A stretch of DNA of 59,955 nt from a virus (Duplodnaviria > Heunggongvirae > Uroviricota > Caudoviricetes): the IMG/VR virus record IMGVR_UViG_3300008255_000107; one strand, given 5' to 3'. Positions 1-59,955 of the stretch are shown one piece after another. The position numbers and the translations under genes are program-made. Position 1 is the first letter of the stretch. Every line of letters starts with the position of its first letter. Under the pieces are notes generated by a model. That model did no database searches and was not told where the DNA came from. It saw only the letters and a program-made list of their open reading frames with translations.

Positions 1-182
1 AGGCTTCGCCCAAAGCCACTCCGACTGGCAGTAAAACTGCCAGTATGTCGTTCGAAGCTCATTGCACGACCTTCCATTTCACAGTAAAGCAAACTATCTT
101 CTCATAGTGAAATGAAACGTCGTATCGCCTGGGCTTTCTCCTTGTGGCCCAAGTGCGCCGCGGCTAAACTGCAACGTTAGGC
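1..182 (+). mobile_element. attC-like site 1 (5' arm apparently outside the window)
   Basis: Ends GCGGCTAAACTGCAAC-GTTAGGC (R' 176-182), same layout as the other three sites; preceded by nested hairpins (ctggcagt/actgccag, catttcac/gtgaaatg). Confidence 0.65.
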
Positions 183-198
183 GAACAAAAGGAATATT

Positions 199-456
199 AT
201 GACACAGAAAGTTGGAAAATATGATGCTGAATTCAGAAAAGCAAAGCCTGAAACGATAGGTGAAAGCAATCATACTTTTGACCTGTCAAACTATGTGGAT
301 TTTCTAGAATCAAAAATTCCAGATAAAGAGTGGTTGAGGGTTGCCATTGATTTCATGGAAGAAGATCAAGAAATACATCCACACGATGTTAGAGTAGAAT
401 GCATTGAGCACCTAAAGCGTTGTCGCCTAACAACCGTTGGTGCTGACCAACTTTGA
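199..456 (+). CDS. Hypothetical protein, cassette 1
   Basis: 85 aa ORF with RBS aaggaa; starts 17 nt after R' of attC1 and stops inside attC2. Confidence 0.75.
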   Translation: MTQKVGKYDAEFRKAKPETIGESNHTFDLSNYVDFLESKIPDKEWLRVAIDFMEEDQEIHPHDVRVECIEHLKRCRLTTVGADQL

Positions 457-502
457 GAACTATAAATTGATGCAAAGTTGGCAGCACAACTTGGCGTTAG
501 AC
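425..502 (+). mobile_element. attC site 2
   Basis: GCCTAAC (425-431) ... GTTAGAC (496-502); arms GTTGGTGCTGACCAACTTTG / CAAAGTTGGCAGCACAAC pair with two unpaired bases on the left arm. Confidence 0.85.
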
Positions 503-522
503 ATACAAAAGGAACAAATACA

Positions 523-1329
523 ATGGAAACAAAAATCATATCAGCATTTCCGGGTACAGGCAAATCCTACTACCATAGAAATAACCCTGAAACTACTCTA
601 GATTCGGATAGCTCCTTGTTTAGCTGGGTGACTGTTGATGGTCAGAAGGTACGGAATCCAGAATTCCCCGCAAACTATATCAAGCACATAACTGAGAACA
701 TCGGTAACGCTGAATTCATTTTTGTCTCATCTCATGCCGAGGTGCGTAAGGCACTCCATGATGCAGGGTTGCAATTCTACCTTGTTTACCCACGACTTAT
801 TGATATGGATAAGTATGTACAGCGTTATAAGGATCGTGGAAGTCCTCAAGGTTTCATTGACCTCGTTGTTAAAAATTGGGATATGTGGATCAATGAATGT
901 CGTTCTGAAACCGACTGCATCAAAATCGAAATGTTCAGAGACTCTATCACCGAAGAAATCCCATTTATTAGCAATTACTTTCAATTAAGTGATAACACAT
1001 CAGAGTCAATTGATAACCCTCCACCAGCGAGTAACCCTAAGATGAAACGAATGTTTGGAATGATGCCAAGTAGTGAAGTTGAAATCGAAAAACGATTTCA
1101 TACAGGAAGCAACCTTTATGTGACCGTACAAGCAGGGCCAAACGGTTGGGGTATCCTGCATGCTGACCACTCAGCGGAAGGACAGGATGTAACGGGTACT
1201 ACGGAGGCAAATGTTGAACGAGCAGTTGCTTGCCTGAAAACTCATTTTATGGAACTCACCGAAGTCCCTAAAGATGAATTATGTGATGTTGAAATGGACG
1301 AATGTTGTGGTGAGTGCTGTGACGAATAA
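523..1329 (+). CDS. P-loop NTPase/kinase-like protein with extra C-terminal domain, cassette 2
   Basis: Walker A AFPGTGKS; start at ATG 523 after RBS aaaggaac (the track start at 478 lies inside attC2). Confidence 0.8.
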   Translation: METKIISAFPGTGKSYYHRNNPETTLDSDSSLFSWVTVDGQKVRNPEFPANYIKHITENIGNAEFIFVSSHAEVRKALHDAGLQFYLVYPRLIDMDKYVQRYKDRGSPQGFIDLVVKNWDMWINECRSETDCIKIEMFRDSITEEIPFISNYFQLSDNTSESIDNPPPASNPKMKRMFGMMPSSEVEIEKRFHTGSNLYVTVQAGPNGWGILHADHSAEGQDVTGTTEANVERAVACLKTHFMELTEVPKDELCDVEMDECCGECCDE

Positions 1330-1340
1330 ATAACATTGAT

Positions 1341-1433
1341 GTCTAACAAACGGTTTAGCTGACACCACCTGAATACACGCATCTCATATATGTGGGTTCT
1401 TAGGCGGTGGTGCAGCTAACCTAGACGTTAGAC
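1341..1433 (+). mobile_element. attC site 3
   Basis: GTCTAAC (1341-1347) ... GTTAGAC (1427-1433); arms GGTTTAGCTGACACCACC / GGTGGTGCAGCTAACC with two bulged bases. Confidence 0.88.
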
Positions 1434-1456
1434 GGACAAATATAAAGCGAGGAAGT

Positions 1457-1696
1457 ATGGATCAGGAAGTAAGAGTTATATACCCCAGAGGCGATAAAAC
1501 AAGACTATCCTTTGGTATCATGTTCGATTATGAAGCCAGTGAGTGGTCTATCGCTGGTAGGGAATCATTCCCCTACACAGAGGAAGGTCAGAAGCAAGCA
1601 TTGGAGTATGGTCGAGCATTAGCTTCATCACATAGACTTCCATTGGATTGCAGTAACCTTGACATAGAGTGTGAATCACAGGATTATTTGGATTAA
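1457..1696 (+). CDS. Hypothetical protein, cassette 3
   Basis: 79 aa, RBS gaggaag, fills the space between attC3 and attC4. Confidence 0.75.
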   Translation: MDQEVRVIYPRGDKTRLSFGIMFDYEASEWSIAGRESFPYTEEGQKQALEYGRALASSHRLPLDCSNLDIECESQDYLD

Positions 1697-1705
1697 CAAA
1701 AAGCC

Positions 1706-1760
1706 GTCTAACAAACGGTGTAACTGACACCTAGCGGTGCGGTTAACCTAGACGTTAGGC
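1706..1760 (+). mobile_element. attC site 4 (minimal, 55 nt)
   Basis: GTCTAAC (1706-1712) ... GTTAGGC (1754-1760); arms GGTGTAACTGACACC / GGTGCGGTTAACC, 4-nt loop; shares flanks with attC3. Confidence 0.85.
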
Positions 1761-1771
1761 TAATGCGAGTA

Positions 1772-1843
1772 GTGTCTTTGGTGAAAATGGTAGACACCCC
1801 AGTCCGAGGTGATTGGGTGGCGGTTCGATTCCGCTAAGGGGTG
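1772..1843 (+). pseudogene. Degenerate tRNA-like element (Leu-type D arm)
   Basis: D arm GTG-AAAATGGTAGA-CAC; T arm GGCGG-TTCGATT-CCGCT; 8-nt anticodon loop containing GAG; weak acceptor stem. Confidence 0.5.
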
Positions 1844-1878
1844 GGTCCCCGTGCGGGTCCTCGTGCGGGTCCTCGTGG
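1843..1878 (+). repeat. 12-bp tandem repeat x3
   Basis: gggtccccgtgc gggtcctcgtgc gggtcctcgtgg. Confidence 0.85.
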
Positions 1879-2264
1879 GGTGTGCTGAGGGAACCACCTA
1901 GGTCCAGCAGTGACCCATCCCCTGCGTCCAAATCGGTGTGGTCCAAGGAACAATTAGAAAACTTCTTCAGGCACGAAACCCCTCTGAGTGATGACGCCTG
2001 TAAAAAGTTGGCCTCTCAACTGGCAAAAGATAAACGCATAAACCTGCTTCTGAGCCAGGATCCTGGTGAGTACACCATCCGGCACGAGTGACCCACATGC
2101 CCGTTCTTATAGGTTTACCCGTAGTACCCCCCACCTACATGATGTTATTAAGACCAACCTGCGGGAGAATCTCGACACCTACGGGGCAAGGGTACTTTAA
2201 CGTATATGTTAAAAAATGTGCTGTGGGTTATATGGGAGTAAGATGACCATATTACAAACAAGGA

Positions 2265-2633
2265 GTGTGTATGAGTGATGCTGTTAAGTGCCCTAAGTGC
2301 CAGTTTGTTTACCAAGTGTCCTCCAGGGAGAATTGGGGTGTGTGTACAAATTGTGGGGTGAACAACGATAAGCTAAACCCTGGGCCAGGCGAAGTCCCGG
2401 AGTTGGTGAGTCATGACATGATTCCCCTCCTAAACCGCAAAACAAGATACGGCGAGGTCAAGGATCTCATGGACGCTATTCTGAAGGACTCTCTTCGAAT
2501 CTTGGACCCTAATGTGCGATTTGCGCTACAGAGACGGGCTAGGGCCCTGGAAGGTATACTGAGGGGTAAGGACAAGAACAACATACGCCTGTACAAGGAA
2601 GAAGCCGACTGGTACGCCAGTAGAGTTAATTAA
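2265..2633 (+). CDS. Hypothetical protein with N-terminal Zn ribbon
   Basis: CPKC...CTNC; RBS aaggag. Confidence 0.7.
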   Translation: MCMSDAVKCPKCQFVYQVSSRENWGVCTNCGVNNDKLNPGPGEVPELVSHDMIPLLNRKTRYGEVKDLMDAILKDSLRILDPNVRFALQRRARALEGILRGKDKNNIRLYKEEADWYASRVN

Positions 2634-3034
2634 TGGTAACCGGTATGGTGCGTACAGAGCGGGCTAACTACCCTCAAACGGATAGACGATGGGTACTTCA
2701 CCGGTATGTGGAGAATCACCTATGCTCCTTGAAATTCTCAAGCCGCACGACAATGGCCAACATGGGCCCGGAACTTGTGGAAGGTGTATTCCGACTGGCG
2801 GACAAGTACCGGGTGGTGTCGGGCGGTGCTGAACTATTTGGGGAACTTACGGGTATTGCTTCACTGGTCATTAAGCTGGCCATAAGGGCTCCGTCTTTGG
2901 CAGACGATGAGGAAGTAGGTATGGTGGAAAAAGCAGTATCCAAAATGATAACTGTTAGGAATACCGTGTCCTTTGAGACTATGGATGGGGAACCGTTCGG
3001 GTTCGGGGGTTTGAAAAATGGCACTGAATCCTAA
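2633..3034 (+). CDS. Hypothetical protein
   Basis: 133 aa, start overlaps previous stop. Confidence 0.65.
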   Translation: MVTGMVRTERANYPQTDRRWVLHRYVENHLCSLKFSSRTTMANMGPELVEGVFRLADKYRVVSGGAELFGELTGIASLVIKLAIRAPSLADDEEVGMVEKAVSKMITVRNTVSFETMDGEPFGFGGLKNGTES

Positions 3035-3158
3035 GGGTAAGAAGTATTTGGAGGATAGGCGGGGTAGCCTTTTGCTGTTACCCCTAGCTACGAAACCAAT
3101 CTCAGACGGTATTAAAGCAGACAGAAACATACTAAGGATTTTAAAAAGGATCGGGTGA
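3018..3158 (+). CDS. Small basic hypothetical protein (46 aa, not in track)
   Basis: MALNPKGKKYLEDRRG...; stop overlaps the radical SAM start. Confidence 0.4.
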   Translation: MALNPKGKKYLEDRRGSLLLLPLATKPISDGIKADRNILRILKRIG

Positions 3159-4051
3159 TGGTAGATACAGGGTTTTCTGAAATAACCGAAGAGCGGTTGA
3201 ACTACTCGGGGTCTGACCCCTGGTACTGTGAAATAGCCATCACTGGTAAGTGTAACTTCTCCTGCCGCTATTGTAACAGGTTCCACTCCGATCTGAATGT
3301 GGATCTGCTTGAATCCTTCTTAACCGGTAAAGTTCTAAGGCACATCCAAGTGACGGGGGGAGAGCCTACTCTACACCCAGACTTCAAACGCATCATGGCC
3401 CTGTGTAGAAAACATTGTGTGCGTCTGGGTCTATCCACCAATGGGTCCGATTCTGTGGACACCTACCTGTCGACAGGTACTGATATGTTCTCCATATCCC
3501 TGGACGACTATGACCACGACACGCTGCTGTACAGGGGATACCAAAATCCTGCCCACGTGGAGAGGGTAATCACGGAGCTTGCGTCCCAACGATATGTGAA
3601 CGTGGGGTTGGTAATTGACTCCCTTAACGTGGGCAGAATAGAAAGAATCATCGACCATATCTTATCCCTAGGGGTACAGGACATCAAGCTGTCATCCTCC
3701 ACAAAGGATGAGCTTCTGCCCAAGTTTACAGGGGACTATTCGAAGTACCCCATACTTTCCTACCGCACTGAAAGATTCAACCAGGGCAAACAGATGAGGG
3801 GAGGACCTCCCCCAAAGTGCAGTATCTCCGTTAACGATATAACCATCGTGGGGGACTCACACTACCCGTGCCTAGTCTACTTTCGAGAAAAAGGTAAGGC
3901 TATCGGTAAGCTGTCCGCAGCATCCATGGGTGAAAGGAAACTGTGGAGTGAGAGCCACGACTCCACCACAGACCCCATCTGCAGCAAGTACTGCATGGAT
4001 TTTAAATGTGAGTTCAACAATAGCCTAGCCAATAAACAAAACCCTAGCTAG
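3155..4051 (+). CDS. Radical SAM protein with Cys-rich C-terminus
   Basis: CNFSCRYC (CxxxCxxC), TGGEP, STNG; extra C-terminal cysteines. Confidence 0.9.
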   Translation: MMVDTGFSEITEERLNYSGSDPWYCEIAITGKCNFSCRYCNRFHSDLNVDLLESFLTGKVLRHIQVTGGEPTLHPDFKRIMALCRKHCVRLGLSTNGSDSVDTYLSTGTDMFSISLDDYDHDTLLYRGYQNPAHVERVITELASQRYVNVGLVIDSLNVGRIERIIDHILSLGVQDIKLSSSTKDELLPKFTGDYSKYPILSYRTERFNQGKQMRGGPPPKCSISVNDITIVGDSHYPCLVYFREKGKAIGKLSAASMGERKLWSESHDSTTDPICSKYCMDFKCEFNNSLANKQNPS

Positions 4052-4068
4052 GTATAAGGAGCCCCACC

Positions 4069-4566
4069 GTGCCCATCACCATTATGACCGCCAAGGTTAC
4101 CCAACAGATACCTGTTACTATTCAAACACCCTTTTACTTTAAGCATGTGATCGATGGCGATGGCCCCGAAGACCAGTGCTCCGTGTGCTTAGGTAGGTTC
4201 ACTTCCAACAGTGTCACTACTATCCAAAAAAACACACTAGGTGGATCCGCGGAGTACTGTGTAGAAAACACCCAGGTCGATAACTTTCAGAATTACAAAA
4301 ACTACCTGACCAATCCCAAATTTGCTTCCTCCGAGGAGGAGTTTGGAGCGGCGGTCCAAGAGATGACGGATTTCCTGGCATCCTACACGGGGTACCCCGT
4401 GGCGGTGGGGGATAAGGTGCAGCACAAAAGGTACAGGCGCTGGCAAGGTGAGGTCCTGTCCATCGATACTAACATGCCCCACCCCACTACGTGCAGGGTA
4501 AAATGGGACGAAGGTACGGACGAATCAGATACCCAGTGGACCGATAAGTTGATCAGGGTCAGTTAA
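4069..4566 (+). CDS. Hypothetical protein
   Basis: 165 aa, RBS aaggag. Confidence 0.65.
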   Translation: MPITIMTAKVTQQIPVTIQTPFYFKHVIDGDGPEDQCSVCLGRFTSNSVTTIQKNTLGGSAEYCVENTQVDNFQNYKNYLTNPKFASSEEEFGAAVQEMTDFLASYTGYPVAVGDKVQHKRYRRWQGEVLSIDTNMPHPTTCRVKWDEGTDESDTQWTDKLIRVS

Positions 4567-4617
4567 ATTTTGGACCCTACCTTTGTACAATATGTTTAAC
4601 CCAGATCAAGGTGCCGT

Positions 4618-5328
4618 ATGAATTTGAGTGACGCTATCCGAAAAATCGTGGAAGACAATAGCATTGATGTATGTTTCAATGTATCCAAAATGGGTGGCCA
4701 TCCAGCTATCCTCAGCCATCCTGAACTTATGGATCAGGCCTTTGCTAATCTGTTCCCCCACGTAAAGGGTACCACGGCTAAAGCAGTGTGCTCCACTTTG
4801 GTGGTAGATCCCTACCACCCTTTGATGTTTATGGACGCCACCCATTGGGATTACTGGATCATCTACAGGGATCTAAATGGTGTACTATCAATCGATGTAG
4901 CCAGGGAATGGGACGAGTGCAGGTTCCTGGTAAAGCACAAACACAAACCTAACGCGATTGGCGGATTGGAGACCATTGATATCATCCAGCGCAACAAAAG
5001 TGTGAAGTACAGTATCCAGGGGAGGGATTACCCTTTCCACTTGGTTAGAGAAAGGGATATAACAAGGCTGATGGATGACGGGGACACCATCGAAAACTAC
5101 GACGAGTCTGGGTACATCGTTCGGCAATTTGATACTGTGGTGAAGATAAGTGGGATAGGGAGCCACGATGACTTGTACAGCATCATCAGGAAGGCCCTGG
5201 CAGACCACGGCATCATTGTAAAAGAAAGACTTACCGGGATCATGTCCCACCCCGAAGTTAGATCGTCTCCCGAGGCTCACCCGCCCCTTGTGGTACTCCA
5301 CGTAGATGCGTCCCCCATGCCGGGGTAG
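4618..5328 (+). CDS. Hypothetical protein
   Basis: 236 aa, downstream of a TTAAAT-N17-TACAAT promoter-like motif. Confidence 0.7.
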   Translation: MNLSDAIRKIVEDNSIDVCFNVSKMGGHPAILSHPELMDQAFANLFPHVKGTTAKAVCSTLVVDPYHPLMFMDATHWDYWIIYRDLNGVLSIDVAREWDECRFLVKHKHKPNAIGGLETIDIIQRNKSVKYSIQGRDYPFHLVRERDITRLMDDGDTIENYDESGYIVRQFDTVVKISGIGSHDDLYSIIRKALADHGIIVKERLTGIMSHPEVRSSPEAHPPLVVLHVDASPMPG

Positions 5329-5336
5329 AGGTTAGT

Positions 5337-5585
5337 ATGAAACAGAAAAGACCAGCACCCATAACCAAGGAAGATAGCCAAAGGGCATTTCGTTTAGTGG
5401 GGGAGAGAATACTGTGTGCTAGAGATCCCGAGGGGCTTGGCTCCTACGCCACCCTGGTGGATGTGCTTACTGGGGAGGATGCCCCCTTCGCTGTTATTTT
5501 GGAAAACCCCTGTAACACCAACAGAATAATTTCACGCTGTTCTTGCATCGTGGAAGACACGACCTACACGGAGAATAAATCATGA
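5337..5585 (+). CDS. Hypothetical protein
   Basis: 82 aa in tight operon. Confidence 0.55.
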   Translation: MKQKRPAPITKEDSQRAFRLVGERILCARDPEGLGSYATLVDVLTGEDAPFAVILENPCNTNRIISRCSCIVEDTTYTENKS

Positions 5586-5905
5586 ACATTGTTTTTGCGA
5601 CTTACGTAATAGCCGCCACCATACTCCTAGGAATTTGTGTACTAAGGCACGGTTCCCTCCTGTCATACGCAAGGTCTATGACCACTCCACCCTCTAGAAG
5701 AGTGCGTACCCTTCGAAATATGCTAGTGATGTCGTTAAGCAGCGTCATTCTTAGCGGGCTTACGGTGGCGCTTACCGTTACAGGTGGGTTTCTAACTGAC
5801 AGTATCGCACCTTTCGCTGGGATTACCGCGGGTTCGTCAGTGTTAGCTATTGTTCTGGTTTTTGTGGAGGAAACACGAGAGGTGTACTGCGACGACCTAC
5901 CCTAA
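5582..5905 (+). CDS. Membrane protein (about 3 TM)
   Basis: Three hydrophobic stretches; ATGA overlap with previous gene. Confidence 0.65.
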   Translation: MNIVFATYVIAATILLGICVLRHGSLLSYARSMTTPPSRRVRTLRNMLVMSLSSVILSGLTVALTVTGGFLTDSIAPFAGITAGSSVLAIVLVFVEETREVYCDDLP

Positions 5906-5962
5906 TATTTTTGGTTTAAAAAAAATGGTAACCTCCTGTACTATGGGGTAAAGGAGTGCCCA

Positions 5963-6571
5963 ATGTCCGAACCAATTTTGAAAGCTGATGGATTTGATAA
6001 CTGCGTCGTAGGTGTGGTAAGCGGGTGCGGGAGACAGCCTGTCCTTGCATATGATTCCTCTAAGATCATAGCCCAGCTTATGAAACGAGACGGCATGGAC
6101 AGGGAAGAGGCTCAGGAGTTCTTCGACTTTAACATAGCAGGTGCCTACCTGGGTGAGGGGACACCTGTGTTTTTTGGACAAATACCGACCCAAGGAACAT
6201 GGTTCCCTGGACCAATGGATAGAGGAGCATTACTCATGAGTGCAGACCAAGGTGCAAGTAGCATGTATGCGTCGTCCTCTTACGCGAGTATCACTACTGG
6301 CCCAAGTTCAGAAGTGGTAGTAGAAAAATTCATAAAGTTCAGGGGCAAAGGTTTTATCAGGGCCACATTCGACTTTAGCGCGCTGGAACCTGAAGAACAT
6401 GTCCACGCCCTGAACATCATACTATCATCCACTATAACCGTGGTAGGTCCTTCCTACCCTGAGAAAACCCAAGCAGTAGAACCACTACGTAAGAAAACTT
6501 GGGGTGAAAAATTTTGGAGATCCCTAGGTTTGGTACCTGGGGAAAAAGTCACGGAGGTTTCCCATGGATGA
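5963..6571 (+). CDS. Phage-type hypothetical protein
   Basis: ADGFD..VVG...VLAYD...EEAQEFFDFNIAGAYLGEGTP pattern recalled from phage proteins. Confidence 0.75.
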   Translation: MSEPILKADGFDNCVVGVVSGCGRQPVLAYDSSKIIAQLMKRDGMDREEAQEFFDFNIAGAYLGEGTPVFFGQIPTQGTWFPGPMDRGALLMSADQGASSMYASSSYASITTGPSSEVVVEKFIKFRGKGFIRATFDFSALEPEEHVHALNIILSSTITVVGPSYPEKTQAVEPLRKKTWGEKFWRSLGLVPGEKVTEVSHG

Positions 6572-7145
6572 TCTTAAGGTCATAAACCTTATAGGTGCCC
6601 CGGGTGCCGGCAAGACGACGGCGTCACTGGACCTGGCTGCTCACTTAAAGAAGCGTGGGTATAACGTGGAGCTTGTGCCCGAGTATGCTAGGACATGTGT
6701 GTGGTGGGATAGACACCGCGAATTGGACGACCAGCTCTACATATCTGCCAAGCAGCACCACAGACTGTTCATGCTTAGAGGACAGGTGGACGTGTTGGTT
6801 ACCGACAGCCCCATCTTACTGGGAGCGGTTTACAAACCAGTGTGGATGAACGCTGGGGGGTGTGCCCAGGCAGGGGACCACTTCGAAGCACTTCTGCTGG
6901 CCCACGAGGAGCGGTACGATAACAAGTACTTCCTCATCAATAGGGTCCATCCGTTCGTTCCCCAGGGTCGCTTACAAAGCGAGAAAGAGTCTGACGACAT
7001 CAAAGAATTCTTGGCAGGACGTTTAAATCAGTGGGATCGCAAGTACACTGAGGTAGACGGGGACGAGGCTGCTTCTGTTAAAATTTTGGATTCCCTGATC
7101 TTGGAAGGATGGCTTCCAAGAAAAGAGTCTCCTGTTCACCTATGA
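6564..7145 (+). CDS. NadR/Ttd14-like AAA kinase (P-loop)
   Basis: GAPGAGKTT, PEYAR, VTDSP, GRLQSE motifs. Confidence 0.8.
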   Translation: MDDLKVINLIGAPGAGKTTASLDLAAHLKKRGYNVELVPEYARTCVWWDRHRELDDQLYISAKQHHRLFMLRGQVDVLVTDSPILLGAVYKPVWMNAGGCAQAGDHFEALLLAHEERYDNKYFLINRVHPFVPQGRLQSEKESDDIKEFLAGRLNQWDRKYTEVDGDEAASVKILDSLILEGWLPRKESPVHL

Positions 7146-7154
7146 GGTTTTGTT

Positions 7155-7637
7155 ATGGAATTACCCGGAGAAGAAGAATACAAAAAAAGTGTTGAGGATC
7201 TCATCAATTCGTTGGAGTCCGAGCAGCCCTATATAAACAAGATGGGGAATGAAGAGATTTCTGCAGTGTCATCTATGGTGGACACCTTTAATACCATGGT
7301 GACCATGAGGCTCATGGAAGACTACCTAGAGAGAACATGCATGACCGATGGGGAGCGTCGCTCGGTTATAGATGGCATGGTCATGGAGTGGCGGGCGTCT
7401 TGCGAAAAAGTCGTTGCTGTAAAGCTGGACAAACGCCTAGAAAGCATGAACCAGATAGGGGGCAGCATGCTGGACATGCTAAAGAAGTTGGCTAAGGACC
7501 TGGGTGTGGACGACAAGTATAATGAGCTTCTGAGTAATAAGCTAAAGGGATCCAATGTAAAGGAACAGGTGATGGCTAGCTTCAACAAATCAATGGACGC
7601 TGCTACCCAAGCCATAAGAGCCGTGTATAAGTTTTAA
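7155..7637 (+). CDS. Hypothetical protein
   Basis: 160 aa helical ORF. Confidence 0.65.
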   Translation: MELPGEEEYKKSVEDLINSLESEQPYINKMGNEEISAVSSMVDTFNTMVTMRLMEDYLERTCMTDGERRSVIDGMVMEWRASCEKVVAVKLDKRLESMNQIGGSMLDMLKKLAKDLGVDDKYNELLSNKLKGSNVKEQVMASFNKSMDAATQAIRAVYKF

Positions 7638-7664
7638 AAACTTTTTAAAGTTTTTTCGTGGTAC

Positions 7665-7696
7665 CACTTGTTTTTTATAAAAACAAGTGCTAACTT
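7665..7696 (+). promoter_or_regulatory. Promoter-like element overlapped by a palindrome
   Basis: TTGTTT-N17-TAACTT; CACTTGTTTTT-TAT-AAAAACAAGTG inverted repeat. Confidence 0.45.
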
Positions 7697-7728
7697 AAGA
7701 AGTAACAATTTCAGAGGTGAAAAATTCA

Positions 7729-7818
7729 ATGTTCAACAGAATTCATACAGCAACCATTACAGACGCGGCCAGAGCCGATCGTCGTGATGGAGGCATTGGT
7801 ATGAACCTGGGAACGTAA
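7729..7818 (+). CDS. Putative leader peptide (29 aa)
   Basis: MFNRIHTATITDAARADRRDGGIGMNLGT; RBS gaggtg; followed by terminator then tRNAs. Confidence 0.55.
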   Translation: MFNRIHTATITDAARADRRDGGIGMNLGT

Positions 7819-7841
7819 CACTTCTAAGCAAAAAGCTTGAG

Positions 7842-7873
7842 GCCCCCGTTCCAAAAGGAATGGGGGCTTTTTT
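7842..7873 (+). terminator. Intrinsic terminator/attenuator
   Basis: GCCCCCGTTCC-AAAA-GGAATGGGGGC-TTTTTT. Confidence 0.85.
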
Positions 7874-7877
7874 GTTT

Positions 7878-7950
7878 GGGACCGTAGCTCAGTTGGTAGA
7901 GCTCCTGCTTTGCAAGCAGGCTGTCAAGGGTTCGACCCCCTTCGGCTCCA
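7878..7950 (+). tRNA. tRNA-Ala(UGC)
   Basis: Cloverleaf, loop TTTGCAA, G3:U70. Confidence 0.92.
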
Positions 7951-8040
7951 TGATAAGGTTACCCCTCCGCGGGTGCCTGATGATTCTCAATACGGTTGAT
8001 ACGCAATAACATGCACGGTCTAGCCTGGACCGTGCGCCTT

Positions 8041-8113
8041 GCCGACATAGCTCAATTGGTAGAGCAGCTGATTTGTAATCAGCAGGTTCCGGGTTCGATG
8101 CCTGGTGCCGGCT
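8041..8113 (+). tRNA. tRNA-Thr(UGU)
   Basis: GCTGA-TTTGTAA-TCAGC. Confidence 0.93.
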
Positions 8114-8118
8114 TAATG

Positions 8119-8205
8119 GGGGTCATAGTGTAATGGCAAACCTGCTTGACGCAGGCAGCACAACCCCATGCGGGGTAAGAGGGAGTTCGATTCTTCCTGA
8201 TCCCA
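8119..8205 (+). ncRNA. Atypical tRNA-like RNA (UGA anticodon, long variable region)
   Basis: Acceptor GGGGTCA/TGATCCC; T arm GGGAG-TTCGATT-CTTCC; CCTG-CTTGACG-CAGG; extra hairpin CCCC-ATGC-GGGG. Confidence 0.55.
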
Positions 8206-8212
8206 TCTGTCG

Positions 8213-9061
8213 CTATTTCTTTTCGGGGGGATTCGCCTTTAGGTATCGTTTGCGAATAGCGTTGTCGGATACACCCAGTAGCCTTCCAGCTGCTGCGTAG
8301 GATAACTCTCCTTTGTGAACACGCCTGAGAACACCTTCTACAGCCACAGCGTCCACTTTGGTATTCTTATCCTTACGTCTATTGCTGCACAGCGTGTCGC
8401 AAAACTTCTGCCCACTGTGTGCTGGAGTGAAGAACTCCAGGCACGTTGGGCACTTACGACGAGAACGAGCGAGACTGTTGAGGACGCTACCCCTCTTGAT
8501 GGGTAGGGATGCACGGACCTCTTCTGTTATCTCTCTGGACCAGATTTCCCACGGCTCGAAGAGACGAGGCAGTGTGTCTTGCACACGTTCTTTTTTGACG
8601 ATTACTTGGGACACCCCCAAGTACTTCTTCGAAAACCTGGAGCAATCTCTGCAGCAGTAGGAAGCATGTCCTCCCCGTGCTAAGAAAGATTTACTGTACT
8701 CGATGGTGAACTCATTCTTACAATGAGGGCAGATCAAGGTAACTGTTTTCTTCATGGCCAAGCGGGTAGGGTCGTTAAGAGTCTTCTCTTTGTGCTCCTC
8801 TTTGGTCAGTACCACAAGGTTAGCGACAGTGTCGTTCAACTTGTTACCGTCCACGTGGTCCACCTCTGCATCAGCTGGGACCAGTTGCTTGGACCTTACG
8901 GACATTAGGTAGCGGGCATAAGTCATTGTAGTAGAGGTCTTTTCCAGACCACCGCCAAGAAGGCTTATCTTTAATCGGTTGTCTTGCTTGGATAGGTAAG
9001 GCCCAGAGGACCAGAACTGTTCGTAGGGCGGCAAGCACGCCCGGTATTCTTTATTTGCCAT
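8213..9061 (-). CDS. Free-standing HNH homing endonuclease
   Basis: VDHVDGNKLNDTVANL HNH motif, Cys clusters, C-terminal HTH (SYAAAGRLLGVSDNAIRKR). Confidence 0.85.
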   Translation of the reverse strand: MANKEYRACLPPYEQFWSSGPYLSKQDNRLKISLLGGGLEKTSTTMTYARYLMSVRSKQLVPADAEVDHVDGNKLNDTVANLVVLTKEEHKEKTLNDPTRLAMKKTVTLICPHCKNEFTIEYSKSFLARGGHASYCCRDCSRFSKKYLGVSQVIVKKERVQDTLPRLFEPWEIWSREITEEVRASLPIKRGSVLNSLARSRRKCPTCLEFFTPAHSGQKFCDTLCSNRRKDKNTKVDAVAVEGVLRRVHKGELSYAAAGRLLGVSDNAIRKRYLKANPPEKK

Positions 9062-9105
9062 GTCTTTCTCAAAACTTATGAGGAGAGTATGGTTCGGGTA
9101 TTTTT

Positions 9106-9178
9106 GGAGCTATAGCTCAATTGGTAGAGCATCCGGTTGTCAGCCGGAAGGTTGGGGGTTCAAACCCCCCTAGTTCCG
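9106..9178 (+). tRNA. tRNA-Asp(GUC)
   Basis: TCCGG-TTGTCAG-CCGGA. Confidence 0.92.
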
Positions 9179-9215
9179 TTAACTTTTGAAAAAAGCAGGA
9201 TAGGTCATATTTGCA

Positions 9216-9291
9216 GGGGGCGTAGCTCAGCTGGAATAAGAGAATCGGTTTCCGAAACTGAAGGTCGGGAGTTCGAGCCTCTCCGCTCCCA
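9216..9291 (+). tRNA. tRNA-Arg(CCG)
   Basis: TCGGT-TTCCGAA-ACTGA. Confidence 0.88.
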
Positions 9292-9361
9292 TCTTTTTGT
9301 TTAAAAATAAAAAGACCTTTCGTACATTACTTGTTCTGTTTATGAAACCACAAGGTGACTT

Positions 9362-9604
9362 ATGAGATTATGCAAAGTTACGGGTAAGGAATTATCCGAG
9401 GAAAAAGTTTACTCCCAGGCGGATGTATCCGATTTTATGGCCAAGTTCTTCAAGAGGGCCCTAAGCGGTGATAGTCTGTCAGGAGGTACCCCCTGGGGTC
9501 CAGAGGAAAACAAAAGGCTTTACATAGCAGTGTTCTCTCTATTGGACAGTGACTATGGTATCGATAGCCCCCGTGTACCACCTGGACTGGGGCTAAGGAA
9601 TTAG
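9362..9604 (+). CDS. Hypothetical protein
   Basis: 80 aa, RBS aaggtg. Confidence 0.6.
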   Translation: MRLCKVTGKELSEEKVYSQADVSDFMAKFFKRALSGDSLSGGTPWGPEENKRLYIAVFSLLDSDYGIDSPRVPPGLGLRN

Positions 9605-9624
9605 AAGTAGATTAAGAGGAGTAT

Positions 9625-9698
9625 ACCCCCGTAGCTCAACTGGATAGAGCAATCCCCTTCTAAGGGATAGGTTCCAGGTTCGAGCCCTGGCGGGGGTA
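9625..9698 (+). tRNA. tRNA-Arg(UCU)
   Basis: ATCCC-CTTCTAA-GGGAT. Confidence 0.93.
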
Positions 9699-9713
9699 CT
9701 GTTTGAAAAGCAT

Positions 9714-9787
9714 CGCGGGATAGAGCAGATGGTCAGCTCGCAGGGTTCATATCCCTGAGGTCACAGGTTCGAATCCTGTTCCCGCTA
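9714..9787 (+). tRNA. tRNA-fMet(CAU)
   Basis: Loop TTCATAT; unpaired 1:72; GGG/CCC in anticodon stem. Confidence 0.88.
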
Positions 9788-9846
9788 TTTTTTAATGGGT
9801 ACCCAACCCCGGCGTGACAGCAAACCAAAACACAAAGGAGCATAAC

Positions 9847-10927
9847 ATGCTTGAATTACAAGGCTCGTTGAATAAGGCCATTGTGTATGCTGATCACGTA
9901 GATTCAGCATCCATGTCCCAGATCATTGAGATGGTGAACCACCCTGCCTTCGAGGGGAAGAAAGTACGCATCATGCCTGACGTGCATGCTGGTAAGGGGT
10001 CAGTGATTGGATTCACTTCCGAGATAAGCGATAAGGTGATCGCCAACGTGGTCGGAGTAGACATCGGCTGCGGAGTACGCTTGGACGGTATCTCCTCCAC
10101 CACCGAGTGGTCTTTTAAGGAATTGGACGACGTGATCCGTGATCGCAGCCCCTACGGCACTCGTGTCCGTGACCGAGTGTCCCGGTTCCTGAAGGATCCT
10201 CATAGTGAGGCAGGTAAGGCTTACGCCAAGCTTAAGCCCCGCATCGAGGAAGTGTGCGAAGGCACTGAGCAAGAACTTGATAGGGTGCTGTGCTCCATCG
10301 GATCTCTAGGCGGCGGGAACCATTACGTTGAAGATAGCCAACCACCATCAGCATAAGGCCATCGATGCCAACCATAAGCGCCAGGGCTTCTCCAAGGAGC
10401 TTTCCTGGTTGGAAGGTGATATGGCCCAGGCTTACCTAAGGGACATGGATGTAGCCCAGCGCATGGCTCAGCTTAGCCGATTGGTCATGTACCTTGAGGT
10501 GGCGGACGGTATGGGTTGGGGCACTGAGGGCGTGGAGCACATCGAGTGCATACACAACTACATCGATCTGCGGAACGGTTACATCCGAAAGGGTGCTATC
10601 TCGGCTCAGAAGGGTGAGAGAGTGGTAATACCCATTTCCATGTCCGAAGGCGTTATAGTGGGTACTGGCCTGGGTAACCCTGACTGGAACTACTCTGCTC
10701 TCCACGGTGCAGGACGCCTCATGTCTCGAAGCAAGGCCAAGGGTACTTTGTCTATGGATGAGTACCGTATGCGGATGAGCGATGTGTGGTCCACCTGTGT
10801 GTCCACTGCTACTTTGGATGAGGCTCCTATGGCTTACAAGGGCCTGGAGTACATCCTAGGCAGCATAAGCCCCACTGTGGATGTTACCGCTGTCGTGAAG
10901 CCTGTATACAACTTCAAGGCTTCTTAG
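9847..10927 (+). pseudogene. rtcB: RtcB RNA ligase, split by a frameshifting deletion
   Basis: MPDVHAG, VGVDIGCG, GSLGGGNH in one frame; HNY, RKGA, HGAGR, DEAPMAYK in another; HSGSR segment absent. Confidence 0.85.
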
Positions 10928-11052
10928 CTTATTGCTCCTTCCACGATCGAAGTGGTTGGGTGGTTGGGTGGGTGCCGTCCGCGACCCCACAGGGAGCTCT
11001 TTTTAGTAGCCGGTCCAATCCCGGCGGTAAGGATCCTAACAGATTCATACTA

Positions 11053-11094
11053 GGTCCAAAATGGAGGTCGCCGGTTCGATCCCGGTCACAGGTA
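11053..11094 (+). ncRNA. Orphan tRNA 3' half
   Basis: GGTCCAA-AATGG-AGGTC-GCCGG-TTCGATC-CCGGT-CACAGGT-A with no matching 5' half upstream. Confidence 0.7.
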
Positions 11095-11164
11095 TCTTTA
11101 ACCCAAACCCGTATAGCGGCCGTAGCTGCGGGGCGTCCTTCGCGGGGTCGTACGGGGTGAAGGA

Positions 11165-11197
11165 ATCTGTGTAGCTCAGTGGTAGAGCGCCATTGGT
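11165..11197 (+). ncRNA. Orphan tRNA 5' half, complementary to the upstream 3' half
   Basis: ATCTGTG-TA-GCTC-AGTGGTA-GAGC-G-CCATT-GGT then a T run. Confidence 0.7.
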
Positions 11198-11201
11198 TTT
11201 T

Positions 11202-11300
11202 GCCTGACTATCTCAGTGGTAGAGTTCCCAGGGATACGGTTCGAGTCCGTGCGGTTTGGTAACCCCAGGGAGGTGCCGTGTTCGATTCACGGGTCAGGTG
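11202..11300 (+). ncRNA. tRNA-like RNA with a second T-arm hairpin in the anticodon region
   Basis: Acceptor GCCTGAC/GTCAGGT, D arm, terminal T arm CCGTG-TTCGATT-CACGG, internal TACGG-TTCGAGT-CCGTG. Confidence 0.6.
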
Positions 11301-11310
11301 TGTTTTCGTA

Positions 11311-11383
11311 CCCTCGGTCGTCCAGTGGTCTAGGACTCCTGCTTGTGGAGCAGGTAACTCGGGTTCGAATCCCGGCCGGAGGA
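11311..11383 (+). tRNA. tRNA-His(GUG)
   Basis: CCTGC-TTGTGGA-GCAGG. Confidence 0.85.
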
Positions 11384-11413
11384 TAAGTTCCACTTTTTGG
11401 AACATCAAGACTT

Positions 11414-11488
11414 AGTCGTATGGCTCAATCTGGTTAGAGCACCGCTCTGATACGGCGGGGATTCCTGGTTCAAGTCCAGGTGCGACTA
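11414..11488 (+). tRNA. tRNA-Ile(GAU)
   Basis: CCGCT-CTGATAC-GGCGG. Confidence 0.9.
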
Positions 11489-11490
11489 TT

Positions 11491-11565
11491 CGCGGGGTAG
11501 AGCAGTCAGGTAGCTCGTCAGCTTCATAAGCTGAAGGTCGGGGCGTTCAAATCCCCCTCCCGCTT
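11491..11565 (+). tRNA. tRNA-Met(CAU), initiator-like
   Basis: TCAGC-TTCATAA-GCTGA; 5' CGCGGGG; slightly irregular T stem. Confidence 0.8.
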
Positions 11566-11570
11566 TAATT

Positions 11571-11644
11571 GCCTCAATAATTCAATTGGCTAGAATGTCT
11601 GCCTTCCAAGCAGATCGTTTCCGGTTCGAACCCGGATTGGGGCT
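11571..11644 (+). tRNA. tRNA-Gly(UCC)
   Basis: TCTGC-CTTCCAA-GCAGA. Confidence 0.9.
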
Positions 11645-11654
11645 CTACACTATC

Positions 11655-11729
11655 GCACCATTAGCTCAATTGGTTTAGAGCGTAACCTTGCCAAGGTTAA
11701 GGTTGCCGGTTCGAGTCCGGCATGGTGCT
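11655..11729 (+). tRNA. tRNA-Gly(GCC)
   Basis: TAACC-TTGCCAA-GGTTA. Confidence 0.92.
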
Positions 11730-11737
11730 TTATTTTT

Positions 11738-11813
11738 GCCCGCGTAGCTCAATTGGAATTAGAGCACAGCGCTACGAACGCTGAGGTTGTAGGTTCGATC
11801 CCTGCCGTGGGTA
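11738..11813 (+). tRNA. tRNA-Arg(ACG)
   Basis: CAGCG-CTACGAA-CGCTG. Confidence 0.92.
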
Positions 11814-11928
11814 CTTTTTAGTTTAAAAAGTGGTTGGTCCTTTATATAATGTAGGGCACCTTGTAGGTATTCGCGTCAACCGTATGGGCCCCGTGAGGAT
11901 ATTCTGCAAGCACGCTAGGGAATGCAGC

Positions 11929-12477
11929 ATGCTCTACAAGATAACAGAGAGAAGGGAAGGCGGCAAGCTGGAGCACATAACCAGCAGCCGTTCGTTCAAC
12001 GAATTGGAAATACTGGCAGAAGAACTGGAGTGTGTGCATGCCTGGCTAGATCTCAGGAAGGCTCCAACCCATGACGACCAGGGCAACTCCTACAGCACAG
12101 TTGGTAGGATGGAGTGTCTCCTTGAGAAAAAGGGTACCGCTGTACCCGATCATAAAAAGGTTTCCCTGAAAGATTTTGATTCCCTCCTAGGTTCCCTGAA
12201 GTACGCGAGGGAGCACTTGGTTTACCTGTTGACGGAGGTGGAGGATGGCTACTATCGTAGATGCGAAACGATGGAGCTAGCCACCCATTTCTATCTGGGA
12301 AGTCCGTCAGGCACCATACGGCATTTGAGGGAACTCCCCAAGGACCCCGTTATAGGATCGTGGAAGGAGTGGCTTACGGAAGAGGCGCTACCCCCAGTGG
12401 AGTCTCCCGCATTGAGAGAGACAAGAGGTGCCGATTTAACGGGTACAAGCAGTGAACCTTACGGACAGGAGACTTGA
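11929..12477 (+). CDS. Hypothetical protein
   Basis: Track ORF 11830-12477; internal ATG 11929 is my preferred start. Confidence 0.55.
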   Translation: MLYKITERREGGKLEHITSSRSFNELEILAEELECVHAWLDLRKAPTHDDQGNSYSTVGRMECLLEKKGTAVPDHKKVSLKDFDSLLGSLKYAREHLVYLLTEVEDGYYRRCETMELATHFYLGSPSGTIRHLRELPKDPVIGSWKEWLTEEALPPVESPALRETRGADLTGTSSEPYGQET

Positions 12478-12479
12478 GT

Positions 12480-13181
12480 ATGGCATACGTACTAAAACCC
12501 GCAAGTGCTCTATTTTGGGATCGCTTTGAAGCGGTCGTAACACCCCGGGATTCGGACAGGCCCCTCAGGGTAGAATTTAAAATTACCGAACGGGAAGACG
12601 GGTTTAGGGTAGTATACATAGAGGGTTATGTCAGGTTCGACGGCCTCATGGAGACCCGTACCTGCACACTGCAGACTAGCACCGTACAGGAAAGAGAGTG
12701 TGTGAATCAGCTAATCATGCAGGCCTATAGAAGAGCCTTTGAAATTTTTAAGGCCAGCGGAACCCTGTCAGGTCTCTGGGGTTTTGGTACTCCGGGTGAG
12801 GAGGTCTCTGTGCTCGTGGAGGCGCATCCCGAGGAAATGGTGCCTGAGGTTAAGAAGGGAGTCCAGATCATAGCGGAGGAGAGACAGAGGCACATGGATG
12901 TCCGCGGATGGGATTCCTCCCACGACGACGACCCCAATCATGAAAATGGGGAGATGGCCGCAGTTGCCGCCCTATACGCCGTGCCCCACCATGGGAAGTA
13001 CGGCATAAACGCAGATCTGGTAGAGCGCCTATACCCCAAGAATTGGCATGTGAGATGGTGGAACCCTGGCCCTGCTGGATCGGGGGTGGATGGAACTATT
13101 AAGGACTTGGCCAAAGCGGGAGCCCTGATAGCTGCCGAGATCGATCGTCTCAACCGAAGGTACAAAAAGTGCATTGGCTAG
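12480..13181 (+). CDS. Hypothetical protein with common phage C-terminal domain
   Basis: IAEERQR..GW...HDD...GEMAAVAALYA...DLAKAGALIAAEIDRL. Confidence 0.75.
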   Translation: MAYVLKPASALFWDRFEAVVTPRDSDRPLRVEFKITEREDGFRVVYIEGYVRFDGLMETRTCTLQTSTVQERECVNQLIMQAYRRAFEIFKASGTLSGLWGFGTPGEEVSVLVEAHPEEMVPEVKKGVQIIAEERQRHMDVRGWDSSHDDDPNHENGEMAAVAALYAVPHHGKYGINADLVERLYPKNWHVRWWNPGPAGSGVDGTIKDLAKAGALIAAEIDRLNRRYKKCIG

Positions 13182-14038
13182 TACACAATAAGTTTGACCA
13201 TGACCCTAAGGTCAGGGATTTGATTGAGAACCTTCGTAGGCTGGGTGTGGGGTACACACGTGCTTCCGTCGTACCGTTTAGCACGGAAGGTTTCCTATTT
13301 GAGAAGCCCGTGGACGAGGAAGCATCCCGCGCCGGAGGGGGCCATTACACTACGGTAGCCAACATAGCAGGGCAACTCTTTGTGACAACGCCGGACGAGC
13401 TCGCAGGGGAGAGGGTATTCACTTACGGTTCGTACACTATGGCAAACAACGCCTCGCGTGTGTTCAACCCAGGTGCATTCATCAGCCCTGATATCTCCAT
13501 GGTCTCCCTTACCGAACACTACGGTAAGGAAATGCTAAACCACGACATGGTTGTGGGTAAGATCCGGGATTTGGAACCTGACATGGATATGTTCTTCATT
13601 AGACCGGTGGAGGACACTAAGTCTATTGTGGGGGAAGAGTACACCAAGGTTTACTACCAGGAATGGAAAAGAAGAATAATGGAAGCGGGGTATAGCGACT
13701 CCCCCACGTACGCTTCGGTCACCCCTGACACACTCATTTGTGTGGCCCCGTGTAAGCAGATTGACGCGGAGTACCGTTGTTTCGTGGTTAACGGAAAGGT
13801 GGCCACGGCTTCCCAGTATAAGATGAGAAGGATACCGTACTTTAGTTCTCATGTGGATAGCTATATTCTTGACTACGTGAACGATTTGGTCAGCCACTGG
13901 CAGCCCGATAAAGCTTTTGTTCTAGATGTGGCACTATCCCATGGTAACCTTAGCGTGATAGAAGCCAACTGCATTAACTCCTCAGGCCTTTACGAAATCG
14001 ATACTCAGAAATTGATTACGGCTGTGGATGAACTTTAA
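13169..14038 (+). CDS. ATP-grasp protein (DUF4343/R2K-like)
   Basis: FFIRP, EYRCFVVNGKVATASQY, FVLDV, IEANCINSSGLY. Confidence 0.8.
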   Translation: MHWLVHNKFDHDPKVRDLIENLRRLGVGYTRASVVPFSTEGFLFEKPVDEEASRAGGGHYTTVANIAGQLFVTTPDELAGERVFTYGSYTMANNASRVFNPGAFISPDISMVSLTEHYGKEMLNHDMVVGKIRDLEPDMDMFFIRPVEDTKSIVGEEYTKVYYQEWKRRIMEAGYSDSPTYASVTPDTLICVAPCKQIDAEYRCFVVNGKVATASQYKMRRIPYFSSHVDSYILDYVNDLVSHWQPDKAFVLDVALSHGNLSVIEANCINSSGLYEIDTQKLITAVDEL

Positions 14039-14058
14039 TTTCTCTTAGGAGCTAAACA

Positions 14059-14730
14059 GTGCCCGTAAAAATCATAGAAGGAAATTTCGAACTGGAATTG
14101 CACTGCCCCCATGATTACTCTTCTCGATGGGTGGAAGACGGAGTAATTTACGCTGGTAAAGGAAAACCCTTTGACGGGCACCCAGTGACATCCTTTAATG
14201 GGGTTGACGGATGGCTTTCTCCATGGGACATAAAAACCTTATGGGACCTAGCCCAGACCCATGTACCGTACGGAGGGTCTTACCTGGAAGTGGGGTCATA
14301 CTTGGGCCTGTCCTCTTCCGTGGTGCACAGTGCCTTGAGGTACGGTGGGAACGATAAGTACCTCATGCACTTGGTGGATAACCTGTCGTGCACCCAAATG
14401 GGGTACGCTGTGGATTTTTGGAACAACGTATACCGGTCAGGGGTGCATGAGCACATGTGCCTGTACCCTCACGACTCGCACAAAGCCCTGGGACTGATGA
14501 ATTCCCAATTCAATATGATCTTCCTCGACGGGGATCACCAATACAGTCACGTGCTAAAGGATATTGAGCTATCTTCTGAAAGGTTAGCTCCCGGCGGTGT
14601 CCTATGCGGACACGACTACCGCCACGACCACCCGGGTGTTGTGGCTGCAGTGGGTGAGTATTTCAGCGGGAAAGGGATAGAATTTCACGTAGGCGACGGC
14701 AGCGCCGTGTGGTATGCTGTGCTTGGGTAG
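14059..14730 (+). CDS. Class I SAM methyltransferase (Methyltransf_24-like)
   Basis: LEVGSYLG, IFLDGDHQY, PGGVLCGHDY. Confidence 0.85.
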   Translation: MPVKIIEGNFELELHCPHDYSSRWVEDGVIYAGKGKPFDGHPVTSFNGVDGWLSPWDIKTLWDLAQTHVPYGGSYLEVGSYLGLSSSVVHSALRYGGNDKYLMHLVDNLSCTQMGYAVDFWNNVYRSGVHEHMCLYPHDSHKALGLMNSQFNMIFLDGDHQYSHVLKDIELSSERLAPGGVLCGHDYRHDHPGVVAAVGEYFSGKGIEFHVGDGSAVWYAVLG

Positions 14731-14735
14731 GTACG

Positions 14736-15203
14736 CTATCGGGAATCTTCGGTAAGGGCGTGTTCGGACCAAAACCTCCGGGCCGCTTCAAGATCTCTGA
14801 CCCTAGGGTCGTTTACTTCTTGACATGCCTCAGGTCCTCCGTAGATGGTGTAGAGTACACACGGGTGCTCTTCCGAAGGTCCGCACACGACGGTAACCCT
14901 ATCCGTCGATCGCAGGGGCTTACCAGGAATTATACGTGATGGGTATTCCCTTGGGGGCCTGTTGGCGTACACTACATCTCTTTCCTCTACGGGAGGGTCC
15001 CCTGACGCGGGACCGTACAGACCGCTATCAGCCGGTACTGGTGCCCCTCGTAGAGTAATGACGTAAGCCGGCCCTTGCTTAACCCAGCTCGATATGGGCG
15101 CGGACTCTGGCGATCTCAGATGAGACAAAGCCCAATCCAGATTCTCAGCCATGCCTCCGTGGACATGTGAGTCTGGCTGCACCTTAATGTTTAGACTTTC
15201 CAC
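14736..15203 (-). CDS. Hypothetical protein, paralog of 32682-33137
   Basis: Shared LYGP..GD.P..E..V.Y and YGGP...DPRVRDLE...FWS.HAL. Confidence 0.75.
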   Translation of the reverse strand: MESLNIKVQPDSHVHGGMAENLDWALSHLRSPESAPISSWVKQGPAYVITLRGAPVPADSGLYGPASGDPPVEERDVVYANRPPREYPSRIIPGKPLRSTDRVTVVCGPSEEHPCVLYTIYGGPEACQEVNDPRVRDLEAARRFWSEHALTEDSR

Positions 15204-15306
15204 GGCCGCTATCCTAATTTTTTATTTCAGGGGTCTGTTAAATTTGTGGGGTCGCTATGGTATAGTGTTCTAAAGATACAAAACAAGGACAAAACAAGGA
15301 CCAACC

Positions 15307-15612
15307 ATGGAACACCAAGCACAACTTTTAAAAGAGATAGTCAGTCTCCTGAATGAGCTTCACAAGATGGACCCCGAGTTTACTAGGAATTTGGTGGGTA
15401 CCCGTTTCCTTTGTAACGAAGCGGTGGCTAATCACCCCAGCGTACAGGTGGGGCTGCCACCCGTAGGGCAAGATGGCTTCAGGGCAGGGGTACTTGGGGT
15501 ACTGAACGGTTTACTGCCCGACATAACCTCTAGGGTATGCGCCTTATATGACGATGACAATGGCGACAAATTGTTAGGATTTGACGTGTGGACACCAGAG
15601 GTAGAACAATGA
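15307..15612 (+). CDS. Hypothetical protein
   Basis: 101 aa, RBS aagga. Confidence 0.7.
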   Translation: MEHQAQLLKEIVSLLNELHKMDPEFTRNLVGTRFLCNEAVANHPSVQVGLPPVGQDGFRAGVLGVLNGLLPDITSRVCALYDDDNGDKLLGFDVWTPEVEQ

Positions 15613-15992
15613 CTGCTAAGGTGTACGACGTAAATTTCAGGATGAAGGTCGAGTGCAACGAACCCTTCATACCCCCTCAGGTTCTAAAGGACCTCCTGGT
15701 ATTGTTGGTGGAGATGACGGGAGACTACTCGGAAGTCACGCAAGCCGACGTAGTCACACCTGCGGAGGATATCAGGGTTACTGAGTTGTCCCCCGAGTAC
15801 ATCGAGGAAGAAGCGGCCGTTGAAGAGGTGTTCGCTAAGGCCCTATTCGCTCGTACGGACCCATATCACGCTGTGGCTGAACATCTATACCCTGGGCATG
15901 GGGACAATCCTGCTTTCCCAGGCAGAGTGGCAGCTAAGCAAAGGTGCCTGTCATTCATCCACAAACCTAGATACCAGGAATACCTGGGGTAA
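15609..15992 (+). CDS. Hypothetical protein
   Basis: ATGA overlap with previous stop. Confidence 0.6.
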   Translation: MTAKVYDVNFRMKVECNEPFIPPQVLKDLLVLLVEMTGDYSEVTQADVVTPAEDIRVTELSPEYIEEEAAVEEVFAKALFARTDPYHAVAEHLYPGHGDNPAFPGRVAAKQRCLSFIHKPRYQEYLG

Positions 15993-16005
15993 CGACAGGC
16001 TCACC

Positions 16006-16197
16006 ATGACTCCTGGTGAAAGATTCGAAAAGGAACAACGGGAAATCAAAGAAGAGATAGCCCGGCACCAATGGTTGGAGTCTGAGAAGGCGGGTAAGAA
16101 CATAGGTGTTCGAGCCCGTGTCGATTGGATAGTGAACATGTTCCCCAAGTGGATCGCTCACAAGAGGGCAGAGGCCAGACGCAAAGAAGTTAAGTAG
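16006..16197 (+). CDS. Small protein, DUF4032-like motif
   Basis: EIARHQWLESEKAGKNIG....DW. Confidence 0.55.
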   Translation: MTPGERFEKEQREIKEEIARHQWLESEKAGKNIGVRARVDWIVNMFPKWIAHKRAEARRKEVK

Positions 16198-16364
16198 GGT
16201 ACTTGTCGATCCAAGCCCTTGTTTGTATATTTTTGTTTATGAAAAAGTTGTACACAAAATACTAGGTAGCACTCCAGGTTTTCAAACCTCCGTAAAGCTT
16301 TTACATCTCCGCTGTTATTACCAACGAAGAATCGTAAAAAGCCAAACAACAAATAGGTTTAACC

Positions 16365-16685
16365 ATGGCTAAGTATTCCGAATTCAAGCAAGAGCTAAAG
16401 GCACTTGCGTCCAAAATCCGTTCAGACAAGTCATCCTTCAGAAAATCCCAAAGTATAGGTAAAGCCACCTATAGTATGGGGCATGAACTTATGTCCGAAC
16501 GAATCGACTTCCGTCACCAGCACATCGCCTACTGCCTGCTCCGAGGCAGAACCTACGAACAGATAGAACCCAAGGTTGCTCCTGGCAACGAGCCTATGAT
16601 GGCTAGGGTTTATGCTATCATGGACAAACGTAGGATAGTTACCGAAGAGGCCAGCGATGCTGAAGCTGTTTGTGCTGGTTCGTAA
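16365..16685 (+). CDS. Phage-type hypothetical protein
   Basis: RHQHIAYCLLRGRTYEQIE motif. Confidence 0.7.
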   Translation: MAKYSEFKQELKALASKIRSDKSSFRKSQSIGKATYSMGHELMSERIDFRHQHIAYCLLRGRTYEQIEPKVAPGNEPMMARVYAIMDKRRIVTEEASDAEAVCAGS

Positions 16686-17013
16686 GGACATACCCCTAGT
16701 CCAACAAGCTGTCCAATCGGGTCACGCCGTCGCCGCGTATCTTAGGGATTACCGGGATACACCCTGGGATAACGGGACCCTGGTTTTCCTAGGGGTGGAA
16801 GACGAGGAAGACCTGCTGTTTTGGAAGGATGTCCTCAATAGAAACGAGGTGGATCACTCCGCTTTCTACGAACCTGACATTTCCTCCTTCACGGCGGTAT
16901 CATTCGTTCACGACACTTCCTTGCCTGGTACACCCAAGTGGAAGCGTTTGCTTGACCGCAGGGCCCGGCTACTTAGAATGGAGGCAGCGTGTGAATGCGA
17001 AGCAGCTCACTAG
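16657..17013 (+). CDS. Pth2-like (peptidyl-tRNA hydrolase domain) protein
   Basis: LFVLVRKDI...QAVQSGHA, TLVFL, FYEPDI. Confidence 0.65.
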   Translation: MLKLFVLVRKDIPLVQQAVQSGHAVAAYLRDYRDTPWDNGTLVFLGVEDEEDLLFWKDVLNRNEVDHSAFYEPDISSFTAVSFVHDTSLPGTPKWKRLLDRRARLLRMEAACECEAAH

Positions 17014-17271
17014 GGAAATAAAAGAGGTTGTGGCCACCATTAAGGGACGCAGGGCAGAACTAAAGCCCTGCCCCTTTTGTGGGGGGGGGAACCTCAGCTG
17101 CAGGTGGACTGCGACGATGGTAATATAGGAGCCCCCTACCCAGGAGGGCTTATAGTAATCGAGTGTCCAAACGAAGAGTGCCCTGAGGTGTGCGTCAGCA
17201 GGAAAGCTTGTTTTACGGATTACCCTATGGTTTTCTCCAAAATATTGGCCGCATGGAACAGAAGGTGTTAA
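16991..17271 (+). pseudogene. Lar-like Zn-finger protein, frameshifted at G9
   Basis: ELKPCPFCGG in one frame; EPQL...ECPNEEC...AAWNRR in another; G run 17081-17089. Confidence 0.65.
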
Positions 17272-17300
17272 AACACCTTCTTTCTTTTATATTGTAGTTC

Positions 17301-17617
17301 ATGACCGCAGAACCACTTAAATTAAGTTTGGACGTGGCGCCAATCCATCTCATGCTTGCGTGGGGTAAGCTGGTAGAAGCCAACTTTGGAAAGAGCGCCC
17401 ATGGCTTTGGTGCGGCTTTCACTCCGCACGGGTGGGGGAAGTCAATAGGTTCGACGATAAATTGGGAAATGCCGGCACCAACCTGGCAAACCTATGCTCG
17501 TACGCTTCCGATGTGTACGATGTAATGGTGACCATGGATGGCATGGACCCAGACCAATGGAAGAAGAAGTACCCTGGGTATTTTAACAAGTGTTATGTTG
17601 AATTTGCTCAGGAATGA
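17301..17617 (+). CDS. Hypothetical protein(s), possibly one gene split at a G5 run
   Basis: Overlapping ORFs 17301-17525 and 17432-17617 cross at ggtggggga. Confidence 0.4.
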
Positions 17618-17624
17618 GAATTAC

Positions 17625-17696
17625 GGCCTTATAGCTCAGTGGTAGAGCAGGGAACCCTAAACTCCTCGCGCCGGGGTTCGACCCCCCGTAAGGCTA
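17625..17696 (+). tRNA. tRNA with CUA anticodon (amber suppressor-like)
   Basis: Acceptor GGCCTTA/TAAGGCT; D and T arms canonical; GGGAA-CCCTAAA-CTCCT. Confidence 0.7.
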
Positions 17697-17719
17697 CTAA
17701 CAACGAAAGGTTTACTCAA

Positions 17720-19177
17720 ATGAATACGGTATCGCCGGAAAAAGAAGTGGAAAGGTTGCTGGGTAAAATCCTAGCAGGCTCAGTTTTCCATGGTAAGGTG
17801 AAAGCCGTGGGTGGGTACGTCCGCGATGAGTACCTAGCGTCCCTCACAAACACACCCCACCACCCCAAGGATTTGGACATCCTGGTCGATGATGGTCCCG
17901 AGGGGTCCAAAAGATTTGCTTCCCATCTCCATAGTCTGTTCAGTAAGGAAACCAGCCTACCCAGACAGATGGGGGCGGGCTACCCTATTTGGCAGCTCAC
18001 TTTCCACAGTAACATCACCCTGATCAGTGGGGGTACTTTTCTCACGGAGGGTGCGGTGATTGAGTTTGCAGACCCTATGAAGGAGACCTACCCTGACCAG
18101 GACTCACGCCAACGCACGGTAATCCCTGCCACCTTGGAGGAGGATATCAAGCGGCGTGACTTCACTGTTAACATGCTTCTAAAGGACCTAACCTCCGGTG
18201 AGGTAGAGGACTTGTGCGAGAGTTCATTGTACGACATTAGACGCGGCATCCTAAGGGGTCACCCCGATGTATACTCCCGCAAGATGTTCTCTGACGACCC
18301 CCTACGTATTATGAGGCTGGTAAGGTTCCATGCCAAGTACGGGTGGGAGATAGCCTACGACCTTTTCCTAGGAGCTAGAAGGACAGCCAACCGACTAAGC
18401 ATCGTATCTATGGAGAGGATCCAAGGCGAACTTCAAAAAATTTTGGAGTATGGGGAGCTTCATAAATCCATAGGGCTAATGAATGACCTAGGGGTTTTGG
18501 ATTATATCCTGCCTGAGGTAAAGAACCTGGAGCATGTCGAGCATGACTCTGAGTACCACAAGGAGGGTGACGTGTACACCCACACTATGATGGTACTGGA
18601 AAATTCGGATAAGACCGTTTGTGGCCAGCTTGCTGCTTTACTGCATGACGTGGGGAAACCTGCCACCCGTGAAATCATAGACGGAAAGGTTAGGTTCATA
18701 GGTCACGAAGAAGTAAGCGCCTATATGGCCAAAGACATTTTGGACCGGTTAAAGTTTCCTTCCCAGGTACGGGATCAGGTCGCCAAGGTTATCGGGTTCC
18801 ACATGAGACCTCTGGCTCTGGTTAATAACCAGTCCCCCTCCAGAACATACAGGAGATTCATGAGGGACGTTGGTCCCTATCTGGATGATGTTCTAAGTTT
18901 AGCGTCTGCTGATTGCAAGGGTAGGCTCCCCTACTCTCCCAATCATGAAAAAGTGATTGCGAAGGTTAGGGAGATACAGGACCACGACGCCAACCTTCCG
19001 CCACCGCCGCCACTTAACGGTCGGGACATAATGGAAGCTCTGGGACTCAAGTCCGGTATTCAGGTAGGGATGGCTGTACGAGTAGTGCAGGACATCCACG
19101 ATGAGTACTTGGAAAAGGGTATCTCCGTTAGTAAGGAGCAGGCCATTTCCGAACTGAGGGAACGATTCAAAGTGTAA
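17720..19177 (+). CDS. cca: CCA-adding tRNA nucleotidyltransferase with HD domain
   Basis: VGGYVRD, DLDI, DIKRRDFTVN, DDPLRIMRLVRF, ERI; HD domain H..GDVYTH...LLHDVGK. Confidence 0.92.
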   Translation: MNTVSPEKEVERLLGKILAGSVFHGKVKAVGGYVRDEYLASLTNTPHHPKDLDILVDDGPEGSKRFASHLHSLFSKETSLPRQMGAGYPIWQLTFHSNITLISGGTFLTEGAVIEFADPMKETYPDQDSRQRTVIPATLEEDIKRRDFTVNMLLKDLTSGEVEDLCESSLYDIRRGILRGHPDVYSRKMFSDDPLRIMRLVRFHAKYGWEIAYDLFLGARRTANRLSIVSMERIQGELQKILEYGELHKSIGLMNDLGVLDYILPEVKNLEHVEHDSEYHKEGDVYTHTMMVLENSDKTVCGQLAALLHDVGKPATREIIDGKVRFIGHEEVSAYMAKDILDRLKFPSQVRDQVAKVIGFHMRPLALVNNQSPSRTYRRFMRDVGPYLDDVLSLASADCKGRLPYSPNHEKVIAKVREIQDHDANLPPPPPLNGRDIMEALGLKSGIQVGMAVRVVQDIHDEYLEKGISVSKEQAISELRERFKV

Positions 19178-19248
19178 GGGAGAGGGGCGGACTCCCCGGG
19201 ATGAGACATAGTTCCGCCGATGATTGCTTCCCCTCCCCGTTTTTTTTT
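19178..19248 (+). terminator. GC-rich structured element ending in a T run
   Basis: GGGAGAGGGGCGGAC ... GTTCCGCC ... CTTCCCCTCCCC-GTTTTTTTT. Confidence 0.5.
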
Positions 19249-19271
19249 AACCCCAACAAAGGGACAATGCC

Positions 19272-19478
19272 ATGAGTGATGAAAAAAAACTTCCTTGGAA
19301 GAACGTACCGGTTAACTCCGACCCCGAGGCTATCGAAGCTGCCTTTAACGAGGTCACCGATAAGAAGTGCCGAGTCAAGTTCCAGGACAGCGATGGAAAG
19401 GATGTCGGTGTCATGATAGGGATCGACGAGTACAAGGGCATGCTATCCGAGTTAGGCATTGCCACCAAAGATATTTAG
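19272..19478 (+). CDS. Hypothetical protein
   Basis: 68 aa. Confidence 0.6.
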   Translation: MSDEKKLPWKNVPVNSDPEAIEAAFNEVTDKKCRVKFQDSDGKDVGVMIGIDEYKGMLSELGIATKDI

Positions 19479-19617
19479 CGGGGACACCCACTGGTACCTT
19501 AGCACTGGTCCAGTGGAATTTTAACAGTGCCCCGGCCACGTAAAAAAGTTCGTTAAATTAGCGAATAGCATTCTGTACATTCCGGTATCATACCAGATAC
19601 CATAAGGAAAGTACAGA

Positions 19618-21903
19618 ATGAAAGTCATGTCCACCGCTGTGCCAGTAGGCTCCCTCGTAGAGGCGCCCTCTACCATTCATCGCATTTTTGTCATCGACTG
19701 CTCGGGTTCCATGTACGGGGAACTTCCCCTCATCCGCAGCCAGATGAAAAACAAAATCCCCCAGCTAACCAATGTGGGGGACACCGTTTCCATAATTTGG
19801 TTTAGCGGTAGGAAAGAGTGCGGTATCCTGCAAGAAGGTATCGAGGTAAAAAACATCTCTTCCTTTAACGGAATGAACGATGCCGTCGACAAGTTTCTGC
19901 GCCCCATCTGTTTAACCGGTTTCAAAGACCCCATCGATCTGGCGGCCACCACAGCCACCAAACTCAAAAAGAAATATTCGGGATCCGCAGCCCACATGTT
20001 CTTCATGACGGACGGATACGACAACCAGTGGTCCAAGGGCGATATTCTGAGTTGCCTAAAGGAAGCGGCTGACGCCATCGACAGCATGACCTTCGTAGAG
20101 TACGGTTGGTACTGCAATCGCCCCCTGATGACTTCCATGGCCGAAAGTGTGGGGGCACCGCTGGTGTTCTCTGAAAAGTTCGAGGACTACGATGGTGTGT
20201 TCGAAAACAACCTGGTAAAGAAAATCATATCTACCAAGAAGGTGGAAGTGTCGGTCCCCGGCGCCACATTGGGGTACGCCTTTACCTACCAGGACAATGA
20301 AATCCTTTGCCATTTGGTGGATAATAAGAAGGTCTTGGTTCCCGAGGGGACCAAAGAGGTCCACTACTTCACAGAGGGTACCGGTTCCCACCCCAGCGAT
20401 GAAGTGTCCTACGCTGCCATGTACACCCTTGCCCAACGTATGCTGAGTGTGCCACTGCTGGATATCTTGGGTGGGGTAGGTGACGTCAGTTTGATCGACA
20501 TGTTCAACAACTGCTTCTCCAAACAGGACTACAGCGACTTCCAGCAGCAGGTACTTTTCTGTGTATTGGATCAGGATTTCCGTTACAAGGCTGGCAAGAA
20601 CACCAGCTATCTCCCACCGGCCGACGCCTTTACTGTGATCGACTTACTTGATGAGCTGGCCTCTGACAAGGGTAACAAGTTCTTCCCTTATGACACTTGG
20701 TTCCAGTATGAAAGAATCTCTGCCGCTCGCGTGGATTCATCGGAAGTCGTGGACACAGAGGCACGGGACGCCATTTTGGAAAAGATTGCCGGAACCAAGA
20801 GCGCCAAAGAGGTAGCAGCCTTGTCCGAGCAGTTGGCTTCCTTGGCGGATAAGGCCACCAGCAGAAGCCTTAAGTTCACCCCCCTCAGACCTGAGCAGGG
20901 GTACTCCATCACTTCTCTAACCTTTAACGAGACTCGCCCGAACATATCCATTCAGATATGCATCCCCGGTACCGTGGAGCTTCCTACCCCCGCCATGGAT
21001 GATAACCTGGTGGACACTGAAACCGGTGAAGTCCTGGACCCCTACTCCAACGGGGTGCCCGTGATCTTCCCTACGAAGATTTACAGGAACTACGCCGTGG
21101 TTAAGGACGGTATTAAGCACTCATCTTTGGCCAACCTGCCAGTGTCCCTGACGGCATCGACTCTGGCCAAGTTGGAGGAGAATGGGGTAACATTCAACGA
21201 ACACGGTTTCAAGAACGGATCGGTATTGTACCTCAATGCCAAAGCCCTACCTGTAGTAAACCGTGAGATGACTACTGAAGTGAGCGCCGAGGAATTCTTC
21301 AAAGACGTGGTCAACCTCATCCAGGAGAAGTCCTCACAAAAAGTTCTCAACAAGTTCCGCAAGGAGTTCTCCACCACCTCTACAGGTTTGGCCACTCAGT
21401 ACGGCCCCATCATCGTCAACTGGCTCAAAGAGCTAGGCCTAACCGATATGGGCTTCTCCCCTAAGACGGTCAAGGGGGAGTCCCTGGACGTCTACACTGC
21501 CAAAGAGTTCAAGGTGTCCGTGGCTAAGTGCTCTTCCATCCCCACTATCAATGACGCCCTACTGACAAAGATCAAGACGGCCAGCAAGGCTCCTACTCTT
21601 TCAGAGTCCCTGTGTGTGCCCATGATCAGCAAGTACCTACGCTTCATCGAATCCGATGTCTACAAGGACGCTGCCAACAAGGAAGCTCTGCTGAGTACGT
21701 GGTTGGATACCGAATCCCAGAGCGTGACACAGAACGTCAGAAGTCTGATTCGTTCCGTGGCAAAGACCAAATTTGCTATCATGGTCGGTCATATCTGGTT
21801 CAAGGAATTTGATAGTCTGGACCAAAACTCCATGGATGTGGTAGTGGGGGACCAGACCTTCTCCTGTAAGGCAGAGATCAGGGACATCGAAGTCGCTGTG
21901 TAA
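19618..21903 (+). CDS. von Willebrand factor A domain protein
   Basis: MIDAS IFVIDCSGSM and FMTDGYDN; 761 aa. Confidence 0.85.
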   Translation: MKVMSTAVPVGSLVEAPSTIHRIFVIDCSGSMYGELPLIRSQMKNKIPQLTNVGDTVSIIWFSGRKECGILQEGIEVKNISSFNGMNDAVDKFLRPICLTGFKDPIDLAATTATKLKKKYSGSAAHMFFMTDGYDNQWSKGDILSCLKEAADAIDSMTFVEYGWYCNRPLMTSMAESVGAPLVFSEKFEDYDGVFENNLVKKIISTKKVEVSVPGATLGYAFTYQDNEILCHLVDNKKVLVPEGTKEVHYFTEGTGSHPSDEVSYAAMYTLAQRMLSVPLLDILGGVGDVSLIDMFNNCFSKQDYSDFQQQVLFCVLDQDFRYKAGKNTSYLPPADAFTVIDLLDELASDKGNKFFPYDTWFQYERISAARVDSSEVVDTEARDAILEKIAGTKSAKEVAALSEQLASLADKATSRSLKFTPLRPEQGYSITSLTFNETRPNISIQICIPGTVELPTPAMDDNLVDTETGEVLDPYSNGVPVIFPTKIYRNYAVVKDGIKHSSLANLPVSLTASTLAKLEENGVTFNEHGFKNGSVLYLNAKALPVVNREMTTEVSAEEFFKDVVNLIQEKSSQKVLNKFRKEFSTTSTGLATQYGPIIVNWLKELGLTDMGFSPKTVKGESLDVYTAKEFKVSVAKCSSIPTINDALLTKIKTASKAPTLSESLCVPMISKYLRFIESDVYKDAANKEALLSTWLDTESQSVTQNVRSLIRSVAKTKFAIMVGHIWFKEFDSLDQNSMDVVVGDQTFSCKAEIRDIEVAV

Positions 21904-21956
21904 CCGTAGCGGAAGGCAGACGCCCAGCGCCTGTCTTCTTCACAAAGGGTATTATT

Positions 21957-22316
21957 ATGCATTCTTTAGCTCATTACGAAGGCCACATCATCCTGGGTAG
22001 CGACTGCCGAGTCGACACCCGGTCTAGAAATGGGGAGTCTACGCCTGTGGCGGTAAGTGTCCTAGACCTCGACAACGTGGAAGTTATAGGGGTCAGCACT
22101 GAAACGTATTTTTCTTTTTTTAGGGGCGAGCATACCAGGGAAAGGTTAGATGAAATGCTTTCAGATTTAGGCGCCTCGAGGCCAGATTCCACAGTGGTGC
22201 TGTTTATGGTAAACTGTGGTATGCTTAACTATCGAAAAGTTATAGGCGACCGGCTTATACAGATGATACAGAGCCCTACTGAAAATGGGCACAGACTCAC
22301 GGTACTACCACGTTAG
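21957..22316 (+). CDS. Hypothetical protein
   Basis: 119 aa. Confidence 0.55.
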   Translation: MHSLAHYEGHIILGSDCRVDTRSRNGESTPVAVSVLDLDNVEVIGVSTETYFSFFRGEHTRERLDEMLSDLGASRPDSTVVLFMVNCGMLNYRKVIGDRLIQMIQSPTENGHRLTVLPR

Positions 22317-22331
22317 TAGGGTAATAGACTT

Positions 22332-23090
22332 ATGGTTTCCACGGAAGAAATTTCTGAAAAGTCAAAAGAGTTGGGCACCATCCCGTTCTTCAAGGATGCG
22401 TTTTCTTTTCTCTCTAACATGTACTCGGAGGGTGGCCCCCTCTTTTACGGAGGTAAGGAGTACCGGACTTCCGAGCATGCCTACCAAGCCTACAAAATGA
22501 CAAGCGAGGCCGACCACGAAGTCCTACGTAGGCTACATTCCCCCCCCTACGAGGCCAAGACGATGGCACGCACCATGGCTTGCCGGTCTGATTGGGATGA
22601 CGTGAAAGTGGGCATAATGCTGGATGTTCTCAGGTTAAAGTTCTACTACCCTGCCATGAGGGATTTGCTCTTGGCTACTGGCGATGCAGAACTCGTCGAG
22701 GGGAATACCTGGCACGATACCTTCTGGGGAGTATGCCGCGGGTCAGGGCAAAATATTCTAGGCAAGTTACTCATGAAGGTACGGGGAGAGATGGTGCATC
22801 AGGGGTACCCGTCCACAAGCAGGTTCTCCCATAAGATATTCGAGCTGTTCCCCATTAATGACCTGGGGACCAATGCCCTTGGCCTGTGTGGTGAGGCAGG
22901 GGAGTTCGCCAACAAAGTTAAGAAGCGGATGTACGAGGAAGTCCCACGCGAGGCATTGTTGGAAGAGCTGGCAGATACCCTGTGGCATGTATCCCAATGC
23001 TCCACGTTACTGGGCAGTAGCTTGGACGAACTGATGGCCATATCCCTGGATAAGACCATTAAGAGGAATGCAGGTAAAAGTGCTGGTTAG
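22332..23090 (+). CDS. NADAR (YbiA-like) fused to a MazG-like pyrophosphatase
   Basis: FLSN, SEHAYQA.K, DW..VK, LVE..WHDTFWG, N.LGKLLMKVR; then LGLCGEAGE...EELAD. Confidence 0.85.
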   Translation: MVSTEEISEKSKELGTIPFFKDAFSFLSNMYSEGGPLFYGGKEYRTSEHAYQAYKMTSEADHEVLRRLHSPPYEAKTMARTMACRSDWDDVKVGIMLDVLRLKFYYPAMRDLLLATGDAELVEGNTWHDTFWGVCRGSGQNILGKLLMKVRGEMVHQGYPSTSRFSHKIFELFPINDLGTNALGLCGEAGEFANKVKKRMYEEVPREALLEELADTLWHVSQCSTLLGSSLDELMAISLDKTIKRNAGKSAG

Positions 23091-23388
23091 ATTCTTTAAG
23101 TATTTGTACGAGCCCCGTAAGTGTGTAAGGGGTTGTGGGGTGTCCCGTAGGACACGCAACAGGGCTTGGGTATTTTCCCAGGTGGCTTTTGACCCTACGG
23201 TTATGATGGCTTTGGTATTTGTATACTGGGTAAAACCCGTATTCCAACCCCTACTGATAATTTGGGTGGTTCTCTTTATATTTGGTATTGTCCAATTACC
23301 TTTGTGCCAATACGTTCTATTTAGGAAACGTCACAATAGGTTACTCACAATAGGTTACTCAGGAGAGGTTGTTGATTATGAGAACTAA
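23068..23388 (+). CDS. Membrane protein
   Basis: Two hydrophobic segments. Confidence 0.5.
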   Translation: MQVKVLVRFFKYLYEPRKCVRGCGVSRRTRNRAWVFSQVAFDPTVMMALVFVYWVKPVFQPLLIIWVVLFIFGIVQLPLCQYVLFRKRHNRLLTIGYSGEVVDYEN

Positions 23389-23764
23389 GCAAGTCATAGT
23401 GGTCCGCAAGGACCTCAACATGCGAAAGGGTAAGATAGCCGCGCAGGCTGCTCACGCTTCCCTAAAAGTTTTTTTGGACAGGGCGGAAAAGAAAGGCGAC
23501 GACTCCATCTTAATCACCGGCCTGGGAGCCGAGGAAATGGATTGGGTGTTCGGCGTATTCACCAAACCCGTCTGCAGCGTAGATTCCGAGGAAGCGCTCC
23601 TTGGGATTTATAACAAAGCCATTGAGTTGGGCCTCCCCTGCTCATTAATAACCGACTCCGGAAAAACAGAGTTTCACGGAGTACCCACCAATACTGCGGT
23701 GGCAGTCGGACCTGCGGAGGTAAGCAGGATAGATGAAGTCACAGCAGGACTACCACTTCTCTAG
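23378..23764 (+). CDS. pth2: Peptidyl-tRNA hydrolase Pth2
   Basis: KQVIVVRKDLNMRKGKIAAQAAHAS, DSGKTEF..PTNTAVAVGP, IDEVT..LPLL. Confidence 0.92.
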   Translation: MRTKQVIVVRKDLNMRKGKIAAQAAHASLKVFLDRAEKKGDDSILITGLGAEEMDWVFGVFTKPVCSVDSEEALLGIYNKAIELGLPCSLITDSGKTEFHGVPTNTAVAVGPAEVSRIDEVTAGLPLL

Positions 23765-23773
23765 GAGAGAAAA

Positions 23774-23869
23774 ATGAAAAAGATTGTCACCCTCGTTTCC
23801 CTGTCCATCGCCGCCATCGTAGCCACCACCTGGTTCCTTGGTAAAAAAACTCCAAAAATTCCTCAGTAA
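23774..23869 (+). CDS. Small membrane peptide (31 aa, not in track)
   Basis: MKKIVTLVSLSIAAIVATTWFLGKK; RBS ggagag. Confidence 0.5.
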   Translation: MKKIVTLVSLSIAAIVATTWFLGKKTPKIPQ

Positions 23870-23878
23870 GATAAGGTC

Positions 23879-23907
23879 TTGCCATTTTGCAAACTTGTTA
23901 GTATTAT
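23879..23907 (+). promoter_or_regulatory. Sigma70-type promoter
   Basis: TTGCCA-N17-TATTAT. Confidence 0.6.
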
Positions 23908-23913
23908 TGTGGA

Positions 23914-23985
23914 ATGAGTAAGTTTTTTGCATATGTCGTCGTAGAGGAATCCGTAACTGAACAAGGTTGTTCGGCGGTTTCTTGA
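23914..23985 (+). CDS. Putative leader peptide (23 aa)
   Basis: MSKFFAYVVVEESVTEQGCSAVS, between promoter and terminator. Confidence 0.45.
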   Translation: MSKFFAYVVVEESVTEQGCSAVS

Positions 23986-24005
23986 TGTCTGCATAGGATA
24001 TTTAA

Positions 24006-24038
24006 AAAGAACCCGCCGGTAACCCCGGCGGGTTCTTT
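24006..24038 (+). terminator. Intrinsic terminator/attenuator
   Basis: AAAGAACCCGCCGG-TAACC-CCGGCGGGTTCTTT. Confidence 0.85.
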
Positions 24039-24041
24039 ATT

Positions 24042-24114
24042 GCTCCCTTCGTCTAGCGGCCTAGGACACCACCTTTTCACGGGGGGTACACCGGTTCAAT
24101 CCCGGTAGGGAGTA
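24042..24114 (+). tRNA. tRNA-Glu(UUC)
   Basis: Loop TTTTCAC; one mismatch in anticodon stem. Confidence 0.85.
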
Positions 24115-24121
24115 CTTTACA

Positions 24122-24195
24122 GGCCTCTTAGCTCAGCGGTTAAGAGCGTCCGCCTTACAAGCGGAGGGTCAAAGGTTCGAATCCTTTAGGGGCCA
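24122..24195 (+). tRNA. tRNA-Val(UAC)
   Basis: TCCGC-CTTACAA-GCGGA. Confidence 0.93.
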
Positions 24196-24209
24196 TAGTT
24201 TTATCATTT

Positions 24210-24282
24210 GCTCGTATCGTCCAGTGGCCTAGGACTCGGGATTTTCATTCCCGCAACGGGGGTTCGAAACCCCCTACGAGTA
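24210..24282 (+). tRNA. tRNA-Glu(UUC), second copy
   Basis: CGGGA-TTTTCAT-TCCCG. Confidence 0.9.
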
Positions 24283-24288
24283 CTTTTT

Positions 24289-24362
24289 AGCCTCGTAGCT
24301 CAGTTGGCTAGAGCACCACCTTGACAAGGTGGGGGTCACTGGTTCAAGTCCAGTCGGGGCTA
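24289..24362 (+). tRNA. tRNA-Val(GAC)
   Basis: CCACC-TTGACAA-GGTGG. Confidence 0.93.
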
Positions 24363-26174
24363 TGGGGCCTTAATGAACTTTAACTTCTTACCATCCTGGA
24401 AATGCTTTAAGCAGTATAGATAGGTCGCAGTGGTAGACATACCCCACTTGAGAGCTAGCCTTCTGTAGATTCCGTACATCTTTGGTTCCGAGTCAAAGTC
24501 CACCTTCCTGGAAGACTCAAGGGCTTTTCTCTTGGTATCCTCCGGGTGGTCACCTACCCCATCAGGCCTATCAGTCAACTTGCCCGATTTCTTCATTAGG
24601 CGTACGGTGTTGACGACATGCCTACGGCTTACCCCGTATTTTTTGGCTATGTCCTCTTCCCAGCCCTTGTAAGCTCTTACGTCGGTCCTACCTGTGAGGG
24701 CTGTGGCCAGGGAAGTACCCTTACCTACTTGGTGGTAGATATCAGGGAAGTGCTTTTTGCAGTACTTGTACACTCCCTCCACCCTCTTAGTTCCCCACTT
24801 ACGCATAAGTATTGTGCTCCAATCCCTTTCCCCCATTACCTGCAAGAGATCATTCCTTCGCTCTTCAAGTACTGCCGGGTCCAGGGGCCTCCCACGGTAA
24901 TCGTTCCGAGATATTTCTACCCTCTCAGTCATACCCTGTATGGGTAAACCTGTTATCTTAGAGACTGTCGCTGCGACATCCTCTACGCTCATGTCCTGGG
25001 GCATGGCCCTTATGATCCTATTTATAATAGATTTTTTGGTGAGGGGGTTACTGCGGGTTCTTGGGTTTTTAAGGTACTGGCGCTGAGAACCAGTACCCCC
25101 GGACTTTTTCGAGTACGGACCGCGGGGTCCACGGGGGCGGGCCTTCCTAATAGGGTAAGTACTTTCGTCTTTGTGCCACCCAGCCCACTTAACCACCAAG
25201 GACTCAGAGCAACCCCAGGAGTACGCTAGCAGCTCAGGCCAGTTGGGTAGCGTGTGCACTGCCAGGAAGTCTTCTCTTCTACGGGCGCTCGTGATCCTGT
25301 ACGGGCTGCCCGGGATCTTTCTACCTAGGGGTCCGTGCAGCTTGCTCACATAGACACTTGCCGTACAGGTGCTGACGCCCCACATCTCGCTTAGCTTTGT
25401 CACGGGGTTGGTGTATTGTAGCACGGATAGAATGTCCGCTTGCCTGCTCTCTAACTTCTTTTTTTTGAGCATCTCTTTATGAATCTTACCTATACGGTAA
25501 CCCGTTGAGGATGCTTCATCGTCGATAACGTCAGAAAGTAAAGCGGGGGATAGCTCACTAGCTCTAACTACCGAAGGGTTCCAGGCGAATCGTGTGTGCT
25601 TACATCCGGTCAGGATACTTCGGTGCTGTATGAAGTCCGAGACAAGTGAGCGCACGATCGGGTCCGTTGGGGTGTTGGGTCTTTTCTTTATACCACGCAG
25701 GAGCTTAGTCAGGGCGTAGGACACAGCACATTGACTAACCCCCCACGCCTCACCGGTCTTGGTCTGATTACCGCGAAAGTCCATTATTAAAGACACAAGT
25801 ATGCGTGTCCACTTCACGTGGTCCGTGCCACTAACCGTGTCGGAAACACGGCCTATGTAGCTTTCGACCTCCACACGGGACACGCCGTCGTACTTCCACT
25901 CAAAGGCTGCCCTTATGAGGATTTGTACTATGCGGCGGGATATAGCCCCCTGGCTCAATCCCACTACCTGGGCAATCTCTTTTTGCTTGAGACTTTTGGC
26001 AAAGACACCCAGGATTATTGTCACATCCTTGGGGTCCAGCTTCGATAGAACCCGTTGGGTTTCATCATCCTTGTAAAAGTCTTCTTCCGTTTTGAAAGAT
26101 TCCCACCTAAACTTAATCATGTTCATGAGGGATTCAAATTCGGTCGGGGCTGTGGTTTCTTTTATGGTGTTCAT
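24360..26174 (-). CDS. Large basic multi-HTH DNA-binding protein
   Basis: Repeated HTH-like units: KQKEIAQVVGLSQGAISRR, NQTKTGEAWGVSQCAVSY, KLSEMWGVSTCTAS, IAKKYGVSRRHV, LALKWGMSTTATY. Confidence 0.75.
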   Translation of the reverse strand: MNTIKETTAPTEFESLMNMIKFRWESFKTEEDFYKDDETQRVLSKLDPKDVTIILGVFAKSLKQKEIAQVVGLSQGAISRRIVQILIRAAFEWKYDGVSRVEVESYIGRVSDTVSGTDHVKWTRILVSLIMDFRGNQTKTGEAWGVSQCAVSYALTKLLRGIKKRPNTPTDPIVRSLVSDFIQHRSILTGCKHTRFAWNPSVVRASELSPALLSDVIDDEASSTGYRIGKIHKEMLKKKKLESRQADILSVLQYTNPVTKLSEMWGVSTCTASVYVSKLHGPLGRKIPGSPYRITSARRREDFLAVHTLPNWPELLAYSWGCSESLVVKWAGWHKDESTYPIRKARPRGPRGPYSKKSGGTGSQRQYLKNPRTRSNPLTKKSIINRIIRAMPQDMSVEDVAATVSKITGLPIQGMTERVEISRNDYRGRPLDPAVLEERRNDLLQVMGERDWSTILMRKWGTKRVEGVYKYCKKHFPDIYHQVGKGTSLATALTGRTDVRAYKGWEEDIAKKYGVSRRHVVNTVRLMKKSGKLTDRPDGVGDHPEDTKRKALESSRKVDFDSEPKMYGIYRRLALKWGMSTTATYLYCLKHFQDGKKLKFIKAP

Positions 26175-26209
26175 AGATCACTATACATTAGTGGCTATGA
26201 ATTTTTAAC

Positions 26210-26425
26210 CTAAGCGTACAATTGGGAGGTGGCCAGGATCCTATCGGCTATGTGGTCTATGACCCCCGCACGGCTATAGTAACCGGAAGTGACTCGAATC
26301 TGTAGGTACCCTAGCCTTATTAAGGCCAACTTCTCGGCTCTATTATTCTCGGCGTGCTCCACACTATCCTTAGCGGGGGGTACCCGTACATGACGGGTAG
26401 GGGCATCTACGGGGTCAATGTTCAT
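26210..26425 (-). CDS. FlgM-like anti-sigma factor (C-terminal motif)
   Basis: RAEKLALIR...VTSGYY.....DHIADRIL resembles FlgM R.EK...IK..I..G.Y......IA..L. Confidence 0.45.
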   Translation of the reverse strand: MNIDPVDAPTRHVRVPPAKDSVEHAENNRAEKLALIRLGYLQIRVTSGYYSRAGVIDHIADRILATSQLYA

Positions 26426-26510
26426 TGCTTAGGTTCTCCTAACCACCATTATCGGCCCCAGGGCATTAAACCTTTAGCTATTACCTAAAGTTTGTTAAAA
26501 ATGGCCAGGA

Positions 26511-27227
26511 ATGTCTATATATGCTAATGATATGCAGTCTAACTATAGGAAACCCATGTATCACCTTACCATGCCAGACGAAACCTACCAGGCGCTCAGG
26601 GAGGCTTTTAAAGAAGCCTGGAAGCTACTACAAGGGGATTTTGGCTACTTGTTCAAGCTGCGTGATAAGGATGCCCAAGGCATACCCCTGGACCCTGCCT
26701 ACATCAGACAAGCTAAGAAAGAAATTCTACCAAGGATCAAGGCTGCCATGTGCGAAGAAGGTCAACAGACCATGCCTCTACCTGAGCGTAATGCGGAGCA
26801 ATGGTACTTTGTTAGAAAGGAACTCCGAAAGAAAAATCACACATTGGTACTAGATGCGGATACGTGCTGGCTCGTAAGCAGCATAAGCGACTTCTACGCC
26901 AGGCTACATTTAGGACAGATGGGTAAAGCCTTTGAGCAAATAGCTTACAAGGGTTGCCCTTTGTGGGATTTAGGATGGAGGGAGATCTTCGATTTGGATA
27001 ATGCCTGGAAGTCCTCTATGTTTGGACTAGGTCCCAGCACGTCTCTGGGGGTTGGAAACAGGGAAGCGACACACAAGAAGGATATCCTTTTTAGCCTTCA
27101 CCAAGTTGTGCGCTTTCGCTTATCCATCGATCGGAATCCTTCGTGCGATCCATGGAATATTTATTACAGCCCACCAATGAATTATTACGGCCCCGTGCCA
27201 CTCAGTACCCTTACTAAGGAAAAATAA
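26511..27227 (+). CDS. Hypothetical protein
   Basis: 238 aa. Confidence 0.7.
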   Translation: MSIYANDMQSNYRKPMYHLTMPDETYQALREAFKEAWKLLQGDFGYLFKLRDKDAQGIPLDPAYIRQAKKEILPRIKAAMCEEGQQTMPLPERNAEQWYFVRKELRKKNHTLVLDADTCWLVSSISDFYARLHLGQMGKAFEQIAYKGCPLWDLGWREIFDLDNAWKSSMFGLGPSTSLGVGNREATHKKDILFSLHQVVRFRLSIDRNPSCDPWNIYYSPPMNYYGPVPLSTLTKEK

Positions 27228-27643
27228 TGCCTACAATTATAATCAACGGTGGCGACCCCCTAGATGGTTGCCCAGAAACATACGAACAAGCACACGCCTG
27301 GTCGGACCTATCCAACAAGGGTATACCCTATAACGGGCCCAGGTGGTCATGGGATTGCGGGTTCAAGTTGGATTTTGACGGACAAATGAAACTATTAGGG
27401 TTTATACCTGTTAGCGTGTCCAGCAGATTCTATCCGCCTAAGGAAGTCTACGGACCCACATGGGACGGCAGTGTTGACTTGGTATTTGGGGGTAGGTTTA
27501 GAAAGTCTAAAAGATTTGACGAGGCCACACTGGAGAGCTTGGTAAAGCGTGTGGAGAAGTACTTGGGTGTTAAAAGGACGGGTGTGATACCTACTATGGC
27601 GGGTTTTTCTGCTAGGGAAGTAAATAGGCATGGATCTAAGTAA
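27227..27643 (+). CDS. Hypothetical protein
   Basis: 138 aa, coupled start. Confidence 0.65.
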   Translation: MPTIIINGGDPLDGCPETYEQAHAWSDLSNKGIPYNGPRWSWDCGFKLDFDGQMKLLGFIPVSVSSRFYPPKEVYGPTWDGSVDLVFGGRFRKSKRFDEATLESLVKRVEKYLGVKRTGVIPTMAGFSAREVNRHGSK

Positions 27644-27929
27644 AATGCTGAGGGTACCCAGGGCGGTACCAAAATGGCGTCCTTTCAAATCCTACCCGAA
27701 CGCCACACACCCGAGATGGTTACCTCCTGAAAAAAAATGGGTTTTGGTACGGATAGGGCAGACGATGCAGGGGTTGCCAGATCCAGTGTGCGTAGGGTAC
27801 CTTAAGTACCACGCGGGTGTAAAAACAGAACCCTACTTTGTTACCCCAGGTTTCACGATGGGAACTGGTGACGGTAGGGTTTTGGAGTGGTGTGACTGTC
27901 TACCTGATGACTTTAAATGGCCAGCCTGA
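27630..27929 (+). CDS. Hypothetical protein
   Basis: 99 aa. Confidence 0.6.
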   Translation: MDLSKMLRVPRAVPKWRPFKSYPNATHPRWLPPEKKWVLVRIGQTMQGLPDPVCVGYLKYHAGVKTEPYFVTPGFTMGTGDGRVLEWCDCLPDDFKWPA

Positions 27930-27939
27930 GGGGGGTGAT

Positions 27940-28515
27940 GTGATCATAGGGATCGATTTGGACAATACGCTGTTTTCTGACTTTGCCATCAGTAAAGCAG
28001 CCAAGGAACTAGGGTACCCCCACAGGAACACTGACCACATGTCCTGGAACCTAGTGGGATTTCCAGAGGACCTCCGTGCAAGGGTGCGTGAGTTGTGGGT
28101 GGACGATGAGTACATGGGTAGCTTACCACCCGTCGAGGGTAATGCCAAAATACTTAGGGAATGGAAGGACGCTGGGCACGAGGTCAACATAGTGACCGCA
28201 CGAGGAGAAAGGTTACGGGAGTCCACCATAGAGATGGTGGAAGAGCACTACAAAGGGTTGGTGGATTACATCACGATGGTCCGTCCTGACGAGGACAAGG
28301 TACCTGTTTTGAAAAAAATAGGGGTGGACGTTTGGATTGACGATTCCCCCGACCAAGTCCGTAAGACCGTGGCTGCTGGCATACCTACCATCCTTGTTAC
28401 TAACCCACACACCAAGTACAATTGGGAGGTGCGTGATACGTTTTTCAACGTGCCCCGATTTGAGTCCGTAGCACAGATTCCAAAAAATTTCATTGAGGGT
28501 ATTGTTTTTCATTAA
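27940..28515 (+). CDS. 5'(3')-deoxyribonucleotidase-like HAD phosphatase
   Basis: IGIDLDNTL, IVTAR, VWIDDSP; GTG start after gagggggg. Confidence 0.85.
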   Translation: MIIGIDLDNTLFSDFAISKAAKELGYPHRNTDHMSWNLVGFPEDLRARVRELWVDDEYMGSLPPVEGNAKILREWKDAGHEVNIVTARGERLRESTIEMVEEHYKGLVDYITMVRPDEDKVPVLKKIGVDVWIDDSPDQVRKTVAAGIPTILVTNPHTKYNWEVRDTFFNVPRFESVAQIPKNFIEGIVFH

Positions 28516-28537
28516 AACCTTTAGTAGATTTGATGCT

Positions 28538-28633
28538 ATGAAAAACTTGTTCAACAGAAACTCCTTATCGCTATGTTTGTCATGGCTCAGTCTGTCCAGA
28601 CCTGAGGTGGGTTTCTGTTCGCATAGCTCGTAA
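28538..28633 (+). CDS. Putative leader peptide (31 aa)
   Basis: MKNLFNRNSLSLCLSWLSLSRPEVGFCSHSS (9 Ser) upstream of terminator and tRNA-Ser. Confidence 0.5.
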   Translation: MKNLFNRNSLSLCLSWLSLSRPEVGFCSHSS

Positions 28634-28652
28634 TATCGGTAACGATGTAATG

Positions 28653-28696
28653 AAAGCGAAAGGGCTCACCTAGTAAGTGAGCCCTTTCGCTTTTTT
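28653..28696 (+). terminator. Intrinsic terminator/attenuator
   Basis: AAAGCGAAGGGCTCAC-loop-GTGAGCCCTTTCGCTTTTTT; coordinates approximate. Confidence 0.85.
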
Positions 28697-28729
28697 GGTT
28701 TAAAAATGGATTAGATGCTTGTAGATATA

Positions 28730-28817
28730 GGAAGCGTGGCAGAGATGGATGATTGCACTCGACTGCTAATCGAGTGGGGCCTAAAAACCTCCGGGGGTTC
28801 GAATCCCTTCGCTTCCT
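28730..28817 (+). tRNA. tRNA-Ser(GCU)
   Basis: CTCGA-CTGCTAA-TCGAG, long variable arm. Confidence 0.9.
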
Positions 28818-28839
28818 CGAAACAACAACTGGAGTCAGC

Positions 28840-29115
28840 ATGGCCACATTGGAAGAGAAAAAACAGAAGCTTATAGCCCTCGTAAACAAGATCGACGAAG
28901 TGGGTGAGGTGCAGAGTGGGATCTACGACTACATGGATCAGTTAGTAGCCCAGGACGATGTCCTCAAGGAGATCGAGACTGCAGTGGCGGAGATGAGGAG
29001 AACCTCGTGTACTAAGATTAGCACTTGGATTCATGAGTTTGGGAGCAGACACCGGGAAAATTTCGAAGAAAGAAATGCTCTGGTGAAGGCTGTGTCGGGC
29101 GGAACCCAAGGTTGA
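28840..29115 (+). CDS. Hypothetical coiled-coil protein
   Basis: ATG after RBS ggag. Confidence 0.6.
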   Translation: MATLEEKKQKLIALVNKIDEVGEVQSGIYDYMDQLVAQDDVLKEIETAVAEMRRTSCTKISTWIHEFGSRHRENFEERNALVKAVSGGTQG

Positions 29116-29120
29116 AAAAC

Positions 29121-29204
29121 GGAAGGTACCGCTATTGGTAGTAAACCAGACTTGAAATCTGGGGGTGGGGTGAAAGCCGCGGGGTTCGATTCCTCTACCT
29201 TCCT
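29121..29204 (+). tRNA. tRNA-Ser(UGA)
   Basis: CCAGA-CTTGAAA-TCTGG, long variable arm. Confidence 0.85.
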
Positions 29205-29273
29205 TAGGAGAGATACCGTATGAGAAAAAGGTTCACGGCCATGGAGATGTAACACCTAACAAGGAGTTACATC

Positions 29274-29444
29274 ATGAGATCAGGGACTAAAGCTGCGACT
29301 AGTGAAACTGACGACAGCAGAACTTACAGGCTAATCCGCATGAGAGTGTACGGATGCTGGAGTTGGTATAGGCCATGGTACCATAGGGGGACACCCTACC
29401 GGTCCTGGAAGAGCCATAGAAAAACACAGTACAAGGAGTACTGA
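29274..29444 (+). CDS. Small Arg/Trp-rich protein (56 aa, not in track)
   Basis: ...PYRSWKSHRKTQYKEY; RBS aaggag. Confidence 0.55.
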   Translation: MRSGTKAATSETDDSRTYRLIRMRVYGCWSWYRPWYHRGTPYRSWKSHRKTQYKEY

Positions 29445-29502
29445 CATGATAGGATACACAGCCATGGAGATTTAGGTAAACCTTAATTGGGAGACCTAAA
29501 TC

Positions 29503-29694
29503 ATGAATGGATCAAAAAGATCTTGGAAGAGAAAGAACGATTGGCATAGTAAAGAGTTTCGGTACGGCCTTAAGAAGTATGGTAAGAGGAGATCCTCCAT
29601 CATTATTCGAAGGACCCCCGTAAACGTAGATGTACCAGACGGAGGGTATCACCGTAAGTCCCTGTATTGGGATTACTATGATCCGTGGTGGTAG
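29503..29694 (+). CDS. Small basic Trp-rich protein
   Basis: 63 aa ending YWDYYDPWW; RBS ggag. Confidence 0.55.
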   Translation: MNGSKRSWKRKNDWHSKEFRYGLKKYGKRRSSIIIRRTPVNVDVPDGGYHRKSLYWDYYDPWW

Positions 29695-29702
29695 AGTTTT
29701 AA

Positions 29703-29786
29703 GCCGGTGTGTCGGAATGGCAGACGAGGGGCGCTAAGAACGCCCTGGTGGGAAACCCCGTGGAGGTTCAAGTCCTCTCGCCGGTA
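29703..29786 (+). tRNA. tRNA-Leu(AAG)
   Basis: GGGCG-CTAAGAA-CGCCC; Leu-type D arm and long variable arm. Confidence 0.85.
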
Positions 29787-29795
29787 TAGTGTTTA

Positions 29796-29877
29796 GGAGA
29801 AGATGCGAGTGGTCAGCGAGCCGCTTGGAAAGCGGTCGGGTGTAAAAGCCTTGTGGGTTCGACCCCCACCTTCTCCG
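29796..29877 (+). tRNA. tRNA-Ser(GGA)
   Basis: GCCGC-TTGGAAA-GCGGT; G73. Confidence 0.85.
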
Positions 29878-29900
29878 CTAATTTTTGTAAAGGGGCCAGT

Positions 29901-30107
29901 ATGGCAGTGACATTTACGGTAGATGATGAGGATGAGAAAAAAGTCAAGAAGTGGTTCATAGAGCACGAGTGCCACGAACCCTCTAAGCAGGCTAAGCTCC
30001 GCACGCTGGTGTACTCTTTCTGTGCAAATGGGTTGGGGTTGGTAACCAAGGTGAAGTGCACCGGATGCAATAGGGAACTGAACCTGACCGATGTAAGCAC
30101 CTGGTGA
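29901..30107 (+). CDS. Small Cys/His hypothetical protein
   Basis: 68 aa between tRNA and DUF4326 gene. Confidence 0.6.
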   Translation: MAVTFTVDDEDEKKVKKWFIEHECHEPSKQAKLRTLVYSFCANGLGLVTKVKCTGCNRELNLTDVSTW

Positions 30108-30403
30108 ATATATTCAACAAGACCAAGGGGTATGTACCACCCGGAGCTGTGTACATAGGTAGACCCTCCAAGTGGGGTAACCCCTTCAGCAGTAAAGAGG
30201 GGACACTTGCAGACCACGTGGTTGAGGACACCCAGGAAGCCCTGGACAGCTACTACGAGTACTTCAAGAGCAGTCCCGAGCTCATGAAGGCAGCGAGAGA
30301 AGAATTGGTGGGGAAAGATTTGTTGTGCTGGTGTAAGCCCAAGCCGTGTCACGGAGACGTGATAAAGAAGATTTTGGTGGAAGAAGGACTAGAAGAAGAT
30401 TGA
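30104..30403 (+). CDS. DUF4326 domain protein
   Basis: VYIGRPSKWGNPF, L.GKDLLCWCKPKPCHGDV. Confidence 0.85.
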   Translation: MNIFNKTKGYVPPGAVYIGRPSKWGNPFSSKEGTLADHVVEDTQEALDSYYEYFKSSPELMKAAREELVGKDLLCWCKPKPCHGDVIKKILVEEGLEED

Positions 30404-30406
30404 TAC

Positions 30407-30488
30407 GCGCCTGTGGTGGAATTGGTAGACATGCCAGACTTAGGATCTGGTTCCGCAAGGAGTGAGAGTTCGAGTCTCTCCAGGCGTA
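30407..30488 (+). tRNA. tRNA-Leu(UAG)
   Basis: CCAGA-CTTAGGA-TCTGG. Confidence 0.92.
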
Positions 30489-30502
30489 CTTAGGAGAATT
30501 GT

Positions 30503-31393
30503 ATGAGAAAGAGAAATGTAAAGATAGCCGTTATAAATTCGTCCCTTGATAATCCGTACCACTCGTATGGGGATCACTGGGTGGACGGGTGGAATGACGC
30601 CGAGGTGGAGGTGACCGTCTTCAGGTACGACCAGATACCCACCATACCTCCCACGTTCGATCTCTACTTCTTCGTGGAAGTAAGGTACGAGTTGCACGAT
30701 ATCCCTTGGTACCTGTACCCGCGGGTGCTATGGTCGTGGGACTCGCACCTGATACCCATGGATACGCTTGCTGATTACACCCGGTACTTCAGCACTGTGT
30801 ATCTTGCTACCAAAAAAGAAGTTGATTATCTGAAGGGGTCAGGTTTTAAAAATGTGAAGTGGCTGCCCGAGGCTTGTAATCCTAGGGTGCACAGACGCCA
30901 CGAGGATGTTGAACCTGCAGAAACTATCGCGTATGTAACCAACCCGAGTAGGCAGCCCGAACGAAATGGTCTGAACAAGAACTCCTACATTGAGTTCTTG
31001 AATAATGGACCCCACAGTTTCAGGCACACCAGGGGTGTATTCGGGGAAAGCTATGCCAGGGCTATGAGTGGCTCTGAGCTTAGTATCGATTGGCCGGTGG
31101 GGACTAATGTTGGTACCCGTATGTTTGAGGCTCCGGCCATGGGGTGTGCCGTAATCCGTTCTCTCCCCTCCATAGGGGATGGTAACGGCATGGAGGAGAT
31201 GCTTACTGAAGGTGAGCACTTCCTGGGTTTTGACGACACCCTAGAGGGTCTGGACAGGGTCCTGAAGTTTGCCACGGATCCAGCTAACAAGGGTAAGATG
31301 GATGCTATGAGGGAAGCGGCTAGGGATTTGGTTTTGAGTAAGCACACCTATGCCCACCGGTGTGTAAGGGTGTTAGAGGATTTTGGTTTATGA
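30503..31393 (+). CDS. CgeB-like (GT-B) glycosyltransferase
   Basis: WLPEAC.P..H, R.FEAPAMG, HTYAHR. Confidence 0.8.
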   Translation: MRKRNVKIAVINSSLDNPYHSYGDHWVDGWNDAEVEVTVFRYDQIPTIPPTFDLYFFVEVRYELHDIPWYLYPRVLWSWDSHLIPMDTLADYTRYFSTVYLATKKEVDYLKGSGFKNVKWLPEACNPRVHRRHEDVEPAETIAYVTNPSRQPERNGLNKNSYIEFLNNGPHSFRHTRGVFGESYARAMSGSELSIDWPVGTNVGTRMFEAPAMGCAVIRSLPSIGDGNGMEEMLTEGEHFLGFDDTLEGLDRVLKFATDPANKGKMDAMREAARDLVLSKHTYAHRCVRVLEDFGL

Positions 31394-31398
31394 TATCC

Positions 31399-31480
31399 GC
31401 GCTTGTGGCGGAATGGTAGACGTTGGGGACTTAAAATCCCCTGGCCGTAGGTCGTGAGGGTTCGAGTCCCTCCAAGCGTA
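31399..31480 (+). tRNA. tRNA-Leu(UAA)
   Basis: GGGGA-CTTAAAA-TCCCC. Confidence 0.92.
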
Positions 31481-31484
31481 TATT

Positions 31485-31567
31485 GCTCAGGTGGTGGAAT
31501 GGTAGACGCGCCGGACTCAGAATCCGGTACCCGCAAGGGCGTGAGGGTTCAAGTCCCTCTCTGAGCA
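31485..31567 (+). tRNA. tRNA-Leu(CAG)
   Basis: CCGGA-CTCAGAA-TCCGG. Confidence 0.92.
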
Positions 31568-31584
31568 CTAAAAGGAGATTACTG

Positions 31585-31761
31585 ATGGACGCAGAAACAG
31601 AAAAATTCTACAAGGATGAGGAGGCAAAGGCAGTCTCCTACGCCACTATGCTTAGCAAACGGGGAGTAGTGCCCGGGTGTGTGGCGGAATCTTTGGCTTC
31701 CTTGACTAAAAGAAGGTTCCCACCGACGGTGGCCGGTCGCAGGGCAGGGAGGCTGGGTTAG
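31585..31761 (+). CDS. Hypothetical protein
   Basis: ATG after RBS aaggag (track start lies inside the tRNA). Confidence 0.55.
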
Positions 31762-31762
31762 C

Positions 31763-32113
31763 ATGATGGTATGGTCCAGCACTCATAAGGACCCACCCGC
31801 AAATGGAGCGGGGGTGTACGCTGTCTGCAGCAGGTCAGGTAAGAAGACCCTGGCTGTCTACAGGCCCCATAAGGGAGTGGGTGAGGAGTGGGTAGATTTT
31901 TACACACGTAAAACCATCCGCCCTAAACTCTGGTCCCACGTAGCTCTGGATTTGGACGGTTTAGTTAGGGCCATAACTGGGAAGCGCCGAGCGGTTTTAC
32001 CCTGCATGCCCATTACGGAGAGGGAAAAACTGGCGAGCGCCGAGAACAAAGGGCACAGCAGCGGTATCATGGAAGCAGCTGAGGTGGTCATGCATTGGAA
32101 ATACATGGATTGA
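31763..32113 (+). CDS. Hypothetical protein
   Basis: 116 aa. Confidence 0.6.
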   Translation: MMVWSSTHKDPPANGAGVYAVCSRSGKKTLAVYRPHKGVGEEWVDFYTRKTIRPKLWSHVALDLDGLVRAITGKRRAVLPCMPITEREKLASAENKGHSSGIMEAAEVVMHWKYMD

Positions 32114-32118
32114 CGTGA

Positions 32119-32201
32119 GCTCTCATGGCGGAAAGGTAGACGCGGGGGATTCAAAATCCTCTGGCCGCAAGGCCGTCCAGGTTCGAGTCCTGGTGGGAGT
32201 A
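32119..32201 (+). tRNA. tRNA-Leu(CAA)
   Basis: GGGGA-TTCAAAA-TCCTC. Confidence 0.9.
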
Positions 32202-32212
32202 CTAGAAATTGA

Positions 32213-32293
32213 GCGTTGGCTCTCCTACTGGTGTGGGAAGCGGTCTCCAAAACCGTGCCGAAAGGTTTGTAGGTTCGAACCCTGCCCGACGTG
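32213..32293 (+). tRNA. tRNA-Trp(CCA) with Sec-like D arm and long variable arm
   Basis: TCCTAC-TGGT-GTGGGA; GCGGT-CTCCAAA-ACCGT; GCC-GAAA-GGT. Confidence 0.75.
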
Positions 32294-32318
32294 CTAAACA
32301 GTCTTTAAGGAGGAAGTC

Positions 32319-32579
32319 ATGGACTATCCAAAAATTCTCATGGGTGCAGAAAACCCTAACGGGTGGAAACTAGAATCTTTACTGGAGAAGATCGAACAGG
32401 AAGTGGAGGCTAAGTCTGAAAAGATCATGGAGTCTACCCACCCCATGAGAGATAGTATTCTGAAAAACAACTATGAGATATGTGGTCTACTGGCGCAGGC
32501 CAGGGCTCTTCAGGTGGACACCTACGAGAATCTGGGCATAGTGTCCAAAGATGAGGGTCCTCTACATCCTAGGCTTTAA
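32319..32579 (+). CDS. Hypothetical protein
   Basis: 86 aa, RBS ggagg. Confidence 0.7.
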   Translation: MDYPKILMGAENPNGWKLESLLEKIEQEVEAKSEKIMESTHPMRDSILKNNYEICGLLAQARALQVDTYENLGIVSKDEGPLHPRL

Positions 32580-32587
32580 CAATCTAC

Positions 32588-32676
32588 GCCGTCGTGTTCC
32601 GAGTCTGGTCGAAGGTGGCGGACTGCAAATCCGCAGGGAGGAATCCCCGACACTGGTTCAAATCCAGTCGATGGCT
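32588..32676 (+). tRNA. tRNA-Cys(GCA) with long variable arm
   Basis: GCGGA-CTGCAAA-TCCGC; U73; variable stem GGGA-GGAA-TCCC. Confidence 0.8.
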
Positions 32677-32681
32677 TAAAA

Positions 32682-33137
32682 TTAGTCCCCCGCCAAAGCG
32701 TGCTGGGACCAAAATTTCTGGGACGACTCTAAGTCCCTTACCCTAGGGTCTGTAGGCATTTGTGTGGCTAGTGGACCGCCGTAGATGGCAAATAGAAACT
32801 TGGCGTCCGACTTACCCTTAGCGTCCGGCCCAAACACCACAGAAACCTTATCCGTCCAACGGACTTTCTTTGAAGTGTCTTTCAACAAACGGAAGTCGTA
32901 CTTCTGCCCACGCCAGGGCTTGTACACCACCTCTTCCTCCGTAATGGGGTCATCACCCATAGCGGGTCCGTATAGCTCGCTGCGGACTGCCACAGGGGCC
33001 CCCATAAATGTGGCGGACACTACGATACCGTTGAAGGGGATGGCGTTGATCTGTTCTCGCACCCACGGCAGTATCTCCTGAATGTCGTCAGGTATCTTGG
33101 TACGAATGATAAGTCGTTTTGAGCTTTCCATATTCAA
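32682..33137 (-). CDS. Hypothetical protein, paralog of 14736-15203
   Basis: Same motif set, including DPRVRDLE..FWS.HAL. Confidence 0.75.
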   Translation of the reverse strand: MNMESSKRLIIRTKIPDDIQEILPWVREQINAIPFNGIVVSATFMGAPVAVRSELYGPAMGDDPITEEEVVYKPWRGQKYDFRLLKDTSKKVRWTDKVSVVFGPDAKGKSDAKFLFAIYGGPLATQMPTDPRVRDLESSQKFWSQHALAGD

Positions 33138-33183
33138 TCCTTACAAAAGGGGTCGAATATGAATATAAAGAGGAAGGCCCTAT

Positions 33184-35103
33184 TTAACCTTTGCCTGTAC
33201 CCATGTACTCCTCATAAGTCCGGAACCGGCTTTCCCATGCATGCTTGCACAAGTGCTCTACAGGTATAGAAACCGCCTTACCCTCACGAGTAAGCTTCAG
33301 GCATGCCAACCTACCTGTGTCAAAAATCCATCCCCAGTACAGGGCGCTTTCGTCCAGTGTAGTGTTATACACTTCTTCCAGTATGTCATTCCAGGTGTAT
33401 GATCCGATTTTGAATTCAAAATCGTGCACCACGCTGCATAGTGCTTCCCTACGGTTTTCCAGATCGTTACTATCATCGCTGTCCTGGAAAAGTTTAGTAG
33501 TCCTATCCACCAGGTCTTGCTTTCGTTTGGCCAGGTCTGTACAGGCCAGAGCGTAATCCTGGGTCCTTCTTAGTGTAGGTAAAGCATTAGGGTTGCTTTT
33601 CCACCACTCGTCATAGAGATCCCAGGCGTCTACCGCCATCCACACGGGCGAGTGCTTTTCACCCCAGTCGCATTCCACAAATGATATCATGGAAGGGACA
33701 TCTTGCCCCAGCCTAATGGCAAAGGTGCTAATGTCTATGCGGGAGTTACCCTCCGATGTTCGGGGGTACACCATTATTTTGCTGCGGTCCTTAAGCTCAG
33801 AAAGCAGGGCAGTCTTAATGTCACCGTTTATGATAACGTCCTGCTCTATGTGGATCATGATCTCGTAAGTTTTTTGGTGCAGGTACTTCATGGCAGCGTC
33901 CAACGAAGCTCCGTGCCCTACTATTCTGCTAGGGATCTCAACGGCCCCCAATTCTTCAGTAAGGTAGGTTCTGACGGAGGGGTCGTATTTAGAATTCAAG
34001 GTGAAGTAAAGATCGTCCTGGGGGTACAACTCCCGGATCCTTCTCATGGTGTTCACACCCCATGTCATAGAAGGGTTATTCTTTTCGTACATGGGGGTGT
34101 AAAAGGCCACACTGCGGGGCCGGGTAAAACCAGAATCTACGCCGGGGTTTCTCTTTAAAACCTTTTTCCAGGAGGGGTGCATATGAAGGGCGTTGGTGGG
34201 GATAGGCTCCAGTGTAGGAGAAAACATCTTCTCCTCGCAGTACTGTGGACACGTTCCTCCCTCGATAAAGTGCTGGTACCTAGAACGCACATCTTGGGAA
34301 ATGGGTATTGGTATAAATCCGCTGCCAACCAGGTGCTGGTCTTGGGTGCAGGCTAGGGCAAACTCTTTCCTATCTGTACAGGTAGGTACCTTCCTAAGCT
34401 GGTCCCTTAGAAAGTGCCTGACGGGTATATTGTAGTCGGTTACCCTTCTGTGGTTGGGGGAGAAAGATATACCCTGGAGATACACAGATTTAGGGAACAT
34501 ACCGACGGGGTATCCGAAAGCCTCAGCTAGGTAGCCAAGGTACACATCCTCGGATCCGTATCGTCCGTGAAAGTATGAGTGGAACAAAGCCCCCTGCACT
34601 ATTCTCACATTTTTTATGAAATCACTTCTTACCAGTAGGCCACAGGTGTAGATCCCGTTGTCACCGTGTTCCCCTATGGCGCCGACACCTATAAAGGGGT
34701 TGTCTGTAAAGTTTTCCCCAAAATACTTCTCGCGCTGGTCGCCATCCCCTATTCGAATGGTAGCTAGGGCATACCTATCCCGTGCCTCTCTCAGTAATTC
34801 CACACTAAGTCCAACCGGTACCCTATCCCCGTCCAGCATCAGAACTGAAGAGTTAGGCCTAATCATGTCGAGGCCAGCATTCCTCGTCCTGCCGGCCTGG
34901 TGGCCTTCCCCAAACTTGTTTACCACGAAGGGTATGCTCCAGGACGATATGATGTTACTGGACTTGTCGCTGCACCGGTCCAACGCATAGGTTACAGGCA
35001 CAGAGGGGAGTTGCTTCCTAAGAGCCTCAAGCATAGGTGTGACACTGTCCACTTGGTCGCGGGACACTACCAGGACATGGAATTCTGGATCTTTACGGCT
35101 CAT
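33184..35103 (-). CDS. GT-A/family-2-like glycosyltransferase, probably two GT domains
   Basis: DRCSD, GRTRNAGL, MLDGD, YGSED; second IHIEQD motif. Confidence 0.7.
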   Translation of the reverse strand: MSRKDPEFHVLVVSRDQVDSVTPMLEALRKQLPSVPVTYALDRCSDKSSNIISSWSIPFVVNKFGEGHQAGRTRNAGLDMIRPNSSVLMLDGDRVPVGLSVELLREARDRYALATIRIGDGDQREKYFGENFTDNPFIGVGAIGEHGDNGIYTCGLLVRSDFIKNVRIVQGALFHSYFHGRYGSEDVYLGYLAEAFGYPVGMFPKSVYLQGISFSPNHRRVTDYNIPVRHFLRDQLRKVPTCTDRKEFALACTQDQHLVGSGFIPIPISQDVRSRYQHFIEGGTCPQYCEEKMFSPTLEPIPTNALHMHPSWKKVLKRNPGVDSGFTRPRSVAFYTPMYEKNNPSMTWGVNTMRRIRELYPQDDLYFTLNSKYDPSVRTYLTEELGAVEIPSRIVGHGASLDAAMKYLHQKTYEIMIHIEQDVIINGDIKTALLSELKDRSKIMVYPRTSEGNSRIDISTFAIRLGQDVPSMISFVECDWGEKHSPVWMAVDAWDLYDEWWKSNPNALPTLRRTQDYALACTDLAKRKQDLVDRTTKLFQDSDDSNDLENRREALCSVVHDFEFKIGSYTWNDILEEVYNTTLDESALYWGWIFDTGRLACLKLTREGKAVSIPVEHLCKHAWESRFRTYEEYMGTGKG

Positions 35104-35213
35104 GGTAAACCTGTGTTATGTTTATGCTGGTCCCCACCCATTAGTAGATTAGAAACTTTTTCAAAAAGAAAAACCGGGCAGCGCGGGCTACCCGGTTTAA
35201 AGTGCATAAATTT

Positions 35214-35783
35214 TTAGAGGGGGCCGTACATGCGAATCAGCTTGGCGGCATGGGATAGCATGAAAATTCTTTCCATGTGGTTAAAAGCTACGTCGTATTC
35301 CTTCAAGTCCGTGATGGGGATCCATTTTACTTCTTCCACTTCATCGGGCTCACAGTGGCTGGTAGAGGTAGTGGGGAGCCCCTCTCGGGCCTGGAAATCC
35401 ATGGCGAAGTAAAGAGACACATTCTGAACGGCATCGGTGGGTCCACTTACGTTAGAATTGACGTAGACTGGTTGTCCGCTGCAGAAGCAGGAATGGGAGT
35501 AATCGGGCAGAGCTGTTACATCAACACCAGTCTCTTCCCATGTTTCTCTTAGGGCAGCCTCAGCCACGGTCTCACTGTAGTCTAGGTAACCACAGGGAAG
35601 TACCCAGCGTCCAACATTGTTAGGGGCCCCACGTCCGCGTTTGTTCATAAGGACGTGTGGGACACCTTTATGGATACCTACCAAGAGGCTTACGACGGCA
35701 CACGATCGGCTTATCCAAGTCTTACCCACATCGCTGGCGTCGGCCACACGGTTAGGGTTATTAAGGAAAACAGGTTCCATCAA
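35214..35783 (-). CDS. NUDIX hydrolase
   Basis: W.LPCGYLDYSETVAEAALRETWEETG. Confidence 0.9.
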   Translation of the reverse strand: MMEPVFLNNPNRVADASDVGKTWISRSCAVVSLLVGIHKGVPHVLMNKRGRGAPNNVGRWVLPCGYLDYSETVAEAALRETWEETGVDVTALPDYSHSCFCSGQPVYVNSNVSGPTDAVQNVSLYFAMDFQAREGLPTTSTSHCEPDEVEEVKWIPITDLKEYDVAFNHMERIFMLSHAAKLIRMYGPL

Positions 35784-36334
35784 TTAGCCCTCCGAGTAGC
35801 TCTATCCCTACGGGGGTCGTAGACGACTAGCTCCGGCACAACCTTGAAGTTTTCCTTCACATAGTCGATGCCCTTCGACTCCTCGCACACAGTGACCAGG
35901 GTAAGGTGGTCTGTACCGCGTTGCAGGGGGGACAGGGAAGTGTGAAGAATGATCTGGTCGGGGTAACCAGATGATCTGATGACTTGGACTTTACCTACCC
36001 CTAGGTCAAAGGGTACGCCTTCACCGAGATCTTCAGATCCTTCGGATACTGACGCACGTTCCTTATCCGCCTTGCGGTCTTCGTCCGTAGTTTCTTTGAG
36101 GTGGATGTCCGAAGTGGACGGTACCACTTTGAATACTTCCTGGATATAATCAACGGTGTCACCAAGGGTGGCTATGGCTATGAACTCATGATGAGCTTTT
36201 TTGCTTTCCGCTGGAGGTAGGGACGTGGTGAGGAATACCTGATCAGCGATGACTCCACCGCCCAGGGCAACTTCAGCTTTAAGTATACGAATGGAGGCAG
36301 TCACGTCCTCAATAAAGAATTTCTTTTTCATCAT
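35780..36334 (-). CDS. Hypothetical protein with internal duplication
   Basis: DQVFLTTSLPP...DYIQEVFKVVP repeated as DQIILHTSLSP...DYVKENFKVVP. Confidence 0.7.
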   Translation of the reverse strand: MMKKKFFIEDVTASIRILKAEVALGGGVIADQVFLTTSLPPAESKKAHHEFIAIATLGDTVDYIQEVFKVVPSTSDIHLKETTDEDRKADKERASVSEGSEDLGEGVPFDLGVGKVQVIRSSGYPDQIILHTSLSPLQRGTDHLTLVTVCEESKGIDYVKENFKVVPELVVYDPRRDRATRRAN

Positions 36335-36408
36335 GGTTTTTCTCTGGTTTTAGGGAAATACAAACCTATGGCAATATATAGCCCAAGATTTGTTATTTAA
36401 CCAGATTT

Positions 36409-36627
36409 TTAGGAATTAAGCAGATCGGAAGCAATTTTACGGAGAACGTCGGCAGCGGACTTTTTCTTGCCGCCCTTGTCACCCTTCTTCATGTTCTTCC
36501 ACACACCCATGACTATGGCGTAAAAATCGTCATCCTTATCAGTCTTGTGATACTGATCCTTGACTATCTTCATGGCAAGTTGCCATTTCTTTTCGTCTGC
36601 TTTTGTTTTTACTACTCCATGAGGCAT
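36409..36627 (-). CDS. Small basic phage-type protein
   Basis: MPHGVVKT.ADEKKW...YAIVMGVWKNM; RBS ggag. Confidence 0.65.
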   Translation of the reverse strand: MPHGVVKTKADEKKWQLAMKIVKDQYHKTDKDDDFYAIVMGVWKNMKKGDKGGKKKSAADVLRKIASDLLNS

Positions 36628-36651
36628 GCTCCCCAGGATAGGATGAGAAGA

Positions 36652-37104
36652 TTATAGCCGACTTTCCTTCCTATTTCGGGCAACTTTCTTTGTTTTTTCC
36701 TCTCCTGCCTTAGATGAGTTATCGAAATCCCACTCTATGTAATCCACGTCAGCTTTTCCTCTAGATGCGTACACTTCCTTACGGTGGGGTTCCCCCATAC
36801 TACTTCCGGTCACACAAGCAAAAAAAGTACTTACACTCGGATCTCCGAGGTAAGGTAGCACTAGGGATATGTTAGCTGTGTCTGGCCATACCTCCAGAAT
36901 GACTTTTAGGTCTACTATCCAAACATCCCCACCCTTTTTCAGGTTAAGGGCTAAATGGTAATAGGGGCCGTATAAGGGTAGCCATCCTAAGGGTCTTTCC
37001 GGTGCCTCATTGACATTTGCGGATAACTCCCACCCCTTGTTTACAATGCTCCTTACATTTTTAATAAAGAGCTGGGGAGCCCTATGCAGTAGATCCACTA
37101 GCAT
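36652..37104 (-). CDS. Hypothetical protein
   Basis: Track ORF 36652-37227; ATG 37104 with RBS aggaa avoids overlap. Confidence 0.55.
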   Translation of the reverse strand: MLVDLLHRAPQLFIKNVRSIVNKGWELSANVNEAPERPLGWLPLYGPYYHLALNLKKGGDVWIVDLKVILEVWPDTANISLVLPYLGDPSVSTFFACVTGSSMGEPHRKEVYASRGKADVDYIEWDFDNSSKAGEEKTKKVARNRKESRL

Positions 37105-37147
37105 GGGGTGATTCCTACCCTGTATGTGTGGTAGGTGTCTTTTTCTC

Positions 37148-37624
37148 TTAGTGACTTTCAAGATCCTTCCTTTGCGTGCGTAGGGAACCTTCTTTACCCA
37201 TGTATAGAGCGAAAAATGATTCAACATTGGGGTCTCCCAAATGCTCTATAACATCTGCGACGTTCCCTGCTTTGCTGAATACGTGGGTAAGGCGAGTAAG
37301 GTCAATATCGTATTCGTCGTGGGGACCCCGTACGGTAAGGTGGGAAGGAGGGGTCCTATCCACAGGAGGGGGAGTTACGTCCCCATTGTTGTTGAAATAT
37401 CTTAGGGCAAGCGTCAACCCTACCGGATCTTTGGTACGTTGGAAAAAGAAGGAGTACCCGTTTTCTTCAATCTTTTTTTGGAAATCCCTAAACAGCGGTG
37501 AAATACTAATGTCACGGAATACCTGCAGGGCCTCCTTGGACACAGTTTCCCTGGGGATACGCATAACCCCTACGGAATGCATGGGTAAAAGTTGTGGTAC
37601 GACTCTACGTACGGGTATATTCAT
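37148..37624 (-). CDS. Hypothetical protein
   Basis: Track ORF 37148-37636; likely start MNIPV. Confidence 0.55.
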   Translation of the reverse strand: MNIPVRRVVPQLLPMHSVGVMRIPRETVSKEALQVFRDISISPLFRDFQKKIEENGYSFFFQRTKDPVGLTLALRYFNNNGDVTPPPVDRTPPSHLTVRGPHDEYDIDLTRLTHVFSKAGNVADVIEHLGDPNVESFFALYMGKEGSLRTQRKDLESH

Positions 37625-37652
37625 GGCCAAAAGCAACCCCTTGGCTTATAGG

Positions 37653-38375
37653 TTAAATAGCATAAGAGTGAATCCGGTCGGACAGTTCCTTAGTTTTGCT
37701 AGGCACTAGGACCCCGGAGTACCGCGCTGTCTCGATCCCACTGGCCACCAGAAAAACATCCACGTATGGCAGGTACTCGTCGACGTTTCCCGGAGTTATG
37801 CCACTGGCTAGACCTAGAGGGTGGGTGCCGGCGCCAGATCGTAACGTCTTAACTTTTTCCAAATCCGTAGCCACGCCGGTACCAGACCCACTGGTGGTAA
37901 TGATATCCACGAAAGGTTTGGACTTCTCGGCGGCACTTGCTTGCATGGAGCTATGGACAGGTCTCTGGTATTTGAACGCCACACCGCCAAAGTACAGGCC
38001 ATCCCATTTATTTTTCAATCTTGAGCTTAGGAATAAGGAGGCTTCCTCCTGGTCATCGAGCCTTTCGTCGACCCCAGCGTTGTCCGACCATATGCCGCCA
38101 GCAGGTAAACCCAAAACCCTACCAATGGTTTCAGGGGCTGGTGTATCCAGAAGGTTGACACCCACCCACAGGTCCGGGTAGCGACTGTGTACCTCAGGTA
38201 TAAAGGCAAGGAGTTCACTGGAGGACATACCCTGGTCGATAAGGAATATGCCGTCAGCCCCTGCCTCTACAGCAACACGTATGCTTTGGAGAGCTATGCT
38301 CTTGGTGATGGGGTGGATAACGGGGAGGAACACTTTGGGGGTTCCGAACACTTCTGTAATCCTACTAGCGTGCAT
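37653..38375 (-). CDS. BtpA/SgcQ-family TIM-barrel protein
   Basis: FLPVIH, GADGIFL, VGVNLL, TSGSGTG, LASGITPGNV, FLVASGIE. Confidence 0.75.
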   Translation of the reverse strand: MHASRITEVFGTPKVFLPVIHPITKSIALQSIRVAVEAGADGIFLIDQGMSSSELLAFIPEVHSRYPDLWVGVNLLDTPAPETIGRVLGLPAGGIWSDNAGVDERLDDQEEASLFLSSRLKNKWDGLYFGGVAFKYQRPVHSSMQASAAEKSKPFVDIITTSGSGTGVATDLEKVKTLRSGAGTHPLGLASGITPGNVDEYLPYVDVFLVASGIETARYSGVLVPSKTKELSDRIHSYAI

Positions 38376-38384
38376 GGGGTATCC

Positions 38385-38964
38385 TCACAGGGAGTACCCA
38401 CAAGTAACCGATTCTTTTTCTAAGAACGATCGCTCAGCGGGGTCCATTTCAAGTTTGTATTTCTTTTTTACTGCCACCCAGATGGTCAGGTAACCACATC
38501 TAAAGGATTCGTTAGGCGGCATCCACTGGTCTGGGGACCTTTCCCCTTTGGATCGGTTGGCTCCCCGGTAGACAGCCATTAGGTGAAAGTTTTCCAAGTC
38601 ATTGTAGAAGGCTTTTTTCTGCTCGTGTGACCACGCCCAACCTCCTGATTCGTGGGCCTCTTTGAGGGGGACCACATGATCGATGTCTAGCATACCTGGA
38701 TCGGTGAAGTACCTGCCTGTGTAGTGACAGAACCAAAGGCCCGATCGGATCACACATCTGGAAGATTTTTCTACGGGCGCCAAGGACTCTGAGGAAAGTA
38801 CCTCCGCTCTGGTGTCAAGACAATCACCGTCCTCGTCATCCCACGAGTTACCCCAGGACGACCTATCGTACGGGGGGCTGGTCCACGACGGTGGTATCCG
38901 CTGCTGTGCACAATGGAACCGCTACGGAAAGTAGTAGGGCTACTAGGATTTTGGAGTATGACAT
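38385..38964 (-). pseudogene. Secreted DUF1524-type HNH nuclease, frameshifted at a C6 run
   Basis: Signal peptide MSYSKILVALLLSVAVPLCTA in one frame; YDRSSWG..W.D.DGDCLDTR...DIDHVVPL...NRSKG in another. Confidence 0.75.
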
Positions 38965-39530
38965 TTGTCGACCTGCGCCAGTATGCTCTCAACCGGATTA
39001 CTGGCGGGATGGGTTTGTTGCATCACTAGGGCGTCCAATCCCGCCAGGACCCTGTCGTCCTCTAGCGCTGCAATTTCTACGTCAACCTTCGCTGACCATT
39101 TATTGTATAGCCTTCGGTTTTCAGTGACATGCCGGGGCTCACCAAGCTCACCTTCTGTAAAGTGTAGTTTGGTTTGCTCGTCTTCCGTCAGGAACCCACT
39201 GATGTCCCCTTGCACTTCTTCAGGTATGCGGTACCCATGAGCTTCCACATAGTGCCTAACCAGTACGGGCATCACGTAAAATTTACCGGATTTACCAGTG
39301 AACCACATCTCCCCGTTCCCCATGCCTTTCTCGCACCACTGGCATCCGTGGTAACCACGATATAGGTTGAGAGTGGGGGCTTGTTCCAGTAGCTTACTGA
39401 AGGAAGGTAAAAGGGGGTCCCCGGTGGTGGGCATATCCTGGCTGCTCTTGTCAAGCCAACCCACAGCTAGCACGTACGGGTTAGCGTTATTTCTGTAGGT
39501 GTATCGGGTAAGGTCCTGAATGTAGCTCAT
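38943..39530 (-). CDS. Hypothetical protein
   Basis: VGWLD, YRGYHGCQWC, GNGEMW, HYVEAHGY pattern. Confidence 0.7.
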   Translation of the reverse strand: MSYIQDLTRYTYRNNANPYVLAVGWLDKSSQDMPTTGDPLLPSFSKLLEQAPTLNLYRGYHGCQWCEKGMGNGEMWFTGKSGKFYVMPVLVRHYVEAHGYRIPEEVQGDISGFLTEDEQTKLHFTEGELGEPRHVTENRRLYNKWSAKVDVEIAALEDDRVLAGLDALVMQQTHPASNPVESILAQVDKCHTPKS

Positions 39531-40081
39531 TTCGTGTGCCCCACTGTTCCGCCTGTAAGCATACGGAGGGCTTTGGCGTATTTCGCCAAATTTCTACCTG
39601 CCTTAGGATTGTCCAGGTCGTTATCTTCCAACCTCGTTACATCGGAGTTGTGGATAAGGTCCTCTATCTTTACAGCCCTAGCTATGGGGTTACCTGCCAG
39701 CCTTTCGACGTAGCAAAGGTATTCATCCTCCTTGGCACGAACAACAGACAGGGAGGCAGATATACCCCAGACCTTATAAAAGGATACACGTTCCTTGATA
39801 TAAGCTAGATCCTTAACATGGTTTAGTAGCACCAGAGCTTCCAACACGTCCTCGGGGCACCCCTTATCCCGAAGTCTTTCTTCGGTCCAATCCTTGGGGA
39901 AATCCTCAAGCAGGTCGTGGAGTAGGCCCGCTATTTGGAAAGAATTACTGTATCCCTTCATTTTCAGATGGTGGGCTACATGCAGCAGGTGCTTTACATA
40001 GTCCACCCCTCCCTTGTCCTTGACTCCCTTAAACGCAGTTGCCACTATAACCAGGGCCTCACTGAAATCGAACTTAGACAT
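39527..40081 (-). CDS. RelA/SpoT-type HD hydrolase (stand-alone, Mesh1/SAH-like)
   Basis: DKGGVDY..H...VA, AGLLHDLLED, VKIEDL.HN. Confidence 0.8.
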   Translation of the reverse strand: MSKFDFSEALVIVATAFKGVKDKGGVDYVKHLLHVAHHLKMKGYSNSFQIAGLLHDLLEDFPKDWTEERLRDKGCPEDVLEALVLLNHVKDLAYIKERVSFYKVWGISASLSVVRAKEDEYLCYVERLAGNPIARAVKIEDLIHNSDVTRLEDNDLDNPKAGRNLAKYAKALRMLTGGTVGHTK

Positions 40082-40203
40082 TACACACTCCTTGAATGAA
40101 TTAATATATAGCCGCGGGCATAAGTTTTTAACCAACTTGTTAAAATTTCAGTGCCCAGTCTATATAATGCATTTAGGACGTGTGGTATGTTTAGAAAAAA
40201 GGT

Positions 40204-41004
40204 ATGAAGATGGAAATCACTAAAGAGGCATTAGAGGCAAAATTAAAAGAATTTGCAGAAGAGAAGGGAATCCACATCCTGTTGGCCGCTGAGAGCGGGA
40301 GCCGCGGGTGGGGTTTCCATAGCCCTGACTCTGATTATGATGTAAGATTCATATTCGCTTGGCCCAGGGAAAACTACGAGTCCCCTTTCCACCCAGGTGA
40401 TGACGTTCTGCATTTTATGGACGATACCAAGGTTATCGACATAGAAGGATGGTCCCTCAGTAAAGTACTTAGGTCCTTGCATGCTGGTAACACGGTGCCT
40501 ATGGAATGGGCCCAGTCCCCCATCATTTACCACGACCATCTGAACTTTCGGGATAACCTGGTAAACACCTTCAAGGAAGGTGATGTGTACAGGTCAGGGC
40601 CGGTGGTTGCCCACTACACTGGTTTGGCCAAAAAAGCTTTAGGTAAGTGGAACCCCCTAATGGGTGAGAAGATTCGAACCAAGAAGCTATTCTACGCACT
40701 GAGGTCGATTCTGTGCGCCCGTCACGCCATGCAACTGAGTTACATGCCCCCTATGCAGTGGAAGGACCTATTGGGCCAGTGCACTGTGTTGGGGTCAGAC
40801 GAGAGGGAGACTATCGCTTGGTTGGAAAAAGAAAAAACTGCTAATGGTGAGCACCACCAGGTGGAGGTGCCCCCCTGTGTGGTTTCTTTCATCACTGAAA
40901 GCATGAAGGGGATGAACGACTGGCTCGACCAAAACGTGAAGAAACCTCTGCCCCCTAGGGATAAATACAATGATTTTTTCCGGTCTGTTCTGAGGAAGCT
41001 ATGA
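40204..41004 (+). CDS. Pol-beta superfamily nucleotidyltransferase (RlaP-like) 1
   Basis: ESGSRGWGFHSPDSDYDVRF, EWAQSPIIY, KKLFYALR. Confidence 0.85.
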   Translation: MKMEITKEALEAKLKEFAEEKGIHILLAAESGSRGWGFHSPDSDYDVRFIFAWPRENYESPFHPGDDVLHFMDDTKVIDIEGWSLSKVLRSLHAGNTVPMEWAQSPIIYHDHLNFRDNLVNTFKEGDVYRSGPVVAHYTGLAKKALGKWNPLMGEKIRTKKLFYALRSILCARHAMQLSYMPPMQWKDLLGQCTVLGSDERETIAWLEKEKTANGEHHQVEVPPCVVSFITESMKGMNDWLDQNVKKPLPPRDKYNDFFRSVLRKL

Positions 41005-42083
41005 AAATCACAACCATAGAAGAATTAAGGGAGTCCGGAAGGATCATTTACGAAGCCATCTGTGGTTCAATGTCATTTGGGTTGGCTACCAAAAAATCAG
41101 ACATGGATATACACGGGGTATACGTGGCTACCCCTGAGATGCTTTCTAACATCCACGGTACGGTGCCTCCTATCATAAAGGACCCTAACTCCGACACAGA
41201 ATACTGGGAAGTTAGACATTTTATGAAGATGCTTATGGAGGGTAAACCCAACGCCCTAGAGCTGCTGTACAGCCCCAGGCATTGCATACTGTACCGTCAC
41301 CAGGTTATGGACCGTCTTCAACCATACGACCAGTTTATCAGTAAGGCCTGTGACGGTACCTTTTACCGGTACGCCATGTCTCAGGTGGAGAAAGCCCGCG
41401 GCCAGAATAAGAAAATAGTAAACCCTATGCCTGAGAAAAGAAAGAGCGTCTTGGACTTCTGTTATTTTATGGAAGACGGCAAAACCCGATCGCTGTTAAG
41501 CCTAGGTGCAGAGGAAGACTTCGTAGGTAGAGGGTGGGGGCTGGCGGCCATCAATCACGCTCCCTACACGTATGCCCTTTATAAGGCTCCGAGTGAGGGA
41601 GATCCATGGGCCCATGGTATCATCCGTAATTTGGAAAGCTCTAACGAGGTATGCCTCAGCTCTGTGCCCAAGGGTGTACCCTTGTTCGGTTATGTTGTGT
41701 GGAATAAGGATGGGTACACCATGCACTGCAAGCAGCACCGGGAATACTGGGAATGGGTTAAGAACCGTAATCCCGTGAGATACGAGGGTACTGTTTCCCA
41801 CGGTAAGGGTTATGATGCCAAGAACATGATGCACACCATGAGGTTGCTGCACGTGGGTTTGGAGATAAGTAAGGGCGAGGGCATCCGGGTAGATCGCACC
41901 CATGAGCGGGATTACCTTCTCTCTATCAAAAGGGGTGACTTCGAATTTGACGGTCTCCTGGAAAAAGCTAATGCTATCGTGGCTCAGATTAACGATAACA
42001 CAAAAGACACCACACTCCCCGAACCAATCACCCCCGAGAGGGCGGAAGAGTTCGTGGTCATACTGCGGTCGTCGTTGAATTAA
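41001..42083 (+). CDS. Pol-beta superfamily nucleotidyltransferase (RlaP-like) 2
   Basis: GSMSFGLAT..SDMDIHGVY, PNALELL, YDAKNMMHTMRLL, L.IKRG. Confidence 0.85.
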   Translation: MKITTIEELRESGRIIYEAICGSMSFGLATKKSDMDIHGVYVATPEMLSNIHGTVPPIIKDPNSDTEYWEVRHFMKMLMEGKPNALELLYSPRHCILYRHQVMDRLQPYDQFISKACDGTFYRYAMSQVEKARGQNKKIVNPMPEKRKSVLDFCYFMEDGKTRSLLSLGAEEDFVGRGWGLAAINHAPYTYALYKAPSEGDPWAHGIIRNLESSNEVCLSSVPKGVPLFGYVVWNKDGYTMHCKQHREYWEWVKNRNPVRYEGTVSHGKGYDAKNMMHTMRLLHVGLEISKGEGIRVDRTHERDYLLSIKRGDFEFDGLLEKANAIVAQINDNTKDTTLPEPITPERAEEFVVILRSSLN

Positions 42084-42182
42084 CTCCTAGCGAACTTTTT
42101 TGCTAGGGGGTTTAAAATTTTGCAAAGAGTTTATATATTATTGTACAAACGATAATATCCAACTGAAAATAAGGGGTTTAGT

Positions 42183-43109
42183 ATGCCAGAAGCAGTTAAG
42201 GTTACCTTCGATAAGAAACAAGTGGCTTCCTTTGATGTGGATGCTCAGAAAGGATTTTCCCACCGGTGCCCCGAAGAGTTACCGGTAGATGGCGCCGAGG
42301 ATATTGTTGAGGAACTCAACCTACAGGCAAACTACGCCCGTTACCGGGTAGCCTCCAAGGATTGTCACAGTCCATCTGCCTACTGGAGAGTTAACCCGCA
42401 GCACCCACAGTTTCAGCCTGTAAAGGGATACCCAGACCTGGACATTTACTGGAAGGTTCACTGTGTGCTAGGAACTCCTGGGTACGAGTTGTTGGATAAG
42501 CTCCCGCACCCAAGTGAGTATGACTTCATGGTCAATAAGGGTATGGAGCCTGACATGCACCCCTACGGTGCTTGCTACCATGATCTTGCTGATGAGATCA
42601 GTACCGGTGTTATCGAGTGGCTGCAGGCTAAAGGTGTGAAGGCAGTTGTCGTAGGTGGGCTTGCCACTGATTACTGCGTAGCTAAGACCGTGCAGCAATT
42701 GGTAGCCGCTGGATTCCATGTGTTCGTCAACATGGCCGCTTGCCGTGGCATCTGGGCTACCACTACCCCAGAGAAGCAGATCTCTCAATTCAAAAGTTGG
42801 GGTTGCACTGTCTTAGACAACAGTGAGCAACTGGAACTCTACGTCAAGGGTACTGTGAACCCCCTGAAGGTTCTGGCAGGTTATGCTGTGGATATCCACA
42901 CGCAAGCAGGAGCCAAGTCCTTTGATGAGTTATTGGACATCAATGAAAAGTTTGAGGGTACTTGGGATAAGAACTCCAATTTGCTCGTGGTATTTGATGA
43001 CGCTGAATGCCAGGGCTACTATGGGGCTCCTTGTAATAACTCGAAGATCATCAACATCAACGTAGCTAAGCGTATGATCCGTGAAGCACGTGAAAACAGT
43101 GGCTTGTAA
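42183..43109 (+). CDS. pncA: Nicotinamidase
   Basis: DVDAQKGF, DCH, HC..GT.G, KG, GGLATDYCV. Confidence 0.9.
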   Translation: MPEAVKVTFDKKQVASFDVDAQKGFSHRCPEELPVDGAEDIVEELNLQANYARYRVASKDCHSPSAYWRVNPQHPQFQPVKGYPDLDIYWKVHCVLGTPGYELLDKLPHPSEYDFMVNKGMEPDMHPYGACYHDLADEISTGVIEWLQAKGVKAVVVGGLATDYCVAKTVQQLVAAGFHVFVNMAACRGIWATTTPEKQISQFKSWGCTVLDNSEQLELYVKGTVNPLKVLAGYAVDIHTQAGAKSFDELLDINEKFEGTWDKNSNLLVVFDDAECQGYYGAPCNNSKIININVAKRMIREARENSGL

Positions 43110-43136
43110 GCCTAACATTAAGGAAAAGGTTAAAGC

Positions 43137-44318
43137 ATGAACCGTATCATTAATTCTGTGGCTGACAATGATCTGTACAACTTTCACATGGGAGATTTCT
43201 TCTACCATAATTACAGGGGTGCACCGGTAAAGTATACCTATAAAAACAGGGATCTTAGTATCGACCTGCGCCCCGTCGTAACGGACTTACGGGAACAATT
43301 GGAAATGATGGCTGACCTTGTACTAACGGATAACGAGGCCGAGCACATGCTGGCTAACTCTAAGTGCTCTGAGGAATACCTGGAGTACCTGACGAAGACC
43401 AAGGTGTTCAACCCTCGGGATTACCAGATCAATTACAGTAACGGTCTTCAGATTGGTTATGGTGGTGAGGTACAGGATAAAATGTATTGTGAGGTAAGTC
43501 TCATGTCCGTCGTAAGTGAGCTCCACTTCCGTCACCTATATGCCGATCGCTATGATGAAGTTTTGGCATCCGGGGAAAAATGGTTACAAGAGCAGGTAGC
43601 CTGGCTCAATGAACATGCCCACCCCAAGTTATCCATTCTGGAAATGGGGGGCCGCCGTCGGTTCTCTTATGACCACCATAAGAAGGCTTTGAAGTCTTTC
43701 TGGGAAGGAACCAAGGTATTTAAAGGAACCTCTAATGTTCACCTGGGTATGGAGCTTGGAATTCCCTATTTCGGTACAATGGCTCACCAGCTGCCCATGT
43801 TCATGCAGACAGTGTACCCTGTGGCCATTAGTCAGCAAAAGGCTCTTGAGGAATGGAATCGCCATTTCAAAGGAAGCTTAGACACTGCCCTCACGGATAC
43901 CCTGGGTAATGCCAAATGGGATAGGGATTTCACCAAGGAGTATGCTGACATGTTCCGTGGCGAACGTCATGACTCGGGTGACCCCTACGAATGGGCAGAT
44001 CAAAGAATTGAAGCAGCCATCGATCGGGACGACGACTTATCCACCCGGCGATTGATGTTCAGCGACAGCCTAACTTTCGAAAAGGCTAACGAGCTGACTG
44101 CTGCCTATTGTGATGCAGTAGGGGAAGTGGGGTCCGGTATAGGGACCTTTGTTTCTAATAGCATGGGGGTAGAGGGCCATAAGCCCATACCACAAGTTTC
44201 CAAGATGACCTGGGCCAATGGGCTCCCGACTTGTAAGCTTTCTGCGGATCTTGGTAAAAGCCAAGGGGAAGACCTGAATCACACCGAGTACACAAAACAC
44301 GTAGCGGCGGTTTACTAA
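43137..44318 (+). CDS. pncB: Nicotinate phosphoribosyltransferase
   Basis: DNDLY, EMGGRRR, GTSNV, GTMAH, LTDT, RHDSGDP, FSDSL, GIGT, KLS. Confidence 0.92.
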   Translation: MNRIINSVADNDLYNFHMGDFFYHNYRGAPVKYTYKNRDLSIDLRPVVTDLREQLEMMADLVLTDNEAEHMLANSKCSEEYLEYLTKTKVFNPRDYQINYSNGLQIGYGGEVQDKMYCEVSLMSVVSELHFRHLYADRYDEVLASGEKWLQEQVAWLNEHAHPKLSILEMGGRRRFSYDHHKKALKSFWEGTKVFKGTSNVHLGMELGIPYFGTMAHQLPMFMQTVYPVAISQQKALEEWNRHFKGSLDTALTDTLGNAKWDRDFTKEYADMFRGERHDSGDPYEWADQRIEAAIDRDDDLSTRRLMFSDSLTFEKANELTAAYCDAVGEVGSGIGTFVSNSMGVEGHKPIPQVSKMTWANGLPTCKLSADLGKSQGEDLNHTEYTKHVAAVY

Positions 44319-44321
44319 GCC

Positions 44322-44849
44322 ATGTACACCTACAGATTTGACATCTACCATGAAGAGGGTGAACGCTCGTTTTACTTCCAGCACGAGAAGAAGTACACGG
44401 AGCAGGAGTGGGAGTCACTGTGCCTGAGTGCAACAAAGGACGCCTACTTCGAATCCCTGGAGAGTCTTAACCTGATAGGGGTGGACACGGATGACGGGGA
44501 TTTTGATCTTATAGGGGTAAAGCTTTGTGCAGACGGTATGTACCGACCCCTTGAGAATATCCTATGGACCGACGCTGCTTGCCATGCCCAGAACATCATT
44601 AAGCATCTTGTTGCCAAAGGGTTTAAGTCCGCCGTGGAAAATATTGAGGCTAACTGTGGGATTCATGAGTACAACTTCTTCTTTGAAAAGCTTAAGAAGG
44701 ACGCTATAGGACTTCTTAGAAAAAGGGGTGTGCCCGAAATTCCTGGGGCAGAGGAAGCCATTTTGAGATCGGTAGCCGAACTGCCGCCTAGTAAAGACGC
44801 AGAGTCACTGCTTACAGCCATGAGAAGAGCTATGCAGGTGGAAGGTTAG
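44322..44849 (+). CDS. Hypothetical protein
   Basis: 175 aa in NAD operon. Confidence 0.65.
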   Translation: MYTYRFDIYHEEGERSFYFQHEKKYTEQEWESLCLSATKDAYFESLESLNLIGVDTDDGDFDLIGVKLCADGMYRPLENILWTDAACHAQNIIKHLVAKGFKSAVENIEANCGIHEYNFFFEKLKKDAIGLLRKRGVPEIPGAEEAILRSVAELPPSKDAESLLTAMRRAMQVEG

Positions 44850-44939
44850 GTATTCCGATCTTGTTTATATAGGTGACTGGAGGTTCTTATGTCAGCGGAT
44901 GTAGATGCAAGACCTCCTATTTGTTTCAGGAGCAATATT

Positions 44940-45413
44940 ATGAAAACTGTTTCAGGTGATTTAATCAAGATGGCCCAGAATGGCGATTTCGATGTAATCG
45001 TTCACGGATGCAATTGTTTCAACAGCATGGGGAAGGGGATCGCTGCCGGCATACGCATGCACTTCCCAAAGGCCTACGACGTGGACCAGGCTACCAACCG
45101 CGGTAATCGTAATAAGCTCGGTACTTGCACCTATGCTGAAGACATGACGGACTACCCGGGGCTCATCGTGGTGAATGCTTACACCCAGTACACTTTCTGG
45201 TCCGCTGGTTCCGATAAAACGGATCTTGCCGAGTACGACGCTATCCGCGATTGTTTCCGAGAACTCAAGGGAAAGGTAGCCGGCAAGAGTCTCAGATTAG
45301 GTATCCCTAAGATTGGGGCAGGCCTAGCCGGTGGGAACTGGGATCGCATATCTGCCATCATCGAAGAAGAGATGGCCGGAGAGGATCTCACCTTAGTCCT
45401 ATTCGAAGGTTAG
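44940..45413 (+). CDS. Macrodomain protein
   Basis: IVHGCNCFNSMGKGIA, VNAYTQ, PKIGAGLAGGNW. Confidence 0.9.
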   Translation: MKTVSGDLIKMAQNGDFDVIVHGCNCFNSMGKGIAAGIRMHFPKAYDVDQATNRGNRNKLGTCTYAEDMTDYPGLIVVNAYTQYTFWSAGSDKTDLAEYDAIRDCFRELKGKVAGKSLRLGIPKIGAGLAGGNWDRISAIIEEEMAGEDLTLVLFEG

Positions 45414-45417
45414 TACC

Positions 45418-46200
45418 ATGCCGTTAGTACAGAAACAGAAGTTCAGTCGTAGGGAAGAGGATCTTGTCCTATGCGGGGAGTACACTGTAAACGTGGATTC
45501 CGAAGGCATGTTCAGCGCCGTGCTGCCGCAGGATGTGGCCCAGGCCATGAAGGATGTGGGTATCCACATGGACACCAATAAGCGCTCCGAAAAGATTGGT
45601 TGGTACAAGGCGGAAAGCCTGGACGCTCTGAAGAAAAAGATTCATGATGATATGGACTCGTATTTCCACAGGGAACTCGTTTCGGAGGAAACCGTCCTTA
45701 GGTATCAGATAGGTTCAGCATGTTCGTACATGATAGACCCTGTGCGTGGTTTCATACCAAATGGTACGTTCTGTACCACGGAGGACTACAAGTGGATAAC
45801 GGGCAATATCCAAACCGACGTAACCCATAGAAAACCTTTTGGTATCCAAGTATATGTGGAAATCCGTAAAAAGGAGACACACAGGTTCCTAACGGGGCAG
45901 ACTGTGTCAAAGTACACATACGTTCGTCTACCCTATAATAAGTCTGTGGATGAGTACTCAGATCTGGAGTGGCTGTGTGGGGCAGCCGGCATGGGTCCTG
46001 TCCAGGGTTTAAAGGTGGAGGAAATACCAGCCACCCCCGAAAACTGCAAGTTTTTTGTAGAGACCTTAAAGGGCCTCTTTCAGATGAACGAAAACATCAA
46101 GCATTTGTTGGATCCAGAAAAACTCCAACTTTTGGCAAAGGAAGGAGGTACACCAGTGTACCTTCCCACAAAAACAGGGGCAACAGATAATGTCGCGTAG
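45418..46200 (+). CDS. Hypothetical protein
   Basis: 260 aa. Confidence 0.7.
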   Translation: MPLVQKQKFSRREEDLVLCGEYTVNVDSEGMFSAVLPQDVAQAMKDVGIHMDTNKRSEKIGWYKAESLDALKKKIHDDMDSYFHRELVSEETVLRYQIGSACSYMIDPVRGFIPNGTFCTTEDYKWITGNIQTDVTHRKPFGIQVYVEIRKKETHRFLTGQTVSKYTYVRLPYNKSVDEYSDLEWLCGAAGMGPVQGLKVEEIPATPENCKFFVETLKGLFQMNENIKHLLDPEKLQLLAKEGGTPVYLPTKTGATDNVA

Positions 46201-47965
46201 TTTAAATGTAAAGGGTTACCAGCTTAACTTCGTGGTAGGGGACCTGGTAGGGAACACCAAAAAGATTCTGAACGAGCTCCGCGAAACCAGCGGTGACGTA
46301 GACCTGGCCGTATTTTCAGAGCTAGCCATCACCGGTTATCCTCCCTTGGATCTAGTCATCCGACCAGGTTTCGTGGATGAGCAGAACCGCTGCCTGGATC
46401 GGATCATCGACTTCACCAGGGATGCCCCTAATTTGGAGGACACCCATGTGGTTCTCGGTGTGGTTACTCGTACCAAAAAAGGAAATGGGCTGCATAACTC
46501 CCTGGTGGTTATTCACAGGGGTGAAATTAAGCACACCTACCACAAGCAGCTGTTGCCCACCTACAACATTTTTGACGAGCAGAGGTTATTCACCCCCGGT
46601 TCTCGTAAGCAGAAGGCATGGATGAATATCAATTTGCACCGTGTCATGTTCTTTATTTGCGAGGATCTGTGGAGTGGTGAGGGTAACACCCTCTATGACG
46701 AAAGAGACCTCGTGGCCGAAAACAAACCATTTTGGGGTGCAGACTTAATCGTATCCATTAATGCATCCCCTGCAGAGTTGGGAAAGCCCCTTAAGCGAAA
46801 ACAGGTATTCAGGGAAATCGTCCGTAAACACAAGATCCCACTATTCTACCTAAACCAGGTCGGGGGCAACGATGATCAGATCTACGACGGAAACAGCTTT
46901 TACATACACTGTAATAGGAAACTTTTAAGGTCATACCATGCTCCGGAGTTTGAAGTTGCTTGCCCCGCGGTATGTTTAAAGAGTGGTGGTGGAAATCCCG
47001 AAACGATGGGTTTGAGTTCTTACGTGTACGAAAGCACGGACTACATGCTGAACATGCTTACCCTTGGTATCAAAGACTACGTGGATAAGTGTGGTTTCAA
47101 AGGCGTTACCATTTCTCTTTCTGGCGGGGTGGACTCCGCCCTTGTCACTACTTTAGCTGTGCTTGCCCTGGGAAGCCATCGTGTGGAATGTACGACCATG
47201 CCCTCCCGGTATTCTTCCGAGGGAAGCGTTAGCGATTCCCAGAGGCTGTGTGATAATTTGGGAATACCGCTTTACACGCTGGCTATTAATGAAGTGGTCG
47301 AGAAGCACATGGACGCTTACGAGAAGTCGTACGGGGAGCCTATGTCCCCACTGGCCCAGGAGAACCTGCAGGCTGCCATTCGCGGCAACGCCATCATGCG
47401 GCGTTCTAACAGCTCTGGTAACCTGGTCCTGATAGGATCCAATAAGAGCGAGGGGTCCGTTGGGTATTTCACCATGTTTGGGGATTCCAACGGCGGCCTG
47501 GCCCCCATTGGGGATTTGTATAAAACAGAGGTATACAAACTCGTGGAGTACATCAACAATGAGGCAGAGAACCACGGCTTCGGGTTGGAGAACTACATTG
47601 GCATCGAGGGGGGCATCATTCCGGAGAATATTTGGAAGAAAGAACCGTCCGCTGAACTGGCCCCCGGGCAAAAGGATTCCAACTCCCTTCCCGAGTATCC
47701 CGTGCTGGACGCAATCCTAAAGCTGTTTATTGAAGGGGACCTGATGGACGACTTTGAAAAGGGTGCTCACCGAAGGGTTATAGCTAATAGCGGCATCCCC
47801 GAAAGTGAAGTGGTTAGGGTCATAAGCCTGGTGGACAAAACTGAATACAAGCGTCGTATGCTGGCCCCCATACTTAGGGTCCACTCTCGTGCTTTTGGTT
47901 CCGGGAGAGTTCTGCCCTTGGCTAAAGGGAAAGACACTCATGCAGACATGTGGGCGTTCCGATGA
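46190..47965 (+). CDS. nadE: Glutamine-dependent NAD+ synthetase
   Basis: Nitrilase E/K/C triad (FSEL, HKQLLP, ICEDLW); SGGVDS, QENLQ, PSAEL. Confidence 0.95.
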   Translation: MSRSLNVKGYQLNFVVGDLVGNTKKILNELRETSGDVDLAVFSELAITGYPPLDLVIRPGFVDEQNRCLDRIIDFTRDAPNLEDTHVVLGVVTRTKKGNGLHNSLVVIHRGEIKHTYHKQLLPTYNIFDEQRLFTPGSRKQKAWMNINLHRVMFFICEDLWSGEGNTLYDERDLVAENKPFWGADLIVSINASPAELGKPLKRKQVFREIVRKHKIPLFYLNQVGGNDDQIYDGNSFYIHCNRKLLRSYHAPEFEVACPAVCLKSGGGNPETMGLSSYVYESTDYMLNMLTLGIKDYVDKCGFKGVTISLSGGVDSALVTTLAVLALGSHRVECTTMPSRYSSEGSVSDSQRLCDNLGIPLYTLAINEVVEKHMDAYEKSYGEPMSPLAQENLQAAIRGNAIMRRSNSSGNLVLIGSNKSEGSVGYFTMFGDSNGGLAPIGDLYKTEVYKLVEYINNEAENHGFGLENYIGIEGGIIPENIWKKEPSAELAPGQKDSNSLPEYPVLDAILKLFIEGDLMDDFEKGAHRRVIANSGIPESEVVRVISLVDKTEYKRRMLAPILRVHSRAFGSGRVLPLAKGKDTHADMWAFR

Positions 47966-48397
47966 ACAAGGAGATAACTCTATCCGGTGAAGTAAAACTT
48001 GGTGCTTTCCCATCGTGTATCCATGTGCACATAGGCTGTAGCCTTACGTCCATCATGGATTCCTCTGTTAGTGCTCAGGTGGCCAACAAAAGGGATCCTA
48101 AACCTATAAGCGCGGCCTCTCTACGGTATGCCGCCGCCTACACCATCACTCCTCTTAGGGGGGTCTCCCCACATACTGGTACCCTACAAGGATATTAACG
48201 ATGGCGGTGCCCTATTGCATGAGTGCTACCACGCTGTTTGCCCTGCCCTTACAAGTCATGGAGTGCTGCCAGGACCTGAAACTGAAGAGGTGTATGCCTA
48301 TCATTTGGAGTATGCCTTTATTGAGGTAACCAAGTTGATCAAAGAGTTGGTGGAGCCTAAAGGTGGGCGTAAGAAAAAAGTGGCAGGTAAGGACTAG
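47962..48397 (+). pseudogene. HExxH protein, apparently frameshifted at a G6 run
   Basis: Two overlapping ORFs join at taggggggtc (48158-48163); LLHECYH...EEVYAY. Confidence 0.5.
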
Positions 48398-48418
48398 GGG
48401 CACACCCAAGGGTAATGC

Positions 48419-49243
48419 ATGAAAAAGATATTCGAAGGCTTGACCAAAGAAGAAATCGAATTTTACCTCGCGGTAAACTATGCTCCTGGTAGCAAGTACC
48501 CCCGTGCGGATGGATCGTACGGTAAAGACGGAAACGCCCTTTGGAAAAAGCTAGAGGAACGGGGCCTTATAGAGGCTGTGGGTTCCTACAAGTGGAAACC
48601 AGTACTAGACTTAACAGAGGTTATTACCAACATGACCACGGAAAGGGACAACAACGATAATGAAACACGAGACGGTGGAAAGAAGGCTACCACCTTGGTA
48701 GAGTACTTCTGGGGTCGTCGCTGCGAGCTACTCAACGAGATAGCTGCCCAAGACGAAGTGATTCGTAAGAGCATGCAGATGGAGCCAGATTCTGTTATGC
48801 GATTCGGTTTGGACTACCACGGAGTTATAGATAGGCATTCCGATGTTCTGGCTCCTTGGGCTGCCGAGCAAGTGCGTTCGGGTAATGAAGTACACATCGT
48901 GACTGGGAGCATGTGGTCCCCTCAGTTCGAGGCGGAGCTGGCCGCTCTTGGCTTTGTTAAAGGTGAAACTTTCACCCACTTCTTCTCCATCACTGACTAC
49001 CACCTGTCGCTGGGTAGCAAAGTGTCCTTCAATACCAAGGGGCAGCCCTTTATGGACCCCGATTTGTGGGAGCCCACTAAGGGGGCGTACGCCCTGGAAA
49101 AGAACCTCAATGTACTTTGGGACGATTCCCCATCCTACGGTAGGTACATGCCTTCGAATTGTGTGTACTTGACATTCTCACCTGATAAGATAGCGGAGCA
49201 GACCAAGTGGATTACCCAAGGACGAGAGAGGATAGGTAGATGA
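48419..49243 (+). CDS. Hypothetical protein with C-terminal HAD-like domain
   Basis: FGLDYHGVID, IVTG, LWDDSP. Confidence 0.65.
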   Translation: MKKIFEGLTKEEIEFYLAVNYAPGSKYPRADGSYGKDGNALWKKLEERGLIEAVGSYKWKPVLDLTEVITNMTTERDNNDNETRDGGKKATTLVEYFWGRRCELLNEIAAQDEVIRKSMQMEPDSVMRFGLDYHGVIDRHSDVLAPWAAEQVRSGNEVHIVTGSMWSPQFEAELAALGFVKGETFTHFFSITDYHLSLGSKVSFNTKGQPFMDPDLWEPTKGAYALEKNLNVLWDDSPSYGRYMPSNCVYLTFSPDKIAEQTKWITQGRERIGR

Positions 49244-49944
49244 GAATACCTCGCATGTTCCGAAAAAAAAGATTAGCCATCTACGGAGGATCCTTCGACC
49301 CTCCCACTAAAGCTCACGTCGAGCTGGTGAAAAAGGTGTTACGCTTAAAGCTAGTGGACGAGGTCATTGTATGTCCTTCGTACATGCACCGGGAAAAAGG
49401 GGACCAAAGTGAGTCCTTCCTGCATAGGCTGGCCATGTGTACCATGGCTTTTAGCGCCGTGAAGGGTGCCGTAGTATCCGCCGATGATTACTCCTCTTAC
49501 CAGTCCACCATGACGCACGGGGGTGAGGGGGCCGGTTCCACCTATAACCTTGTGAGGAAAGTGATACGGGATGGATATGGCGTGCCATGTGATAGCTACT
49601 TGCTTATAGGTGCTGACTGTTTCAAAAACATAGGGTCGTGGTACGATTCCCAGTATCTTTTGAAGCTGTGTAAACTTATCGTGGTTGGTAGGGGTGGTGT
49701 AAGCTGGAACGCTATGGAGGATAATTTTTTAAGAAGTAAAAGAGCCACCTTTGTAGATTACGATTCTGCTGTATCCTCTACCGATTTTCGTACTGGGTAT
49801 AGGGAGTACCACTTATCGGGGGAACTCAGCATGACCGTGGACAGGGAGCTGTACAAGACCTCGATCCTAGGCATGTTACCCAAGGATGTATCTAGGTACA
49901 TAGAGAAGGAAGGACTTTACAAGGATGGTCACAGTGCCTCATAA
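49240..49944 (+). CDS. nadD: Nicotinate-nucleotide adenylyltransferase
   Basis: YGGSFDPPTKAH, IGAD, W, SST, V..YI....LY. Confidence 0.9.
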   Translation: MRIPRMFRKKRLAIYGGSFDPPTKAHVELVKKVLRLKLVDEVIVCPSYMHREKGDQSESFLHRLAMCTMAFSAVKGAVVSADDYSSYQSTMTHGGEGAGSTYNLVRKVIRDGYGVPCDSYLLIGADCFKNIGSWYDSQYLLKLCKLIVVGRGGVSWNAMEDNFLRSKRATFVDYDSAVSSTDFRTGYREYHLSGELSMTVDRELYKTSILGMLPKDVSRYIEKEGLYKDGHSAS

Positions 49945-50662
49945 AACCAAGCTAGTTACAGGTGGCCCAGAGTTACTGCCGGACTGCAGTAACTATGACC
50001 GCAACAAGTACCCTAAGGGTATGAATACCGTCGACACCATCATTGCTCGTTTGGAAGACAAAAAAATCAAGGTCCTACTTGTGAAGCGAAAGTACAACCC
50101 CTTCCAGGGCATGTGGGCTATCCCAGGTGGGTTCGTGGACATCAACGAGAACGAGCCCCTGGACGACGCTTCCGTGAGAGAGCTAGAAGAGGAGACTGGC
50201 GCCACTGGTATCCCCGTGCAACAGCTGCACACTTATGGGGATCCGGGTCGTGACCCAAGGGATCGCACGTTTACTGTGGCCTATTATGCTCTGGTTTCGG
50301 AAGACCGCATGTCCGCTCAGAAAATAAAAGCGGCTGACGATGCTGAAGACATCATGTGGGCGGACCTATCCGAACTTGGTAGCTTAGAAATTGCTTTTGA
50401 CCACAGGAAAATCCTGAGTGATTTCCAGACGGTGCTTATGAAGGGTGTGCAGCACGAACCCTTAGTGTTCCATCTTGTTCCCAAACTGTTCTCGTGGAGG
50501 GATGTCCAGGATGCCTATGAGGCCATCTTGCAGCGCCCAGTGAATAACATTCGTCGAAAAGTTTTGAGCCGGTACATTCTGAAAGAAGAAGGCGTACGGA
50601 ATGGGTACTTGCACCGGCCTCCCCGGATTTACAGCTATGTGGGTGAGAAGGAAGGATTCTAA
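49925..50662 (+). CDS. NUDIX with C-terminal wHTH (NrtR-like)
   Basis: WAIPGGFV...RELEEETG, RDPR, AFDH, RPPRIY. Confidence 0.85.
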   Translation: MVTVPHKTKLVTGGPELLPDCSNYDRNKYPKGMNTVDTIIARLEDKKIKVLLVKRKYNPFQGMWAIPGGFVDINENEPLDDASVRELEEETGATGIPVQQLHTYGDPGRDPRDRTFTVAYYALVSEDRMSAQKIKAADDAEDIMWADLSELGSLEIAFDHRKILSDFQTVLMKGVQHEPLVFHLVPKLFSWRDVQDAYEAILQRPVNNIRRKVLSRYILKEEGVRNGYLHRPPRIYSYVGEKEGF

Positions 50663-51366
50663 TGCCTATAGTGTGTACCAGGTGCGGAGCTTCTAACCAC
50701 GGTAATAAGAACGGAAGTCCATGTGTATTCTGTGGGTCTATCATTTACGGAAACAAAAAAGTTTGGAGTGCAAAAGCTATGGAGTGTAAACCCCCTAAAG
50801 ACGGACGTGCCGATTTCAATACCTACTTCAGGCACACCGAGGAGTTTCCTAAAATCGGTATGGACATCCTACCCATGGGGACAGACTATGTGTATGTGTC
50901 CTGCACATTTTTGAACGGGTTCATAAATTATGTGAAGCCATTAAAGGCCTTCGTATTGGGAAGGTACCACGGGTGGGATGAGGAACTAGACAGTCCTAAT
51001 GAGATCCACATTCAGGACCCACCAGGTAGTCGGCAATGGGTAAAGCCATCCCTTAAAACCAAGGATGAGTTTTTCAAGGCCCTGACAGTTCCAGGAGCTG
51101 TGGCTCACTCTAAGCTGGACACGGACTTCCAAGATGACGTGCTTATCTTGGCAAAATCCGAGGAAAACCATAAGGGTGAATGGTGCTACTTCTACTTTTG
51201 GTATGACCGTGATAGCTCCGATTGCTGCATAGGTAGGTTCCAAACTACAGACGACGAGGAAGTGGTTGTGAGTAAATTTTATAATTACTGTAATGACCCG
51301 GAAACAAGCGAGTACGGCAGTCGCGAGATACCTCTTCACTATTTTCAAGGATGGATAAGTGGATAG
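50662..51366 (+). CDS. Hypothetical protein with N-terminal Zn ribbon
   Basis: CTRC...CVFC. Confidence 0.65.
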   Translation: MPIVCTRCGASNHGNKNGSPCVFCGSIIYGNKKVWSAKAMECKPPKDGRADFNTYFRHTEEFPKIGMDILPMGTDYVYVSCTFLNGFINYVKPLKAFVLGRYHGWDEELDSPNEIHIQDPPGSRQWVKPSLKTKDEFFKALTVPGAVAHSKLDTDFQDDVLILAKSEENHKGEWCYFYFWYDRDSSDCCIGRFQTTDDEEVVVSKFYNYCNDPETSEYGSREIPLHYFQGWISG

Positions 51367-51907
51367 CTTTGTATGCTCCAAAAAAGTGGTCCTGGCCATA
51401 GCGGACTACCAGGCATCTTTTAAAAAAGGTTTCGAAGGAGAATCCGAGGCAGTGCGCTCCTACATAGCTAGCATGCCCGATTTTTTTGGTTACGAATCCT
51501 CCATGACCCGCGTGCCATCTTTCGTTAGCGGGAAGCTGTCAGCCCATAGCGGAACCTTTGTAAGGCCGTTCCTAGAACGCATGAGGCACTACAAACGGGG
51601 TTTGGATTGGAAAGCCCTGCATAAGGGTCCCGCACCGGAGGCACTGTTCTTAGCTACTAAAAGTATACCCCCCGGAAAGACTGACCCCTTACATGGTAAA
51701 ACGGTACTGTGCAACGGGCACAAGTGCGGCATGCAATTTTACAACAAAAGCACGGGTATGCACGAACCCTGTTCCCACAGCCAGCCCCACAAGTCCAAGT
51801 ACGGGTGCAGCTGGGAAGGGTGTGCGTACGCCCTTGGCGAAAATCGTTCGTGCGAAGAACATGACCTACCGAAGGTGAGGATAGTTTATGACGAAACAGG
51901 TGATTAA
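51359..51907 (+). CDS. Hypothetical protein, Cys/His-rich C-terminus
   Basis: 182 aa in operon. Confidence 0.6.
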   Translation: MDSFVCSKKVVLAIADYQASFKKGFEGESEAVRSYIASMPDFFGYESSMTRVPSFVSGKLSAHSGTFVRPFLERMRHYKRGLDWKALHKGPAPEALFLATKSIPPGKTDPLHGKTVLCNGHKCGMQFYNKSTGMHEPCSHSQPHKSKYGCSWEGCAYALGENRSCEEHDLPKVRIVYDETGD

Positions 51908-52337
51908 CCTATGCAAGTGCTGCGGTACACCATACACTTACAGGGTAGGTGGGTATGATTGCTTTGAGCCTAGCAATAGCGCTACCTGGTGCCCGCCATG
52001 TGCTATGTTGGTACACAAAGCCCTAGATAATGTACCCACCAGGTTTGCATGGATATGGGTAAAAAGCTCGGATTACACGGTGCCCGAGTTGCTGGCTATC
52101 GAAAAGGAGAAGCTACAGGCAGAAGGAGTACTGATGCCCAGGAGGGTGATGCCGTGCTTATTCAACTTGGATGAATCCGCTGCTAAGAATGAAAACCACA
52201 CCGGGTATGTGAAGACTACCAAGGGGGAGTACTGCTACAGTTACTGGGATCAAGGCGGATCCGAAGAAGTTCAGAGAAGAGCCTACTGGGACATCAAGGC
52301 CAATAAGGAAAAAATTCTACCAGCGGGGACTAGGTAA
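51888..52337 (+). CDS. Hypothetical Zn-binding protein
   Basis: CKCC...WCPPC. Confidence 0.65.
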   Translation: MTKQVINLCKCCGTPYTYRVGGYDCFEPSNSATWCPPCAMLVHKALDNVPTRFAWIWVKSSDYTVPELLAIEKEKLQAEGVLMPRRVMPCLFNLDESAAKNENHTGYVKTTKGEYCYSYWDQGGSEEVQRRAYWDIKANKEKILPAGTR

Positions 52338-52666
52338 TGACTTTATTTCTAAGAACACCCCATAACGACACCATTGCGGATATCGAGATATACGAAAAGA
52401 GTGGGGAAAGGTCTCCGTACGTGGAGCTCCATTGTTCCATAGATATCGGTAACTACTCAAGACTATTACTGGGTCTCCCCAAGGATGAGGTACTGGCTGC
52501 CATAAGAGACTTTGATGATCTTTCCGAACTCAGAGGTTGGATGTGGGAATCCTACTTCGGCGGAAAAGATAATACCCCTGACCAAATGCCCGGTGTTCTA
52601 GATGCCGTAAGGGAAAGGCTAGATGGACTTTCCGGGAAATACAGGTTATCGGTCGTGGAGGACTAG
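52337..52666 (+). CDS. Hypothetical protein
   Basis: 109 aa, coupled start. Confidence 0.65.
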   Translation: MTLFLRTPHNDTIADIEIYEKSGERSPYVELHCSIDIGNYSRLLLGLPKDEVLAAIRDFDDLSELRGWMWESYFGGKDNTPDQMPGVLDAVRERLDGLSGKYRLSVVED

Positions 52667-52677
52667 TTCCCCCAGAC

Positions 52678-53643
52678 CTACCATGAGAATGTGCTTAGGA
52701 AGTCGCCACCAGACTTTGGAAGGCTAAGCCACTTGTGGTACAGAGAGTACAGCAACGGGTCCTCTACTTTAGGCATAGTAGCATCAATCCAAACATTCTG
52801 AGAAGTGGCTTCGTTGGCGTCCTGACCATCGGTATTACCGGGGCCTGGAAGTCCCGTAACGTCCACTGCAAATAGGTGGTATACGGTGTCAGTGCTCTTT
52901 GTGCCCTGTACCGTCCCTAAAGCCTTTAGGGACATGGGTGGCACTGACATGCCCGCTTCTTCGTAAAGTTCTCTCAGAGCCGCTGCAGCCACCGTTTCCC
53001 CAGAATCCACACCACCAGTGATGGAGGATATAAAGGGCCGGTTAAGACTCCAGGGAGGAGTGAACTCACTGCGTGCCAGAAAGAAGGTACCTTGGTCAGT
53101 ATTCCGGTAAGGTAGGACAGCCACGATATGGCCCCCGCACCTTTCCTCATGAGAGAACACGTATTCACCGGTGGGGCCAAACATCTTCTTTAGGCTAAGC
53201 CATGGGTTTTTTAAAAGGTACACCTCGGTAAGGGGCTGAGTGGACATAACATTCAGCATGTTAGCACAGCTACCCAGATCCTTCACAATAACAGGTTGGT
53301 ATTTTTCAATCATTTCCATGACTGCGTCTATCGCACGACGGACATGAGGTTCGAAAGTCTTGCCCTGGAATCCGTCCAGGACGCAAACCACTGTACGCTC
53401 CGGGCGCCGAGTGATGCAGTCCTCTAGTATTTCCGCCACGGAGAACACACTCTTCAGAAAGGGGGTTAGGACGTACAGGGATATCCCGCAGTCTTCTTTT
53501 TCAACCTTTTCACGTTCTTGGGCCTCGTCCGTCCAATCCTTCACAATGGGGTTGAAGTAGGGACACTTTAGCTGGGGGATGAGTTCATCGCGCCAACTTG
53601 GCCCTGCCGTGGTCCCACCCAGGAAAACTTTATTAGGAGTCAT
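52678..53643 (-). CDS. Nucleoside 2-deoxyribosyltransferase-like domain fused to NUDIX
   Basis: VFLGGT...WR...YFNP...DW; ITGGVDSGET..AALRELYEEAG. Confidence 0.8.
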   Translation of the reverse strand: MTPNKVFLGGTTAGPSWRDELIPQLKCPYFNPIVKDWTDEAQEREKVEKEDCGISLYVLTPFLKSVFSVAEILEDCITRRPERTVVCVLDGFQGKTFEPHVRRAIDAVMEMIEKYQPVIVKDLGSCANMLNVMSTQPLTEVYLLKNPWLSLKKMFGPTGEYVFSHEERCGGHIVAVLPYRNTDQGTFFLARSEFTPPWSLNRPFISSITGGVDSGETVAAAALRELYEEAGMSVPPMSLKALGTVQGTKSTDTVYHLFAVDVTGLPGPGNTDGQDANEATSQNVWIDATMPKVEDPLLYSLYHKWLSLPKSGGDFLSTFSW

Positions 53644-54016
53644 CGCTTACCCCGTTGGCAATCTTGTTCTTTCGCATGAACGGTATGTTGTTGTTTCTCA
53701 TTAGCACGTAGAGCGTGTTGTAGGAAACCCTAGCTTCAAGGGCCATCACGATACCGTCCATGTACATGGTGTCCGTAGGGTATGTCCGGAGCACCTTTAG
53801 GATCCGATCCTCTTTGATGGGTATGCCCGCAGCGTTCCTAATCTTTTTGACCATAGCGGTTTTTAGTTTGTACTTCAAACCAATATCACGATCGGACTTG
53901 TAATAGTCATCGTGGTCTACATTTTCCAGATTGGTAACCAGCTTATCTGCTACTGTTTTTGTTTCCAGTTTAGATACCTGCAGGGACCCATCACCTATTT
54001 TATAAAATTTCCTCAT
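53633..54016 (-). CDS. Hypothetical basic protein
   Basis: 127 aa. Confidence 0.6.
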   Translation of the reverse strand: MRKFYKIGDGSLQVSKLETKTVADKLVTNLENVDHDDYYKSDRDIGLKYKLKTAMVKKIRNAAGIPIKEDRILKVLRTYPTDTMYMDGIVMALEARVSYNTLYVLMRNNNIPFMRKNKIANGVSDDS

Positions 54017-54117
54017 ACTTTGAATAAGTGCTATTAAGACATTATAGGGTGCCCGTGCAAAAATGTGGTTAAAAACCCAGGGGGTGGGCTATATATTAGT
54101 AAACAAACCCTATCAGG

Positions 54118-54468
54118 ATGGAGCAAAACATGTCCCAGACTATCGAAGTGGATGTCGTAACCCTCGGAAGATACCGTAGCCAGCCCGGTAAACGTGACTT
54201 TGTCTACGCAGGGGATATGGTGTCCACCAAGAACCCCATGCGTACCTTGTGCATCGGTGCCCTATTGGACATCACCATGGGTGAGGACTCCAAGTTGAAG
54301 GCCTCGGTACACTTACGCCCTATCGGGGGCGGCGGTAAATATGAGGGTATGCCTAAGTTCCTTCAGGAAAATAAAGATTCCGTGGTACTGTTGACCACCA
54401 AAACTACCCTCTTCCTTATGGAGCGGGAGAGTGCCGAAGAACTGGAGAAACTAGGTGTCTCTTTTTAG
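54118..54468 (+). CDS. Hypothetical protein
   Basis: 116 aa after promoter motif. Confidence 0.65.
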   Translation: MEQNMSQTIEVDVVTLGRYRSQPGKRDFVYAGDMVSTKNPMRTLCIGALLDITMGEDSKLKASVHLRPIGGGGKYEGMPKFLQENKDSVVLLTTKTTLFLMERESAEELEKLGVSF

Positions 54469-54940
54469 CACAATAGTTGAAAATATGAAGGGAGGGGAGC
54501 GGACTCCTCCTGCGGAGGACTTACCCCCTAATGGGGAAGACCTCGACGTGTACACTGCTAAAATTTTGTGGATGGAGTACTTGAAAAGTCGCTTTGGGGA
54601 TTTACTTCTGTATTCTACAAACCCAGTGGATTTACTGATCCTAACAAATTATGAAGGCGAAGGAAACCTGTACCTAACAGCTCGGCAAAATGAGTTCAAT
54701 CAGTTCGTAGCCGACTGGTACCGGTATCGTCGGAATGTAAGTGATGCCGTGGAAATGGTTAGCTCCGATACTCCTTTCAAGTTCCTTTACGAATATGTGT
54801 GTAAAAGCGGTAGGATGCCCCGGTACGCTATTATCGAAATGGGTACCATAAATCTTGACGGTAACGAATTGAGGTTAGATCTAGACACGGGGGTCATAGA
54901 CCTCATACACAGCGGGTTACTATATTGGCCAGTGAGATAG
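54455..54940 (+). CDS. Hypothetical protein
   Basis: 161 aa. Confidence 0.6.
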   Translation: MSLFSTIVENMKGGERTPPAEDLPPNGEDLDVYTAKILWMEYLKSRFGDLLLYSTNPVDLLILTNYEGEGNLYLTARQNEFNQFVADWYRYRRNVSDAVEMVSSDTPFKFLYEYVCKSGRMPRYAIIEMGTINLDGNELRLDLDTGVIDLIHSGLLYWPVR

Positions 54941-55419
54941 AACGAAAATTCTTGATAGGACCCGACGTGGACCTAAGCAGTCTGCACCTATCCACCCCTG
55001 TTCACGTACGCCAGGGATTCCTGGTCAAAGAAAAGAGTAGGGTAGTCAGGGTAAGGGTACTCCTACGCACATCCGCCTACATCACAATTAAGGGCGAGAG
55101 CCACGGCATAACCCGACCAGAGTTTGAGTACAGCATACCGCTGAAGGAAGCCGAGTATATGCTGGAGAACCTTTGCTCTTATGTCATGGAAAAGACCAGG
55201 AGCACTGTGAGCTACATGGGCTTTACTTGGGAAATAGATGTGTTCTCCGGTAAACTGGACGGCCTAAGGATGGCTGAGGTTGAACTGGAACACGAGGATG
55301 ACCATGTTCCCCTACCACCCTGGGTGGGGTTGGAGGTGTCGTCAGACAGTCGGTACTTCAACGCTGTACTTGCAGAGAAAGGGATTCCGGAGGATAGCGA
55401 CACGGTTAGGGATTCGTGA
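54925..55419 (+). CDS. CYTH (triphosphate tunnel metalloenzyme) protein
   Basis: EIERKFL, RVR, TIKG, EFEY.IP, K.R, WEIDVF, AEVEL, EVS.D.RY.N. Confidence 0.92.
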   Translation: MASEIERKFLIGPDVDLSSLHLSTPVHVRQGFLVKEKSRVVRVRVLLRTSAYITIKGESHGITRPEFEYSIPLKEAEYMLENLCSYVMEKTRSTVSYMGFTWEIDVFSGKLDGLRMAEVELEHEDDHVPLPPWVGLEVSSDSRYFNAVLAEKGIPEDSDTVRDS

Positions 55420-55546
55420 AAAATATTTCTGCGTAAGCGCTTAAAACCGCATACACTACTATTACCTGTAAAGTCCGTTTTGTACGGGGCGCAATCGATC
55501 ACGTACACGGTATAGTTTTCAAAAAGCCAAATCTAGGAGATACAAA

Positions 55547-55945
55547 GTGGACTTCGCGGGAAAAAATAGGTACATCGTAGCATCCCTGTTGGGATCGGTA
55601 ATGGCGCTTTTAGCAGCGTGGGCTTTTATCACGAGTACCGACTTAAGCATAGCTGCTTCTATAGCCTGGCTGTCCATTTTTGTGTCTGGCCTAGTTGTCA
55701 CTCTCGCTAACTCCAGGGCGTACTTCCTGGAACTGGATTCCATTTTCTTTTACCTTCTCGCCGCCAACACCTGGCTAAGTTTTTCTGTAGCTTTTTTGGC
55801 ATCAGTGGTGTCCGGTGTAGACCTAGGCTGTCCGCTTTTCGCTATGGTGGTTTCCGCGTCAGTGGTACAGTTTTTCTCATACAAAGAACGTGTAGCGTAT
55901 CGATCCTCTGATGATGGTGACACGTCCGCCGGCATCTTAGACTAA
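55547..55945 (+). CDS. Membrane protein (about 4 TM)
   Basis: Four hydrophobic segments; RBS aggag. Confidence 0.65.
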   Translation: MDFAGKNRYIVASLLGSVMALLAAWAFITSTDLSIAASIAWLSIFVSGLVVTLANSRAYFLELDSIFFYLLAANTWLSFSVAFLASVVSGVDLGCPLFAMVVSASVVQFFSYKERVAYRSSDDGDTSAGILD

Positions 55946-56701
55946 TTCGATAATTAGCGGCTTAGGTTCAAACCTTCCCCTGTACTGGGGGTAATCTGCG
56001 GGGTTTGAGATAATGTGGGTTTTTCCTACGGTGTGCGAAGCTGGGTCGTGGATATGACCATGCAGCCATATACGAGGAGCATGCCTGTAAATAATTCCGG
56101 ATAAATCCGAAGCGTATGCGGGCCTTAGTTCCTCAGAGACATAGAAGTTACCTACAGAGTCGGAATGGGGGGCATGGTGGGTAACTACCACTGTAGGGCA
56201 CGATCGGTCTGTTAATTGACTATCCAGCCACTCCCTAGACTCAATGTGCCTCTCCTCCACGGATAGGGTCCCCAGCCCGTATTTATCATTTCCGATCTTT
56301 ATGAAATCGTTTAGGCCGCTTTCAGCCTCCCTTTTAGAGGATTCCGGGGTACCCCTCAGATTGTAGTCCGTCCAGAGTGTGCACCCCAGGAACCTTACCC
56401 CTTGAAAAGTAACGGACCTGTTTTCCAGAAAATGCAGATTTGGTACGGAAGGGCAAGTCTCACGCAGGTATGCCAGGGATTTATGCCAGTGCCCATTGTA
56501 GTACTCATGGTTACCTGCCACGTAAACGATGGGCTTACCCATGGGGGAGAAGTTCTCAAGGATCCAACGGGGGCTCTCCGAGGCGAAGTGCACATCTCCA
56601 GCTAGAACGATGACATCGGCTTCTTCGTAAGCGGATGGTTCAGGTGTGAAGAATTCTTCACCAAACTCCATGTGTAGATCAGAATGCAGTGCGATTTTCA
56701 A
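55937..56701 (-). CDS. Calcineurin-like metallophosphoesterase
   Basis: SDLH, LAGD, AGNHE, THHAP, HGHIH. Confidence 0.9.
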   Translation of the reverse strand: MKIALHSDLHMEFGEEFFTPEPSAYEEADVIVLAGDVHFASESPRWILENFSPMGKPIVYVAGNHEYYNGHWHKSLAYLRETCPSVPNLHFLENRSVTFQGVRFLGCTLWTDYNLRGTPESSKREAESGLNDFIKIGNDKYGLGTLSVEERHIESREWLDSQLTDRSCPTVVVTHHAPHSDSVGNFYVSEELRPAYASDLSGIIYRHAPRIWLHGHIHDPASHTVGKTHIISNPADYPQYRGRFEPKPLIIELV

Positions 56702-56725
56702 GAGCAGTCTCCTGGGCCGGAAGGT

Positions 56726-57187
56726 TTAGTCCACATAAGCAGTTTGGATTTCGGAAATCTTCCAGGAAGAGTACTTTTTTGTGATTGTGTAAATCAAAGT
56801 CTGGCGAACTGGTACCTCTTCGCTGCCTATGTGTGCAGTCAAGGAAGTAGTAAAGGTTCTTTTAATGACCTTCCTGTTAGACCCGTCTTCCAGAATCTCT
56901 GTGCGATCGATGTTCTTAATGGGGTCGAGGAATAGAACTGCAGCTTCCACCATGTCCTCGTTCAAAGTCTGTACATAAGCCATCTGGCTCTTCAAGGCTT
57001 TTCCATCGAATAGCTCGATAAGAAGTGTGCTAAGAACGGGCTTACCCATAGGGAAGACTTTGGTACGCTCCTGGTAGGTGGCGTACATGCTTTCGTACTT
57101 GCAGATCACATTGTCCGGACCACAGTAGGATACCTTAGCTGTGGCGAAGCTTACTAGGACAGTTAGGATTGTTAGGACTTTAAGCAT
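56726..57187 (-). CDS. Secreted hypothetical protein
   Basis: Signal peptide MLKVLTILTVLVSFATA; RBS gaggt; track start 57388 is upstream noise. Confidence 0.65.
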   Translation of the reverse strand: MLKVLTILTVLVSFATAKVSYCGPDNVICKYESMYATYQERTKVFPMGKPVLSTLLIELFDGKALKSQMAYVQTLNEDMVEAAVLFLDPIKNIDRTEILEDGSNRKVIKRTFTTSLTAHIGSEEVPVRQTLIYTITKKYSSWKISEIQTAYVD

Positions 57188-57242
57188 GTGACCTCCTCTA
57201 TACCTCAATATATAGAGGAGACCGTGCACTTTTAACACCTGT

Positions 57243-57638
57243 TTAGGTTTTACCAAATTTTTCCATAAGATTTTGGATGGTGTCCTTTTTTTCTGCGAGT
57301 TCATCCTGCATCTCCAGGATGAGGGCGTTCTTTTGATCCAAGGATTCTTGGAGCTCTTGTATCTGATGTAGGGCGCCCGGGAAGTCATTCAAAGAATCTA
57401 CTAGCATCCGGCGCGTATTCTCGCCGTTAGCATCAAAGTCCAAGACCGCACACAGATTGTATCCGTGGAAATGGGGGCTGCGGCCAAAGTAAAGGGCGTA
57501 CTGCCCCGGGGGGCCGTGTGGTTCGATGCTATACCCTTCAACTTCCTCGATCTCTTCCGGATGGGTAGACCCCGTAATACCTGGCATGAATAGCTCTAGC
57601 TCCATACCGTCTTGTTTCTCTTGCTTGTTGTTGTCCAT
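57243..57638 (-). CDS. Hypothetical protein, C-terminal coiled coil
   Basis: 131 aa, RBS aggag. Confidence 0.65.
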   Translation of the reverse strand: MDNNKQEKQDGMELELFMPGITGSTHPEEIEEVEGYSIEPHGPPGQYALYFGRSPHFHGYNLCAVLDFDANGENTRRMLVDSLNDFPGALHQIQELQESLDQKNALILEMQDELAEKKDTIQNLMEKFGKT

Positions 57639-57702
57639 ACGGACTCCTTACTACGTACCTGAGTGGTATTTGTGCATCAGTATATAACGCCAACCCTTGG
57701 TT

Positions 57703-58299
57703 TTAACAGGTGTGTAGGGTACTTAGAGCTTTTAGTTCTTTTTTAACTTCGTCGCTTTCTGGGTCAAAATCGTAGCGTTTTGCTACGTACAGTATGTCCT
57801 CAACGCTGTAGTAAGTCTTAAACTTGTCCCTGTTAACGCCCTCAGTACTGGATAGGGTAGGGAAGTAGTTCATAGCCACAAAATATGCCAGGGACTCGGC
57901 CACTTGCTCTTGGTGAAGGGCATTACTAAAATTCCCAAAGAACTTAGTCTGGGTACGGTAGGGCACCCCAAAGATTAAATGGTACTGTATGGCGTGGGCC
58001 AATTCGTGGGAGAAACTGAAAAGTATGTCTTTTGGGGTGAGCTCGTTCTTGGATGGGTAGCTGCTAACCACTGTTATCATTCTGGCCGTGTCGTCGTATA
58101 GACCTGCCACAGTAGCGTCTGAATTTGACCGGCACACCCTTAGGCGGGCCCCGTGTAGGGCAGCTACCTCACGTAGATCCTTCCTGCGCTTTACCCAGGA
58201 TTTCGAAGTACACAGATCCAGTCCCGGGACCAACTGTGTCCTAAGAAAGTGAAGATCCAGTGAGAGATTCAAAAGCTCACGGTATTCCTCTTTCTTCAT
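57703..58299 (-). CDS. Zincin-like HExxH metallopeptidase domain protein
   Basis: FSHELAHAIQ...EQVAE. Confidence 0.65.
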   Translation of the reverse strand: MKKEEYRELLNLSLDLHFLRTQLVPGLDLCTSKSWVKRRKDLREVAALHGARLRVCRSNSDATVAGLYDDTARMITVVSSYPSKNELTPKDILFSFSHELAHAIQYHLIFGVPYRTQTKFFGNFSNALHQEQVAESLAYFVAMNYFPTLSSTEGVNRDKFKTYYSVEDILYVAKRYDFDPESDEVKKELKALSTLHTC

Positions 58300-58379
58300 A
58301 CACCAGTATGCGGTATAAACGAGGTATGCTGAAAAAGTGATGGTTAACCGTTTTTCAAATAAAAAGGTTAAAAAAACTC

Positions 58380-59162
58380 ATGTTGGCCGGTATATGTGGT
58401 ATGAGCTTTGATAGCAACGACATGTACTGCGATGTGGACTCCTTTATGGACCCCATCACGCGCCAGGAAGAAAGGGAGAAAATAGCTCTCTTCAAGAGCT
58501 TGCCCATTGACAGCGACTTACGCAGTGCTTTGGCGGGTTCCATAATCCGATGCAATCTGAGATTCCTAAAGAGCTACGCCAACAGTTACTCCCGCAAGTG
58601 GGGAGCAGACCACAACGAACTGTACTCAGCCGGTAAACTGGGTATGCTTGAAGCCCTGGAGAGCTTCAATATGGATAAGAACGTGAAGTTCATTTCCTAC
58701 GCGGTGTGGCACATAAAGAAGTCCTTTGTCAGCGTTATGAAGCAGAGGGACGTTATTCGCCACAACCAGAACAAGAGGTCCGTGGCCAAGATGAAGTTGG
58801 AGGATCACCTCAATCCCCTTAATTTTCGCTACGACTCCATGGACAAGCCTGTGGGTGACGGTGACGATACCACCACTTTGGGGGCCATGATACCCGACGA
58901 GAATGAGGATATTGAATCTGCATTGATAGAAACCCGTGAGTTCTCTCTAATTCGTGAAGCACTCGGTAACATAGATGAGAGGCGCCGCCTTGTGCTGGAG
59001 ATGAGCTACGGTTTCAACGGAAATGATATCATGGGGATGAAGGCCATCGGGGAGCATCTAGGTATATCCATGGAGAGGGCCCGCCAGATAAGAGACAAGG
59101 CCCTCATTGATTTCAAGAAGGCCCTGCTCAGATTGGATCCAGATTTTAAGATCAAACTATGA
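58380..59162 (+). CDS. Sigma70-family RNA polymerase sigma factor
   Basis: NLRF, EL...G.LG..A.E.F......KFISYAVWHI, SMD.P, region 4 IGEHLGISMERARQI. Confidence 0.9.
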   Translation: MLAGICGMSFDSNDMYCDVDSFMDPITRQEEREKIALFKSLPIDSDLRSALAGSIIRCNLRFLKSYANSYSRKWGADHNELYSAGKLGMLEALESFNMDKNVKFISYAVWHIKKSFVSVMKQRDVIRHNQNKRSVAKMKLEDHLNPLNFRYDSMDKPVGDGDDTTTLGAMIPDENEDIESALIETREFSLIREALGNIDERRRLVLEMSYGFNGNDIMGMKAIGEHLGISMERARQIRDKALIDFKKALLRLDPDFKIKL

Positions 59163-59954
59163 TCATTTTTTGGCTGCCTTGCGGGTGGCAACTTTTTTAG
59201 GGGCTCCCTTCTTGGGGGCCTTTTTAGTTGCGGGAGCCTTGGCTGCTTGCTTGGACCTGTAATCTTTCAGAAGGGCTTTGTGCAAAGCCAAACCTTTCTC
59301 GATGGAGTATGTGCAAACGATCTTGTCCTCGGACAATACAGCGCTTGGGTCGATCACAAAGCACATCGAGGGAGATATGTTATGTTCCTTGAAACCTTCC
59401 GACCGGGCATAACCATCCAACTTTTTGTAAGAGGCTAGTTGCACGCAATGGCTCAGTTGCCTTCTGCGGGCCCCTAGGACCTGTGTGTAGGCACTTACGT
59501 GAGTGTGACCACCCACTATGATGTCGTAGTCATTACCGAGCTGAGCATGTCTGGAAATGCCATGGGCTGGATTCCATATGGAACTTCCACGCCACTTGTG
59601 CCTGGAGTTAACTGATATGGAGCTACCGTTGGCGAATGTGAGGTTGTAAGAGCACTCGTCCGCTTGAACGATCTTCCCCCGAGTAAGTTTGCTGAGGAGG
59701 GCTAGGCCATCATTCCACTTGTCATGATTGCCAAGGACCATGGATAGCCATGGGATTTCTTCGCAGAACCATTCGATCAGCATCCAGCTTTCTGCCACAC
59801 CTGTGGTCTGGTCCCCGTACTGGGCTTGAAGTCTTCCCACCCAGTTATTGGTTATGTCACCAACACAAATGCCGTAAGTGTTTTCATTTTCTTTTACTGA
59901 GTTCAGGTCTTGCAGAACCTTAGCCATGTCTGTCCCGGGATCATCCAAATGTGG
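59163..59954 (-). CDS. Metallophosphoesterase (5' part beyond window)
   Basis: GDITNNW, GNHD, GHTH; Lys/Ala-rich tail; frame open to the window edge. Confidence 0.75.
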   Translation of the reverse strand, partial: PHLDDPGTDMAKVLQDLNSVKENENTYGICVGDITNNWVGRLQAQYGDQTTGVAESWMLIEWFCEEIPWLSMVLGNHDKWNDGLALLSKLTRGKIVQADECSYNLTFANGSSISVNSRHKWRGSSIWNPAHGISRHAQLGNDYDIIVGGHTHVSAYTQVLGARRRQLSHCVQLASYKKLDGYARSEGFKEHNISPSMCFVIDPSAVLSEDKIVCTYSIEKGLALHKALLKDYRSKQAAKAPATKKAPKKGAPKKVATRKAAKK

Positions 59955-59955
59955 A

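Follow-up and report, generated by a model that had tools for sequence, protein, structure and literature searches.

How does a row of gene cassettes bounded by integron-type recombination sites come to lie in the genome of a large phage, and by what enzyme could it have been assembled? Integrons are usually regarded as belonging to bacteria, with phages carrying a fragment of one now and then. The locus that raises the question occupies positions 1-1790, plus about 75 nt upstream, of the window, by which we mean the whole 59,955-nt stretch of DNA that was analysed; it belongs to a 208,623-bp contig, k141_252269 in ENA ERZ27293386, of an uncultivated, tRNA-rich groundwater phage. The explanation that we consider probable is that of an integrase-less array, or CALIN, drawn from a shared pool of cassettes by IntI-type recombination, with the integrase supplied in trans.

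Recombination sites and cassette boundaries

The original prediction, made from the sequence of the window, had recognized four sites of attC layout and had delimited from them three units at 177-496, 497-1427, and 1428-1754. The box coordinates and all three units proved to be exact. Three of the sites are canonical, whereas the first has only its right arm in the window, with its left arm 74 nt before and an R'' box that is off consensus. Sites 2 (425-502, 78 nt; R'' GCCTAAC at 425, R' GTTAGAC at 496-502), 3 (1341-1433, 93 nt; R'' GTCTAAC at 1341, R' GTTAGAC at 1427-1433), and 4 (1706-1760, 55 nt; R'' GTCTAAC at 1706, R' GTTAGGC at 1754-1760) all lie, as does site 1, on the plus strand, which is that of the ORFs. 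Their inverted end boxes conform exactly to R'' = RYYYAAC and R' = GTTRRRY, and they have a common geometry, with the anticipated two extra bases on the left arm, none on the right arm, and an unpaired spacer that measures 4 nt in the left arm and 5 nt in the right. An attC site is defined by extra bases on the L'' arm (the top-strand AAC arm), a 6-bp stem between them, and a T on the bottom strand as the last extra base (PMC5027507). In the present sites the last extrahelical base is indeed a T on the bottom strand, alignment column 22 being always A on the top strand. For the first such base a G is usual, and none of the extrahelical bases is by itself required (PMC5027507); the bottom strands of sites 2, 3, and 4 have C, A, and C there, respectively, instead of G. 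The bottom strands of the same three sites fold as ssDNA with z = -5.2, -3.7, and -1.3, and a search of 20 shuffled windows for the attC geometry gave no matches.

We built our own attC covariance model, R1, from nine sites of other contigs, with the sites of the window excluded from training. In this model 92% of cells are paired and both-side changes occur in 13 of 20 pairs, a result equaled by none of 500 shuffles; the 6-bp stem between the first and last extra bases is part of the model and covaries. The expectation that such a model would pick out the attC sites was borne out for sites 2, 3, and 4, which score 57.4, 50.5, and 57.2 bits (E = 4e-12, 2e-10, and 5e-12), the next-best match in the 60-kb window reaching 11.3 bits (E = 2.3). 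Geometry and covariance model together identify sites 2-4, as far as prediction can, as canonical integron attC sites. They resemble the classical sites attC_aadA7 and VCR (Nivina et al. 2016, PMC5027507) in their boxes, L'' extra bases, 6-bp stem, and bottom-strand T, as well as in a variable terminal loop (4 to ~40 nt), a G|TT crossover, and a single ORF upstream of the attC. They differ from them in the 4/5-nt spacer, which is the same in all sites of this attC subfamily and compares with a usual range of 5-6 nt, and in a first extra base that is C or A rather than G.

Site 1 departs further from the classical form, extending over 257 nt (L001:9404-9660, with 1-182 in the window and R' GTTAGGC at 176-182). 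The R'' box, which starts at L001:9404 and reads GCATAAC, one position off consensus, and the L'' arm occupy the stretch from 74 to 44 nt ahead of the window, and a structured insert of ~200 nt fills the apical loop and parts the arms. R1 did not detect this site. Its arms nevertheless pair by hand in the canonical geometry and match a normal 54-nt attC at L025:3520-3573 in another viral contig, and the whole folds as ssDNA with z = -5.85. Site 1 is accordingly classed, at the level of sequence, as a real attC type split by the ~200-nt insert. A short, 79-nt reading of the site (L001:9404-9482) was rejected, L-box pairing being absent from it. Upstream, where a complete integron would have its attI site and Pc promoter, there are ~370 nt of AT-rich sequence that contains no gene and in which the motif GAAATGG is repeated; this stretch is not homologous to the entry region of any other array. 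A sigma-70 promoter scan around the array and upstream of site 1 returned nothing above chance, and Rfam gave no match in window 1-6000 or in L001:8900-9700.

Cassette genes and their exchange between phages

Each of the three cassettes holds one ORF, and each gene is preceded by a ribosome-binding site of its own, within a conserved leader. Cassette 1 (177-496, plus strand) opens with the leader TTAGGCGAACAAAAGGAA, followed by an 85-aa ORF (199-456) whose protein has relatives at 78-89% identity in the phage-like contigs L018 and L014; the DNA homology begins exactly at window position 176, and dN/dS is ~0.1. Cassette 2 (497-1427, plus strand) encodes a 268-aa protein (523-1329) with a P-loop NMP-kinase-like N-domain matching phrog_4182 (E = 2e-50), a small beta-rich C-domain, and a Cys-rich tail. 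Its fold matches are AK6/Fap7 and guanylate kinases, and its profile found no match among PDB sequences. Copies at 83-84% identity are present in other arrays (L004 and L006), with dN/dS of 0.04-0.05. The 79-aa product of cassette 3 (1428-1754, plus strand; ORF 1457-1696) belongs to a family of small proteins of 70-80 aa with 24 relatives, the best of which lies in a tightly packed phage small-gene operon from which attC is absent. A search of the ESM Atlas with the proteins of cassettes 1 and 3 gave no usable lead (scores <0.85). Beyond the last site, 1755-1790 on the plus strand begins with the leader TTAGGCTAATGCGAG, of a type that also opens cassettes at L004:218 and L026:6092, and is followed by a rise in GC to backbone level near position 1790; this segment is probably the stub of a fourth cassette. 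Across the cassette genes tested, dN/dS is 0.04-0.13, and their synonymous sites are saturated, with the attC sites still kept. These values point to live phage accessory genes under purifying selection.

The arrangement of boxes and the homology between arrays both bear on how the cassettes were made. It had been observed in the original prediction that the R'' box of each cassette complements that cassette's own 5' end, and this pairing is found in all three cassettes of the window, two of which are informative, and in six of six informative cassettes over all arrays. Relatives of cassettes 1 and 2 occur in other arrays at ~80% DNA identity, and G|TT is the exact point from which homology with L018, L014, L004, and L006 extends. 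In three comparisons the breakpoints fall precisely there, as expected from the claim that the cassettes were built by recombination at G|TT. Different cassettes come after the same attC types in IMG/VR contigs and in nine JGI contigs: site 2 is 85% identical, loop included, to L025:2217-2294, site 3 matches L026:5437-5529 at 80 of 93 positions, and site 4 matches L026:6518-6572 at 48 of 56 aligned columns, compensatory changes being present. Because the same cassettes and site types are found in other phage contigs, the cassettes must, to judge from sequence comparison, move between phages.

Within this phage, no whole-cassette structural variants were found, runs X2-X4 giving only short, low-depth pieces. 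The assembly graph of X1 branches at the right arm of site 3 (1407-1440). A 1,019-nt X1 contig with an arm of this site at both ends was considered as a cassette circle and rejected, since another JGI contig, of 45.6 kb, has two matching attC arms spaced ~985 nt. The joint 1446>1698 in X1 belongs to the array of that contig as well and was likewise rejected as a deletion in this phage. The 278-aa and 360-aa genes upstream have no IMG/VR relatives, the radical-SAM relatives L008-L012 are not syntenic, and the relatives P0124 and P0125 lie in phages of different gene arrangement, so that none of these served for an empty-site comparison.

Phage context and the search for an integrase

The array is situated in an accessory-gene region of the phage. 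The window contains 28 tRNA genes, and 34 PHROG families are represented among 35 of its ORFs; no structural (virion) gene is present among them. A jumbo phage is one whose genome exceeds 200 kb and encodes virion genes, and at 208,623 bp the contig is of that size. PhoH, RtcB, RlaP, and sigma factors represent the phage backbone, and the cassette ORFs are co-directional with the phage genes on either side. A tRNA-like stub 3' of the array was discarded as a candidate, being called by neither ARAGORN nor Rfam. At the DNA level, window 1-1760 has no match among GenBank phages or PLSDB plasmids.

As had been noted originally, the block is more AT-rich than its surroundings, with a GC content of 42.5% against 49.6% in the rest of the window, and this difference from the flanks is what could suggest an assembly chimera in which a fragment of a bacterial integron was joined to the phage contig. 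The independent ENA and JGI assemblies, however, are identical across both junctions but for a single position (no mismatch over 6,573 nt and one over 11,329 nt), a Logan contig bridges the right junction (1411-4100) at a depth of 10.3, equal to the 9.6 of the cassette contig, and the cassette genes belong to phage families. The chimera is so improbable that it is effectively refuted already; the array is contiguous with the phage.

One check proposed with the original prediction was for a tyrosine recombinase carrying the IntI-specific insertion upstream, and none is present there in 18.8 kb. Over these 18.8 kb and 58 kb downstream (~79 kb of the 208.6-kb contig examined), no tyrosine recombinase or IntI-like sequence was detected, and PF00589 matched none of 77 ORFs and 10 others tested, nor anything in a further 9.3 kb upstream. 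A tblastn search with IntI-like queries over 184 kb of array-bearing loci gave no match, its positive controls having fired, and PF00589 was absent from four whole IMG/VR records with the same attC family, one of them with terminal repeats. Next to the arrays studied here there is no recombinase candidate of any type. A CALIN is defined as two or more clustered attC sites (>=2) without a nearby integron integrase (the definition of Cury et al. 2016, adopted in PMC9892861). Three model-supported sites and one atypical site lie here within 1.85 kb, with no integrase in ~19 kb on one side and 58 kb on the other. Since tyrosine recombinases are absent from the ~79 kb and from the four IMG/VR contigs, window 1-1790 with the ~75 nt upstream can be assigned on this evidence to the CALINs. 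Of the two possibilities originally entertained, a CALIN or a shuffling system of the phage's own, the former fits and the latter found no recombinase in the DNA searched.

The accompanying statement that integrons are not described in lytic phages is outdated. The first report of integrase-less arrays in phages came in 2023, when Qi et al. described 17 CALINs in phage genomes, including those of virulent phages of up to 132 kb, and IntI1 was found to recombine attC sites from virulent phages (PMC9892861). The present array is like them in its co-oriented, attC-bounded cassettes, in having no integrase, and in its canonical site type, which IntI1 recombined in that study. It differs in that the phage is far larger (~209 kb) and uncultivated; in that its cassettes carry phage-family genes and not methyltransferases; and in that other phage contigs contain the same cassettes and attC types, a form of sharing not reported there (PMC9892861).

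Bacterial counterparts are the sedentary chromosomal integrons of soil and groundwater bacteria, which resemble the phage array in their short cassettes and in attC sites that R1 recognizes. In the Thermoanaerobaculia MAG G005, a full-length IntI (TIGR02249, 463 bits) is accompanied by 17 or more sites, all in one orientation, that R1 detects, and in an Acidobacteriota MAG a further array lies beside a degraded IntI. Sedentary integrons have an adjacent IntI and GC-rich sites scoring 19-48 bits, with one uniform attC type per array, whereas the phage array has four different, AT-richer attC types, 50-57 bits for sites 2-4, and no IntI. The strict attC pattern of this subfamily had no match in 185,579 bacterial and archaeal species genomes, so no integron-bearing donor or host was identified; a first, over-specific pattern had found nothing in IMG/VR.

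Assembly of the array and its rival histories

In the mechanism that we favor, IntI-type recombination would have made and joined the cassettes, the enzyme cutting the folded bottom strand at the R' box, between its G and TT. The source would be a pool of cassettes and attC types common to unrelated phage contigs. The integrase most likely acts in trans: an integron integrase of the host, or of a co-resident element, would work on the phage DNA during infection, inserting cassettes either into an attC already present or into a simple, attG-like G|TT site, and shuffling may be ongoing in this phage. IntI is known to act outside integrons as well, placing cassettes at GWT sites (Loot et al., bioRxiv 10.1101/2022.09.11.507474), and the SALINs and small CALINs formed by attG insertion resemble the phage arrays in that cassettes are placed outside integrons at G|WT. 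This route fits the first junctions of L018, L006, L026, and L014, in each of which the first cassette has no preceding attC. It was demonstrated, however, for bacterial chromosomes and not for phage DNA, and the array of the window begins with an attC and not with a bare junction.

One observation that speaks against this mechanism is that the low-GC block reaches beyond the last G|TT, as does the stub of the fourth cassette, with its leader downstream of the last attC; the right-hand edge of the array was therefore not made by IntI. This observation also agrees with a different history, in which IntI built the array elsewhere and does not act on it here, the array having been acquired in a single block through recombination, illegitimate or homologous, with the array of a co-infecting phage or with a host integron, and being static now. 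The low-GC island reaching beyond the outermost crossovers agrees with this, as do the disruption of site 1 by its ~200-nt insert, its off-consensus R'', and the identity of the locus in all three assemblies or samples that hold it; Qi et al. themselves suggest off-target or illegitimate recombination as an entry route (PMC9892861). Sites 2-4, however, are intact and score with R1 as high as any in the family, and the retention of attC sites next to synonymously saturated genes argues that they are maintained by use. We regard one-block entry as unlikely, although it is the alternative to be taken most seriously; it concerns the history of this one genome and is compatible with our main reading of the nature of the array.

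The two other rivals concern the enzyme. A complete but split phage integron, with its integrase elsewhere on the 208.6-kb genome, could be accommodated in the ~130 kb outside the search, and, as this attC subfamily was found in no bacterial genome, the enzyme could be encoded by a phage. We think it improbable given the clean 18.8 kb upstream and 58 kb downstream and the four IMG/VR contigs of the same attC family that have no PF00589 on the whole record; moreover, in known integrons intI adjoins the array. Less probable again is a phage-specific recombinase other than IntI. Such an enzyme would account for the lack of an IntI linked to any array of this subfamily, for the absence of the strict pattern from the bacterial genome set, and for a spacer one nucleotide shorter per arm than usual, but a model built from the sites of this very family recognizes arrays beside genuine IntI genes, the geometry and G|TT crossover are those of IntI substrates, and the arrays seen here have no candidate recombinase next to them.

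CALINs in virulent phages being already known, what seems new is a pool of cassettes that is resident in phages. Our preferred explanation can be extended, tentatively, to a general picture in which a few conserved attC types bound many small accessory genes, which circulate as canonical cassettes among unrelated integrase-less phages, outside the sequenced integron repertoire of bacteria; we regard this as possible rather than probable. If it is true, integron recombination, by a host IntI during infection or an enzyme yet to be found, would be a general route of accessory-gene exchange from phage to phage as well as among bacteria. Were it to apply broadly, site-specific cassette exchange would be one of the mechanisms that make the accessory regions of phages mosaic, and the small cassette genes would be good candidates for functions in host takeover or counter-defence. 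The array also offers a concrete, testable set of substrates with which to ask whether the DNA of an infecting phage is a target of the host's integron integrases. The phages of the proposed pool range from ~30 kb to >200 kb, with 35-50% GC, and come from groundwater and freshwater.

Cassette array and phage backbone

At the start of the window, R′ boxes on the + strand mark off three cassettes: GTTAGGC (176-182) forms the left border of unit 1, GTTAGAC (496-502) separates units 1 and 2, GTTAGAC (1427-1433) separates units 2 and 3, and GTTAGGC (1754-1760) is the right border of unit 3. Each of the three units holds one forward (+) ORF, at 199-456 (85 aa), 523-1329 (268 aa), and 1457-1696 (79 aa), and downstream of each comes an imperfect inverted repeat whose first bases are GCCTAAC or GTCTAAC. 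On re-reading the sequence, the box and unit coordinates of the original prediction proved exact. Of the four sites to which it ascribed attC layout, three are complete in the window (site 2, 425-502; site 3, 1341-1433; site 4, 1706-1760), but the first has only its right arm there. The block is AT-rich, as had been noticed, with a GC content of 42.5% versus 49.6% for the window; the low-GC stretch starts about 480 nt upstream of the window and ends near position 1790.

The expectation that positions 1-1760 are joined to the phage was borne out. Contigs of three assemblies encode the cassette 2 protein: one of 208,623 bp from ENA, one of 15.9 kb from JGI, and one from Logan. Across 6,573 nt the JGI contig shows no mismatch to the window, and its upstream genes are the same; the ENA locus has a single-nucleotide difference over 11,329 nt. 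In the aquifer metagenome run X1, a 5.2-kb contig spans attC3, cassette 3, attC4, and backbone at a depth of 10.3, against 9.6 for the cassette contig. Agreement of the ENA and JGI assemblies, together with this bridging contig at similar depth, rules out chimeric assembly.

The backbone is phage-like, with 28 tRNA genes, CCA-adding enzyme, RtcB, RlaP, PhoH, sigma factors, NAD-salvage genes, and 34 PHROG families among 35 ORFs; no virion gene was found in the window. All three cassette genes belong to phage families. Relatives of cassette 1 adjoin a phage primase gene (contig L018) or ParB, VRR-NUC, and helicase genes (contig L014), and the closest relative of cassette 3 lies in a tightly packed phage operon without attC. 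Cassette 2 is phrog_4182, the N-domain of which is widespread in T5-like phages and AR9/PBS1-type jumbo phages and has a predicted P-loop NMP-kinase-like fold (pLDDT 82; TM 0.5-0.6, depending on the hit, to AK6/Fap7, guanylate, shikimate, and gluconate kinases); beyond it are a small β-rich domain and a Cys-rich tail. A second, divergent P-loop gene of phrog_4182 type lies past the array of contig L004 (2370-2824), outside any cassette, and the family is therefore both a cassette and an ordinary phage gene on one contig.

Directly 3′ of the array, at 1772-1842, three consecutive hairpins resemble D, anticodon, and T arms (T arm GGCGG-TTCGATT-CCGCT) with no acceptor stem. This possible broken tRNA gene, or tRNA-like element at the array edge, was called by neither ARAGORN nor Rfam. 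The backbone begins with a short GC-rich tandem repeat, GTGCGGGTCCTC, present in two full and some partial copies (1845-1885). Elsewhere, ARAGORN labels 17625-17697 as tRNA-Pyl with anticodon CTA, which would be an amber suppressor; the call reaches into the beginning of the ORF for the CCA-adding enzyme, which is listed as 17639-19177.

Identity of the sites as attC

In the description of Nivina et al. 2016 (PMC5027507), an attC site has the boxes RYYYAAC and GTTRRRY. Its extrahelical bases lie close to L″, on the arm whose top strand reads AAC; on the bottom strand the last of them is a conserved T, which 6 bp of stem separate from the first. An unpaired spacer of 5-6 nt and a variable loop complete the site. 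The sites of the window agree with this description except on two points: the spacer is 1 nt shorter per arm, and the first extra base of the bottom strand is C or A rather than the usual G. In all three complete sites, 4 nt (left arm) and 5 nt (right arm) are unpaired beyond the 7-nt box, and of the paired arms the left carries two extra bases while the right has none; the three sites are all on the ORF strand. A geometry detector custom-written for the attC layout gave no further match to this signature in the 60 kb and none in 20 shuffles. Folded as single-stranded DNA, the three bottom strands gave z = -5.2, -3.7, and -1.3.

A covariance model, R1, was built from nine sites on contigs L004, L006, and L018, the window's sites being excluded. 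Its alignment covaries strongly: 92% of cells are paired (23-37% in slid controls), both sides change in 13 of 20 pairs, and none of 500 shuffles was as good. With filters off, R1 scored the predicted sites at 57.4, 57.2, and 50.5 bits (E 4e-12 to 2e-10), as anticipated for attC; the runner-up in the 60 kb reached 11.3 bits (E 2.3). A loose pattern scan of 185,579 species genomes led to Acidobacteriota, Gemmatimonadota, and Thermoanaerobaculia MAGs. One Thermoanaerobaculia MAG encodes a full-length integron integrase (TIGR02249, 463 bits versus a cut-off of 265) that is flanked, on one side only, by an array of 17 or more co-oriented R1 sites; in another MAG from the scan, a second R1 array adjoins a degraded IntI. 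Because R1 also recognizes arrays beside IntI, the sites of the window belong to the structural class found with this integrase. In the Thermoanaerobaculia MAG (G005:C10:18000-29501; L043/L051), the array follows intI on one and the same strand, a "reverse" arrangement as opposed to the classical divergent one.

Cassette mobility and shared site types

Copies of cassette 2 on L004/L005 and L006/L007 (83-84% protein identity) and of cassette 1 on L018 and L014-L017 (78-89%) lie on contigs with other neighbors and other GC contents (35-46%). In BLASTN the very first homologous base is the G of the R′ box (cassette 1, window 176 versus L018:4985 and L014:331; cassette 2, L004:835 versus L006:246), and homology peters out a few nucleotides beyond R″. 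The proposed signature, R″ pairing with the first six bases of its own cassette and not with the adjacent R′, was seen in all six informative cassettes, from four arrays; such pairing is what recombination of a circular cassette intermediate at G|TT is known to leave behind. The cassettes are thus mobile units, with G|TT as the point of cutting. Strong purifying selection acts on their genes (dN/dS 0.04-0.13), in which synonymous sites are close to saturated, and the cassette format has therefore persisted across long divergence.

A two-arm pattern retrieved four IMG/VR viral contigs with 2-4 R1 sites each, and the right arm of attC3 as query retrieved nine JGI metagenome contigs with 3-6 sites each (45-62 bits). 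Sites 2, 3, and 4 each have a near-copy, loop included, downstream of unrelated genes on the viral contigs L025 and L026 (L025:2217, 68/80 aligned columns; L026:5437, 80/93; and L026:6518, 48/56, respectively). Cassette leaders recur as well, e.g. TTAGGCGAACAAAAGGA and TTAGGCTAATGnGAGGA. The 15 nt past the last attC of the window are of the TTAGGCTAATGnGAGGA type, and for this reason we read 1755 to about 1790 as a probable stub of a fourth cassette, in which case the right array edge would not be an integrase junction. The strict pattern that yielded the four viral arrays had no match in 596 Gbp of bacterial and archaeal genomes, a difference that is suggestive but does not amount to a quantitative test of enrichment. 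On a wider and testable reading, there may be a cassette pool resident in phages.

The left box of site 1, GCATAAC, lies at L001:9404 on the source contig, 74 nt upstream of window position 1. The bases after this box, GTT[G]TAGCCG[G]C.GCGC, pair in canonical register with GCGCCG-CGGCTA-AAC directly 5′ of GTTAGGC, and both arms match a normal 54-nt attC in L025 (3520-3573). About 200 nt of highly structured DNA (fold z -5.85) lie between them, and neither R1 nor Rfam detects the site. We read it as a genuine attC type with a disrupted or expanded apical loop; it may be inactive. At L001:9191-9610 (window -287 to 132), in non-coding DNA upstream of the array and within the site 1 insert, the 7-mer GAAATGG or its complement CCATTTC occurs six times in 420 nt versus 0.13 expected from window density, some copies making a 12-bp inverted repeat (GGAAATGGTCTTG...CAAGACCATTTC). 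These motifs, for which the region has no Rfam match, could be protein-binding repeats or structured RNA. Run X1 also has a 90-nt contig, of depth 3, that matches the last part of site 1 (window 94-171) with 96% identity; beyond the match it reads GACGTTAGACGG, the window CAACGTTAGGCG. In the same sample, a related attC copy therefore precedes a different cassette leader.

Recombinase and precedents

The check proposed with the prediction, a look upstream of position 1 for a tyrosine recombinase with the IntI insertion, found none in the 18.8 kb covered there. PF00589 had no match in 77 ORFs (at least 110 aa; window plus 9.5 kb upstream), nor in the ten tested first, and no tyrosine recombinase was found in a further 9.3 kb upstream, where FtsK/SpoIIIE is the sole family. 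An IntI-like tblastn search of 184 kb of array-bearing loci gave no match, both controls having fired, and PF00589 had none on four whole IMG/VR records, one with terminal repeats. The array is thus a CALIN by the usual definition, the alternative that the prediction had allowed for.

An integron integrase acting in trans during infection would be the most economical mechanism. It is plausible because IntI1 recombines attC sites of virulent phages as efficiently as attC_aadA7 (PMC9892861) and because IntI can, outside integrons, place cassettes at simple GWT sites, from which small CALINs arise (bioRxiv 10.1101/2022.09.11.507474). GWT-site insertion fits the arrays of L018, L006, L026, and L014, in which the first junction is bare. 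Alternatively, the array may have entered as one captured block that is now static, a reading supported by the fourth-cassette stub, by the margins of the low-GC stretch, and by the damage to site 1. An IntI gene may also lie in the other ~130 kb of the contig, outside the part searched, or a non-IntI enzyme may be involved.

The premise that integrons are not described in lytic phage genomes has been overtaken by Qi et al. 2023 (PMC9892861), who reported 17 CALINs in a set of 10,705 phage genomes, with virulent phages of up to 132 kb among the carriers. Our literature search found no paper connecting attC arrays with jumbo phages or viral metagenome contigs, or describing cassettes and attC types common to several phages. 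The array is a well-supported further case of CALINs in phages, which are already published.

The unrelated arrays at L018:4960-4991 and L006:220-251 have a common motif, CATAAATRACTAG|TTAGRC, ahead of different first cassettes, with no attC upstream; the motif may have served both as an entry site of attI-like or attG-like type. The array of the IMG/VR contig L026 begins past an intergenic region with three TTATCCGGAT-like repeats (4700-5170), where a divergent gene starting MKICGIDPS... reads as a RuvC-type resolvase, not an integrase.
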